Shown here in pieces: positions 1 to 64,000 of a stretch of DNA of 64,000 nucleotides. Each line of letters starts with the position of its first letter. Within the stretch, counting starts at the first letter, position 1. Made by a program: the position numbers and the translations under genes. The notes beneath the pieces were generated by a model. It saw nothing but the letters and a program-made list of their open reading frames with translations. It searched no databases and was not told the origin of the DNA. Source of the stretch: Torpedo marmorata (Eukaryota); assembly GCA_977017645.1 (NCBI GenBank), contig OZ360243.1, forward strand, positions 28,830,001-28,894,000. The letters run 5' to 3'.

Positions 1-149
1 TTGTTTTACTGTAATACATTATTAACTCCAAATGTGCCCTCGTGTTCATTTGCCATCCAATAGTAATCATTTATTAGCATTGAGAAATTAGATTGTCTTT
101 TCCCAATAAATTATGGTGAGGCTTTTGTTGTTACTTTGACAAAACCCAT

Positions 150-625
150 CTATAGGAAGGGTATCAATAAGTTGGAAGGAGTGCAGAGGAGATTCCCCAG
201 GATGTGTTGAGTTGTCAGGAGAGGTTGGATAGGCCAAGTTTTTATTCCCGAGAGCGTTGGAGACTGAGGGATTGCTTTATCGAGGTTTATAAAATTATTA
301 GGAGCATGGATAAAGTGAATGCTCACAGTCTGTTTCCCAGGGTAGATGATTCTAGAACTCGAAAGCACAGGTGAGAGGGGAGAGATTTCAGAGGAACACG
401 ATGAGATTCTTTTTCACTTGGAGGGTAGTCTGTATCTGGAACGAACTGCCAGAGGAAGCTAGAAGCAGGTACAATTACAACATTCAAAAGACATTTGAAC
501 AGGTGTATGGAGAGGAAGGGTTTGGAAAGATGTGAACAAATGCAGGCAAATGGGGCTAATCCAGACTGCAATTTGAGTGGCGTGGACGTTGGGCCAAAGG
601 GCCTGTTCTGTGCTGTATTGACTCC
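150..625 (+). mobile_element. CR1-type LINE 3' fragment (degenerate)
   Basis: CR1 ORF2 C-terminal/3'UTR phrases (gaaggagtgcagaggagatt, tggaacgaactgccagagga, gggccaaagggcctgttctgtgctgta); boundaries approximate. Confidence 0.75.
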
Positions 626-717
626 AAACCTTGGCAAACCTTTGACCTCATCACAGTCAAGATTACATTCGGAATTAGCAAATTCGATAACATTAAATTT
701 TAAATTTGACTTTTCAG

Positions 718-847
718 GAAGAAAAGAAATGCTTTTCATGTGATTCTCGGACTCCTTTTGCTGCAAATGAAAACAGTCACAGAATTGAGAATGTGGTCAC
801 GACTTTTGCTCACAATCGACTAAATACCTGGTGGCAGTCTGAAAATG
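718..847 (+). CDS. LAMB1: LAMB1 exon (LN domain; ~human exon 4)
   Basis: ttttcag|GAA...AATG|gtatgt; [43 protein letters not shown](G). Confidence 0.93.
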
Positions 848-2282
848 GTATGTGTAGCTCCTGTGTGAATTGAATGTACTCATCATTAAGACCTGATTGT
901 ATGTCTACTTGGAATCTGATTTAGTTAGGAGAACGCGCTTTTTGATCTTGAAACCTCATCGCAGTCGCATTAACTTAACTCTTTTCAATGTACTGACTTG
1001 TTTAAATGATACCTCCTGGATTACTGTACTGGGGCATGCTGACCAGCATTTTCTGATTTATTGGCAGCACTGTCTCAGTTCATTCATAGCAGGTTAGTTT
1101 AATTGCTTTTGGTGATTCTGAACCTTGAAAAAGGCTGGCGCACGATGGTGGCAGGAAAGGAGTGGATGAAATCAGCTAAGATTTCCAAGTGCTCACTTCT
1201 GCCCAGTGACCCCTGAGAATTGTGAATAAGTGCGGACATCTACTTGGTTATGAGGCCCCTCCTTGAGACAGCAATTAGAGACTGTTCTCAAAAGATAAAA
1301 TATCACTTGTTTGAAGGCTAAAGAAAGGATTGTTTTGCGGGGGAACTATATCTCAATTTAACGTGCAATTGAAAAGGTGTGAAAGGAAAAAGAAATGTGA
1401 GAAACGTTCCTAAATGGAGGGCTCAACATTGAATGTATAGTGCATGTTGTAATGGCATTGTGTCATGAACTGTTCATTAGAGTGAAGGAAATTTAAACAT
1501 AATGCTAAAATCGAGCAACTTTTCACACCAACATTACCTTTTCTCAAATCTTAAAAAAAAAAAGAGCTCGTGTTTTAGATTCAGAAATCTGTTTTTAAAA
1601 AAAAAAATGAGAATGGTTTTGTGAAAATTATTAAATAGCATTGAGCATTAATTTTACCAAGTGGTTAAAAATCTTTTGGATAGTCTTTTATTTAGAAATG
1701 TAGGTCTGACCTGTAACTAGATTTCCTGTAAAATAATTCTTTAGCCCATGGATCTCTCACTTGAGTAGCTTTTATATTAGGCCCTGTGGTTTTTGGACGT
1801 GACTAAGTGGAAGAGGTAACATGTTTTGATGTTAATAGCAATTTTCTTTTGTGTTGCATTTTTTCTTTAAATTCCAGCAAGTTCCAAGTGTTTTCTTATT
1901 TTTGGGAAAATGTATGGTGCTCTCAACCAAAAAGATGAGGAAACCCATTCCGCATATTTCAAGATATTTCATCTTGATGTACATTTGAGTCCTTTCTTTT
2001 TGTTGGTTTCATTTTAAAGCAAGATGCTTTTAAATTTCGCCATACTATTTAGGTACAACTTCAAATTGAAAGGATTGTTTTGATATTAATATCATGGTGG
2101 TGTTGTGAGCATCACATTTTAGTTACTGCACATTTCTTCAAATGTGCAGTAACTAAAATGTGACGCACTCTTTGCTCAGTACAGAATAATAACTTCCACA
2201 CATTTGCCAGAATTTCTGTTGACATAAATCCCTAAAATCAGTACTTGTAGAAAAGAATGGCAAACCACACGTCAAGAAATAT

Positions 2283-2635
2283 GTCCCCGGTCGCGTCCAC
2301 CTGCCCGCCCCTCGGAGCTCTCGAAGCACCAATCTCGAACGCCACCTGGTCCCAGCCAGCTGCCCGCATCCCCATTGGAGCTCCCGATGCCAGAACGTGG
2401 AATTACCACTGCCCGCCCCCCACCATCGGCGCTTCGAACGCGGACCTACCACCTGCCCCCCCCCCCCCATCCGAGCTCCCGACGCCTCGAACGCGGACTT
2501 AGCACCTGCCTGCCCATCCGAGCTCCCGACGCAGGTACTTAATGCAGTCAAAAGTAGTATGCGTGTAATAGTCGACCCCCTAAAATTTACCCTAAAAATT
2601 GGTCCACAAAATTCGATTATCACAAGTATATTCGG
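2283..2635. mobile_element. Partial pogo/Passer-type MITE with GC-rich internal repeats
   Basis: Ends ...agtatattcgg|TA; shares gagctcccgacgc repeats and the gtaatagtcgacccccta end with 11405-11877. Confidence 0.6.
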
Positions 2636-2639
2636 TATG

Positions 2640-2855
2640 TGTACTTTTCGATTATTGAAACTAATACAAATGAGCAGTTTAAAAACTAAATACATGAACA
2701 TTACGTACATGTATTTCTTAATATATAAAATTTTTAAACAAAATGTGCAGGTAAGAGTAAAAACGCGTATGTAATATTTTTTCATGTCTTGCGGCACTCA
2801 AACATCTGAAGTTTATCGTATGTGGCTCTTGCGTTAAGCAAGTTGACCACCCCTG
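2640..2855. mobile_element. hAT (Charlie-like) terminal fragment
   Basis: Ends aagttgaccacccctg (reverse complement CAGGGGTGGTCAAC, a hAT-Charlie-like TIR); partner end not found. Confidence 0.5.
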
Positions 2856-3033
2856 CGCTATAAGTTTGGAGTGCAGATGTTGGTTGAGCTATATGGTCTC
2901 TTGGTGATATGCTTTCATGTTATGACTCGTCATTTATTTTATATTTTGCCTCATTAAAAAAACTGAAGTTTCATGCTTTGAAGCTGTTTAAAACAATTAT
3001 TGTAAATTTTTATCCTTTTGTTTCTTTTTATAG

Positions 3034-3107
3034 GCATAGAAAATGTTTCTCTTCAATTGGATCTGGAGGCTGAATTCCATTTTACCCACCTCATCATGAC
3101 TTTCAAG
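3034..3107 (+). CDS. LAMB1: LAMB1 exon (LN domain)
   Basis: tttatag|...AAG|gtaaag; 74 nt; [24 protein letters not shown]. Confidence 0.95.
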
Positions 3108-3888
3108 GTAAAGATTCATATGCTAATGCTGAAAATTCCAATCTTTTTAAGAGAGTGAAAGAATATGTAAAATGACCTTTCATTTGTGAAATTTTTACTG
3201 GCGTAAGTGAGGTTTGCTTTGTAACTGACCTTTTTAAATTGTGATCTTCCAAACCTAATGCTGGCGTGGACTTTACTCATGGAAATTATTGTCCTTTTTT
3301 GGGGGGGGGGGCAGTGAAAATGCTTTAAAGTCGATAAAGGGCTTGTGAATTTTACTATGAGTTTATCAGACTGAAGAACTTGAATTCTGTTGTGTTCTCT
3401 GAGGACACTTTAGTTGTCATTGAGGCTGACATAATAAAGACATTTTAAACTCAGTAAAACAAGTGCATTTAAGATTATGGTATGCAGCCAGTAACTATAT
3501 CCTGCCAAAATGGTGGTGGCTCTCCAATAAAATCTGCTTTATAAAGAACCACGTGTGAAGAACTGGGAATGGTTTCAGCAGTTCAGATGTTGTACGTGTG
3601 GTAGTTACTGCATGAGTGTATTTCTATGGCACTTTGATATTGACAGTTTATTAGTTTGGTGCTACTTGATTTGCTTGCATGCATCTTTTGAACAGCTGAC
3701 AGTAGTCAGCTAATCAGGCCTTCCTTGTAGCTGTATGCATGAAATTTAAACACGAGCTAGCAAAACTGTTACCTCAAGAAATTTTGATTTGGTCTTTTGC
3801 TTTTGAGTGGACTCTGGCTTTGTGCATGAGTTCTAACAATGTAATGAAGACTTGTTCACTACTAAATCAAAGACTCTCTTGTGCTCAG

Positions 3889-4077
3889 ACTTTTCGTCCA
3901 GCTGCTATGATGATTGAGCGGTCTTCAGACTTTGGAAAGAACTGGCAGGTGTACAGGTATTACGCTTATGACTGTGAGACGTCCTTTCCAGGCATTTCAG
4001 CAGGATCACTAAAGAAAGTGGACGACATTATCTGCGATTCTCGGTATTCTGATATTGAACCTTCAACAGAAGGAGAG
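3889..4077 (+). CDS. LAMB1: LAMB1 exon (LN domain)
   Basis: gctcag|...GAG|gtatgt; 189 nt; [35 protein letters not shown]...[14 protein letters not shown]. Confidence 0.95.
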
Positions 4078-4278
4078 GTATGTGAAAAATGCTTATTTAT
4101 TTCTGTGGCAAAATGATGTGGACAAATCTAAGGAATGTTACATTGCATTGCATTCAAAGTATTTAAATCCAACACTTTGTCCATGGATGTAATTTGTAAA
4201 TTAAACAAGCATGCATGATCTGCACATATTGTCATTTATATTATCATTTAAAAAAAAACTCTCCTTGTTTGCCTTTAG

Positions 4279-4342
4279 GCTATCTATCGTGCGTTGGACC
4301 CAGCCTTTAAAATCGAAGATCCTTATAGTCAAAGAATACAAA
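4279..4342 (+). CDS. LAMB1: LAMB1 exon (LN domain)
   Basis: ctttag|...A|gtaatt; 64 nt; AIYRALDPAFKIEDPYSQRIQ. Confidence 0.93.
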
Positions 4343-6179
4343 GTAATTTTTCTATATGGGTTATGATTTCCTTTTGCTGCCTCTACTAATCTGTCTGTAC
4401 TAAATATTTTCCCTCATTGTTTTTCTGATTCTTTCTGTGTTGACACTGTACAACTGCTCCAATGGATTTTTATTGCATGTACTTTCCCATGCAGCATGAA
4501 TGCTTCCTGTTGACTAAGATTTGTTTGCTGTCAAGTGTCAAATCTTTTTTCGTGATGTAATTTTTGGCTGAGGATTGGAAAATGTAGACATTTAAAAGAA
4601 AGCTCAACTTCCAGCCATTGTTCAAGATTGTCTGTTACTTTTATATTCCTGCCGAAGTAACAGTTCAGCTGAAATATAAAAGTAACAGACTTGTTCAGTT
4701 TAGTTGAAGGGAAGTGGTAATGAAGGGATTCGGGGGAACTTTTTCCTTCACCAACAAAACATCTCAATTAATTTTGACAAAATCTGAAATTTTGATGTCA
4801 CTTTAAAAACTAGCCATGGTTCCATCCAGATTTGCATTTAAGTTTACTCCGGCAAGTTTCCAATTGACAGCAGAACTTTTTTTTGGCCTGTATCATTGGA
4901 ATGGAACTGCAGTGTCTGCAGGAGAGCACTTTGGCTTCAATGAATTTAACTGCATTATCTTTAATTAATTGGAAAAAGATAGGACTGGACCACAAGTTAA
5001 AGTCCGAAGTTGGGGCAAGGCTACTTTTGACGCTATTAGGCAGAAACTTGTAAAGATTGATTGGGAGAGACTGTTTTGTAGGTAAAGTGATGTCTGGAAA
5101 GTGGGAAGCTTTTAAAAGAGAGAGAGAGGAAAAGATCAGGGAAAGTGTGTTCCTATTGGACTGAAGGGCAAGTTTAGTAAGGTCAGGGAACTGTGGATGA
5201 CCAGATATATTAAGGCTCTAGTCAAGAAAAAGGAGGCATATGTCAGTTATAGATGGTTGAAATCAAATGAATCCTTTGAGTAGCATAGCGGATGTAGGAA
5301 ATTGTTTGAGGGAAATAAGGAGGACAAAGAGGTTCTGTCAGATAAAGTTAAGGAAATTTCTAAGAGAAAGTAGGCTGGTCTGGAAGGTTAGATTGCATAG
5401 GGTGAACTGGCCAATTGGATACAGGATTAGCTTGATGGTAGTAGAGGGCTGTTATTCAGATTGGAGGCCTGTGACTTGTGTGTGACAGGGATTGGTGTTG
5501 CAGCCATTGTTGTCATCTATATTAACGACTTGGATGACAATGTAGTTGCATGGTTAGTAAGTTTATGGCATCAAAATTGGTGGTATAGTGGGCAGTGAAG
5601 AAGTTTACCTGAGATTGCAACAGGAATCGGGGAAGAAGGCCAAGAGATGGCAGATGGACTTTAACTCTGATAAGAGTGAGCTATTGCGCTTCAGTTGGTT
5701 AAACGAGGGCTGGACTTGCAAGATGAAGGGTAGGGCCCTGGAGAGTGTTGTGGAACAAAGAGACTTGGAGCTGAAGTTATGTAATTCCATGACAATGGCA
5801 ATGCAAATATCCAAGGTGGTGAAGGTGTTTGACACCCTTGGCTTCATTGGTCAAGGCATTGAGTACTGTGATGTTTCTTTTATTGTAATAATGAAACTTG
5901 GGTTCTTTTAAAACAACTAATCTTTATTAGCTATAGAACTCATTCATGACCGTGTGGAGGCATCCATCTTGAATCCAACCGAAGCTGCAACAAACTAGTC
6001 TCCGACTCCCTCTAGTGATCAGGAGGATCACTAGCACTCTTATCACTACATCCCCTTTCCTTGAGATGTTTTATCTAACAACATGACACACTAATACAGT
6101 ATTCATTTCAATTTAAAGTTCAACACAAATTTAAACACAACATCAGCAGCACAAACATTTAAGTGTGCAGTTCTTTTTC

Positions 6180-7143
6180 TTTTAGAGATTCAGCCTGTCA
6201 GGTGCTTTGATAACATGTGTGGACCTTCTTAACACAGGTGCTTGTGTCGGCTCTGCTGGTCCACTACTGTCCTGCTTGGCTGTTCAGTGTCTGTTGGTTT
6301 ATAATCTTTCTCCACTACCATGCCAACAAAAAGTGTATCACTGAGAGCAATTACTTATCGTGTGCACACTTTTACTTCTGTTTTGTTTCCCTTTGGAAAA
6401 ACATTGCTTTGCGTAGTGATTCTGCTCTTTGCACTTATTACAGACTTTTCCATAAGCTGGGCATTGTTTTGGTGCATGTTTAGTGCCACATCATTTACAA
6501 TTGAATGTCTCCGTCTTTTTGTTGTTTCCTATATCTCATTTTTTGTTTGTGTGTGTGTCCCAACACTGGCTACAGCTATGCCTTCGTTTTCACTGGCTTT
6601 TGCACTCTCACCAAACTTTTTCGCGTGCTGCAGAGCTAATTAACTGGCGTGGCATATCTTCACAGCTCCAGCTAAGGTAAGCTTTGTCTCTCGCAGCAAC
6701 CTCTCTCACTTTCTTATCAATAATCCCGAACACAATTTGATCACGGATCATTGAATCTTGCAGCGATCCAAAATTGCATGTTCTTGCTTTTAATTTCAAG
6801 TCCGTTTATATAAAAAAAAAGTATCAAAGCTCTCTCCCTGCAGCTGCGTGCGCAAGCGAAGCACGTACCTCTCGAACTTTTCATTTTTCTTTGGTGAACA
6901 GTGTTCATCAAACATCTCGATAACCTTGTCAAACTTGCCCTGGTCTTCTGCCTCGGCAAAAACAAATGTATTGAAAACCTCTAGTGCTTGAGGTCCCACC
7001 ATGGTAAGTAGCAGTGCAATCTTCCGAGCATCAGGTTTGCTGTCGAGTCCAATGGCTTGCAGGTACAGCATGAATCTTTGTTTGAAGAACCTCCAATTGT
7101 GGTCGACATTTCCAGTCCAATTTACAGCCTTTACACTTTCCAT
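6180..7143 (-). pseudogene. Frameshifted gag with CCHC-type knuckles, plus a short pol/integrase C-terminal tail
   Basis: MESVKAVNWTGNVDHNWRFFKQRF...KIALLL...GESFDTF / LKLKARTCNFG...IRDQIVFGI / CGTKH...CPAYGKVCNKCKKQNHYAKQC; tail RRSTHVIKAPDRLNL*. Confidence 0.85.
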
Positions 7144-7177
7144 TTCTCTGCTGCTATCGACTGATTCTAACTCTGCA

Positions 7178-7463
7178 CACTCCTGGTGTTTCTTCCACTC
7201 CTGGTGTTTCTTCCACTCCTGGTGTTTCTTCCACTCCTGGTGTTTCTTCCACTCCTGGTGTTTCTTCCACTCCTGGTGTTTCTTCCACTCCTGGTGTTTC
7301 TTCCACTCCTGGTGTTTCTTCCACTCCTGGTGTGCACACTCCTGGTGTTTCTTCCACTCCTGGTGTGCACACTCCTGGTGTTTCTTCCACTCCTGGTGTG
7401 CACACTCCTGGTGTTTCTTCCACTCCTGGTGTGCACACTCCTGGTGTTTCTTCCACTCCTGGT
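7178..7463. repeat. Perfect minisatellite built from PBS core (17x CACTCCTGGT; 18-bp and 33-bp units)
   Basis: (cactcctggtgtttcttc)x8, then (cactcctggtgtgca cactcctggtgtttcttc)x4, then the PBS copy itself; minus-strand frame reads (PGVEET/PGVCT)n. Confidence 0.95.
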
Positions 7464-7467
7464 ACCA
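7453..7467 (-). promoter_or_regulatory. Primer-binding site complementary to tRNA-Leu(UAA) 3' end
   Basis: TGGTACCAGGAGTGG directly after the 5' LTR; matches the recalled vertebrate tRNA-Leu-TAA end ...CCACTCCTGGTACCA. Confidence 0.8.
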
Positions 7468-7851
7468 TGTGATGTTTCTTTTATTGTAATAAAGAAACTT
7501 GGGTTCTTTTAAAACAACTATACTTTATTAGCTATAGAACTCATTCATGACTGTGTGGAGGCATCCATCTTGAATCCAAACGAAGCTGCAACAAGCAAGT
7601 CTCCGACTCCCTCTAATGGTCAGGAGGATCACTAGCACTTTCACAACAAGTACAGGAGCGGGGATGTCATGTTCCAAATGTACAAGACGTGGGTGGCGTA
7701 TTATGTGCCCTTTTGGTCACCCAGCTATAGGAAAGATATCATTAAGCTGGAAAGGGTGCAGAAGCAATTCAATTGCAATTCCCAATACTCTAATGAAGAC
7801 TGGTTGGCTGGAATTACGAGGAGGGGTTGAAGCGTAGGAAGCTAATGGGAG

Positions 7852-10793
7852 GGTAAAAGCACTGGAATGTTGGAGGAACTCAGCTGGTCTTTTCAGCATC
7901 TATAGGAGACAAAGATATATTGCCGACGTTTCGGGCCTGAGCCCTTCAAGGAAAAATCAGAAAAGGCAGAAGCAGGATATATCAGAAAGTCTCAGAATTC
8001 AAACAATGGGGGAGGAATCCAGACCAATAAAAGGTGTTAATTGGATGTGATAAGGGACTAGGTAGAATTTATCATGTCTGTGCGAAAGGAGACCGGGAAT
8101 GGAGAGACGACGGGGAAGAAGGGGGTGGGGTGGGTTTAACGAGAGCCAGAGAAGTCGATATTTATGCTATCCGGTTGGAGGGTGCCCAGTCGGAAGATGA
8201 GGTGTTGCTCCTCCAATTTACGGGTGGTCTCAGTCTGGCAGTACATGAGACCATGGACAGACATGTCGTCAAGGGAATGGGATGGAGAATTGAAATGGGT
8301 GGCCACTGCGAGATCCACGCTATTGCGGCGGACAGGGCCAAGGTGCTCAACAAAGCGATCTCCCAGTCTGCGTCCAGTCTCTCCGATATAGAGGAGACCA
8401 CAACAGGAGCACCGGATGCAGTAGATGACCCCTGCAGATTCACAAGTGAAATGTTGCTTCACTTGGAAGGACTGGGGCCCCAAATGGTGCTGAGGAAGGA
8501 GGTATGGGCACGTGGAGCATCTCCTGCGGTCACAGGGGTAGGTCCCAAGGGAACGATTGGTGGAGAGGGAGGAGTAGACAAGGGAGTCACGGAGGGAGCG
8601 GTCCCTGCGGAAGGTGGAGTGGGGAATATGTGTATAGTGGTGGGATCACGTAGTAGGTGGCGGAAATGGCGTAGGAGGATGTGTTGGATGCGGAGGCTGG
8701 TGGGGTGGTAGGTGAGGACAAGAGGAATCCTATCCTTGTTGCACGTGGGGACGGAGTGGGGCCAGGGAAGATGTACGGGTAATGGAGAATATGCGGGTGA
8801 GTGCCGAGTTGATGGTGGCAGAGGGAAAGCCACGTTGTTTGAAGGAGGACATCTCTGATGATCTGGCATGGAAGTCCTCATCCTGGGTGCAGGTGTGACG
8901 GAGACGGAGGAATTGAGAGAATGGAATGGAATCCTTACAGGGGACAGGGTGGGAAGAGGTGTAGTCGACGTAGCTGTGGGAGTTGGTGGGTTTATAGACG
9001 ATGTCTGTCGAGAGTTTGTCTCCTGAGATGGAGACAGGGAGATCGAGGAAAGGGAGAGTGTTGCTAGAGATGAACCAAGTGAATTTGAGGTCGGGGTGGA
9101 AGTTGGCAGCAAAGTGGATGAAGTCAACGATCTCATCATGGGTACATGAGGCAGCACCAAAGTAGTCATCGATGTAGCGGAGGAAGAGTTGAGGGGCCTT
9201 GCCTGTGTAGGCTTGTAGCATGGATTTCTCCACGTAGCCAACAAAAAGGCAGGCATAGCTGGGGCCCATGGGGGTACCCGTGGCTACCCCTTTAACCTGG
9301 AGAAAGTGCAATGTCAAAGGAGAAATTATTGAGAGTGAGGACAAGTTCTGCCAGCCAGAGGAGGGTGACTGTTGGTTCTATTGTCTAGAAAGAAACAAAG
9401 GGCTTTGAGGCCTTCAGTATGGGGAATGGAGGTGTATGGGAATTGGATATCCATGAGGCGATCGAGTTCAGGGAACTGGAAGTTGTTGAAGTGATGGAGG
9501 GCGTGTGAAGTGTCCTGGATGTAGGTGGGGAGGGACTGGACAAGGGGAGACAAAACAAAGTCAAGGTAATCGGAGACCAATTCGGTGGGGCAGGAGCACG
9601 CGGACACGATGGGTCTGCCGGGACAATTGGGTTTGTGGATCTTGGGTAGGAGGTAGAAATGGGCGGTACAGGGTTGGGAAACAATAAGGTTGGAGGCCGT
9701 GCCAGGGAGGTGACCGGAAGTGATGAGTTCAGAGATGGTGCATGATACAGTGGTTTGATGAGTTTTGGTGGGGTCCTGTCTGGCCAGATAGAGGTCAGTG
9801 CGCCAGACCACAACAGCACCACCCTTGTCTGCAGGTTTGATGGTGAGGTTTGGATTGGTGCGGAGAGAGTGGAGGGCCAGGTGTTCCGAGGGGGTGAGAT
9901 TGGAATGAGTGAGGGGAGTAGTGAAGTCGATACGGTTGATGTCACGGCGGCAGTTGGAAATATAAAGGTCCAGAGCAGGTAGAAGACGAGGTGTCCAGGA
10001 GGAGGAAGACGTTTTAAAGTGGGAGAAGGGATCTATAGTGGGGGGTGGAGAATCGTGGTTGTGGAAGGAAGCATGGAGACGGAGCCGATAGAAGAAAAAT
10101 TCAACATCATGGCGTGCGCAGAACTCGTTAAGGTGTGGACGAAGGAGGACAAAGATGAGGCCTCTACTGAGGACAGAGCATTCAGTCTCCGAGAGGGGAA
10201 GGTCAGAGGGGATGGTGAAGGCCAGGCAGGGGTTAGGGGGAGGTTCAATGGAGTGGAGGGTGTTGGGGAGGAGGATGGAGTGGATCGGGAGGTGGAGGGT
10301 AGGAAGGGTCCAAGTGAGGATGGGGAGGGTTGGGAAAGTCAGAGGGTGGAGAGAGAGAGGCCTGTGCCAGGGTGGGAGTTCGCGACGGAGGCTCGGTCCT
10401 GTAGCTCGCAGGGGCCAAGGTGGAAACCCGCGTCTGAAGCTCGGTTCTGTCGGTCGCCGAGTTCTGGGTGAAAGTTCATGTCGGAGTTTCGATCCTGTAG
10501 GTCGCCGGGGCCAAAACGGAGACCCGCGTGTGAAGCCAGGTCCTGTGGGCTGGCGGGTTCAGGGTGAAACTTCATGTCGGAGGCTTGATCCTGTAGGTCA
10601 CCAAGGCCAAGGTGGAGACCCGTGTCAGGAGCTCCGTCCTGTATGTCACCGGGGCTAAGGCAGAGACCCGTGTCAGGAGCTCGGTCCTGTAAACCGCCAG
10701 GGCCAAAGTGGAGACCCAGCTGGGGGGGTCCCCGAGGCGGCAGTCTCCAGGGACGCGAGCTTCCGATCCTTGATGGATGCCATGTGTGCGTAA
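7852..10793 (-). mobile_element. Penelope-like element (RT + GIY-YIG), long copy, frameshifted
   Basis: RT motifs FYLLPKIHKP..PGRPIVS, QVKGVATGTPMGPSYA, FLRYIDD; GIY-YIG VIYCIRCSCCGLLYIGETGR; 10-bp direct repeat CTAATGGGAG at 7842-7851 and 10794-10803. Confidence 0.9.
10365..10720 (-). repeat. Degenerate 48-bp tandem repeat (~7 copies) within the Penelope 5' coding region
   Basis: Recurring ccaaggtggagacccg.gtc.ggagctcggtcctgta; minus frame gives 16-aa repeats (PGDLQDR..D.G.HLG). Confidence 0.8.
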
Positions 10794-11364
10794 CTAATGG
10801 GAGAGTCCTAGTGGAGCTTTATAAAATCATAAGGGGCACAGATAAGATAAATAGTCATTGTCTTTCTCCCAGGGAATCTAGAACTAGAGGACACAGACTT
10901 GAGGTGAGAGGGGAAAGATTTAAAAGGGACCTGAGGGGAAACTTCATACAGAGGGTGGTGGGTATATGGAACAAGCTGCCAGCGCAATCGGCAGAAACAG
11001 GAACAAATACAATATTCAAAAGATATTTCTACATGTACATAGGAAAAGTTTGGAGGGATATGGGCCGAAAACAGGAAACTGGACTCTTTAGTAGGCATGG
11101 ACAAGTTGGGGTGAAGGGTCTGTTTTCTTTCTGTAGAACTCCAACTCTATTAAGTCCCCTTCCAGGTGTATAAACATTTTCAGATGAAATAGATTTTAAA
11201 AATTTGATTAATTCAACTGGGTGTCGATCTGATTTTTCCCAATTTTGCATTTTCCAAGTGCAGTAAAAAATAAAGATTTTTGATTCAATTGCAGTTCGAG
11301 CTTTTGCAGCTTTCACAGGAGTACCTTTTGTATTCAATTTCCTACATTTTCTTGTCCAATCATT

Positions 11365-11368
<4 letters not shown>

Positions 11369-11416
<48 letters not shown>
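11369..11416. repeat. (TA)n microsatellite
   Basis: Visible pure TA run. Confidence 0.95.
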
Positions 11417-11422
<6 letters not shown>

Positions 11423-11877
11423 CGTGTAATAGTCGATGCTGTGTAAAAGACAACCCCCTGTTTTTGGCCCAAAAATCTGTTTATTTTTCCATATATTGCG
11501 TCTAAAAGTCGAGCCCACGCCCATCTGTGCTCCCGACGCCCCGACTGCATTCTCTCACCTAGGCCGTCCAGTCATCCGAGCTCCCGATGCCCCAACCACG
11601 GATTCTCGCCGGCACCCTGACCGCGAACCCTTGTCTCGGCCGCCCACCCGCCGGAGCTCCCGCTGCCCCAACTGCGAACCCTTGCCTCAGCCGCCCACCC
11701 ACTGGAGCTCCCGACGCCCCAAACGTGGACTTGCCACCCGGCCATCTGAGCTCCCGACGCCTCGAGTGACACAGGTACTTACCACAGTCAAAATTAGTAT
11801 GCATGTAATAATCGACCCCCTAAATTTTACCCTAGAAATTGATCCCCAAAACTCCACTATTACACGAGTATATATAG
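11405..11877. mobile_element. pogo/Passer-type MITE abutting (TA)n
   Basis: Imperfect TIRs cgtgtaatagt / actattacacg, TA flanks, internal gagctcccgacgcccc repeats. Confidence 0.65.
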
Positions 11878-12080
11878 TAATTGGCTGAGCAGCTATTTTT
11901 TATTAACTTCTCTATATTTTTTGGGAATATCATAACATGAAAAAATGAAGCTGAATATTTTTATGAATTCTTAGTCCAATGCAATTAACAACTAACATTA
12001 ATAGAAGCATTTGAAGAAACTCATTGTGTTGTCTTGAATATTGCAACAAATTCTAATTAAATTGCATATTTATTTTGAAG

Positions 12081-12286
12081 ATATGTTAAAGATCACAAAC
12101 CTGAGGATAAGGTTTACTAAGCTCCACACTCTGGGTGACAATTTATTGGACTCGCGAGTCGAAATCAAAGAAAAATATTACTATGCTATCTACGACATGG
12201 TAGTTCGAGGCAACTGTTTCTGCTATGGGCATGCCAGTGAGTGCGCTCCTGTTCATGAGTCTGATGATCAGGATATAGAAGGGAAG
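12081..12286 (+). CDS. LAMB1: LAMB1 exon (end of LN, start of LE1)
   Basis: ttttgaag|...AAG|gtaaga; [25 protein letters not shown]...[17 protein letters not shown]. Confidence 0.95.
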
Positions 12287-13684
12287 GTAAGAGCTAAAGT
12301 CATTAAAAATAATTTTTAACTTCTGTCGAACTGATGTTCAATATTTTTCATTGCTGTTATCCCCTCTTATACGTTACAGCAAAAAACATTCCGCAGTATT
12401 GGACTTAATTAGGCTACAAAATGTGTGGTCACAACTTTTTCTCTCCAGTCATAAACTGTTGTTGACTCACAATGGAGTTTGCTTTGGAGCTTAATTGAAC
12501 CCAGACAAAACGTTCCCTGACCTGGCTCTGCCATTTCCTGTTCTAGGTCTTCAGACAAAGCTTGAGTTTGAATTCACAAACTCTCAGCAACTCTGGAAGA
12601 TTTTCAACTTCCTGCTGCAGGGGTCAGATTGCAATCTGAAAATATTTCATTCTCAAGCCGATATTTTCTCAATACCATTTTTGATTCTCTTATTTTTCTT
12701 TTCCTGGGTTATACTCCAGCTGTAAGATAAGGATTGCAATTGAATTGCTTCAGGCACTGTTAATATTCTGAACCAGCTGATAAAGATGCAAGCAAGAATG
12801 ACTAAGCGAGGAACTCTCTGTTTCTCTCTTGGCACCTCTGATTTCACTTTCCCGGCTGTTTTGTACCCAATGTCATTAATTCACTTCTTTGACTTAAAAT
12901 GCGATTCTTGTGTAATGTTTTAATACTTGTATTGATCAATAATGTTAACCACAACTTCTTCTTTAATAATACTAAGATACCCTAACATATATTTCATTTT
13001 TAAGACAAAATGCTTGATGGAATTGGAGAAATGCCAACAGAAGCTTAATATTCAACCTTCTTCAATTTAAGAAATTGAATTCTTTCTCCTGCCCAACCCC
13101 TGTTAAAAGTAGATCATAAATTTTATTCATTAAAAATAGAAAATGCTTCCATGTCAGCTAGCATCTGTGGGAAGAGAAACAGAGCTCATGTTGAAGGTTG
13201 AAGACCCTCTGTCAGAGCTAATATCATTCATCTAGAAATTGGCATAGGGAGAAAAATGTTGAAATTACAACCTCATAAAATAATTCCTGAACTGATTACT
13301 TGCATTTCTGATCATATTATTCCTAATATATATCCGCACTGCTTTTTGAGTTCTCTTGAGAAAATAGCTTTGAAACAGGAAGAATTGAGCCTCAGTACAT
13401 GTGCATGACCAGGGATTAGGAGATAAATGAAACAAGCAGCTTCGAATTTACAGTTATTCCTTTTGAGAACTGGCAGAAATAGTCTCTTCTCACTCAAACT
13501 ATTTTAGTGCCTATTTCAATTGCACTTTTCTTTGAACTCTAATAATTCTATAAGATGAAGATTGGACCTGTTGAAATGAAAACTAGTAGTAAGCAGACCA
13601 ATTTTGACCTGTTTCCATTGTGCAGAAACGTCACTGAAATAGTTAATCAGGCAGTGAAATGATTTTTGGAGCATTGTTTTCCAG

Positions 13685-13805
13685 GTACATGGTCGATGTG
13701 TCTGCCGGCACAACACAAAAGGTTTAAATTGTGAGCTGTGTCAAGATTTCCACCAGGATGTCCCTTGGAAACCTGCTGAAGGTCGTAACAGCAATGCTTG
13801 CCAAA
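13685..13805 (+). CDS. LAMB1: LAMB1 exon (LE repeat)
   Basis: ttccag|...A|gtgggt; 121 nt; [40 protein letters not shown]. Confidence 0.94.
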
Positions 13806-15245
13806 GTGGGTTTCAGGTCAAAATATTTCACTTTTGAGAATGAATATGTTCAATTATCAGATTACATTTGCATGCAGCAATATCAATATGTTTAAAACAC
13901 AAAATAAGTGGGGTTTGCAATGGCTGGCAAGTTTATCCCTAGAGCACAGACTAAAACAGCCTTGTGTTCAATCTGTACTCAATTTATCATCCTTTGAGGT
14001 AATAGTAAGGATGATTGTAAATTGCTGCAGCCATATGGAGGGGCGAAGCAAAGATTTTTCCTGTTGTCCAAACTTCCTTTGAGTGTAAATGTTCAAAGTT
14101 TCAATGACAGCCACCCTTCTTGTGATCCAAACTACTTCCATGCCATGAATGAGAAAAAGATGCCACATGATTTCATTTTGTTTCTCCCCTGTACAAAATC
14201 TACAGCTTGCCCATCTTTCATTTCAATGGCAATTTAACAGGGAATATTGCACTGACGAATAATTTCATAATTTTCTTTAAAAGAAAATACAGTAATTGAA
14301 TTTTTGTTGCAGTTAAATAAAAACAAGCAAAGCAACAAATAACGCTCATATTAGGCACTGCTAGAACTTAGTAAAATGTTCTAAACTGATCTTTTTGTGA
14401 TGCTTTAATTAACTTTTTAATGAATAATGCTTTTGCATAACCGCGTACCCTGCCAATTAGTGAAATCATGGTAGCATTCGAACCACTCCTAACTTTACCC
14501 CACACAAAACAATATTCTTTGATTCTTCTTCAGAAGCCAGCAGATAAGTTGTTTTACTATGTGATGGTTTTATTTAAATAATAAATGATGCTGTTGTTTG
14601 AAAAAAATGTGGGAAGTATTGTGTTTGTTTCCTGCTCCCTTTCACAATCCAGGAGTGCCGAGGCTTCCTTGCTGTCATGTATCTGGCTGGCATTTGTTTC
14701 GCAGATGATAAATAGGTACTTGGGAAGTATTTGATGGTGTGCTAAAGAAAGTAGTGCTTCCTGGGTTCGTGCCTTACTAAGAAAATAAGAATGCTAATAA
14801 AAAGCACGATGGGCAACATTTTGTGGGTGCATTGACTGAGTTTGAAAATAGATTTAATGATTCATTCAATACTTTTTGATTCTATCCTGAGTATTCCCAT
14901 TGCATATTTATCTGATTAAATGTGTTTTAGCCAGAGCAGATTGTATTACCATAATGAAATGTAATTTGCACAACCTAAAATCTTGGTTTGTTATTCCACC
15001 TCGTCATTACTTTTATAGCTATTCAAGGGACTTCAAATAAACCTCATTCAGACAAAAATAAGTTCACCTAAACTTGTAGATGTTGGTAAGCTATGTGTAA
15101 CAAGAGTGTAATCCCTTCACCATCATATGGGTAGTCAGAACTACATGTGTATTGATTTTTTATTTTATTTTAATGCTATGATCCTATTTATATTTTGAAA
15201 TTTATCCAACATATTAAATTAGTCTTTCTGCACCTTGAATTTCAG

Positions 15246-15434
15246 GGTGTAGCTGCAATGGACATGCTGATAAATGTCACTTTGACATGGCCTTATATTT
15301 AGCCTCTGGTAATGTCAGTGGTGGTGTTTGTGATGGCTGTCGAAATAATACAATGGGACACCACTGTGAACAATGTAAACCTTTCTACTACCAGCATCCA
15401 GAACGAAGTATTCGTGCTGGTGACATCTGTGAGC
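15246..15434 (+). CDS. LAMB1: LAMB1 exon (LE repeat)
   Basis: tttcag|...C|gtaagt; 189 nt; [53 protein letters not shown]. Confidence 0.95.
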
Positions 15435-15889
15435 GTAAGTACTGCTACTTGATACACCGTGACCTGCGTGCAAGAAGTGAATGAGACTGATCCACTTGAT
15501 TTTTTTTATGGTAGCTCTCTTCAAGAGTTTTAAATGGAATATTTGCTTTTGGGTATTCTTTCCACAATATTTCTGATAAATTATCTTTCTTGTCCAGCTT
15601 CTTGAAACATTCAGAAATTTTAAATTACATGTTCGGTGTATAAAGATAAGGTTTTGATATGACAAATTCAGATTTTGTTGCCATAAAGTTTGTCATTTCA
15701 TAATTTGTATGGAAAAAATGAATTGAGCATAATTAGAATTTATTAATTTGCTGCCATTTTTGTAAACCTGGATTTAAAAAGTAGTTTGAGCTACAAAATC
15801 AGTTAACTTCAATTTTTTGGATGAATAAATCAATCACAGTTTGTTATACATTGTAGGTGTAATATTCTTTAATCTCCTTTCTAATGCAG

Positions 15890-16069
15890 CCTGCAACTGT
15901 GACCCTGCTGGATCTTTGAATGGTGGAATTTGTGATAGTTACACAGATTTAACAGCTAATCTCATATCAGGGCAGTGTCGCTGTAAGCTAAATGTTGAAG
16001 GTGAACGCTGTGATTTGTGCAAAGAGGGTTTCTTTGGACGATCTGCCGATGATCCAGTGGGATGTCAAC
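15890..16069 (+). CDS. LAMB1: LAMB1 exon (LE repeat)
   Basis: atgcag|...C|gtaagt; 180 nt; [19 protein letters not shown]...[22 protein letters not shown]. Confidence 0.95.
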
Positions 16070-16493
16070 GTAAGTAGTTGTCTGTTTTTGAAAATTAACC
16101 TGTAATTCATTTTCCACATTTTAATTTTGCATCTTGCTTCCTTCCGTTGCTTGATTCTAGGATTGCAGAAATGTGTTTAAGAAAGGTATAGTTAATAATA
16201 GTTATTTTTAAGTAGAGAATTATATTTGTTTGAAAATGGATAAAAAATTATGAAGAATTGATTTGGAATATCAGCAGGTTTAATCATACTTTCACCGGCA
16301 GATTTCAAATACAATTTCAGTGCCCATACAGTAGAACCAGAACTGTTTTGAAGGAGTTTTCCTTCAATGCAGATATAATTAGCAGACCCCATAATGTTAA
16401 AGAATTATATTGTAAACTGTAATGACCATAAAAATATTTTTAAGAGCCACCTGATGTACAATGGTAGATAGCTTGGGGGATAAAATGTCGGAG

Positions 16494-16735
16494 TGAAACA
16501 CGAAAGTATGCAGACGCTGTGATTGTAGTAAAAACACAGAAATGCTGGAGAAAAAGATTTGTAACTGATGTTTCGGGCCTGAGCCCTTCTTTCTTTCCTT
16601 CTCCCCAGCTTTTTAATTCGGGCACCTGCCTGCTTTTTACTTGTACCTTGAAGAGCTCTGGCCCGAAACATCATGTAGATATTTTTACCTCCTGTGGACA
16701 CTGCGAGACATGTTGAGTTCCTCCAGCATCATTGG
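16494..16735. mobile_element. Inverted pair of Penelope-type 3' termini (MER6-like short element)
   Basis: gatgtttcgggcctgagccc ... gagctctggcccgaaacatc and tgctggag ... ctccagca inverted. Confidence 0.6.
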
Positions 16736-17752
16736 GAGAAAATATTGGGTACATTTAGGAACTCAGTTTCTGAAAGTCAAGAATTGTGTTTGCGTTAGAG
16801 TGGAAGAGGGGGAAAAACTTGTGCCTTGATCGAGCAGAACTGAACTGTTTTGGATTTTTCATGAGTTGAACAAACATCTTTCTCGTGTTTTGTTCACGTG
16901 GAAGGAACTTCCCAGAAAATTTTCAGTTGCTGGTTTCCTTTTGTTGGTTTCTTATGAAAATTGAATGGTAAAACATAGAGTAATGAATGCAGTAAGAATG
17001 GGTAAACTAGTAAAAACTGAACTGGCGAAAGTTTCACTGCAATGAAATTTCCTAGTTTGTAAAAGAAAAGTTTCTGCAAAGGATTAAATGTTGGAGTTGT
17101 GCCTGCAGTTTCTGCCCAAGCCTGTCATTTGGAAAGACTTGAACTCTTTAAGCTTGGTTTGAGTATTACTAGTGAGCTCAAGCACCAGGCAAATGTTCTA
17201 CAACTACTCGCCTTGCTTCTTGTGGCTTCCATGCAAATTCAACTGGCAGGTGTTGCCTTTTGTGATGAGGTAGCAGCGTGGGTGGTCTGATGTGAAGAGG
17301 AGCAGGTGGGTAGAAATACTCTGGGTTAAATGAATCTTTTATAATTCCCTTGCCTATTAAAAACAATCTTAAAATGTTAGTTTATTTCCAGAAAGGCCTT
17401 TGACTGTCTTCAGTATTAGTCTGCTCCACACCGAGTGTGGCTGTAGTATACATATCCATTTGAAAAACACAATCTTAAGCTTACAGCTGGTGTTGAGTAG
17501 TAATTGACATGTTTAATTGCGCCTCAGCCTGGTTTGGAAGTGAATAGAAGCTGCCCAGAATTTTAAAAAGGTAAGCAATTGATATTCATTGTGTCCAATA
17601 TATTTTTATCCCTCAGCTATGTATTATTCTGGTGAGATGCAGCCAGCTGAGAGTTAAAATTCTCACTCCAGCCTCAGGAATTATTTAAAACCTTATCTTA
17701 GTTGCTGATAATTGTTTGAAAAATTAGTCTATTACTTTGTTTGGTCGTTTAG

Positions 17753-17865
17753 CCTGTGCCTGCAACCATTTGGGAACGCATCCAGGAGGATCTCCGTGTG
17801 ATGATGCAACAGGAAGCTGTTTCTGCAAACGTCTGGTGATGGGAAAGAACTGCGACCAGTGTCTG
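17753..17865 (+). CDS. LAMB1: LAMB1 exon (LE repeat)
   Basis: gtttag|...CTG|gtaagt; 113 nt; [37 protein letters not shown]. Confidence 0.94.
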
Positions 17866-19034
17866 GTAAGTGAAAAACCACAAAAAAGCTAAAGAGGATT
17901 CTTGGCTTTTATAACAATGTTCAATGATATGGGAAAGTACATGGATGACAATCTAGAAAACTTCAAGTTGGAATAGGTTCAGAATTGCTGGACAAAATTT
18001 GAAAGATGAACTGAAAAATGTTTTCAGTTTAATTTAACTAATTTTAAATTGTGTTTTGAAATCTGACACAGATGAGGTATTGGGTTGACTCCATAAATGT
18101 TTGTACGGGAGGAGTGCAGGACGAAGAATACAAGTTCTTTGAGAGATGAGTCATCTAACTTTGAATCCTGGTACCTTGTTAAGATCCTTGGAATAAGTCC
18201 CCAGGATTGAGTGCTCATTAAATCAGCTCTAAACAATGTAATGACAAACATTGTATGTATTAAGATGCTGATTAAAGCTGCTGTTTTGGAAACTGGCATG
18301 GACCCCTGCCTGCTCCTTTGTTGCTGTATTAGGAACCTTCATCCAACCCAGTAATGCGTTGCTCGCTACCTGATGTGGGGATTGCTGGTGTTGCGTGGGC
18401 CAGAGGGAGTGGTATGGCGACTCAGCAATGAAATGTGGGGTTCAGAGCTGCTCCTTGGATTGCTCAATTATTATGGGCCATTGCTGGGGACTGTCAGGTG
18501 TATATGCGTGTATGCGTGCGTGCGTGTACGTCTTTTGGAAAGCTGCTTGGATCTGACAATCTCTTCTTGGCAGTCTCTCCATCTGGGCAAAAAAGATCCC
18601 TGCAGGAAAACAGAGGGGTGGACAACAGCTTCTATCACTGGCAGCATGAGGTGCTGAGAGAGAGGGAGGCCAAAGGATCCACATGCTCTGTCAACAATGA
18701 GCAGGTGCCATCACTCCCCCACAATGGCTCACACTCACCGTGTCAGCTAAGATGCAACTGAGGGCCCCACATCCCAGTGCTCATGCTTGCCAAACAACCT
18801 CTGCACATTGAACAGTCTGTACTTAGTTTGGGGGATAAAGAATTTTTAAAGGGGGGCAGTGAGCAATGTGATATATGTCTTGCTTTAACAGTACAGTGGG
18901 GAACATGCTTGTAAGTTTTCAAACTCCAGTACATGGAAAGCCTCCTGACATCTGTGGGTCTGAGATGACGTAATCCAGAATGTGGAATAGAACTGTGCTT
19001 CAAATCCACTCACCCCTCAAGACTTATTTGTAGA

Positions 19035-21135
19035 CAGGTAGTCCTCGACTTACGACCGTAATTGGGACCGAAGGATTGGTCGTAACTCGGATTGGTCATA
19101 AGTCGGATTCACCCTACCGCGCATGTCTTAACGAGGTCTTAAAGCAATTTTTCAAAAACATTTTCAACAAATGAACCTTTAATGAAGAATCTCAACATAT
19201 GTACAGTATTTTTAATACAAAATATGTACTGTACCTCTACTTGAACTTGATCCCATCACTGCACTTGTACTGGTACTTGGCTGTGGCTCCTCACAGTCTT
19301 CTTCATGGGTTGATGGGCAGGGGGTTGATGAAGGACATTTGAAGAACATGCCTAAATTCGTTTGCACCGTTTGTTTCTTTTTTCATCGTAAATTTGACGA
19401 TAACTTAAAGCATCCTGAATTTGACAATTAATCTTGGAAAATCTTTCAACATTCTGGTCCATGCTTTCAAACTCGGCAAGGGCCTTATTCATTTGTGAAA
19501 ATACATTGGACAACCCCTTAACGGTGAACCTCTTCTGTGGTTCCTCATCCTCTTTCTCTTCCTCTTTCCTCTTTTCCTCCTCCGCAATGCGTTCTTCTTC
19601 TAATTTGATTAAGTCCTCATTGGTCAATTCCTTTGATTCAAGATCTAATAACTCTTCCACATCTTCAACGTCGACTACCAATTCAAGATCCCTTGCGAGC
19701 GTCACAATGTTCTCTCTAATCTCGTCAAGTTACATCCTCCTCATTCAAGCTTGTGTGAACGTAGCGTTTGAGACATTTTTTCCAACTTCCATTCGTGCAT
19801 CTTCCTGTAACATTCTCCCGTGCTGCCGCGATGTTCTTGATGCAATTAAGAATGCTGTAACCTTTCCAAAAATCACGTAACAATGCTTGATCACTGTCGG
19901 TTGCTGCTATGGCCTGCGCAAATGTTGAGCGAACGTAATGAGCTTTAAAAGTCGCAATCGCCCTTTGGTCCATAAGCTGAATGATAGAAATTGTGTTTGG
20001 TGGCAGAAATATCACGTTAACATCGGGATTAAGGTCCGACAAATGAGGGGGATGTCCAGGCGCGTTATCTAAGATTAATAGAATCTTGAAAGTGAAACTA
20101 TTTTCTAAACAATATTGCCGAACATTTGGAATGAAACAGTTAGCAAACCAGTCTTCAAACAAGGCCCTAGTCATCCAGGCTTTGGGGTTGGATCTGTAGT
20201 GGACAGGCAGGGTGTGCTTGTTAATGTTTTTGAATGCACGTGGGTTCTCGGAGCGGTAAATCAGGAAAGGCTTCATCTTAAAACCAGCAACATTACCTCC
20301 CAGTAACATGGTCACTCGATCCTTAAATGCTTTAAATCCCGGCATCATGCAAGCTTCTTTATGGATGTACGTTCGTTATGGCATACTCTTCCAAAAAAGT
20401 TCCGTTTCATCCACATTGAAAATGTGCTCTGGTTGATAACCGCCATCACGGATTAACTCATCCAGACTTTCAGTGAACTTTTTGGCAGCTCCTTCATCAG
20501 TACTTGCTGCTTCACCTGAGACTCGTACGTTGTGCAAGCTGTACCTTCTTTTAAATCTACTAAACCAGCCATTACTTGCCATGAAGCTCCCAATGTACTC
20601 CTCTCCCGCTCGCTCCTTCAATGTCTCAAAAAGACTTCTAGCCTTCGTCTGAATCGTCCTTAAATTCAGTGGCATGCGTTTCTGAATCAGGTCTTCCAAC
20701 CGCACCATTAATAACTTCTCCATCTCGTGAATGGGCCCTTGCCATTGCTTAGTTAAAATTGTGCTCTTCAAACTTACAGATCCTCTTACAGCCTCACGTA
20801 TTCTCTCTTTATCCTTTAAAATCGTCGACACGGTGGAATGCGCCAACTGTAGACTGCGTGCAATATCATTGACCTTTCTACCTTGGTCATGTTGGTTAAT
20901 GGCTTTCATTTTTTACCTCCAAAGTTATGGTTTTCCTCAGTCTCTAGCAGCCCTATCAGCAAGGGATATATTTTTACTCTTGCCATGTTTCTAGCGCGCC
21001 TACAGAATGGCGACTACGCACATGGCCCTATATTGCGCTATGTTGCGCATGCGCAGGTGCGTATTTTTAAAAAGAAATTTGGTTGTAAGTGCGGGTGGAC
21101 GTAACTCGCGTAGGTCGGAAGTCGAGGACTACCTG
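19035..21135 (-). mobile_element. Tigger (pogo) DNA transposon, full-length, disrupted transposase
   Basis: 23-bp TIRs caggtagtcctcgacttacgacc / ggtcggaagtcgaggactacctg|TA; CENP-B HTH (FMASNGWFSRFKRR) and DDE motifs FNVDET, LILDNAPGH, QLMDQ; in-frame stops. Confidence 0.93.
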
Positions 21136-21471
21136 TACACGTTTGAATTGCATTGTCAAACTGAGAAAGATGCTGACTTCTGCATTCTTTCATCTTTAAA
21201 TAAAAAGTAATGAGAGACACCAGTATTTAAGAACTGATAATAATACTGTGCTGATTGAGGTTCAATGAAAAGTTTCTCGATTGTTTTCCTGATCCCATAT
21301 TGAGTCCAAAATAGGCATTTTTATATTTGTACAGTAATGTCGTTTTTGTAAATCACTCTTCTGATGTATTGTCCTTCAGTGAATTGATTGAGTTGTATCA
21401 TATGGTAACATACACAATTTCCTTTATTCAATGTCGTCATGAGTTTGAAACTAAAACTGTTTGTTTTACAG

Positions 21472-21551
21472 CATCAACACTGGGGACTAAGCAACGATCT
21501 CGATGGGTGTCGTCCTTGTGATTGTGACCTAGGGGGCTCCTACAATAATGA
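21472..21551 (+). CDS. LAMB1: LAMB1 exon (LE repeat)
   Basis: ttacag|...GA|gtatgg; 80 nt; [26 protein letters not shown]. Confidence 0.94.
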
Positions 21552-21996
21552 GTATGGCCTGGTTATTAATTTAGAATGCTGAATTTGAGTTCACAGTAAC
21601 TTCTAATTATTACAATGGTTTGACAAGAAGCAAACATCTCAAATTGCTGAGAAGTTATTATCTCTGGCTATTTGCTTATCATAGCTGAATGGTAACTGAA
21701 TGAGTAATGACAATGTTTTGCCAACTCCTTGAATTGTGATTAACTGCTTTAATAAGTTAAAGCATAATTTATTTTCGCATACCATTTAAGGAAATATATT
21801 ACTCCTAACTGATCCTTTTTTTTTTGCAAGTGACTTGTTCCTGTTGACATTTATTTTAATGGTCAGTAATCTTTGATACTGTTTTCAAATGGACATTTTA
21901 TACCTAAAATAGTGAATTGCATTCACTAATTTGCGTTAATATGTGCATTATTGTTGTTTATTAGCAAGTTGAGCATTTAAGATTTGACAAAATGTA

Positions 21997-22440
21997 CCGT
22001 ATATGCTGTCGTATAGGACAAAACCTAAAAATTTCACCTTAAAATCAGGGGTCGTCCTATAAGCCGGGTCTAAAATCCGTACCTTGACGGCAAAGTCTCA
22101 ACACCACTGCCATCTTCCCGCCGGCTCCAACGCAATCTCGCGCGTGCCTGTTAATTTTTTGCGAAGTCTCAGCGCTCCTTCGCAGGGTCCATCTGCTCAG
22201 GCCTGTTACAGGAATCGACAGTGGTTTATTTTAAAATATTCAAATAAAATTGAAACCTTTACATGGTAATTTGTTGTTTAAATATTGTGATTTGCTTTTA
22301 ACAGCATCCACTGGTCAGCGGTAAGTGCCAGATTTGGGGTGGTGTCGTCTTATACAAAGGGTATCACTGAAAACCTACATTTTAGGTGGAAATTCCAGGG
22401 TCGTCCTATATTGAGTCATCCTATACAACGGCATATACGG
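21997..22440. mobile_element. pogo/Passer-type MITE
   Basis: TA|ccgtatatgctgtcgtataggac ... catcctatacaacggcatatacgg|TA. Confidence 0.85.
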
Positions 22441-22825
22441 TATCTATTTTGGTGATAATGCTGCTAGAACAATGTCAGATTTGAGTGCGATGGAGATAAA
22501 AGACTGTAGATGCTAGAATCTGGAATTTTTAAAAAAACTGCTGGAGGAACTCAGTGGGTCAGGTAGCAACTGTGGAAGGAAATAGATAATTGACCCACAA
22601 AGTATCTACCGGTAATTAGACTAACTTTTGCATTGGGCATATACAGACTTGAGTTTCTATTTGATTCTGTTGAGGAGCAATCTGTTGCAGCTGGCAGAAA
22701 CATTCACAGAAACATATCTGAATTAATACTTAGTTTAAATGAGGTGTTCATGTATGTACATAGATTAGTTATGAAGATTTGATTAAAGATTATGAAAAGC
22801 AAACTGATTTTTTTTCTCTCTGCAG

Positions 22826-22961
22826 CTGTTCAGCGGAGACAGGCCAGTGTCCCTGCAAGGAGCATATGGTTGGGCGTCGCTGCAACGAGGTTGAATCTGG
22901 GTTTTACTTTATAGCACTGGACCATTACACACATGAAGCGGAGGAAGCTGAGCTGGGTCCT
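22826..22961 (+). CDS. LAMB1: LAMB1 exon (LE5 / start of domain IV)
   Basis: ctgcag|...CCT|gtaagt; 136 nt; [45 protein letters not shown]. Confidence 0.95.
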
Positions 22962-23016
22962 GTAAGTTTGGTGGACTGAGCAAAGATGTTCATGTATGGT
23001 GTTCATTACTTTAGAC

Positions 23017-23391
23017 AAGTGGTTTTCAAACTGCTCCCCTAAACTCACATTCCACCTTAAGCAATCCCTATGCCATAAGTGCTCTGTGATTAGTAAGGGA
23101 TTGCTTAAGGTGGTATGTGAGTGGAAAGAAAAAGTTTGAAAACCACTGTTTTAATCGTACCTAATTGACTCGTTATGCGCACGGTTTCATAACTCCAAAG
23201 GAAATGGGCCAATGACAATTTTTCTCAAGCAAAATATTTCAGTAACAATTGGGTCTAGAGCAGTGGTTCTCAACTTTCCCTTCCCACTCACATACCACCT
23301 TAAGCAATCCCTTACCCATCACAGAGCACTTATGGCATAGGGATTGCTTAAGGTGGAATGTGAGTTTAGGGGGGCAGTTTGAAAACCACTG
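23017..23391. mobile_element. Compound hAT MITE (two inverted ~131-bp units)
   Basis: Perfect 8-bp TSD CTTTAGAC (23009-23016/23392-23399); units 23017-23148 and 23261-23391 each bounded by (c)agtggtt.tcaa / ttgaaaaccactg. Confidence 0.88.
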
Positions 23392-23426
23392 CTTTAGACC
23401 AATGCCATGGCATTCATTCTTTGCAG

Positions 23427-23585
23427 GGAGTTACTATAATACAGCGACGATATCCACAAGATCGTTCTCCAAGCTGGACAGGAATTGGATTTGCACGTGT
23501 TCCTGAAGGTGCATATCTGGAATTCCACATAAACGACATTCCGTATTCTATGGAATATGACTTGTTGATTCGCTATGAACCGCAG
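23427..23585 (+). CDS. LAMB1: LAMB1 exon (domain IV)
   Basis: ttgcag|...CAG|gtgagt; 159 nt; [33 protein letters not shown]...RYEPQ. Confidence 0.95.
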
Positions 23586-23664
23586 GTGAGTAATCTTCAG
23601 TTATCAAGATGCTCATTCTAATAAAAAAAATGAGCATGAATGTAATGAGATTCTTTCTGTTCAG

Positions 23665-23792
23665 CTGCCAAAGAACTGGGAAGAGGCAAAAATAACAGTG
23701 TTGCGACCTGGTGAGATTCATACCGGAAGTCGATGTGTGAATACTACTCCTGATGATGACAATCAAGTGTTCTCTATACCTTCAGGATCAAG
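23665..23792 (+). CDS. LAMB1: LAMB1 exon (domain IV)
   Basis: gttcag|...AG|gttgga; 128 nt, after a 79-nt intron; LPKNWEEAKITVLRPGEIHTGSRCVNTTPDDDNQVFSIPSGS. Confidence 0.93.
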
Positions 23793-23899
23793 GTTGGAAT
23801 AAATGACTTTTTTTGTTTATAGTTTTGGGTTTTATACTTTCAGAGTAAAAAAAAAACCACAAAAAAACCATATTTAGAAGTGAATATAAAATTATAAGA

Positions 23900-24540
23900 A
23901 ATTTCTAATCCACACACGTTGGGCTAACTCCACACATTGATGGTAAAGGTGAGGCAGCAACTTGCATGCAACTTGTCCAATCTAATCTATTGCACTTAGT
24001 GTGACCGTCACTACATCAGTGAGACCAAATGCAGATTGGGAGACTGCTTCGAGAACCTGCGCTCTGTCTCTTGGTCCCAGCTGGAACTCCCAATTGCCAG
24101 CCATTTTAATTCCCTTCACTATTCCCACACGGACATGTCTGTCATCAGTCTTGTCTGTTGCTAGTGTGTGGATAAAATTAAATTTGAGAAACAATGTATC
24201 ATATTTCTCCTGGACACCCTTAAACTGAATGACGTGAACATTGAATCTTCCCATTTTAGATAACTCCCACCTCTATCTCATAATGCTGTTTCCATGTCTA
24301 CCTGCTCCCATTCTTTCTTTTCTCTTTAACCTTCCCACCCTTCCTGCGGTGGTCTCTTTTTCCTGTCTCTCCCACCTTCTTCTGTCGAGTACCCTATCCT
24401 TGGCCCGTTCCCCCTTTTTTTCCTGCCATTATATATTTTGTATCTCCCCTTCCCACATTAGTGTCAATAAAGGGTTCCAACATTGACCATTCCATCCACG
24501 AATGCCGTCTGACCCAATGAGTTACTCTAGCCTCTCTTTG
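23900..24540 (+). mobile_element. Old Penelope-like 3' fragment
   Basis: Degenerate GIY-YIG region (tacatcagtgagaccaaatgcagattgggagac, gccagccattttaattccc), pyrimidine-rich tract and tail. Confidence 0.7.
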
Positions 24541-24567
24541 TTCACATTGGTAATGATGTTCTTCTAG

Positions 24568-24688
24568 GTATGTGGTTCTGCCTCGACCTGTATGCTTTGA
24601 GAAAGGACTGAACTACACCATCCGGTTAGAATTAACAACATATTCTTCAGATGATGAAATGAAGATTCCATATACTTTTATTGATTCG
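24568..24688 (+). CDS. LAMB1: LAMB1 exon (domain IV)
   Basis: ttctag|...TCG|gtacgt; YVVLPRPVCFEKGLNYTIRLELTTYSSDDEMKIPYTFIDS. Confidence 0.94.
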
Positions 24689-25009
24689 GTACGTATAATT
24701 AAAATTACATTATTAGAAGCAAATGTTTGAAATTCAAGGGATTGCATGTTTGATCAGTGTAAATATTTCAGTGTGTGGTGTTTTTGTATTTACTCTTGTG
24801 GCAATTGTGCCATGAATTAAGAACACATGCCATTATTGATATAGTGTTTACTAATGTGGATGTGACTGAATTTAATATATAATTTGCATACCTTATTCAT
24901 TTGTTACTCTATCATTTTGACATAGTTGCACAGAAAATGACATGGCTTTCACTTCCAAGTACAAGAAGTATGAAGGTTTTTACTTTTTGTGTCAAAATAA
25001 AAGGAAAAT

Positions 25010-25690
25010 TAAGAACTAGTCAGTCAGCCCCGTGACCCTCAGCCCCATTAGTAAGTTAATGGCAGATAGTAACCTCAATCCCACATTTCTGCCCTCACCC
25101 ATTGACCTTTCTTGTCTGAGTGTCTATCTACTTATGCCTTAAAAATATTCAGACTGTTTCCACATTGTTTTGATGAGGATTTCAGGTTCTCATGACCTTC
25201 AGAAAATTTTGCTTCAGTTATCTTAAATGTGTGACCTTATTTTTAAATGGCAATGCATTGTTCTAGATTCTCGTAAAGAGGAACTTCTTCATTTCCTCCT
25301 GGAGAAGTCTACTCAATCCTGCATATAACAATCCATAAGCCTATCACTCTTTAGAATTTCAGCTTATAAGAAGTCTAACCTATCAAACCTTCTGTCACAA
25401 GGCAAGCTGCTCATCCCAAGTATATTCAGTGACCTCCGCTGAACACTATCGGTAAGGAGACCAGCACCATGCACTACTCCAGATGCAGTCTCATTGTTAC
25501 CAGACATAATTGAAGCATAACCTCCGTTTTTATTTTGTACACTTCACGATAAGTTAAATAATTCTGTTGGCTTTCCTAATTACTTGCTGAAGATGCACAC
25601 CAGTTTCTTAAAAATCATGCACCAGGGCACTCAGATCTCTTTGCATCTCAGAGATCAGCACCCTCTCGCCAATTTTAAAAAAATATTTCT
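25010..25690 (-). mobile_element. Degenerate CR1 LINE fragment
   Basis: Reverse-complement CR1 3' phrases (ttgttctagattc, actactccagatgcagtctca, ggctttcctaattacttgctg). Confidence 0.6.
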
Positions 25691-25756
25691 GCAAAGGTCA
25701 ATGATTTCATGTTTTCTTACCAACTATCAATCTATTTATTTATTTATTTTTTGCAG

Positions 25757-25940
25757 CTCTTACTCATGCCTTACTGCAGGTCACTAGAAATATTCTCTTC
25801 AGGAGACTCGAGCATGTGGGATACCTTCCAGCGATACCGTTGCTTGGAGAACAGTCAGAGCGTTACCAAAACTCTAATGACTGATGTCTGTAGAGGCATT
25901 CTGTCCAGTATTTCTTCAGTAATCCATGAAGGAGCTCTAC
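25757..25940 (+). CDS. LAMB1: LAMB1 exon (domain IV end)
   Basis: ttgcag|...C|gtaagc; LLLMPYCRSLEIFSSGDSSMWDTFQRYRCLENSQSVTKTLMTDVCR. Confidence 0.94.
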
Positions 25941-26804
25941 GTAAGCCCATTTTAAACTGCTTTTATGAGGGAAATGGTGGACTTCTAGTGTAAATGGAAG
26001 ATCATCCAAAGTGGTGGGTGCTGTGGGAAATAGCCTTGCAATTATACTGATGTCAGTATGATTACATTGCAACTGGAGCTTTGGATGAAGTTTGAGTCAC
26101 CATTATAGAAGGGATGTTTAAACATTGAAAAATAACACTAACATTATAGTTTATGTCAAGCTCCAAGAAATACATGGCATGGTGTAATTAAGACTTCGAC
26201 GTTGTTTAAAGATTTAGGAGTGCAAATAGTCAATTGTGTATTTCAGCTGGTCACTAAATTTGTAACCAGAGGATTGTTATGGTACAATACTGAAGCTGAA
26301 AGGGGAAGTCCAGACCACTTTTCAAAGGCTTACTAAGTTATGAACTGCATCACTCCAGATTGTTCGTCAGTCCTCATGCAATGAAGGAAATTAGAATGAG
26401 CAATTGAAGACGGAAGTTTAAGGTGGGCAGACAGGTCTTCTTGCTGACAAATCCATGATTCTTCAACACCTCTCGCAAATCCTCGGTGTTAAAAGTGGTT
26501 TTTTTGCAGCAGATTTTTATTCTGTATTGATAGTTTTTGGTTCTATTTTTCATTAAAAATTAATGATGTGAAGGGCTAAGCTGATTTTTATAAAGATATT
26601 TTGAGCATGACCTTGCTGGTTTTGTTTCACTTCATAAAATGAAAATTGTCAATGATTTGTGTACTTAACAAGAAGTCAAACATGCGTTGAGGACATAGCC
26701 TGTTGCCTGCCATTGTTAATGAATATCAGTATTCATTGAAAGAGCACACTAAAAGTTATGGGTCATGACTCGAGGAATACTTTGAGGTGGCATGTAAGGG
26801 CTTT

Positions 26805-27273
26805 TGTTTTAAAAACACTGAAATGCTGGAGGAACTCAGCTGGTCATTTCAGCATCTATAGGAGACAAAGATATATTGCCGACGTTTCGGGCCTGAGCCC
26901 TTCTTCAAGGAAAAATCAGAAAAGGCAGAAGCAGGATATACTGAATCAGAAAGTCTCAGAATTCAAACAATGGGGGAGGAATCCAGACCAACAAAAGGTG
27001 TTAATTAGATGTGATAAGGGGCTAGGTAGAATTTATCATGTCTGTGCGAAAGGAGACAGGGAATGGAGAGACGACAGGGGAAGCAGGGAGTGGGGGGGGG
27101 TTTAACGAAAGCCAGAGAAGTCGATATTAATGCCATCCGGTTGGAGGGTGCCCAGTCGGAAGATGAGGTGTTGTTCCTCCAATTTACGGGTGGTCTCAGT
27201 CTGGCAATGCATGAGACCATGGACAGCCATGTCGGAAAGGGAATGGGATGGAGAATTGAAATGGGTAGCCACT
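26805..27273 (-). mobile_element. Penelope-like 3' fragment, same family as 7852-10793
   Basis: Near-identical to 7855-8310; VATHFNSPSHS...LEEQHLIFRLGTLQPDGINIDFS. Confidence 0.9.
26878..26910 (-). ncRNA. Minimal hammerhead-ribozyme-like motif in Penelope terminus
   Basis: Minus strand: TTGAAGA-A-GGGC-TCAG-GCCC-GAAA-CGTC. Confidence 0.5.
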
Positions 27274-27604
27274 GCATATACATAGATTTTCAAATTCCCT
27301 GCCTGAGGCGAAGTAAAATTTGATTGAAGTAATGGGAAGGGGAAGAGAACTTTACTCAGAATCCCATAATAGTCCCCACTGTTTATTGTGCAACTATCAT
27401 CAGCAAAATTAATTTTCTAGGACCCAAAGGAATCTTGTTTCCTTCTGTTTTTGCATCTCTTTGGAAGTTGTTAATTTAGGAGCAGTGCAGAAGTGCCCAT
27501 TGGAGATGCTCCATTTGAAAGAGCATATTTGATTGAGGATTCTGATTTGATGCGGTAGTTTCCTTGTTGTTTCGGATTGCCTAATATGTTTGTTTTCTCC
27601 ACAG

Positions 27605-27748
27605 CATGCAATTGTGACCCTCAAGGCTCTCTCAGTTCTGTTTGTAATCCAAATGGTGGACAGTGCCAATGTCGTTCCAATGTAGTTGGCCGAGTCTGTG
27701 ACCGATGTGCTCCTGCCACCTACAGTTTTGGTCCTAGTGGCTGCAGAC
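27605..27748 (+). CDS. LAMB1: LAMB1 exon (LE repeat)
   Basis: ccacag|...C|gtaagt; 144 nt; [47 protein letters not shown]. Confidence 0.95.
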
Positions 27749-28259
27749 GTAAGTAGGGCTTATCGAAATGGGTTCAATTGATATTTAGTCCTTCTGCATT
27801 TTAATGTTTTCTTGGACTTTTAGATAAATATTGATTTGTGGTCTTGGTCATCTTTGTCATTGTGCTCTTGGTTTGGAAGTAAATTAAAGATGCTTTCCAA
27901 GATTCCTGGAAACAGTTTAAGAGACCTTTCTTGCATTACATGTTGATTCAGATGAGTTGATACTTCCTCAGTTTGGTCTGCGAGATGGAGGTAGGATAAA
28001 GCGTGCAGGAGGTTTTCAAACAAAAGTTTATTTTAAAGTGAATACATTCTTTGAAAAGACATTCTGCGAAGTACAAGCAAAACCCACGATCAATACACAA
28101 AAATTAAAAAAGGTTGCTTGCTTCAATAATACAACACTGGGTAAAGGAGAGTTACAAATTATAAACTAAGTGGAATAAATCGCAGACACCTGCTGCTGTG
28201 AGACCATTCCTAATCTCCACCTGGAGAAGGATAGTTATGTCACTGTGCATGCATTTGTA

Positions 28260-29000
28260 AATTTTTGTGACATAAATTATGTTTGCTACTTTAAGTTTTC
28301 TAAATGAAGCACATGCATAAAACACAAAAGCAAAGTACAATTATAAATGAAGAGATTGGATAGCATTGATGTTCCTAGAGACTTGGGTGTTTGAGTACAC
28401 AAGTCACTAAAACACAAAATGCAAGTGCAGCAAGCAGTGATGAAGGCAAATTGCATGTATCTTTTATAATGACAGGATTTAAATACAGGAGTAAACAAGC
28501 CTCATTACAATTGTGTTAGGGTCTTGGGTGAGATCTTATGTACAGATTTGTTCCACTAATGTTAAAGGACATACTGCCTACAAAGAAAGTGCAGCAAAGA
28601 TTCACTGGACAGGTTCCAGGGCTGGTGAGTTTACAAGAGGTTGACTAGATAGACCTTCATTCTGTAGAATTTAGGAGAGGAGGTTTCATTGAAACTTACA
28701 AACTCCTTGAGTTCAATTAACTGGATACAGTGATGTTTCCCCAGGCTGAGATGTCTAGAGCCATGGGTCATAGCCACAAATATAGGAAAGAACAATTATA
28801 GATGAGAAATTTCTTCACTTGGTGGGTGATGAATCTCTGGGATTCTCAGCTCAGGAGGGCTGTGAAGACTCTCGTGGTGTTTATTCAAAATGAGTTGATA
28901 GATTTCTGGATCTGAAAACAACGCTGTAAAATGGCACTAAAATAGATAATCAGCCATGATCTCGATTGAGTTGCAAAGCAAGCTCAAAAATCTAGAAGGT
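28260..29000 (+). mobile_element. Degenerate CR1 LINE 3' fragment
   Basis: gagacttgggtgtttgagtacacaagtcact, gtgcagcaaagattcact, gaaatttcttcact phrases. Confidence 0.7.
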
Positions 29001-30507
29001 CCATTTCATCTTTGATCACATTTTCATCATGGAAGTACAGTGGATGGGATGGCAATAGTTAAACAACTGGACAAGTAGTTCAGAAGCATGGACCAGAGCC
29101 ATCCTCAAATTTGCAGCTGGTGAATTGTTAATTCATTTAATGCAATTTAGGGGGAAAAATGCCAGTATTGAGAGCAATGAAAATACCAGAGGAAACCTTC
29201 TGGAACACTGCTGCCTTCTGAGACTCCAGACTCTCCCCAATGTCAATTCTTAACACAGATTCCTGGAAGTGCTTAACATGTCAAGCAGCAATAGGAGGGA
29301 GAGAAATAGAGCTGACATTTCAAGATTGTTCTCTCACTTCCGACGCTGCCCAAACTGCGGAGCACTTCCAGAAATCTGTCTGTTTCTGATTTCCAGCTGC
29401 CGCAGTTTTTCTTTCATTCCAGCTACCATTGATCAGCTCTCAACTCTTTGCTATATCCCAGCAATCCATTTCGTTCAAGTGAAATCACAGCCTTGCTGGT
29501 CATGTAATGCCTATGCTGTGAAGGAATAATTTATTGAAAGCCTGTTTATTTTCCCTATTCTCAATCCATTGACACACTGTTTGCTGGTGGATCCCATTCG
29601 TCTGTTACAGCTGACACATATGAAGAATTTTGGCTCAAAACATCAACCATTTTTCTCCAACTGATGCTGTTTGACCTGCTGAGTTCTTCCAGCAGTTAAC
29701 TTTGGCCTGCCACTACTGTCCTGCCTAATTTGCATTACTGTCATACAATGCCTACAAACCTTGTGCAAAATTCTCACCTTCCCTTTGAGTTATTCATCTC
29801 CCCAGTGTTTCAACATGGGCTTTTGTCATTTTTATTGGCCGATGTTCTCTCAGCCACCTTTTGTCGTGGAATTCTTTTCCAAAACCCATTCCCTTTTATA
29901 AAGGTACCGGTACTTGGAAAATTGCTCCTTTAACCATGTTTTTAGTTTCAGATGCAATTTTCCAATTTGGCATGGCATCAATTATTTTGTGCTTCAAAGC
30001 AAGTTTCAAGATTCTACTTCAGCCCAAAGGTTTGATTTGCTTCATCCATTGTTTTTATTGTGGTACCACAAATTTGACTTCATTTAGTTTAAACGATCTA
30101 AGGATTGAACCTGGCCCTTTTGGGATGATCCTGCATTAGCAGAAATGTGGATTCATGCCAGGAAACAGAGAAAATTTGGACTGCAACAGCCCTCCCAAGG
30201 TGATGGCTCAGAATTTTGCATTGTTATACTTCTCGAAAGGACCATTTATGATTTTTTTTAAAATTATTTGTAAAAATGCATTTTCTGTTTGGATCAAAAT
30301 AGCAGTTTTATATGCAGACAAAGAAATGGTGGAAGAACTCAGCAGACCAGACAGCATCCATGAGTAGAAATGGTTAAAACCCTTTGTCGAGACCAATTCT
30401 TAATCAAAGCAATTCTTTGTATGTTGAAGATTCCAGTATCTGTGGCTTTTAGGTTTCTCGAGCAGTTTTGTGCATTCATTTCTAATTGGATTTTTTAAAT
30501 TTTTAAG

Positions 30508-30739
30508 CTTGTGACTGCAATCTAGAAGGTTCTGTCAATGAATTTTGTCAACATGCAACTGGCCAATGTCAGTGTAACGAAGGAGTGTATGGTCGACGAT
30601 GTGACCAGTGTCAGCTTGGATTTTGGGGATTTCCCAGTTGCCGCCCATGCCATTGTAATGGACATGCAGATCATTGTGACATGGAAACTGGTGAATGTTT
30701 AAACTGCCGGGATCATACGAGTGGACAGAATTGTGAGAG
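30508..30739 (+). CDS. LAMB1: LAMB1 exon (LE repeats)
   Basis: tttaag|...AG|gtattg; 232 nt; [22 protein letters not shown]...[20 protein letters not shown]. Confidence 0.94.
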
Positions 30740-30822
30740 GTATTGACAGTCTCTTTTACTGTTATTTGTTATCCTTGGTGAGATCTCTGCAACTCAGTAA
30801 AGCATTCTTGTTTCTCCTGTAG

Positions 30823-30986
30823 ATGTCTGTCAGGTTATTATGGAGACCCTGTACTTGGATCAGGTGACCATTGTCGCCCATGCCCTTGCCCAGATGGGCC
30901 AGATAGTGAACGGCAGTTTTCCATTGGCTGTTATCAGGATCCATATTCTCTCAATATTGTTTGCCTCTGTAAAAGTGGATACACAG
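30823..30986 (+). CDS. LAMB1: LAMB1 exon (LE repeats)
   Basis: ctgtag|...G|gtatgt; 164 nt; CLSGYYGDPVLGSGDHCRPCPCPDGPDSERQFSIGCYQDP...CKSGYT. Confidence 0.95.
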
Positions 30987-31187
30987 GTATGTGATAAAAC
31001 AAAATGTGGTAGTTACTCTACGTTGATCATCCAGTCTGATATTCGTGTTACATAAAGTCTAAACCACTGGATATTAATGTTTTAAATGACCATTGATTGT
31101 GGAGTTTTTGACTGAGGTGGATTGATTAAGTAATTGAATTTTCCTAAAGTATTCATAAACATTGTTTCTGTAGCTGTACATAATAAT

Positions 31188-31395
31188 GGCGGCACAGTTA
31201 GCGTAGCGATTAGTGCAACGTTGTTACAGCGCCTGCAACCCGGGTTCGAATCCGGCGCTGTCTGTAAGGAGTTTGTACATTCTCCCCGTGTCTGCTCCGG
31301 TTTCCTCCCACCCTTAAAAACGTACGGGGATTGTAGGTTAATTGGGTGGCGCGGGCTTGTGGGCCGGAAGGGCCTGTTACAGTGCTGTACGTCTA
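31188..31395 (+). mobile_element. tRNA-derived V-SINE (HE1-like)
   Basis: B box GGTTCGAATCC, V-domain gagtttgtacattctccccgtgtctgc, CR1-like tail gggccggaagggcctgtt. Confidence 0.85.
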
Positions 31396-31659
31396 GAATC
31401 AAAGAAAGTCCATCATATAAGGCCACAGTAATTAAACTGCTTTCTCCTGGATGAATATAATTAAAGTTGGTTTTAATACTGACATCAGCTATTTTTGGCA
31501 GAGTATGCCAACCACATGGATTTATGTACACATGCTACTGGTTGTCTTGGGATGTTTTTAATGTGTGGAGCTAGTTGCTGGTTAAGGGTCTTGAATGAGG
31601 TGACAGATGCATGCTGAAATACAAAATACAGGTGTTTTTTTTTTCATTGCACATGAAGG

Positions 31660-32570
31660 AGTTGATGTCAATGTGAGTTTGTTGTCATGTACAATGTACA
31701 GATGCACTGAAATTCCTATTTGCTGCAGCCAAACAAGTACACAAGATACACAAATTACAATAACAAAATTTATTGCAATATGCCAAGACATAATAATATC
31801 AAGAGATAGATAAATATTCACAGTTGCAGATATTATAGTGCAGACAGTCCTGGTATAGTTTATGGTGAGCATTAGGCTTGTTTAAGAACCTGATGGCTGT
31901 TGGATAAAAGCTGTTCTGGAACCCGGTGGTATTGGACTTCAGGCTTCTGTACCTTGCTGAAGGGAGCAACGAGAAAAGATTTTGACCAGGATGATGGGTG
32001 TCCTTTATTGGCTGACCTCTTGAGGTAGCGTCTCAGATATTTTCAATGAATGGGAGATCGGGGCCCATGGACTTGGCTAGGCTTGCCACTTTCTGCAGCC
32101 TTCTGCGTTCCTGGGCAGTCGAGTTTCCAAATGAGGCCTTGAGGCAACCATTCAGTATACCTTCCACAGTGATACTTCCTCTAGAAGTTCAATAGAGTAT
32201 TTGACAATGTGCCAAATCTCCTCAGATTTCTTGGGAAGTAAAGGCATTGGTGTGCCACCATCACTATCGTCTTGATATATAGACTCCCAGGAACTTAAAG
32301 GTACCAGCCCTCTCCACTGCTGTCCTCTCAATGAAGACAGGTGCATGGCCCCTCAGCCTCCCTTCCTAAATTCCACAATAAGCTTGGTCTTCCTGATTTT
32401 GAGTAAAATGATTGTTCGGGCACTACACAACCAGATTCTCGGTCCCCATCCTGTAATCTGACTAGTCGTTTTCATATTATTTGCTCAATAACGCTGGTGT
32501 TGACAGTGAATTTATAGATTGCGTTGGACTGAATCATGAGAACAGAGAGAGGAGAGCAGGAAACTTTAAG
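31660..32570 (-). mobile_element. Old Rex1/Babar LINE fragment
   Basis: Minus strand SNAIYKF-like motif; colinear with 52139-53088 but more diverged. Confidence 0.65.
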
Positions 32571-32811
32571 TATGTAACCTTGATGTGCCCATGTTGATGG
32601 TCAGCAAAGACAAGGTGATGAAATACAAAATTGAAGTTAATGGGAGTGACATGAACCATATCAAACTGAACTGGTAGCAAGAAATGGGAATAGACTGTGG
32701 AATCTTGCAAATTGTGCTGTAACATCAACCATCTGTTAACCACATATTTTTCAATGCAATCTGGCTATCATTTCTAATATTTTAAAACAATTTAATGCCT
32801 TTCCCTGACAG

Positions 32812-33036
32812 GTGCTCGATGTGATGAATGTGCATCTGGGTTTTATGGTAACCCTAATGAGACCATAGGGTATTGTCAGCAGTGTCAGTGCAACAACAAC
32901 ATCGATGTGACTGATCCAGAGTCCTGTGACAAGCGAACTGGAGAGTGCCTGAAATGTCTGTATCATACTGAGGGTGAAAGCTGCAACCTCTGCAAGCCTG
33001 GCTATTATGGGAATGCGGTGCAACAGAACTGCATAA
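32812..33036 (+). CDS. LAMB1: LAMB1 exon (LE repeats)
   Basis: tgacag|...A|gtaaga; 225 nt; ARCDECASGFYGNP...CQCNNNIDVTDPESCDKRTGECLKCLYHTEG. Confidence 0.95.
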
Positions 33037-35670
33037 GTAAGATTTTTTTTTAAAACCACAACGTTAATAATTATGAATAATAAGAATGGAATGCATATTT
33101 TACATTTTTGTCACTCCTATGAATTACACTTTTTAAAGGCTCCAATATATTCTGAAATAGGAAATGCACAGATTAAGCAGCATCTCTGAAGGGAAAGAAA
33201 TGGTCAGAGAGATTCACATTATTCAGATTTCGTCAGTGTTTCCAACATTTTCTGTTTTATTTTGGACTTGCAATATCTGCAGTATTTCCAATGTGTTCTG
33301 ATCTTTTCCCTCTTGTTCCACTCCAGCATTCTGGAACCTTTTATGTTTCATCACATGATCACATAACATATGGCTTCATTTGTGCTAACTCTGCTGTGTT
33401 TACACTTCATGGAAGATTTAACAGCACCTGGAGCATGTGTGGCAGATTTGCACAAGCGCAGTTGCTTTAAAAAGCTACGTGCTTAACTGTGAACAATGAG
33501 GATTTGCTGCTTAAGTAAAAAGCGACAATTTAGCAATCGGAAAATAAGTGGTTATTTCAATACTTGTTCAGATTGGGAATGGCTAGAAACTAAATATGGT
33601 CTTTGCCTTTACTTTTCAACAACCCTTTTCTCTTTTACATGTTGATCTACCTTCACTGGTTGTTCTTCACCCTTTTGTATCATCTCCTTAGTGCTGGTGT
33701 TGAGGCTTAAACACAAAAAAAGTGAGATTGCGAGATGTCCCATCTTTCATTTAAGTAATAACAGACTTCCATTTACCCCCTGAGGTGAATATAAAAGATC
33801 CCACGGCTCTCTTTCAAAGAAGAATGTGCCAAATTCTTCCAATTGCATCTTTCAGTTAGGACCACTAAAATTCAAATATCCATTTATTATCACATCACAG
33901 TTTGTGCATGCTTGCTGTGCACAATTTGGCTGCTGCTTTGGTAAAACCTTATGAACCTTTTGGAAATTTGAATACAGCAATCTTAAAGTAACAGCTTAGT
34001 TGTCTTTGAGTAGCTATTTCCTTTAATTTTCCATAATGCACATTAAGCATTCAAAGATTGAGAGAAACTCCTTTTAAATGCTAGCCTTTTTCTTTTGAGT
34101 GAGAAGTAAGAAGCAACACATCTTTTGTTCTCAGGATAATCTTCAACACGGTAGGTGCCATTAAAGTAAATGGCAGAGAGGAATCAACACTCCCTATTGT
34201 TAATGTTTTGTAGTTCTTATTGACTAAATTGAAGAATAAAACCACTCCTTTAATTTTAAACATGTCGATTTGTTTTATCTTCTTGGTGTTTTCCTTGTTT
34301 TTTAATGGTATTATTAATTATCCTTGACAAAAATTCAACCGTTTTCCAAGGGAGTGTGGATAACTTGCACAGTATGTGTGAGGTTGGATTTACAAACATT
34401 CCATGTTTCACTTTATCACCAGATCAATACATTTGCTCCCAATGGTTTTATAACCCCCAGGCAATTTTAACGTTGTTGATAATAAACACCTTTGATTTTT
34501 AAATCACAGAACAGAATGGTAAAATGATTAGAAGCATTCTTGTCCACTTGTTTCGGTAGCTCTCCTTTGGTCGTTCTGCAGCATTCAATTGTTTGTTTAA
34601 ATAGTCAAAGGCAAATGAGGGGTTACCTCATGAAAGAAAATCATTCCTGGCCACCCTCTTTTGCTTTAAGTGTGGAGTAATTAAAATGAACAGCTGGAGT
34701 TCCAGTTATCTAGCAGAAGCTGAACTTCATTCATTTTTCAGTGTGAGTTCTTTTTAGTTGTTCATCTACTCTCTTTTCTGATACCTGAGTCACACAGTTG
34801 GAATCTGAGTGATGTTTACAGAACTGAAATCTAATTAATTCACAGCACAGAGGGCCAGAAGCCCTGTGACCATTTTGGGTGAAGGGGACAGAACACCAAC
34901 TAGGTTTCTGTGAGGGGCGCTGGACAAAGTAGTGACCCTCTGTCTGCCTTGGTAGACAAAAATTAAAGAATTTCATGTATGTTACATTCTAAATGTAGTA
35001 TTACGTGGCAATAATGGAACCTTTACCTTTAAAACCCTAAGGATGTAAACTGGGGAGTAGAGCTGAAGGAGGATGTAACATTGGAGTGTGATTAAAATCA
35101 TGAAAGTAAATGATTCGGGTTTTTATATGTCAGTTTAACTAGACGAAAGAACAAATTGGTTGTCTTGTAAATTGTTTCAGATTTTAAAGTAGATCTGTTT
35201 TTTTTTCCTAAAGTAGCAGTGGGCTTTATGGCATGAGTTCCTCTATTGGAAGAATGATTTGACTCATAACTATAGTTCTTTATTCTTTTTCTTAATTGTC
35301 AGTTTACAAGGCAGAATTTAGCGTAGTGTTAAATAGTTTTGAAGAAAGGTCACTTTAAATAAATATAGCCAGTTTGCTGAAGGATCCCTCAGTTGGATAA
35401 TGTGCTCCATTTGATGACTGATGGTGACATTTGTATTCCACCTGAATAGTACCTCCGTTTAATATCCTGAAGAAATGGTTCACCTTCGCTTAACTGCACA
35501 CACTGTTTGTATTACTCTCTCTAATTTGGAATAGGACTTCACTGATGAACAGATCTCTGTTGTTAAGGTGAAATTGCTACTATTTAGTCAAAATAAAATT
35601 TGTCAAGCTCTGCAAATTTTGCTTTGTTTTCATTAAGCCAGGTAATATTTTTTTGGATTTATTCAGAATA

Positions 35671-35749
35671 ATTTGCACATTAGAATAGGTAATGTTTAGT
35701 TTAAATGATTTGCACATTAGAATAGGTAATGTTTAGTTTAAATGATTTG
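35671..35749. repeat. 37-bp perfect tandem duplication
   Basis: atttgcacattagaataggtaatgtttagtttaaatg x2 plus atttg. Confidence 0.9.
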
Positions 35750-35783
35750 AATAACAAGTGTGCATCTGTGATTTAATTATTAG

Positions 35784-35998
35784 TGTGTGTCTGCAATAAC
35801 TTGGGTACGATACAGGCCCAGTGCCCTTCTGATGAATGCCATTGTAATCAAACCACTGGTCAGTGTCCTTGCCTTTCCAATGTGGTTGGTCTAACATGTG
35901 ATCACTGTGCGCCCAATACCTGGAAGCTAGCAAGTGGAACAGGTTGTGAACTCTGTAATTGTAATGAAGTCCACTCGCGTGCTGCATCTTGTAATGAG
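35784..35998 (+). CDS. LAMB1: LAMB1 exon (LE repeats)
   Basis: tattag|...GAG|gtgaga; 215 nt; [35 protein letters not shown]...[14 protein letters not shown]. Confidence 0.94.
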
Positions 35999-36471
35999 GT
36001 GAGAACATTTCTGTTTAAAGAAACTTCTCTCTTTAGATCTAAATCAAACACAATAGAGCACAAGAAGTAAAAGTGCACTTTGAACCTGCTTTTCTTGTCT
36101 GTTAGCACATTTTTGCCTGCACCTCGTGACCTGCTATTTCTTGTAATGTCTAAAAATTTATTTAATGTTCGGCCTCCAAAGCTCTTAGAGAATTCAAAAG
36201 ATTTGTAACACATTCGGAGAAGAAATTCTTCATTTCATTAAATGACTGACAGCTTACTTGAATATGCAAAATAAAAGGTTTATATTTTTCAGTAGGATTA
36301 ACTCCAAAGAGTGTAGATACCATTTGACGTGTGCTTTGCTCTTAAACATTAGCCAAAACTTGAGGATTGGTGTCATTGTTTGGCCAGTTTACATTTTTGT
36401 GCTCCTTGACTGCAAATAAAAGTTAAATTAATGAATAACAATGGAATATGATAACTTTTATTTCCCCATAG

Positions 36472-36568
36472 TTTACAGGGCAGTGTCAATGTATGGCGGG
36501 CTTTGGAGGGCGAACTTGCAGTGACTGCCAAGAATTCTTTTGGGGAGATCCTGATGTGGAATGTTTGA
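36472..36568 (+). CDS. LAMB1: LAMB1 exon (LE repeat; ~human exon 24), last exon found in window
   Basis: ccatag|...A|gtaagt; 97 nt; [32 protein letters not shown]. Confidence 0.95.
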
Positions 36569-38189
36569 GTAAGTAGCTGTGCAGGGTGTTTGTTTTATCC
36601 TGATTAAAATGCCCATTCCCATTGATTCAGTAAATATTGGTAACTTGAGAAAGCTCTACAATCTGCTATCCTCTGGGTTTTGTGCTACTACTGAAATGTA
36701 GACTGTATTGTCTATCTTAATTTGTTTTTCCATTCTATTTTAAAAATTGAATTTCATGTAATTGAGGTGTGTGTAAGAATTTTCACATCAATGTTTGCTA
36801 GAATTTCTAGATTTTTGAACTTCTACCTGTTAAAGATATCCAGAATTATTATTTTTTTTACTTCTGTGAACCCTGGACTTGTGTTTTACTTTTGTTTCAA
36901 GTTTTCAAATGTAATATGATCAAAGGAATATAGATTACCTATGATGTTCAACATGGCTTTTGGAGATTACTGGAAGTACTTTTATCTAACTTTGACATTT
37001 ATGTTAAAAACACAAAATGCTGGAGAAGCTCAGCAGGTCAAACAGTGACATTTATGTTGGTGATTTAATGCTTATTATTATCTAGTGTAAATCACAGTAC
37101 ATAAAGTGCGGGTCAAATTCCTCATACTATTAAATAGCTGCCTAGGGATTTGGGGAATATGTTAAAGCAACTTAGCTATATGGAGGAAAGATTCCGAAGC
37201 ATGGGTTGATGCAGTCTTGACCTGAAGCATCAACTCAACCCTTTTGCATCCACAGATGCTGCTTGATCTGCTGAAATCTTCCAGCAGTTTTTTTTCATAT
37301 GTAAAAGATGTGGTGCAGTCCTATAGCTCTACCAACCGTTATATAGAGTGAAACCAGTTGGCTTCTATCATGGCAGATACCTGAAAATTTCTGAATGATC
37401 AGTGACAAAGAATTTGTTGCACTTTTCAAAATGGCAAAAGAAATCAAGTTATTTGAAGTTAAATGGACATCTTTATGGGTAATCCTTAACTTTGTGAATC
37501 ACTATGTTTCAGCAGGCTTGTTGTGTCTCTCTGCTGATTCAAATTCAGAGGTTTAGGTAGATATTAACCATAGCAAAATTATTTGTTTTAAACAATTTTG
37601 TGACTTACTAGACTTTTCTCCTATCTCTGAGGTTCCCAATAACCACAATTTCACATTTTTATTTCTAAGTAAATTTGTTGGGACAATATTTGTTGCATGA
37701 TAACTGTCCTATGTCTCAGGTAGGTAGACTAAAGAAAGATAATACGCTTGTTACAAAGTAATTTAAGCACAGAAAGTGATCAATAATGCCATTGTTTATC
37801 CTTCATACATGACTTCTCACACCATTTATCTATCTCCATGAACATCTTTCTTTCATTTTTGTTCCGTTCTTGTTCCTAATCGTAGCCTCCTCAAAATTCT
37901 TGTGCATGTGATCATCATTCCAATTTTCTAATCATTCCAAGTACAAAGAGCATTAATACAGTAGCTGATCAGAATTGAACAGGCTTTGTACTACTCTGCC
38001 CATGTTCGTCCAACAATTTGTGCACAACCAACGAAGGCATTGAGAATTTGTGACGCAGAGACAAAATGATTTCAAGAGAATAAACTTTTTAAAACAGTCT
38101 TACTGATGCAGCGAAAATCAATTATAAAGGGCTCCCTTTGTGGTGAGGAAAACTGAGGAGGAGGGGGTTCACTTCTGTGTGTGTGAGAG

Positions 38190-39180
38190 ACCATGCACCA
38201 TCCCTTCAGTCAATGGCCAGATCCATTTCCCGCTCATCTGCCCTGGCCCCCTCTGCCCCCAGACGCAACAAACATAGAATCCCCCTCATCCTCACCTACC
38301 ACCCCACCAGCCTCCGCATCCAACACATTATCCGCCGGAATTTCCGGCACTTACTACAGGATCCCACCACCAGACACATTTTTCCTTCTCCTCCCCTCTC
38401 GGCCTTCCGTAGGGACCACTCCCTCCGCGATTCACTCGTGCACTCATCCCTCCCCACCCATCGCACCCCCGGAACCTTCCCCTGTGCCCGCAGGAGGTGC
38501 AACACCTGTGCCCACACCTCCCCCTCACCATGGTCCAGGGCCCCAAACAGGCCTTCCAAGTGAAGCTACACTTCACTTGTACATCCAGAGAACTTATTTA
38601 CTGCATCCGGTGCTCCCTTTGTGGCTTTCCATACATTGGAGAGACCTCCTCTCCGTCCGCAACAACAGCGACCTCCCAGTAGCCAACCATTTCAATTCCG
38701 GGTCACACTCCCACACTCACATGTCTGTCCATGGCCTCATGTACTATCCCACCCAGACTACATGCAAATTGGAGGAACAACATCTCATATTCCGTCTCGG
38801 CACTCTCCAGCCAGATGGCATTAACATTGACTTTTCTGCTTTCCACTATACCTGCTTGTTGTTCCCTTCCCCTCCCCCCTCACCTGTCCTTCCTGTTTTT
38901 CTTTAGCTACCTAGCCATCCCTCCTCCCCCTCTTTGCTGCTGTCCCCTCCCTCCTTTCTCCACCTATCATCTCCTGCCTTTGCCATCCCCCTTCCCCCCT
39001 CACTCCTTTGTTCGGACGCCTGCCGGCATTTTCTCATACTTTGATGAAGGGCTCAAGCCCGAAACGTCGGTTATGTATTTCTACCTTTGCTACATAAAAG
39101 ACACTGTTTGACCTGCTGAGTTCTCCAGCATTTGTGTTTTTTACTTCAACCACGGTGTCTACAGATTTTCGTGTTTTACT
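38190..39180 (+). mobile_element. Penelope-like 3' fragment (second family)
   Basis: RIPLILTYHPTSLRIQHII, GTFPCARRRCNTC, LIYCIRCSLCG..YIGET, LEEQHLIFRLGTLQPDG. Confidence 0.9.
39035..39075 (+). ncRNA. Minimal type I hammerhead-ribozyme-like motif
   Basis: catact-TTGATGA-A-GGGC-tcaa-GCCC-GAAA-CGTC-ggttatg. Confidence 0.55.
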
Positions 39181-39687
39181 TTTCAAGTCCCATCCTGTTG
39201 GGGATGGGCTTGTCACTCTGCAGAGTTTGCAGCAGGCATCTCTGCTGTTCACAGTTGCAATAAATGAGACCTAGTAATAGTGAGTAAAATGCACGAAGCA
39301 TAAAAAATGTTTAAAAAAAAAAAAAAAAACAGTGCTACGACATATCCCAGTGGAGACCCTTTAACTCATGCCTCTTTGACAATGTGTTCCTTGTTTTATT
39401 GGAGATTGCAGCTTTCAGGTTGTGTATTATGATTCCAGTACTTGTTGGTAAGACAGGAATGAACATTGTGCACATCGACAATGTCATGCTACGCTGGAGT
39501 CAATGGTGTCTGTTTCAATTTTGCAATCGTTATGGTTCAACAGGAAATGTTTAAAAAAAAAAAAAAAATTAAAGCATTAAATGGATATTATTTATGATTT
39601 ATGTATCAAAAATGGATACAAATGAAGCCAATTGCTAGGCTTGTGTCACACAATTTTGAAATGAATAAGGCATAGGATGTTATAGAG

Positions 39688-40469
39688 CAGGGGCGGGCAA
39701 CCTTTTACCATGCGTGGGCCGGATGGTGTGTCAGTGGTTGAACAGTGGGCCGCACTGATGTTACCATAAATGAAATAAATACTAAAACACAGACATTATG
39801 TAATTTAAGTTTTTGATTGTCTCTGCTTGAAGTACGTAATGTACAATGTATGAACATAACTGACGATAATTTATCAAAAAACAATCCACAGAAAAAGTTC
39901 AAGCAACGAGATCAACCGTATTCCTTCCAAAAAACTACGATGATGCATTTCAGGTCAGGGAAGGCATCTTCAAATCTGGAAATGCACCAAAAATCACGAG
40001 TTAGTCATTAAAATGACACAATTAAAAAAAAAAAAAAAACCATAAAAGTTAAAAAGGAGAAAAATTAGTCACAATGAAAACAAAATAACTAACCCCAAAA
40101 CAGACAGCAGCTCAATCAGTTGGAAACTTGATTTTGTTTGTTGTTTGAAAGCATTTCGATATTGGGTGACATAGTTGTTGATGCCAATAGCAAGACATCA
40201 TCTAAATGGGCATTAGTCAAATTTGTTCTCAAGTGGTTCTTGGTGTACTTCATTTTTGAGAACAGTTGCTCACACATGTATGTACTGCCAAACAGACTCT
40301 GACTTGACTTGACGCGGCTCTGACGCCGATGCGACGTGAATTTGACTTTTTTTGCACTACTTGTATCGGCGGGTCGTGTGCACGTGGTACTTTTGCATTG
40401 GGTTGCGGGCCGGATAAATTTGCATCGCGGGCTGCATCCGGCCCACGGGCCGTAGGTTGCCCAGCCCTG
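39688..40469 (-). mobile_element. Non-autonomous hAT-Charlie element with transposase C-terminal remnant
   Basis: TIRs caggggcgggcaacc / ggttgcccagccctg; perfect TSD TTATAGAG; minus 40116-40300 encodes SLFGSTYMCEQLFSKMKYTKNHLRTNLT (hAT dimerisation domain). Confidence 0.92.
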
Positions 40470-40819
40470 TTATAGAGTCTAGTTCTGTGGGATTAACCTA
40501 GCTGTGCTTAAAGAATCCTACAATTAATCCGTTCCTTTCTCAGCCAGGATGTTGCATGATCAGTTGCACAAGTCGCATTTTGGCAACAATGTTTTTTCCT
40601 TGTGCATATCATCGATTATATAGCAGAATCATTCTTTTTCATGGCTTCATTGGCAAATTCTTTATGGAGGTGGACTAATGTCCTGGACTAATGATTTGTA
40701 GACTAGATTTCAAATCCCACAATGGTAGAAAGAGAAATTTTGCATCGATTTAACTAAATAATAGAAAAAATAAAAATGGTGACCATGAAACTATGGAAAT
40801 GCAAGAACCACATATCTGG

Positions 40820-41528
40820 TTCAGAATTTGTTGTCATGAACAAGACATGAAATTTGGTGTTTTGCGGCAGCATCATAGTGCAAACATTCATATTATAACC
40901 ATCTTATGACATTATATAAAATATATATATATATATATATATATAATAGTACACGAAAAGTAAGGCAGTGCCTTTGGTTCATTGATTATTTAGGAATCTG
41001 ATGGCAGTGGGGAAGAAGCTGTCCTTGTGCCATTGAGTGCTCGTCTTTAGGCTCCTGTACCTTTTTCATGATGGTAGCAGAGTGAAGAGGGCATGGCCTG
41101 GGTGGTGCGGGTCTTTGAGGACAGATGTCCTCGATGGAGTGAAGTCTGATGCCTGTGATGTCACAGACTGAGTTAACAACCCTCTGGAGTTTATTCTTGT
41201 CCTGAGAGTTGGCGCCTCTATACCAGGCAGTGATGCAACCAGCCAGAATGCTCTCCACGGTACACCTGTAGAAGTTTACGAGAGTCTTCGGTGACATACC
41301 GTATCTCCTCAGACACCTCACAAAGTATAGCCGCTGGCGAGCCTTCTTTGTGATTGCATCAATGTGGAGGCTCCAGGACAGATCCTCGGAGATGTTGACA
41401 CACAGGAATTTGAAGTTTTTAACCCTCTCCACTACTGAGCCCTCGATGAGGACTGAGTCGTGTTCCCCTGACTTCCTCCTGAAGTCCACAATCATCTCCG
41501 TCGTTTTGCTGACATTGAGCGCAAGGTT
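40820..41528 (-). mobile_element. Rex1/Babar LINE 3' fragment
   Basis: LNVSKT.EMIVDFRRK...KKARQRLYF..; near-identical to the 52139-53088 copy. Confidence 0.9.
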
Positions 41529-41784
41529 CACTGCTGTCCTTCATATTAAGATGATGAATAGAATGGCCTCTATCATTGCTTGATCTGGTCAAAATGTACT
41601 TGTAGACATGAAGTAGTGGAGTTTTAGTTCCCTGGAGTCATTAACTATTTGCTAGTCTTGTTATCAATCTTGAAGTAGCTAATTAATGTTTCCATTCTAA
41701 GATAGTTTGTTTCAGGGGTGAAATGTTGTGCAACCAGTACATGAGCTGAGAATTTTCTTTGTGTGAAATGAAAGGTTGTAGACC

Positions 41785-42700
41785 TTGGATGCTGTCAGTG
41801 TGGAGTTTGTATGTTCTCCTGTGACAGGTCAGTGGTCTCAACCTTTTCCCCCCTACTCACATACCACCTTAAGTAATCCCTTACTAACCACAGAGCACCT
41901 ACGGCATAAGAGATTACTTAAGGTGGATAGTAAGAGTATGGCATAGGTGCTCTGTGGTTAGTAAGAGATTACTTTTAAAAAATATTTTATTTAATTTTTA
42001 AATCACAAAATACATAAAATAAAATATAAAATTATCAAAGTATTTGTGATACATTTTCATCCCCCCCCAACCCTCCCAACCCCACTAATCTAATAGAAAT
42101 AAAAATATAAAATAAAAATAGAAAAAAAAAAGAAAAAAGAAAGAAAAAGATAGAGTAAGGAGAATACCAATCTATAAACTAATTCTATTATGGAGGTCAA
42201 GTATGCCAGTAGGTCCGATATCCAGAGATCTTCAAATCCTTAAACCAACAACTTTCATATATGGGCTCCAAATTTTTAAGAAGAAATGATATTTATTACT
42301 TAAATTATAAGTAATTTTTTCAAGTGGTATACACGAACGAAGTTCTGCATGCCATCTTTCTAATCCTAAATCTAAATCAGATTTCCAAGTAATAGCAATA
42401 CATTAGTAAGAGATTACTTAAGGTGGTATGTGAGTGGGGAAAAAAGATTGAGAACCACTACAGTAGGGGTTTCCACCAGGTGGTCTGGTTCTCCCCCCCT
42501 CCCCCCCCACACCCTAAAAGTGTGGCTGGTACCTTAACTGACCCCAGAAATGCCTCTACAGCACAGGTAGAATCTGGAACGAGTTGAAGAGAATGTCTCA
42601 AAAACAAAAAAAATGGAATTGATGTAGGATTAGTATAAAATGGGTGGTTGATGGCCAGTGGATTGGATGGGCCAAAAGGACTGCTTTCATGCTGTTTTAT
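41785..42700 (+). mobile_element. V-SINE interrupted by a hAT MITE (41830-42460)
   Basis: gtgtggagtttgtatgttctcc before and ggtttccaccagg...gggccaaaaggactg after; MITE arms resemble 23017-23391. Confidence 0.7.
41975..42402 (-). mobile_element. L1-clade LINE 3' fragment nested in hAT MITE
   Basis: 17-bp TSD TTAGTAAGAGATTACTT (41958-41974/42403-42419); minus CIAITWKSDLDLGLERW...CIPLEKITYNL. Confidence 0.85.
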
Positions 42701-43559
42701 TCAATGACTATTTAATTGCACGGAAGGGTTCAGCACAAAACTCTTGTTTTACTGAGCAGCAGTAATCACATACCCTCCTGGACACTTCTGTATCATGGAC
42801 TGCCTAACTGCCTACAGCAAGGGTAAGTGAGCCAGTGTTATGCCAGACCATGCCATTTCCACTGCCAGACTTGCAAAATAGACGGTATTTTCCAAGCTCT
42901 GTCATAGTAATAAATTACTAATTGGACAAAGGAAAAGATTCTAGGCTGTTCTCAAAGCCTTGTGGGTGGGGGTGGGTGTAAGTGAGGATAGTAGCATCCT
43001 CATTGACTTGTGGGAATCTTTGCCCATGGAGGAGGAATACGTAGGAAGCCATTGAAGTTCATTCACTGGAAATGCATGTGCCATACAGGCTGAAGGAGAA
43101 TCACACCACCTTCCATCTGCTCCACTGTACACAACCTACCTCACTGGTGGCAGTATTTGGTTCCATGTTGGTCTATCAGTCAACGGGAGTCCTTGGAGCT
43201 GGATTGGAAATGAGCTGTCCTTGATCCTGGGGGAGTGTCAAAGGAGATAATTTGATAACAAATAGTTAAAATCTGTTCAAGGAAACTGATAACTGCATCT
43301 CATCTGTGAAGGTTCAGTGGGGTCTTGCTATGGAACAAATTACTCTAAATATGTGCTGTTGCCAAACTTGAAATCCACTGAGTGGGATGCATAGTTTAGA
43401 ATGAAATGTTTAAGTTTGATAAACATCTGCCTGCATTCCTGTTGCTAATTGCTATTCTGCAATTTCCTGCCGGAAAGTATACACTGAGAGCATTTGGTTT
43501 TGTGGTGATCTCCAACAGAGTCAGTACAGTGGCTGGAGCACTAACTCCCTGTAATGAAA

Positions 43560-45860
43560 TTGTACCCACAACAGTACCTCACACGAACAAGGAGCCCTTC
43601 AAGCCCACGTCTGTGCCGAACATGTCTAAAGCAAACTAAAACTCTACTTGCACTTGATCGATATCCCTCCATTCCTTTCATATTAGAGTACCTTTCTAAA
43701 ACCCTCTGAAATGCTTCCAGTTTATATGCTTTCACCAATTCACCAGGCTGCATATTCCAGGCACCTTCCACTCTCTGTGTAAAATATTGCCCGTACATCT
43801 CCCTTGGACTTGCTCCCCATCACCTTAAAAGCATGCCCTCCAATGTGTGACACTTTTGTCCTGAAGAAAAGATTTTGACTGTCCACCATATCAATGCCCC
43901 TCATGATTTTAAACACCTCTGTCTGGTTGCACCTCAGCCTCCTATGCTCCATAGAAACAATCAGATTTTGTACAATTGCTCCCCATAACTCCTACTCGAA
44001 ACCAGGCAACATCCTGGTAAACCTCCTCTGTACCCTTTCCAGAGCCCCCCCCCCCCCCATTTCTTCTGGGCAACTAGAATTGCACACAGTATTCCAAGTT
44101 TGGTCTCAGTTTTATATAGCTGCAAATTTACCATACTGTAAACTGCCTTTACCACACTATCTACTTTTATTGTCACTTTCTATGAGCTACAGGCAGATCC
44201 CACTGTTCAACAATACATTTAAGAATCCTGCCATTATCGGTATACATTCCCCTTGCATTAGACTTTTCAAAGTGCAGCACCTCACACTTTTAAAGATTAA
44301 ACTCCATCTGCCATTTCTCTGCCCATATCTGTAATTAATCTACATCCTGCTGATTTCTTTGATAGCCCTTTAAACTGTCCACAGCTCTGCCAATCCGTGC
44401 ATCATCTGCAAAGTTATAAAACCCACTCACCCACTTTTTCATTTGAGTCATTTATGTATATAACAAATAACAGGGGTCCCAACACTGATCCCTGCAGAAC
44501 ACCACTGGTCACATGCCTCCAGCCTGAATAAGAGCCTTGCACTACTACCCCCTTTTTATAAAAATTAGCCACTTTTGCATCCAGACAATCAACTCACCAT
44601 TGATCCCATGCCTTTGCACTTTCTAAATCAACCTACCATGAGGGACCTTATCAAATGACTTTCTAAAATCCGTGCAAACTATATCCACTACCCCACTCCT
44701 CATCAACCATCTTTGTCACCACCTCAATAAAAACTCAATCCAATTGGTAAGACATGACTGCCCCTCACAAAGCCATGTTGACAGTCCCTAATCTGACTTT
44801 CCAAATATGCATAATTGCTGTCCCTTGGTATCCTTTCCAATAGTTACCTGGCCACTGATGTGAAGTTTATTGGCTTATTATTTCCTGAATTATCCTTTCT
44901 TCCCTTCTTGTACAAAGGTACGACTTTAGATACTCTACAGTCCTGTGGGACCTCTCCTGTTGCTAGTGAGGATGTAAAGTTCTTTGTTAAAGCCCCAGCA
45001 ATCTCTTCCTGCCTCTTTCAATAACTGGAGAAATATCCCACCAGCCCCAGGGGATTTATCCACCGTAATGCTCCTCAAAAAAAAAAACAACATAGCCTCT
45101 TTTTTGATCTTGTAATGCCCTAGCACATGAGCATTCTCCATGTTATGCTCTCCATCAATGACCACTGACCTTCTCCTTTGTAAATTCTGATGCAAGTACT
45201 CACTCAGTATCTCACCCACTTCCTCTGATTCCAAACATAAATTCCCTCCTTTATCCTCTTCCTGGTCATCCTCTTGTTTTTAATGCTAGTATAAAATGCC
45301 TTGGGATTTTTTTTTAATCCTGCTCACCCAGGACATTTCAAGGCCTGCTTGAGCTCTATCCTGCAGTGTTTATATTCCTCCAGGGGCCTGACAGATTGTA
45401 GCTTCCTAATCCTTACATATGCCTCCCTTTTTTTGACTAAATTCATGACCCCTCTCGTCATCCAAGGTTCTATTCCCTTGCCATTTCTATCCTTCCTTCA
45501 CAATAAATTGGGACTTAAATAATTACCACGTCAGTTGTGGACTTGCCCAAAAACATCTGCTCCCAGATTACTACTCCTCACTCCTGTCTAATCCTGTCAT
45601 AATTTGCCCTCCCCCAATTTAGCATTTTTCTACAAGGACCAAGTTTATCTATGTCTATAAACTATCTTGAAAGTTAAGGAAGAGTGATCTCTATTCTCAA
45701 GATATTCCCTTGTTGAAATGCTGATCACCTGGCTGGGCTCAGTTACCAATACAAGATCTAATATGGTCCACTTCTGGTTGGGCTATCTAACATGCTACGT
45801 TCAAGAAACTCTCCTGGACACTCTAAATAAATTCTGATCCATCTAAGCCTCAAAGTAGAT
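43560..45860 (-). mobile_element. CR1 LINE, long degenerate ORF2 fragment
   Basis: Minus: DQCWDPC (GVPQGSV region), FADDA, DKSPG, FTQRVEGAWN, EHRRLR. Confidence 0.85.
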
Positions 45861-45907
45861 GTCCTGAGGGAAATGAAGGAAAATGGTCAGGTCTAAATTA
45901 TGAATTA

Positions 45908-47696
45908 CCATATATTTCAGCGTATAAGTTGACTCGCGGATAAGTCGACCGTCCTTTTACAGCCTCATTTTAATGGTTTTATTTTATATGGGGCGTATAA
46001 GTTGACCCCAAAAAATCGTGATGCCTGAGATGCTGGGCGTTGACCGGCGTATAGGTCGACCCACAACGATCGCGCTGATTGAGCTGCTGGGCGTTGGCTG
46101 GAGGTGATTGTTATCATGGAGGCTCCATTGAAACGACAAAAGTATGAGGCGAGCTTTAAATTAAAAGAGATAGAAATGGCCAAGAAAACCAACAACTGTG
46201 CTGCTGCAAGAAAATTTGATTTTTTAATGAGAAGTTGGTAAGAGATTGGAGGAAGAAAGAAGAGACTTTAAGAAAAATACCAAAAAGGCAATGTTCGATG
46301 AGAAGAGGAATCACTCGTTGGCCAGAGTTGGAAAATCATGTCGCAGCATGGGTACGTGAACAGAGGCAAGATTGCTACATAGTCACCCGAAATAAAATAA
46401 GAACATTTGCACTGAAGTGGGCAAAGTCGCACCCAGAACTCAGTAATGATTTTGAAGCTACAGTCGGCTGGTGCAACCGTTTCATGAACAGGAAAATTCT
46501 GGTATTACAACAAAAATTGCTCAGAAACCACCAAAAGATCTTGATCATAAAGTTGTAAGTTTTCACCAGTTTATTTTACGTAACCGGCAGAAACACAAGT
46601 TTGCATTGGCAAATATTGGAAACATGGACGAAACCCCCATGAATTTTGACATGATAGGCAATAGAACAGTGGAATGGAAAGGTGTGAAAACTGTGCAAAC
46701 GAGGAGTACAGGACATGAAAGGACCAGGTTTACCGTGGTGTTATCGTGCATGGCCGACAGGACAAAGTTAAGACCCATGGTAATCTTCAAACGCAAATTT
46801 AAACCTAAAATAAAATTCCCTGCGGGTATTTTGGTACATTTTCATGAAAAATAATGGATGGACTATGGATAGACAATGTGTGGAACAGGCGGCCAGGCAG
46901 TTACGCAAGGAACGGAGTTTGCTGGTCTGGGATATGTTTCGTAGCCACTTAACTGAGAAGACTAAAAGTAGATTGGCACAACATAATACTTACATGGCGT
47001 TATTCCGGGTGGTTTGAAGTTTATATTGCGACCCCTCGATGTCTGCTTGAACAAGCCATTCAAAGACCATGTGCGTGAAGAGTGGAATACATGGATGTTG
47101 AGTGCAGAAAAATTATTTACAAAAGGCGGGGCAATGCGTGCTGCATCGCTTGATGTGCTGTGTGACTTTGTGCTCAAGGCATGGGACAAAGTGAAAGTAA
47201 AGATTGTAATAAAATAGTTTAAAAAGTGCGGTATCTCTTGTGCAATTGATGGTACGGAAGATGATTTTTTGTGGGACACTTGACGACGAAGCTGAAGCCG
47301 CCTCATCAGATACAGACTGGGACCCGTATGATGACTGTCTAAACAGTGAGACCCCGGATGTGCTTGCCGAGATCTTTGCCTCAGACGATGATAGCGAAAG
47401 TGATTTTGAAGGGTTCTAAATGTGTTGTTTTCAATAAAAATGTCAGTGAAAATTTGTTGCAGTCGGGTTTTTTTTTTTGGTTTTTCAAGGGTCGACATAC
47501 GCCGAATCAGGTTTTCAAGGGTTGACTTATACGCTGAATCGGGTTTTCAAGGGTCGACTTATACGCCGAATCAGCGTGGAGCGATTTTTGAGCTGATTTT
47601 AAGGTCTCAAAAGTATATCTGACGTATAAGTCGACCCCTGTTTTTTGAGAGATTTTTGAGGGTTTCAAGACTCGGCTTATACGCCGAAATATATGG
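45908..47696 (+). mobile_element. pogo-superfamily transposon (Passer/POGK-like), full-length, frameshifted
   Basis: TA|ccatatatttcagcgtataag ... cttatacgccgaaatatatgg|TA; transposase 46116-47419: Brinker-like DBD (KRQKYEASFKL...NCAAARKF), CENP-B HTH (ATVGWCNRFM), IGNMDETP, RPLDVCLNKPFK; three 31-bp subterminal repeats ~47478-47575. Confidence 0.9.
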
Positions 47697-48339
47697 TAAC
47701 TATGGTACAAGGCATTTCCTGTTTATAAATCACATTTTTTTGTCCATAAATGAGTCTTATGTTATCTTCAATATTTGTGTTCCCTTTGCCACCAATAAAT
47801 TCACATTCTGTGCTACTCTACTTAATTTTGTAATTCCTTATTATACCACCAATGATTAACCATTAGTGTCTTTCCGATTTGTGTATTATTTTATCGTGCT
47901 GTCAAATAGATTAATATTTTGGTAATTTCTAGTACACAAAGTTGGGCGGGTGCACCTAGAGTTCATAGTTTCATTTTAAACATAGCATGAACTACTAACA
48001 ATTTAAAGAAAATCGGTTATAGAACTCAAAATGCTCAACTTTAAACTTTATTTGGCTTAGACTGCAGTTCTTGGGGGGTTTCCTGCTGAAATTTGTAAAA
48101 TGAGATTCTATCTCAAGACACAAGAAGTATTAAGTCCTTGTGTAAAATACACAGTAGAATTTAACCATGATAAACTCGTGGAACGTTTGTGGAATGTATT
48201 GGAGCAATGATGCAACCTTGTTTGTCATGGAATTAAATTTTAAATCTGTCATAAAGGAAATGAATTTGAAGTAACTTGATCCTTATTTTCTTTAAATGCA
48301 ATAATCCTTTTTGAAAGAGTCACATCATAGACATAAATA

Positions 48340-49980
48340 AATGAAATGGCTGATCCCATTCATTGGTTACCACACTGGGACAGTAGTGAAGACCTTCACC
48401 TCCACATCTGTAGAGGGCAGCACAAATGTTGTAATCATAATCATTCCCAAGAAAAATGAAAAGTCTGACACCTGTAATGACAGGCAGAGGCAATGTGGGA
48501 AAGGAGTCTCCCTGGCTGCTGCTCTTCTTCAAATGGTGCAAAATATGGGTCATTTGCAAATGCCTCTTCCCAGTGGAAAAGAGCTGATTACCAAATTGCA
48601 GTGTGGATTCTGTCCCCATCTAGAGGCACATTGGACATGATCTTCACCATGTGTTAACTCCAAAATAAATGAGAACAATACACACGGCCATTTTTTTTTT
48701 AACTTCCATCAATCTGGAGGACAGCGGGGCTAGCAGAGCTATTGTTTCTCAGTGCCAGGATTCAACCCTGACCTTGAATGCTTTTGGTGTGGAGTGTGAT
48801 TTTTCTCTAAGCACTCTGTTTTCCTCCCACATGCAAAGATGTGTGAGTTGGTAGGTTAAATTGCACCGAGTTTGGTGGTACAATTTGTGGGGAGTTGATG
48901 GGAATACAGGAAGAAAAAAAAAGGGATAATTGTAGGATTAGTGCAGATGGGCACTGGCGTCACGAGGGGGGTGCGGGTGACACCATCAGAGGGGGTGCCA
49001 CCAAAATGACCCTGTAGTTAGCTATAACAACAAAAACATTTTTCGTAAGCCCAGCTTACATGTATCAATGTACCTACAAGGCTAAAACTCTATGCTACTT
49101 TACTTTTTGAACCTTCTAATGTCAGAGCTGTCATTATTACCCAATTACAATGACACTTCGAATCACGTGGTTTCGTCTGCACGCGCTACAAGCACCCGCT
49201 GTTGTTTTCGTTGCTGGTGTTTTTATAGTCACTGCTTTTGTCAAATTTTCTGGTGTTTTAGCGACAGTATTGTGGTAATTAGTATTTGTGAACCTATTTA
49301 TTTTAATTTTGCTAGTTGTTTATCTCTACTATTGCCATCACATTCAGTGATATACGGGAATTACGATTTACGAGTAACATTAGTACAAAGAACATTAGTA
49401 AGGATTCTGTATGGTCTTGTACGGGAGGAGGTCCATGGGGGGGGGGGTGCGGGGGTGACACCATGAGTTACCACACTGGGTGACACCAACCCTAGTGACG
49501 CCACTGTAGGTGGGTACCTGGTGGCCATTGTGGACTTGGGCCTGTTTCCGTCCTGCCCGTGGAAATTTATTTCCATCTTGTGTTAGCTTCGTGATGACAT
49601 GCAAGCCATTTACTAGCAGGTTAATAACAATGCCAATCTCAGTGAAGACCAGTGTCAAACAAGGCTGCATCAATGCTTAATCTTTATTACCGCATTGTAC
49701 CTCAACAGCTTTCATGCAAAAGTACATCTAATTTTCAGAACTACTGGGAAATTGTCCAACTTGTGGCGACTGCAGTCCAGATCCAATGGCTGAACCTCTT
49801 ATCAGCAGACAATAGTTACCTATGTGCATCCTTGGAGGACAAGCTCAGAGGCATCATTACCATGTTCTGTGAAGCAGGTGAAGATGAGCCTTCCACGAGA
49901 CATCCACAAGACAACTGCCCTTCTTTACCAGCCTGCCCTTTCTGCACCATACTGCCCATCAACAATAAAGGTTCCTGGTG
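48340..49980 (+). mobile_element. Degenerate RTE (BovB-like) LINE interrupted by a V-SINE (~48716-49560)
   Basis: Frameshifted remnants IPKKNEKSD, QCGF..SRGTLDMIFT, VKQGCI; SINE V-domain and CR1-like tail in the middle. Confidence 0.55.
48952..49506. mobile_element. hAT MITE nested in V-SINE
   Basis: TIRs cactggcgtcacgaggg / ccctagtgacgccactg; 8-bp TSD CAGATGGG/TAGGTGGG (2 mismatches). Confidence 0.8.
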
Positions 49981-51234
49981 AGATCTTGTAAATTTTGCCA
50001 TCACTAGCAAAGCCTTTGGTTAACTAAGGAAAAGTAAATTTGAAAATCAAGACCTTGAACCTGGCACAAAACCAATGGTGATTTCTGTCCCCCCCCCCCC
50101 GATGCTTTTTGAGAGCAGTGCTACCTCTAGTAGGCACATTATGGTACTGGAAGGATATCTCCAAATTTGGAAAATGAACAAACCGATTATCACTTCCAGA
50201 CCTACATCCCACCACTGAAAATAAAAAAAAAACCCGCAAAAGCTGGAAATCGAAAACAAAAACAGAAAGTACTGGAATAAATCAGCAGATCAGGTCACAT
50301 GCGTGAGAAGGGAAATTGAGTTAGTATTTTGGGTTAGCGGCCCTTGTGAGTTCTGACTTTGTTTCTCTTCCCATGGATGCAGCCTGACCGGAGTATTTCT
50401 GGCATTTTGGTTGAGAGGCATGTGTTGTCAGCTTCCCCAGCAGGAGAGTCACAAATCTGATACCATTTGGGAAGAAATTACCAAGCAGACAGGAAAAGTA
50501 CCAAGGATGTTTCCATAGCTTCCCTAAAGAATGCAGGTTCCCACTGATTCCTGGGAATGCCCATTCAAAGTGGAAAATGAGCATTCAGGGTAGTATTGAG
50601 AACCTTGAGTCTACGTGTTGGGAACATGCAAAGCCCTGCATAATCAGTGGAAGGAGTACATTCAAAGTACTTACTCACCTGCTTTATCTCAAAGTATCTG
50701 TGATTTCCATGTTGGTCTCAACAGCCACCCCAGAGCCTACAAAACTAGTGGAAGAAAGTTGTCTTCGATCCCAGGGAACGGCTACAGCGAACAATAGCAA
50801 ATCTAAACATTGAAATTAAATTGAATGCTGTCGAAGTGAGATGTGATATTCAGAAGTTGTTCACTTAACACTAAATGAGGGTCAATGTGAACAGATTGCA
50901 AATTGTTGGGGGTGTTTCCCACACAACAGGGGCACGAGAGTCTCTCCACAAGTAGAGTTTCATGCCAGTGAAGACCGAATTCACATATCCTCAACAAAAG
51001 TGAAAATTGGTCTCAATCGCGTTCAATGCAGGGTGATTGTTGTGCAAACTCTACTTTTATTAATATGGAGACGTCTTTCAAACTGCTTTGAAAGGATGGC
51101 AGAGTCAGTAAACTTCACCACATTATAAAGAATTTGATTACAGAATAATCTGTTTTTCAAAAAACCTAAAGCTTGAATGGTTATGGAGCAAGGGTTGGAA
51201 AGTGGGATTACCGTATTTTTACATGTTGAAACAA

Positions 51235-51660
51235 CGCGCACAATTTATGGCGGGCCTGGGAAAGTCACACCGGCAATTTATAGTGAGCGTGGGAATAATA
51301 GCAGCAATGAAAGAACGCGCACAATTTATAGCGGGCGTGGGAATGTAATAGCAGCAATGAAAGAATGCGCACAATTTATAGCGGGCGTGGGAATGTAATA
51401 GCAGCAATGAAAGAATGCGCACAATTTATAGCGGGCGTGGGAAAGTTGCACCAGCAATTTATAGCGAGTGTGGGAATAATAAGCAGCAATGAAAGAACGC
51501 GTACAATTTATAGCGAGCGTGGGAATGTAATAGCGGCCATGAAAGAACGCGCACAATTTATGGCGGGCGTGGGAAAGTCGCACCGGCAATTTATAGCGAG
51601 CATGGAAATGTAATAGCGGCAATGAAAGAACACATACAATTTATAGCGAGCGTGGGAATT
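51235..51660. repeat. Composite minisatellite (10 copies of ~22-bp core, 33-bp and ~50-bp periods)
   Basis: Core CAATTTATAGCGRGCGTGGGAA separated by two recurring spacer types. Confidence 0.9.
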
Positions 51661-52138
51661 GGGTACATACAAAATGGCAAAATTCTAAATTTTAATCTTG
51701 GGAATATTTCTTTCGCCTGAGTGTTATGGTATTCCGAGAAACAGGATATTCTGGCTCGGGCACTGCACCTTATCAATGTTAATTGCCCAGACCCGTCCCC
51801 TGATGGAGGAGATTAACATATCAAGTGCCTCTGATCTGAGACAACATTAGGATGATTCTGCCCTATGGCATCAGTTTAATCATCCTCATTACATCAAATC
51901 AAACCATAAATCTCTCAATTGCACACTTTTTAACAAGATAAGGTTTCTTTTAAAGAAAGGTTTTTTTTAAATCATGATAAAATTAAAATCCTGCTTAACA
52001 CTGAAGCCTGTCTTCGATCTATTTAATTGATTCCTTTCCAAAGCTTGTTAATGTGTTGCAGGAGGATATCATCTATATAATGGGCTATTGACACCATTGG
52101 GGGAAGTTGAATGGGTGTAAATCGCGGGAGATTTACTG

Positions 52139-53088
52139 ATTATCAACATAGGCGCACCCCAAGGATGCTTGCTTAGTCCACTGCTCTACTCGTTATACAC
52201 CCATGACTGTGTGGCCAGGCACAATTCCAATGCCATCTACAAGTTTGCCGATGACACCACAGTTGTCGGCAGAATCACAAACGGCAATGAGGAAACGTAC
52301 AGGAGGGAGGTAGATCAGCTTGTTGAATGGTGTAATGACAACAACCTTGAGCTCAACGTCAGCAAAACCAAGGAGATGATTGTGGACTTCAGGAGGAAGT
52401 CAGGGGAACACCACCCAGTCCTCATCGAGGGCTCAGTCATGGAGAGGGTCAAGAACTTCAAATTCCTGGGTGTCAACATCTCCGAGGATCTGTCCTGGAG
52501 CATCTACATTTATGTAATCACAAAGAAGGCTCGTCAGCGGCTATACTTTGTGAGGTGTCTGCGGAGATTCGGTATGTCACCGAAGACTCTCGTAAACTTC
52601 TACAGGTGTACCGTGGAGAGCATTCTGGCTGGTTGCATCACTGCCTGGTATGGAGGCGCCAACTCTCAGGACAAGAGTAAACTCCAGAGGGTTGTTAACT
52701 CGGCCTGTGACAACACAGGCACCAAACTTCACTCCATCGAGGACATCTACATGAGGCGGTGTCTTAAAAAAGCAGCCTCTATCCTCAAAGACCCACACCA
52801 CCCAGGCCATGCCCTCTTCACTCTGCTTCCATCGGGAAAAAGGTACAGGAGCCTAAAGACGAGCACTTAACGGCACAAGGACAGCTTCTTCCCCGCTGCC
52901 ATCAGATTCCTGAATAATCAATGAACCAAAGACACTGCCTTACTTTTTGTGCACTATTGTTTATAATTTTTTTATAGTAATGTCGTAAGATGGTTAATAT
53001 GAATGTTAATTGCACTATGATGCTGCCGCAAACACCGAATTTCATGACTTGTTCATGACAATAAATTCTGATTCTGAATTCTGATTCT
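52139..53088 (+). mobile_element. Rex1/Babar LINE 3' fragment with open RT C-terminal ORF
   Basis: GAPQGCLLSPLLYSLYTHDC...YKFADDTTVVG; tail aataaattctgattctga repeats; candidate TSD GAGATTTACTG/GAGATTAACTG. Confidence 0.92.
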
Positions 53089-53784
53089 GAGATTAACTGG
53101 CAGATAGTGGGACTATGGAATGTGTTTTGTCTCATGTCCCAAGAAAATGCAAATTGCTGTTGTGAGTCGGAATGTAGAATACTACACCTGCGCGTTATAT
53201 GCGTGTGCGCGCTATACGAAAATATTTTTACTCAGTTTATGATTTTCTGCGTGTTATATGAGTGAAAATACGGTAATCCAGAGGCTGTTTTTATTGGATA
53301 TGGACATGGTCCCAATGGCTGTTTGTACTTCAATTTTATTTATTTAATTTAAAGACCAGTCAGACTTTTTGTGATGGGGAGTTTTTCAAAAACATAATAG
53401 GATTATGAAACCATGTAAAATTATTCTAAACTTTTGATTTAAATATGCAAAATACTGCTTCATTCATGTACTTTTGTTTGAGCATGACCATGTAAATTAC
53501 GAACATTTTCGAAACAATCATTGAAAGCCCAGCTGCTGCTTCATTTAACTGAAGGGGTTAATTAATTCTGTAATTTTTAAATGAAAAACATTTTCCTGCA
53601 GGTAATTTTAGAGACAGATGTAACTATAACTTGTGGTTTTAGCATTAGAAGCATAACATAATGAATAATACAGTACCTTTTTAAATGTATTCACAGAATA
53701 TGTTTTGAGCAATTCCCAAGAAATGATAAATCTGAATTTGCTTCCAGAAAATTGGAGCCACCTTGTAACATTTTAAATTTAAAT

Positions 53785-54022
53785 TTAGACATGTAGCACG
53801 GTAACAGGCCCTTTCAGCCCATGAGCCCATGCTGCCCAATTACACCCAATTGACCTACACCCTGTAACGTTTTTTAATGGTGGGAGGAAACCGGAGCACC
53901 CGGGGAAACCCACTCAAACACGAGGAGAATGCACAAACTCTTTACAGACAGTGCGGGATTTGAATCCTGGTCACTGACGCTGTTACAGCGTTGTGCTAAC
54001 CGCTACGCTAACTGTGCCACCC
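53785..54022 (-). mobile_element. tRNA-derived V-SINE (HE1-like)
   Basis: Reverse-complement homolog of 31188-31395. Confidence 0.85.
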
Positions 54023-54154
54023 AGTGATTTTGTTAGTCTTCACCGTTCAATTGAGGTCAGAGATGCTTAATTTATGTTTTCATGTTGAAGCAAAGTTTGA
54101 TTACAAGAAAGTATGAGCCTATTCAAAAGAAACTAGTTTTTTTGACTGTCATTA

Positions 54155-54635
54155 AACAGGAAAGTTTGCAAACACTGTGATCGTAGTGCAATACGCAAAG
54201 GTGCAGTACACACAGCGCCTATAGGAAGCAAAGGGATATAATCAAGATTTGTGGCCTGAGCCCTTTGTCAAAGTATGAGCAAAAAGCAGGTAGGTGCCTG
54301 AGTAAAAAGATGGGGGGTGGGGGGGGGGAAGGAGAGGAGAGAAGGAGGGACAGGGGGAGGAGGCAGGAGGTCGTATGTGGATATGGGTGGGAGGATAGAA
54401 GAGAATAAATCGGAGAAGTGATGGGGGAGGGGGGTAGTAGCTCTTTGGAGATTGAATGAGGTGGGAGCTGGAGGAAAGGAGACAGGGATAGGGAGAGACA
54501 GGGGAAGGGCCTAATGGAAACTGGAGAAGTCGATTTTAATGCCATCTGGTTGGAAAGTGCTCTGGTGGAATATCAGGTGTTGTTCCTCCAATCTGCGGGT
54601 GGTCTCTGTTTAGAAGTGCATGACGCTGTGGACAT
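54155..54635 (-). mobile_element. Penelope-like 3' fragment
   Basis: Minus LEEQHLIF...QPDGIKIDFS, purine tract, tail with tttgacaaagggctcaggcc. Confidence 0.8.
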
Positions 54636-55566
54636 GTTACTTTGAGAACTTTAATACCCTCCCAAGCCATCCACATTACGATGTCCCTGAGTGCCATTAC
54701 AGATGGTAGATTATTCTATGGTGAAACATTGAAAATCTAGCTTTCAAACTACTTTAAAGTTTGCAGTCAGCCTGAATCTTCCGTGCCACTAATAGAAGTT
54801 AATGATCAACTTTAGATTAACTTGTGTCAATTAATGTTTACCGAGTAAAAATATAACTTTCAAATTGTAATGAATCTCAGTTATATTTTGAAAATATTGA
54901 TTTTGTTAATTTCAACTACATTTGTAGCTTATCTTATCTCTAATTTTGTGAGTTTGGAGCAACATTTGCAGTTTTCCTGAAGCATCCCAAACGCAATCTT
55001 TATTTCCAAGGGGTGAGTGCATGTTTGAATCTGGCAATTACGGTGCGATTTTAGAATTTCAACTTCCACGTTACATCATAGCCTGGTCACTTTAAATGAC
55101 TCTCTATGAAGGAGCTTTTTGTAGAGTTTGTTAAATTGATGGGCCGTCACCGTCAGATGTGATATCCAGCAGCTACTTTGATCTGTTTTGCTCAGAGGGT
55201 CTGTTCAGTCAGACACAATGCTACATCGTGATGGTAATGAGCTGTGTAAACTTGCTTAACTGTGTGAACTTTCAGACTCTTAATTTCTTCCTTTGTTTAT
55301 CAAATTTTACCATTGTTAAAACATTTGTCTTTTGAAGTAGGTAATTTCCTGTTTTAGCAACATCCTCTGCAGCCTGCTTGTCAATTGACTGACTGATTTA
55401 CATTGAGGTTGAACTAGATTAGAGGATTTAAATCACCATACTGCTTTGTTCTTAGAACCATCGAGTATGTGATAAAACTGGTCAGCGGTGATACACGGCA
55501 GGGGAAATGTGAACTGATTCTTTGCTTTTGGTTGAATTGGTATAAATATTGTTTTTTAAAAAAAAA

Positions 55567-56322
55567 CTAATGGTTTAAAAAAATGGCGGCACTGCCACTG
55601 GTGCAGACACGGGAGAGTGGAGACAACGCTTCTCTGAAGGGTTCATCCACCCAGTCTTGATGCCAGGGGCTCCGTACAGACTTTAAACAGCCCGATAAAG
55701 GAGCCAACGGTGTTTGTAAGTAAAATCCTCGAACCGTGGAAGTCTGTGCCCAAGATGGCAATGCCTGTATTTGCAGCGGCGACGAGGGGTTGTAGACTCT
55801 GGGGAGCAGCGGACCGGCACAGGGTACCAGAAACGGCGAGAAACACTCCACCCCCCCCCACCCACCCACCCCACACAGTTGAGAAGGAGAAGCATAGGAG
55901 ACGACCCGACAGGATGGTGACGATGGCAGCGGGCCAGCAAGGGGCTGAGGGGCCCACTCAGGCTGCAGGCGACTTGCAGTCGGGGACCCGGACGGGCTGC
56001 TGGAGACTGACACATGGGAACCAAGTATTGGAGCTGGGATTCGAGAGGGTGCTGAGGGCAAGAAGGGCTCGGGAGCTTCCTTGGGTTGCCGATGATTCGA
56101 ACAGGAGTCTGTGTGGCTGCAGAGGCTACGGGAGCACTGGAGGCGAATCTACAGACACTCAGTGTCTCTGAAGGGATGCTTTTTTGCTTCTCTTCTTCTC
56201 TTCCTGTGAGGGGCACTGGGAGACACTAATGGCGACTTTATTGGCCTTGCGGCATGCAGAAGGTAATTTTGTGCAATAATACATGTTCTGTACTATTACA
56301 TGACAATAAAGAAATCTTGAAT
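55567..56322 (+). mobile_element. Putative non-autonomous retroposon, non-coding, with Rex/Babar-like tail
   Basis: GC-rich block starting AAAATGGCGGC, ending catgacaataaagaaatcttga (cf. catgacaataaattctga of Rex1/Babar). Confidence 0.45.
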
Positions 56323-56653
56323 ATTTGTAGTTTGGCTGATGACCTTTGTCAGTCAATGGGGTGGGTGGAAAAGAATGAATGAAAAGTCATCCATGACCCT
56401 GAGGGATTGTCTAAGGAGAAAGAAAATATTCATTCCCATTCACATTGTAGAATTGTTGGTGGGCAGGTCAGTATTAAGACAGTAAAGGATATTGTACAAA
56501 ATTCAGTGGTTAAAAGAGAAGAAATGTGAACATTTGGAGACGAGGACCTGTGTTATCTAATTGAAATCCACAATGGATAATTAAGGAAAAAGTGATATTT
56601 CAAATATTCAACCTGATTTAAGTAAAGTGATGGTCGTCAATTATAATTTCATA

Positions 56654-56825
56654 TGCAATACACAAAAGTGCTGCAGAAACTCAGCAGCGTCTGTTGGAAG
56701 CAAATAGATATAACCAATATTTCAAGACTGAGTCCTTATCTTGATGAAGGGCTCAGGTGCTGCGTGACCTGTTGAGTTTCTCCAGCACTTTTGTGTATTG
56801 CACTACAATCACATCTGCAGACTTC
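56654..56825. mobile_element. Hairpin of two Penelope-type termini (MER6-like)
   Basis: ~30-bp inverted repeat tgcaatacacaaaagtgctg.agaaactca / tgagtttctccagcacttttgtgtattgca around ttgatgaagggctcagg. Confidence 0.65.
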
Positions 56826-57984
56826 ACTGTTTTAAAAAATGTACATTATTTCATTCTTTAAACTTTCTGGTTGGCTGACTGAACATTCTTCAATTTTACT
56901 GGTTAGTTGTCTGTTTGTTGTAATCATTGTTGATGGATGCCAGAGAGTGCCTATAATTAGCACCAGTTGGCTTGGATAAGGGAAAACAAGACTGAAGAAT
57001 TTTGATTTGATACCAGTTTTTTTTTTTTAGGTTACCACTGAATGCAATTCCTTTGCAGATGGCCACAATATCCAAGTGATTGCAATTTGTTAAGCCTTAT
57101 TGCACAAGTGTTGAAGCACTCAATTCTCAAAGTATGGTTTATTGAATTCAGTCTGGAAAAGACTGATTTTGATTGCATAATTGAGTTTTAAATGTATCAA
57201 AATTCTACAGTTATGCAGAAGTTATACAATCAAGTTTATCACTGCATCAACTTTCTGTGTAGAGTAGAATCTTTTATAAAAAAAAAAAAAAAAAAAAAGA
57301 ACAAGATAATTGTTCAAGTTCTAAACTGATAAAAGAATGTTGGCCCGAATGCCAAGAGGTATTGCTCCTTTAATCGGAGAAATGTCATTACTGTTGCAAC
57401 AGGATCAGGCCACTTAACGGTTTTAATCTGAATACACAAAAAGGTGTGCTGGAAAAGGAAAAATTTCACTTTGAAAATGAAGGGAATGTTGTCACAATTC
57501 CATTTAGCAACAATATTCAGGCAAAAGTGTAAGTAGCTTCACTATGTAAATAAGCACGCTGCTGTTGGCCTTAACATGTTTGGTTTGCTAGTGAAGTCTA
57601 AAGTATTCTGATCTCTGGCATCTGTTTTGACAACTGCATCATTCACAAAGAGTTAATATTTAAAAATTAGTGCAAACTGATTAAGGAGATTCCTTAAACA
57701 TTAACTGTGTTTTAACGTAATAAATTGTTGCAGTCCATGCTGCAGTTTAGCAAGCAGATAATGTGGACTTGGGTTGGAGGTTTCTCTTGCAGCATTAATT
57801 CACCTCTCCGTTTTATGCTTGCGATCTCTCCTTCCCACCCAGTCTCAAAAGTCCTGTCCTGAAACATTGGCTGAACATTTATACCCATGCATGCTGCCTG
57901 ACTAACTGAGTCCCTCTAGCTTTTCATTGTTTGTTCAATGTTGCAGCATCTGCAGTTTCTTGTCTCCATGAAGGACACTTTCTG

Positions 57985-58667
57985 TTACTTGGTCCTGCCC
58001 TAAAAGTAAGATCTTTTTGGACAGACTTAAGAACTTTTTTAGAGCAGATTATAGGAATTAAATTTCCACAAGATCCAATGTTGTTTTTATTAGGTAATAT
58101 TAAGGGGATAAGATCAAAATTGAAATTAAATACCTATCAAAAAGAATTTGTAAAAATTGCACTAGCAATAGCAAAAAAATGTATAGCAGTAACTTGGAAA
58201 TCAGACTCCCATTTGGGTATGGAACGGTGGAATACAGAAATGTGTAGTTGTATTCCACTTGAGAAGATTACATATAATTTAAGAAATAAATATGATGTAT
58301 TTTTTAAAATTTGGCACCAATACTTATAAACTGTGGGAATAAATTTATAGATATTTCCCCACCTTGAGTACCTCGTCAACCTCTGAGAGAATTTAAAAAA
58401 AAAAATCGTAATTAATTAGAACCGTGTGGTGGGTAGCGATTTCTTAGCAGCCAGGTTACTTTATCTTTCTTTATAATTTTCTTTATTTCTCTTCTTTCTC
58501 TTTCTTTTCCTTTCTGGGGTTTTGGTTTGGGGGGAGGGGGGGTGGGGATTTTCTTTTTATATACCATCATGTATAAATAAATCAATAATTTAATATTCTA
58601 TTATGTATTTTATAAACTATACATGTATGGATGAAAATTTTTCTTAAATAAAATATTCCCCCCAAAA
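57985..58667 (+). mobile_element. L1-clade LINE 3' fragment
   Basis: 14-bp TSD AAGGACACTTTCTG (57971-57984/58668-58681); FW...AKKCIAVTWKS...IPLEKITY..R.K...FFKIW; A-rich tail. Confidence 0.88.
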
Positions 58668-58824
58668 AAGGACACTTTCTGAATGCTCGTAGTGAAGTGG
58701 ACATTGTACACTGCTTTTCTATAGATGTGTCCAACTGTTGAGTAGTCACAGGATTTAATTGTTTGCTGAGGAAATTCTGTGAATTGAGGTCAATCAGAAT
58801 TGAATTAGTGTTTTTAGCCGAGAG

Positions 58825-59038
58825 CAGCCATTCTCAACGGGGGCCATATGCCTCCCCCCCCCCCCCACCCTGTGGCCACAGCACATTTATGGGGGAGCCA
58901 CGGACTGAATTTTTTTTTAATGTAGTCGGTAGCTGAGAAGTGTGGAGGAAACCAACTAAACGTGACTGCTTCACAGGGAAGGGTGCCCATAAACTTTGAG
59001 CAGGAGGCCATAGCCAAAAAAAAGGTTGAGAATGGCTG
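58825..59038. mobile_element. hAT MITE
   Basis: 14-bp TIR cagccattctcaac / gttgagaatggctg; 8-bp TSD GCCGAGAG/GTCTAGAG. Confidence 0.82.
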
Positions 59039-59888
59039 GTCTAGAGCTTTCCCTGCTATTCCAAGCATAGGCCAGGAGCACAAACAGCAAAACTGGGTGT
59101 CCTGGTTGTGATAAAAGCACAGAATTGCTGGAGGAACTCAGCTAGTCTTGATTGTGGTGATCTCTTCATAAATCAGTGCAACATTACAAGGTGGAAGTTC
59201 TCATTTTATTCATGTGTAAGGATCTGTGTGCTAGATCGTTAACCTTTGGGTGTCATTTGAAGCTCAAAATGAAGAACCCTTTTGAGGCTTTTTAACATTA
59301 ATATTAACCGGATGCTTTGTAAAGTGGAGGAATCAATCTGGTGGTATTACGGTTGGTACACAATGCATGTCTTTACTCACCCACTGCACCTGTGCCATAT
59401 TTGTGCTAGTTTGTGATCTGTACTACCTATAGTTAGCACAGGTTTGCATATGAACATGCGGACAAGATTGGGTTCTGCTGGGGTGCCATCAGTTTTGGTG
59501 GGAACAGGTTAAGGACGCTAAAGCTGCTCAAATTGAAACTGGTGTGTACTGTATTACAATTGTATACATTCAGGTGCATGAGACTTTGTCATACTAGAAG
59601 ACGTGGAAATGTTTGTTTTTAGAACAGATAACAGCAAATTGATAGTCCGGACGCAGACAAAGGAAGCGCAAGGACGGAGAGGAAAGAAAGGAAGATAACG
59701 GATTACAATTAAGCCTGACGGTGGGAGGTACAGCACCCAGCGACCCCCAGCTCCGGGAGGCCGTGAGCAAGGCTAATGGCCCCCGGCCCTGGGAGACCGG
59801 GAGCAGTGGAGAGGCAGTCGTCCCCCAGTTCCGGGAGCAGCCCGGACGCCGTGGCCCCCCAGCTACGGGAGAAGAATGCAAACCAACA

Positions 59889-60515
59889 AAGAGAACTTAT
59901 TTACTGCATCCGGTGCTCCCTTTGTGGCTTTCTCTACATCGGAGAGACCGGTCGTAGATTGGGAGATCGCTTTGCTGAGCACCTCCTCTCCGTCCGCAAC
60001 AACAGCGACCTCCCAGTAGCCAACCATTTCAATTCCGAGTCACACTCCCACACTCACATGTCTGTCCATGGTCTTATGTACTCTCCCACCCAGACTACCC
60101 GCAAATTGGAGGAACAACATCTCATTTTCCGTCTGGGCACTCTCCAGCCAGATGGCATTAACATTGACTTTTCTGCTTTCCACTAAACCTGCTTGTCGTT
60201 TCCTTCCCCTCCCCTCTCACCTGACCTTCCTGTTTTTTTCCACCCACCCAGCCATCCCTCCTCCCCCTCTTTGTTGCTGTCCCCTCCCTCCTTTCTCCAC
60301 CTATCATCTCCTGCCTTTGCCACCCTTCCCCCCTCACTCTTTTGTTCGGACACCTGCCGGCATTTCCTCATACTTTGATGAAGGCCTCAAGCCCGAAACG
60401 TCGGTTATGTATTTCTACCTTTGATACATAAAAGACACTGTTTGACCTGCTGAGTTTCTCCAGCATTTGTGTTTTTTTTTACTTCAACCACGGTGTCTAC
60501 AGATTTTCGTGTTTT
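59889..60515 (+). mobile_element. Penelope-like 3' fragment, same family as 38190-39180
   Basis: LIYCIRCSLCGFLYIGETGRRLGDRFAEHL...LQPDGINIDFS; hammerhead-like motif 60369-60409. Confidence 0.9.
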
Positions 60516-62340
60516 ATTATATGATGGATGTGTTCTCCAAAATGGGCTTTGGGGATGGAATCCGGAATTGGATTAAATTGCTCTACACAGACATCTGTAG
60601 TGCAGACCAAATCTATGGGTGGGAAACAGATAGCTTCCCTATCAAGTCTGGATTTAGGCAGGGCTGCCCTCTGTCTCCAGTCTTATTTGTGTGCTGCATA
60701 GAGTCCTTTGCTGAATCCATCAGGAAGGATGAGGACATAAGGGGAGTGACTTTGCCAGGCAGCGGAGGCGCTCAGGTCAAGGCCTCCCTGTGTATGGACG
60801 ACGTCACTGTCTTCTGTTTGGATGCACAATCAGTCTGGAGACTGACCAGCATATGCGAGCAATTTGAGTCCGCATCAGGTGCTAGGGTTAACCAGAAGAA
60901 GATCTGACTACCTGAAGGTGCTGGGGATCTGGTTTGGAGGGGCTGAGGCGTGCAACAAAAATTGGAGCGGATCGCCAAGGTCCACCAAAAATTGGGACTA
61001 TGGGGGCGGTGCTCCCTCTCGATAACAGGGAAGAACTTGGTCATCCAGTGTGAGGTGCTCTCGTTGCTGCTGTACTTGGCGCAGGTGTAGCCCATCTCCC
61101 TCACCTCCACCCTGGCAGTCACCTGGGCAGTTTTCAGATTCATTTGGGGTTCCAAAATGGATAGGGTCCAATGGAGCGCCATGTACAAGTCACCAGAAAA
61201 TGGTGGCAAGGGCGTACCCAACGTGGCCCTCATCCTGATGACCACCTTCGTGTGTGGCTGCATCAAGCTGTGCATGGAACCAAAGTATGAGGGCACCAAG
61301 TGCCGCTTCGTGCTGAGGTTCTACCTGTCCCGGGTGTTGTGAATGATGGGCCTGGTCCTGTTATCGCGCAATGTCCCAGTTAGCTGGACTTTTCCGCACC
61401 ACCTATCCTTCGTGGAAAAGTTTTTCCAGGACAACACCTTTCACCACAATGCCATCAGGCAGTGGTCAGCATGGAACGTCCTGCAGAAACTAAGAGAGGA
61501 GGACTCTATGGATCCGGTGGGATGGTTCCCTGAGCAGACCGTCCAGGTCATCTGGCGGAATGCCTCATCGGCAGGGCTCACAAACGAGCACCAGGATTTG
61601 GTCTGGCTGGTGGTGAGAGGAGCCCTCCCAGTGTGATCCTCCTTGAACAACCGGAACATCACCCTCCACGCACGTTGTCCCCGAGATGACTGCGGTGGAG
61701 TGCAGACTGTCGCCCACCTCATTGCTGAATGTAGATTCGCAAAGAGTGTGTGGAGAGGGATGCAGGGGGCTTTGTCACGGTTCATCCCCAGCGGCAGCGT
61801 GACAGAGGACTCTCTGATCTACGTACTGTCCCCGGGGACACACTCTGAGTCCAACATCCAGAACTGCTGGAAGACCATCAACTCGGTGAAGGTCACCCTT
61901 TGGACAGCCCGAGACCTGTTGGTCTTTCAGCATACTGAGATATCAGTGAGGGAATGCTGCCGACTGGCACATTCCGTGCTACAGGAGTATGTGCTGAGGG
62001 ATGTGCTGAGGCTTGGTGTAGCCAACGTGAGGGCACTGTGGGGAAGGAGCACAGTTTAGAGTCCTCCCATTACCGGGCACTGAGGGGCTGACACTGAGGA
62101 AGCCCCTCAACCAACAGAGGTGGGGGAGGAACAACAAGGTGCCACAGGGGTGGTAACAAGAGTATTGAGAAGAATGTAAAATGTTCATTGACGAGATGAT
62201 TGACACTGTAAAAGGTTTTGAACAGTTTTTCCTGTATTGTAAATAATTTACCCGATATGAATGTTAAAGTCTTGAACAGTTTTTTTTCCTCCTGTATTGT
62301 ATATAATTTATTGCGAATAAAGTATATTTTTGGAAAAAAA
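60516..62340 (+). mobile_element. Tx1-clade LINE ORF2 (RT + Zn finger) and 3' end, disrupted
   Basis: KMGFG..IRNWIKLLY, GFRQGCPLSP, CMDDVTVF, GGKGVPN, CPRDDCGG..TVAHLIAEC; aataaa and A tail. Confidence 0.9.
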
Positions 62341-64000
62341 GTAGGTGCAGTTAAATGTGGATAAGGAGACTCAACAATTCACACAATTCTCAGTATCTGC
62401 TGACCTGCCATCTGTGAATACCCCTAATTGAGTTTGGGAACACTGGGTTCAGGTCAAGAACGTAGATAGGTTCTGTAGGTGAGGCAGGTGTGTCCAGAGA
62501 GGGTTCAGAATCGTGGGTAGGTTTGCAAACAAGTTCAAACTGAATCGGTGCATTAATTTATTACATCCACCTTTTGTGTACATCATTGCCAACTGTCTTA
62601 GTGGTCACATTATTGTTATTGATGTGAAATCCATGCTCCTGTCCTCCATGAATCATGAAGACTTAATGTATTTGTGAAGGAATGCTCGCTTTGGTTTTCA
62701 TTCCAAGACCACACCACCTATTTATGATGCAAAATCAATGCAGAAGATCTCTCGAGCCACAATGGGCAAGATGCTGTGAAGTATACATCTTTGCATGTTA
62801 TAGTCTTAAATTGAGAAAGAAGCATTGCCTTTGTAGATAAACATCAACTTCAATTAGATAGAACTTTTTACTCTGGTCAGAAATCACAAATCTTTTGAGC
62901 AAATTTTGGTTCTTGATCTGGAAAATCTACAGTGGCTATGCGGAGAATTCAATGATGGCCTCAATCAGTTATCTAAATATGACTGCATAATCAAATGTAC
63001 AAGTTTGAAACAACATTCAATTCAGATTCATTGTCATAGTGACCATATGAGAATTTAGATATAGGGGGTGAAAGCATGTTCTTCACATTTAAAGACAGTG
63101 ATGCATTTTCTGGTTGCAGCAATGGAGTTGGCCATGATGGACAAAGATAGTGCTCTAAGACAACTATACAAAAATATTTTAAAAGGATGGATTTAGTCAG
63201 ACAAACGTCCAGTTGAATACAACTAACAATACTTAACTGCTCAGGATTTGATGGAACACTTTTGTTAAATGGAAAATTTTAAAACTTCACACCCACTATT
63301 TTGATATTGTGAGAAAATAATTGTTTATTGGCTGGGGATAAATGGGTGTACTGTCTGTCAGGATTGCTGAGAAAGACTTGTTCCTAGCTGGAAATGGTCA
63401 TTCAGATTTATGAAAAGAAACAGTTCGAATGGTATGATAGTCACGGGCAGCAGAAACATTCAAACAAGTCTGACACTTGGAAAGGAAATGTTTAAAATGT
63501 GCGGTAAAAAGATGTATGAAAATAGGAGATGAAGTTAGCACTGTTTACTTATCTCAATTTTGGCAAGGAAGGTACAAGCAGATATCAATTAGTCTTTCAA
63601 TTGAGGGTATCCAGACATTGATCCAGAAGGGACTGGAAGAAAATACACAATTTAAATTTTTTTATTTTTTATTTTTATTTATTTATTATTATTATTATTT
63701 TTTTGCAGCTTTGTGTCAAGAAGTGACACCTTCATGAAGTCAAAATATGGATAGAAAGCCAATAGCAAGCTCATTCCTTTGTGAACTTTGGGGAAACGTG
63801 TGAATAAATTGTTTCTGTAAATGACGTGAAGTAATCTTTTTTAAAGCAGCATTGTGTATGATTATTTAATTCTACTTTGCTGTTTGACTTTGTTCTGTTG
63901 CGCTACTTGATCCCAGTGCAACTCCAAACTTGCAATTACTTTTGATGTATCTGCCATGAAAATTGGATTTCTTCTCATAGTGGTTCTCCTGTTACTGGCA

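What the first reader, a model, noticed from the sequence alone, without database searches (positions are those of the whole stretch)
7154..7468. 17-fold reiterated tRNA-Leu primer-binding-site core in the leader of a Gag-only LTR element
Seen: the tandem array is not a random minisatellite. Every unit carries ACCAGGAGTG (minus strand), the core of the element's own PBS TGGTACCAGGAGTGG, separated by only two spacer types (GAAGAAAC or TGCAC). It fills most of the LTR-to-gag leader. Both units (18 and 33 nt) are multiples of 3, giving a 104-aa uORF (PGVEET/PGVCT)n that starts at the LTR/PBS junction and stops 10 nt before the gag ATG. Known: the PBS matches the tRNA-Leu(UAA) 3' end, and 3' tRNA fragments are known to target LTR-element PBSs. 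Inference: the array could be a multi-tRNA docking or decoy platform. However, the repeats are perfectly identical while the LTRs differ by about 5-6%, which points to a post-insertion VNTR expansion. Only the first copy retains the TGG that pairs with CCA.
Basis: partly seen in the sequence, partly recalled or inferred. Interest (0 to 1): 0.7.

Follow-up and report, generated by a model that had tools for sequence, protein, structure and literature searches.

The report
Primer-site minisatellite in a dead retrotransposon
A broken jumping gene carries 17 tandem pieces of the site that pairs with a leucine tRNA; its relatives mostly carry one to six such pieces, and this long run likely grew by ordinary repeat expansion after the gene had inserted, not as a tRNA decoy.

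Summary
The array is real: 17 cores of the primer-binding site (PBS), 12 spacers of one kind and 4 of another. tRNA-Leu(UAA) is the primer: relatives carry 18-50-nt copies of it behind the LTR. The element is not a Gag-only type but a broken copy of a large Ty3/Gypsy family (3038 exact LTR/PBS junctions) with an apparently private deletion. Reiteration is a family trait: 66 of 98 sampled copies have 2 or more cores, only 1 of 98 has 7 or more, and a five-core leader was inherited through a clade. The 17-mer is younger than the insertion: no substitution where about 8 are expected, and a locus-private letter in all four short units. Inner units lack the CCA-pairing TGG and bind 8-12 kcal/mol more weakly; the uORF is a by-product. 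Verdict: a PBS-seeded minisatellite; decoy or docking role unsupported, not excluded for the short inherited leaders. The scan noted stacked primer sites before in two other genomes. Raw reads could not be checked.

The parts
7468..7648 (-). 5' LTR, 181 nt, TG...CA
7453..7467 (-). Primer-binding site, 15 nt complementary to the 3' end (with CCA) of tRNA-Leu(UAA); the only complete copy
7178..7463 (-). Tandem array: 17 PBS cores, 12 A spacers (G plus the last-but-six AAGAAAC of the LTR end), 4 B spacers with a locus-private C; no substitution in 286 nt
7154..7468 (-). 104-aa repetitive ORF; by-product of CA|TGG junction and stop-free units
7144..7177 (-). Unique leader tail shared with the family
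6274..7143 (-). gag (to the zinc-knuckle region and start of pro), broken: first stop at 6796-6798 after a T-run, further stops and frameshifts behind it
6271..6274 (-). Junction of the internal deletion that removed pro-RT-RNase H-integrase (about 2.9 kb relative to L083); not seen in any other of 40 scored candidates
6051..6271 (-). 3' end of the internal region with polypurine tract at 6062-6051
5867..6050 (-). 3' LTR, 184 nt
7649..7653 (-). Target-site duplication GTACT, 5' copy
5862..5866 (-). Target-site duplication GTACT, 3' copy
3880..4095 (+). Laminin N-terminal domain match; with matches at 25679-25990 and 35777-36067 it places the element, antisense, likely in an intron of a laminin beta-type gene
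   Evidence: gene structure inferred

Best explanation
The array is a minisatellite built from pieces of the tRNA-Leu primer-binding site of a broken Ty3/Gypsy retrotransposon copy, and it likely grew from the family's usual short run of units to 17 by slippage or unequal exchange in the chromosome after insertion, with no predicted job. Step 1 (shown): the family primes on tRNA-Leu(UAA) at the first PBS. Step 2 (shown as sequence, mechanism inferred): the LTR-end/PBS junction was duplicated during the family's replication and eroded, giving inherited leaders of 1-6 units; spacer A equals part of the LTR end, and 28-, 21-, 19- and 18-nt forms all survive. Step 3 (shown): such leaders were passed on by retrotransposition. 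Step 4 (inferred from dating): in a few inserted copies the short run seeded local expansion; here an A-B-A-type leader likely took one T-to-C change in unit B, then A+B was multiplied four times and A eight times.
For: No substitution in 286 nt where 7.9 are expected from the LTR pair (P 4e-4; 0.02 at the lower bound); 41 of 91 A units in short leaders are perfect against 12 of 12 here (P about 7e-5); terminal branch 0.029 agrees with the LTR date. B spacer TGCAT: 79 matches at 74 loci; TGCAC: 5 matches, 4 here and 1 in L124, which sits in another starred group of the tree. Other long arrays also carry rare variants in adjacent units (L190, L215, L062, L064, L238) and are scattered tips, never sisters. 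Ten loci with 7 or more cores found against 3038 junctions. gag is broken and pol deleted. First PBS overwritten to the 18-19-nt tRNA complement in register in 9 of 30 examined copies; inner complete PBS overwritten 1 time against 333 not (about 6 expected, P 0.017).
Against: No raw reads or second individual: neither the unit number nor length polymorphism was seen. The census of long arrays rests on exact patterns and is a lower bound. The tree's bootstrap had not settled and the part that holds the window copy is star-like, so its parent leader type is inferred. One copy (L268) has an inner complete PBS with the full 18-nt tRNA match, so inner sites can be used or copied. Multi-core leaders dominate the family (66 of 98), which a purely neutral view must put down to drift of subfamilies. 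The 11-nt cores pair with positions 4-14 of an 18-nt tRF, the geometry of a centred site.
Confidence: 0.85

Rival explanations
1. The 17-mer arose in the single round of reverse transcription that made this copy, by repeated slippage of reverse transcriptase at the PBS.
For: The PBS region is where plus-strand transfer happens and the family shows many aberrant products there (L077, L079, L080, L268); HIV-1 gives multiple-PBS variants during replication (PMC1084362, passages).
Against: An array as old as the insertion should hold about 8 substitutions and holds none; gag and LTRs did accumulate private changes.
Confidence: 0.05
2. The array is a working multi-tRNA dock or a sponge for Leu 3' tRNA fragments.
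For: 12 of 17 cores pair 11 nt (one of them 15) with the tRNA 3' end, at positions 4-14 of the 18-nt fragment; centred sites of 11-12 pairs are described (PMC3754971, passages); repression by 3'-tRFs can be seed-independent (10.64898/2026.01.22.698655, passages).
Against: Inner units cannot pair the CCA end and give -19.0 to -22.8 against -31.2 kcal/mol for PBS 1; the copy is dead; the surrounding laminin-type gene is read from the other strand, which would carry the non-pairing strand; long arrays were not passed on to daughter copies.
Confidence: 0.04
3. The unit number is inflated by an assembly error.
For: Perfect repeats; no read evidence obtained.
Against: The array is only 286 nt, has an ordered two-block structure and a private variant in four alternating units; nine other loci hold differently built arrays of 7-13 cores.
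Confidence: 0.04
4. The array encodes a functional repetitive peptide or a regulatory uORF for gag.
For: A 104-codon ORF starts at the junction and ends 10 nt before gag.
Against: All three frames are open over the array; no Pfam match reaches its cut-off; frame and length are not kept in the family; gag is broken.
Confidence: 0.02

Closest known systems
Minisatellites born inside transposable elements (e.g. mouse Ms6-hm in a MaLR LTR, Ogre-associated minisatellites; review PMC6947457, passages)
   Same: A short duplication in an element, made between short flanking repeats, seeds later tandem expansion; many dispersed loci share the unit.
   Different: Here the seed unit is the PBS core plus a remnant of the LTR end; I saw no PBS-derived example in the passages read.
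HIV-1 MAL-type 23-nt insertion behind the PBS (PMC3185550, passage) and multiple-PBS HIV-1 variants (PMC1084362, abstract and passages)
   Same: Partial duplication of the PBS directly downstream of it, inherited by a lineage of replicating genomes.
   Different: One extra partial copy in HIV-1; here 1-5 extra units in two thirds of a family and chromosomal expansion to 7-17.
Mag-lineage Ty3/Gypsy elements of Culex (PMC3286476, passages and Table 1)
   Same: LTRs of about 120-300 nt, 5-bp TSD, Leu or Ser PBS, about 4.5-5 kb; three families carry tandem repeats in the 5' UTR.
   Different: Those repeats are not described as PBS-derived in the passages read; placement of this family in Mag was not tested by a tree.
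Two-site tRNA binding of Drosophila Gypsy (PMC1635307, abstract); bipartite PBS of Ty1/Ty3 (recalled)
   Same: More than one tRNA-complementary site per genome; only the 5' PBS is needed for cDNA synthesis in Gypsy.
   Different: Those sites lie at opposite genome ends or pair other parts of the tRNA; here the same 10-11 nt are repeated head to tail.
Delayed second-strand transfer with tRNA read-through in HIV-1 proviruses (PMC12657518, passages; 18-nt stop, PMC8599865, passages)
   Same: Family copies L077, L079, L080 carry 29-50 nt of copied tRNA behind the LTR and then jump.
   Different: Seen here in germ-line copies of a retrotransposon; a side observation, not the array.

Membership tests
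Ty3/Gypsy LTR retrotransposon | TG...CA LTR pair, TSD, PBS, PPT | tested here: met
Ty3/Gypsy LTR retrotransposon | pol order protease-RT-RNase H-integrase | tested here: met
   in relatives L083, L084, L087; deleted in the window copy
Ty3/Gypsy LTR retrotransposon | RT closest to Ty3-type enzymes | tested here: met
   best PDB matches 4ol8 (E 2e-35) and 7q5b Ty3-G Gag-Pol (E 1e-34), retroviral RTs E 1e-17 or weaker
Mag lineage | short LTR, 5-bp TSD, Leu/Ser PBS, about 4.5 kb | tested here: met
   against Table 1 of PMC3286476
Mag lineage | RT/RH/INT phylogeny groups with Mag references | not tested
Amplified Gag-only non-autonomous subfamily (TR-GAG-like, name recalled) | the same internal deletion shared by many copies | tested here: not met
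   only the window spans the junction among 40 scored of 2058 candidates
TE-derived minisatellite (VNTR) | tandem units of 10-60 nt derived from element sequence | tested here: met
TE-derived minisatellite (VNTR) | turnover after insertion (homogeneity, private variants spread over adjacent units) | tested here: met
TE-derived minisatellite (VNTR) | length differs between individuals | not testable with these tools
   only short contigs of other runs
Multiple functional PBS | each copy pairs the tRNA CCA end | tested here: not met
   16 of 17 lack TGG
3'-tRF target or sponge | seed match (positions 2-8) | tested here: not met
   0 sites for the 18-nt and the 22-nt fragment
3'-tRF target or sponge | centred pairing of 11 or more nt | tested here: met
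   positions 4-14 of the 18-mer, 8-18 of the 22-mer
3'-tRF target or sponge | transcribed on the pairing strand and bound by the fragment | not testable with these tools
   no stranded RNA reads of this locus

The most novel reading that the evidence does not exclude
The inherited 2-6-unit leader is a selected part of this family's replication: the eroded inner PBS cores hold extra tRNA-Leu or soak up Leu 3' tRNA fragments next to the true PBS, without being able to misprime because they lost the CCA-pairing bases. The 17-mer would then be the runaway, post-insertion tail of an anti-tRF device that the scan has also met in other genomes. Hints: 66 of 98 copies are multi-core, the commonest units have lost exactly the LTR end and TGG, the cores form centred sites, and 3 or more cores are commoner in RT-keeping copies (16 of 21) than in RT-less ones (2 of 9; Fisher P 0.013, not corrected for kinship).
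Probability: 0.12. Interest if true: 0.65.

Novelty: new variant of a known kind. Interest (0 to 1): 0.3.

Why it matters
For this locus, little: a dead copy with an expanded repeat. For the family, it is a clear natural record of how the PBS is copied, duplicated and eroded (28, 21, 19 and 18-nt units, 18-nt overwrites, tRNA read-through), and of how a replication signal seeds thousands of latent minisatellites. It also offers natural 1-unit and 5-unit subfamilies in one genome, which makes the question of whether extra PBS cores buffer or attract tRNA fragments testable.

Tried and rejected
Public runs: 18 listed, all as contigs; no RNA holder listed. Contigs laid on 5600-7190 and 7405-7880 were short, none spanned a junction or could span the array, so they say nothing on unit number, age or expression; they do show the family, and one loose end with PBS plus spacer A in run X11. 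Pfam on the window's gag fragment and uORF: nothing at cut-off. ARAGORN on the window: no tRNA gene. Folding of the leader gave only weak repeat-on-repeat pairings, except an 11-pair stem at the palindrome GTGTGCACAC made by the private C; no shuffle control was run. The first core count used a matching mode that skipped units and was replaced; still counts a few copies with a degenerate second core as single (e.g. L157, L164, L185). Idea that long arrays go with non-autonomy: rejected, 8 RT-keeping and 5 RT-less among 13 determined of 22. Idea that inner complete PBSs yield elements ending in a PBS: 0 of 22 3' LTRs followed by a PBS, 1 of 98 junction LTRs preceded by a PPT (L172, a tandem arrangement). 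A genome-wide census with wildcards was not possible, so long arrays with other spacers may be missed. Ten paper searches showed no description of a PBS-derived tandem leader in a retrotransposon; one search returned 0 papers; the library lacks most subscription journals and repeat databases, and no supplements were read.

Full report
Observation. The minus strand holds 17 exact copies of ACCAGGAGTG between 7463 and 7178 and none elsewhere in the window; 12 are followed by GAAGAAAC (unit A, 18 nt), 4 by TGCAC (unit B, 15 nt), in the order ABABABAB, eight A, terminal core. The array lies between a 181-nt LTR (7648-7468) and a gag ATG (7143); a second LTR (6050-5867), a polypurine tract and the 5-bp duplication GTACT close the element. 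The LTRs differ at 10 of 181 sites plus 2 gaps. The 104-aa ORF is as described.

The element. The window lies in a 6.2-Gb genome in which the exact 25-nt LTR-end/PBS junction occurs 3038 times. Longer relatives carry protease, RT, RNase H and integrase in Ty3/Gypsy order, with RT closest to Ty3 among solved structures. LTR size, 5-bp TSD and Leu PBS fit the Mag lineage as tabulated for Culex (PMC3286476, passages), but I had no references for a tree. The window copy lacks about 2.9 kb relative to L083; only the window spans that junction among 40 scored of 2058 candidates, and its gag has a stop at 6796-6798 and more behind it. It is a dead deletion derivative, not a member of an amplified Gag-only type. 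It lies antisense between laminin-domain matches on the plus strand, likely in an intron.

The primer. A motif search gave 6 places; 3 are tRNA-Leu(UAA) genes. The other 3 are family LTR ends followed by 29-50 nt of exact tRNA copy, the pattern described for delayed second-strand transfer in HIV-1 (PMC12657518, passages). 123 copies have a first PBS matching 17 nt or more; in 9 of the 30 examined, a multi-core leader has its first PBS extended to the 18-19-nt tRNA complement in register with the rest, as expected from a plus-strand stop after 18 nt (PMC8599865, passages). An inner complete PBS shows this mark once against 333 times without, where about 6 would be expected at equal use (P 0.017, rough). 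So priming is on tRNA-Leu(UAA), mostly at the first site.

Reiteration is a family trait. The first 100 listed junction matches (all on contig C1) fall in 98 loci; cores per leader were 1 in 32, 2 in 13, 3 in 23, 4 in 6, 5 in 22, 6 in 1 and 12 in 1 (exact anchor, so biased to well-kept copies; a few degenerate cores missed). 19 of 98 have two complete PBSs and 4 have the whole LTR end plus PBS duplicated (28 nt). Spacer A repeats seven letters of the LTR end, and 28-, 21-, 19- and 18-nt forms coexist, so unit A likely descends from a duplicated junction that lost the LTR terminus and TGG. A tree on LTR plus gag without the leader (115 of 122 rows; 7 skipped for lack of an anchor; bootstrap not settled) has a 100/100 clade of 29 copies, 18 with five cores and 28 with two or more, and a 100/99 clade of 15 single-core copies. 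Short multi-core leaders were therefore replicated by retrotransposition. The closest published case I found is the 23-nt partial PBS duplication of HIV-1 MAL (PMC3185550, passage) and multiple-PBS variants (PMC1084362, abstract and passages). Two earlier notes of this scan describe stacked primer sites in other genomes; I took one paper lead from them and did not test their loci.

The 17-mer is local and late. Only 8 loci hold four or more cores in a perfect A run, ten loci with 7 or more cores were found (17, 13, 13, 12-13, 12, 9, 8, 8, 7, 7), a lower bound. Those in the tree are scattered tips. The window's array has no substitution in 286 nt where 7.9 are expected (P 4e-4, 0.02 at the lower bound), and 12 of 12 perfect A units against 41 of 91 in short leaders. 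The family's B spacer is TGCAT (79 matches, 74 loci); TGCAC occurs 5 times, 4 of them here, and the fifth copy is in another starred group. One change followed by local multiplication explains this best. L190, L215, L062, L064 and L238 show the same signature with other rare variants. This matches the route from a short duplication in an element to a minisatellite (PMC6947457, passages). LTR pairs of five other long-array copies are 93-97% identical, like ordinary copies.

Function. Inner cores pair 10-11 nt, none with the CCA end; duplex energies with the tRNA's last 18 nt are -19.0 to -22.8 against -31.2 kcal/mol for the first PBS, and there is no seed site. Against my reading: the 11-nt cores pair positions 4-14 of the 18-nt fragment, a centred-site geometry (PMC3754971, passages), and 3'-tRF repression can be seed-independent (10.64898/2026.01.22.698655, passages). 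Copies with 3 or more cores are commoner among RT-keeping (16 of 21) than RT-less copies (2 of 9) among 30 determined of 57, but kinship confounds this. So a role for the short inherited leaders is not excluded; for a dead, antisense copy whose array post-dates insertion it is unlikely. The uORF is incidental: all three frames are open over the array, its ATG is made by the LTR-final CA and the PBS TGG, and its frame to gag is not kept (20/28/46 of 94).

Limits. No raw or long reads, no second individual, no stranded RNA. Drosophila Gypsy's two tRNA sites were seen in the abstract only (PMC1635307). Ten searches found no description of a PBS-derived tandem leader in a retrotransposon, within a library that lacks most subscription journals; supplements were not read.

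Verdict. Observation confirmed; interpretation partly supported. A PBS-seeded minisatellite in a dead Ty3/Gypsy copy (confidence 0.85), on top of a family-wide inherited PBS reiteration that is a modest new variant of known phenomena. Interest 0.3.

Noticed in passing
L077 (G000:C43:20650135), L079 (C45:73958738), L080 (C47:90488161): Family LTR ends followed by 37, 50 and 29-31 nt of exact tRNA-Leu copy, then a jump (L077 into an inverted LTR end, L079 into the RT region). The L079 copy ends at gene position 37, where a modified G is expected (recalled).
   Followed up: partly
L085, L092, L257, L258, L260: An amplified subfamily of about 3 kb shares one deletion of the RT/RNase H region and keeps gag, pro and integrase; 17 of 20 determined copies with a TGCAT unit belong to it.
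   Followed up: partly
L261-L290: 123 copies have a 17-nt or longer PBS match; 13 of 30 examined are single-core copies with an 18-nt PBS.
   Followed up: partly
L268 (G000:C1:213527979): Both the first and an inner complete PBS carry the 18-nt tRNA complement, followed by a jump into sequence outside the leader; the only such case in the genome.
   Followed up: partly
L051, L057/L172: Tandem LTR-PBS-LTR arrangements: an LTR directly behind a leader (L051) and a PPT-preceded LTR followed by a PBS and gag (L172).
   Followed up: no
window 7337-7446 (B units) and 7460-7467: The private C makes a perfect 10-nt palindrome in each B unit, which might favour instability; the PBS itself begins with the 8-nt palindrome TGGTACCA.
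   Followed up: partly
window 3880-4095, 25679-25990, 35777-36067 (+): Laminin N, laminin IV-B and laminin EGF matches in the order of a laminin beta-type gene that spans the window.
   Followed up: no
window about 7900-10560 (-): A degenerate RT-like element with a YIDD motif and C-rich strand skew upstream of the LTR element, by eye Penelope-like; no Pfam match at E 1e-5.
   Followed up: no
window 10386-10717 and 51227-51659: Other tandem arrays with periods 48/96 and 50/82/132 nt.
   Followed up: no
window 19728-20912 (-), 46220-46555 (+), 52121-52867 (+), 60446-60904 (+): Tc5/pogo-type transposase remnants (DDE_1, HTH_Tnp_Tc5) and LINE RT remnants.
   Followed up: no
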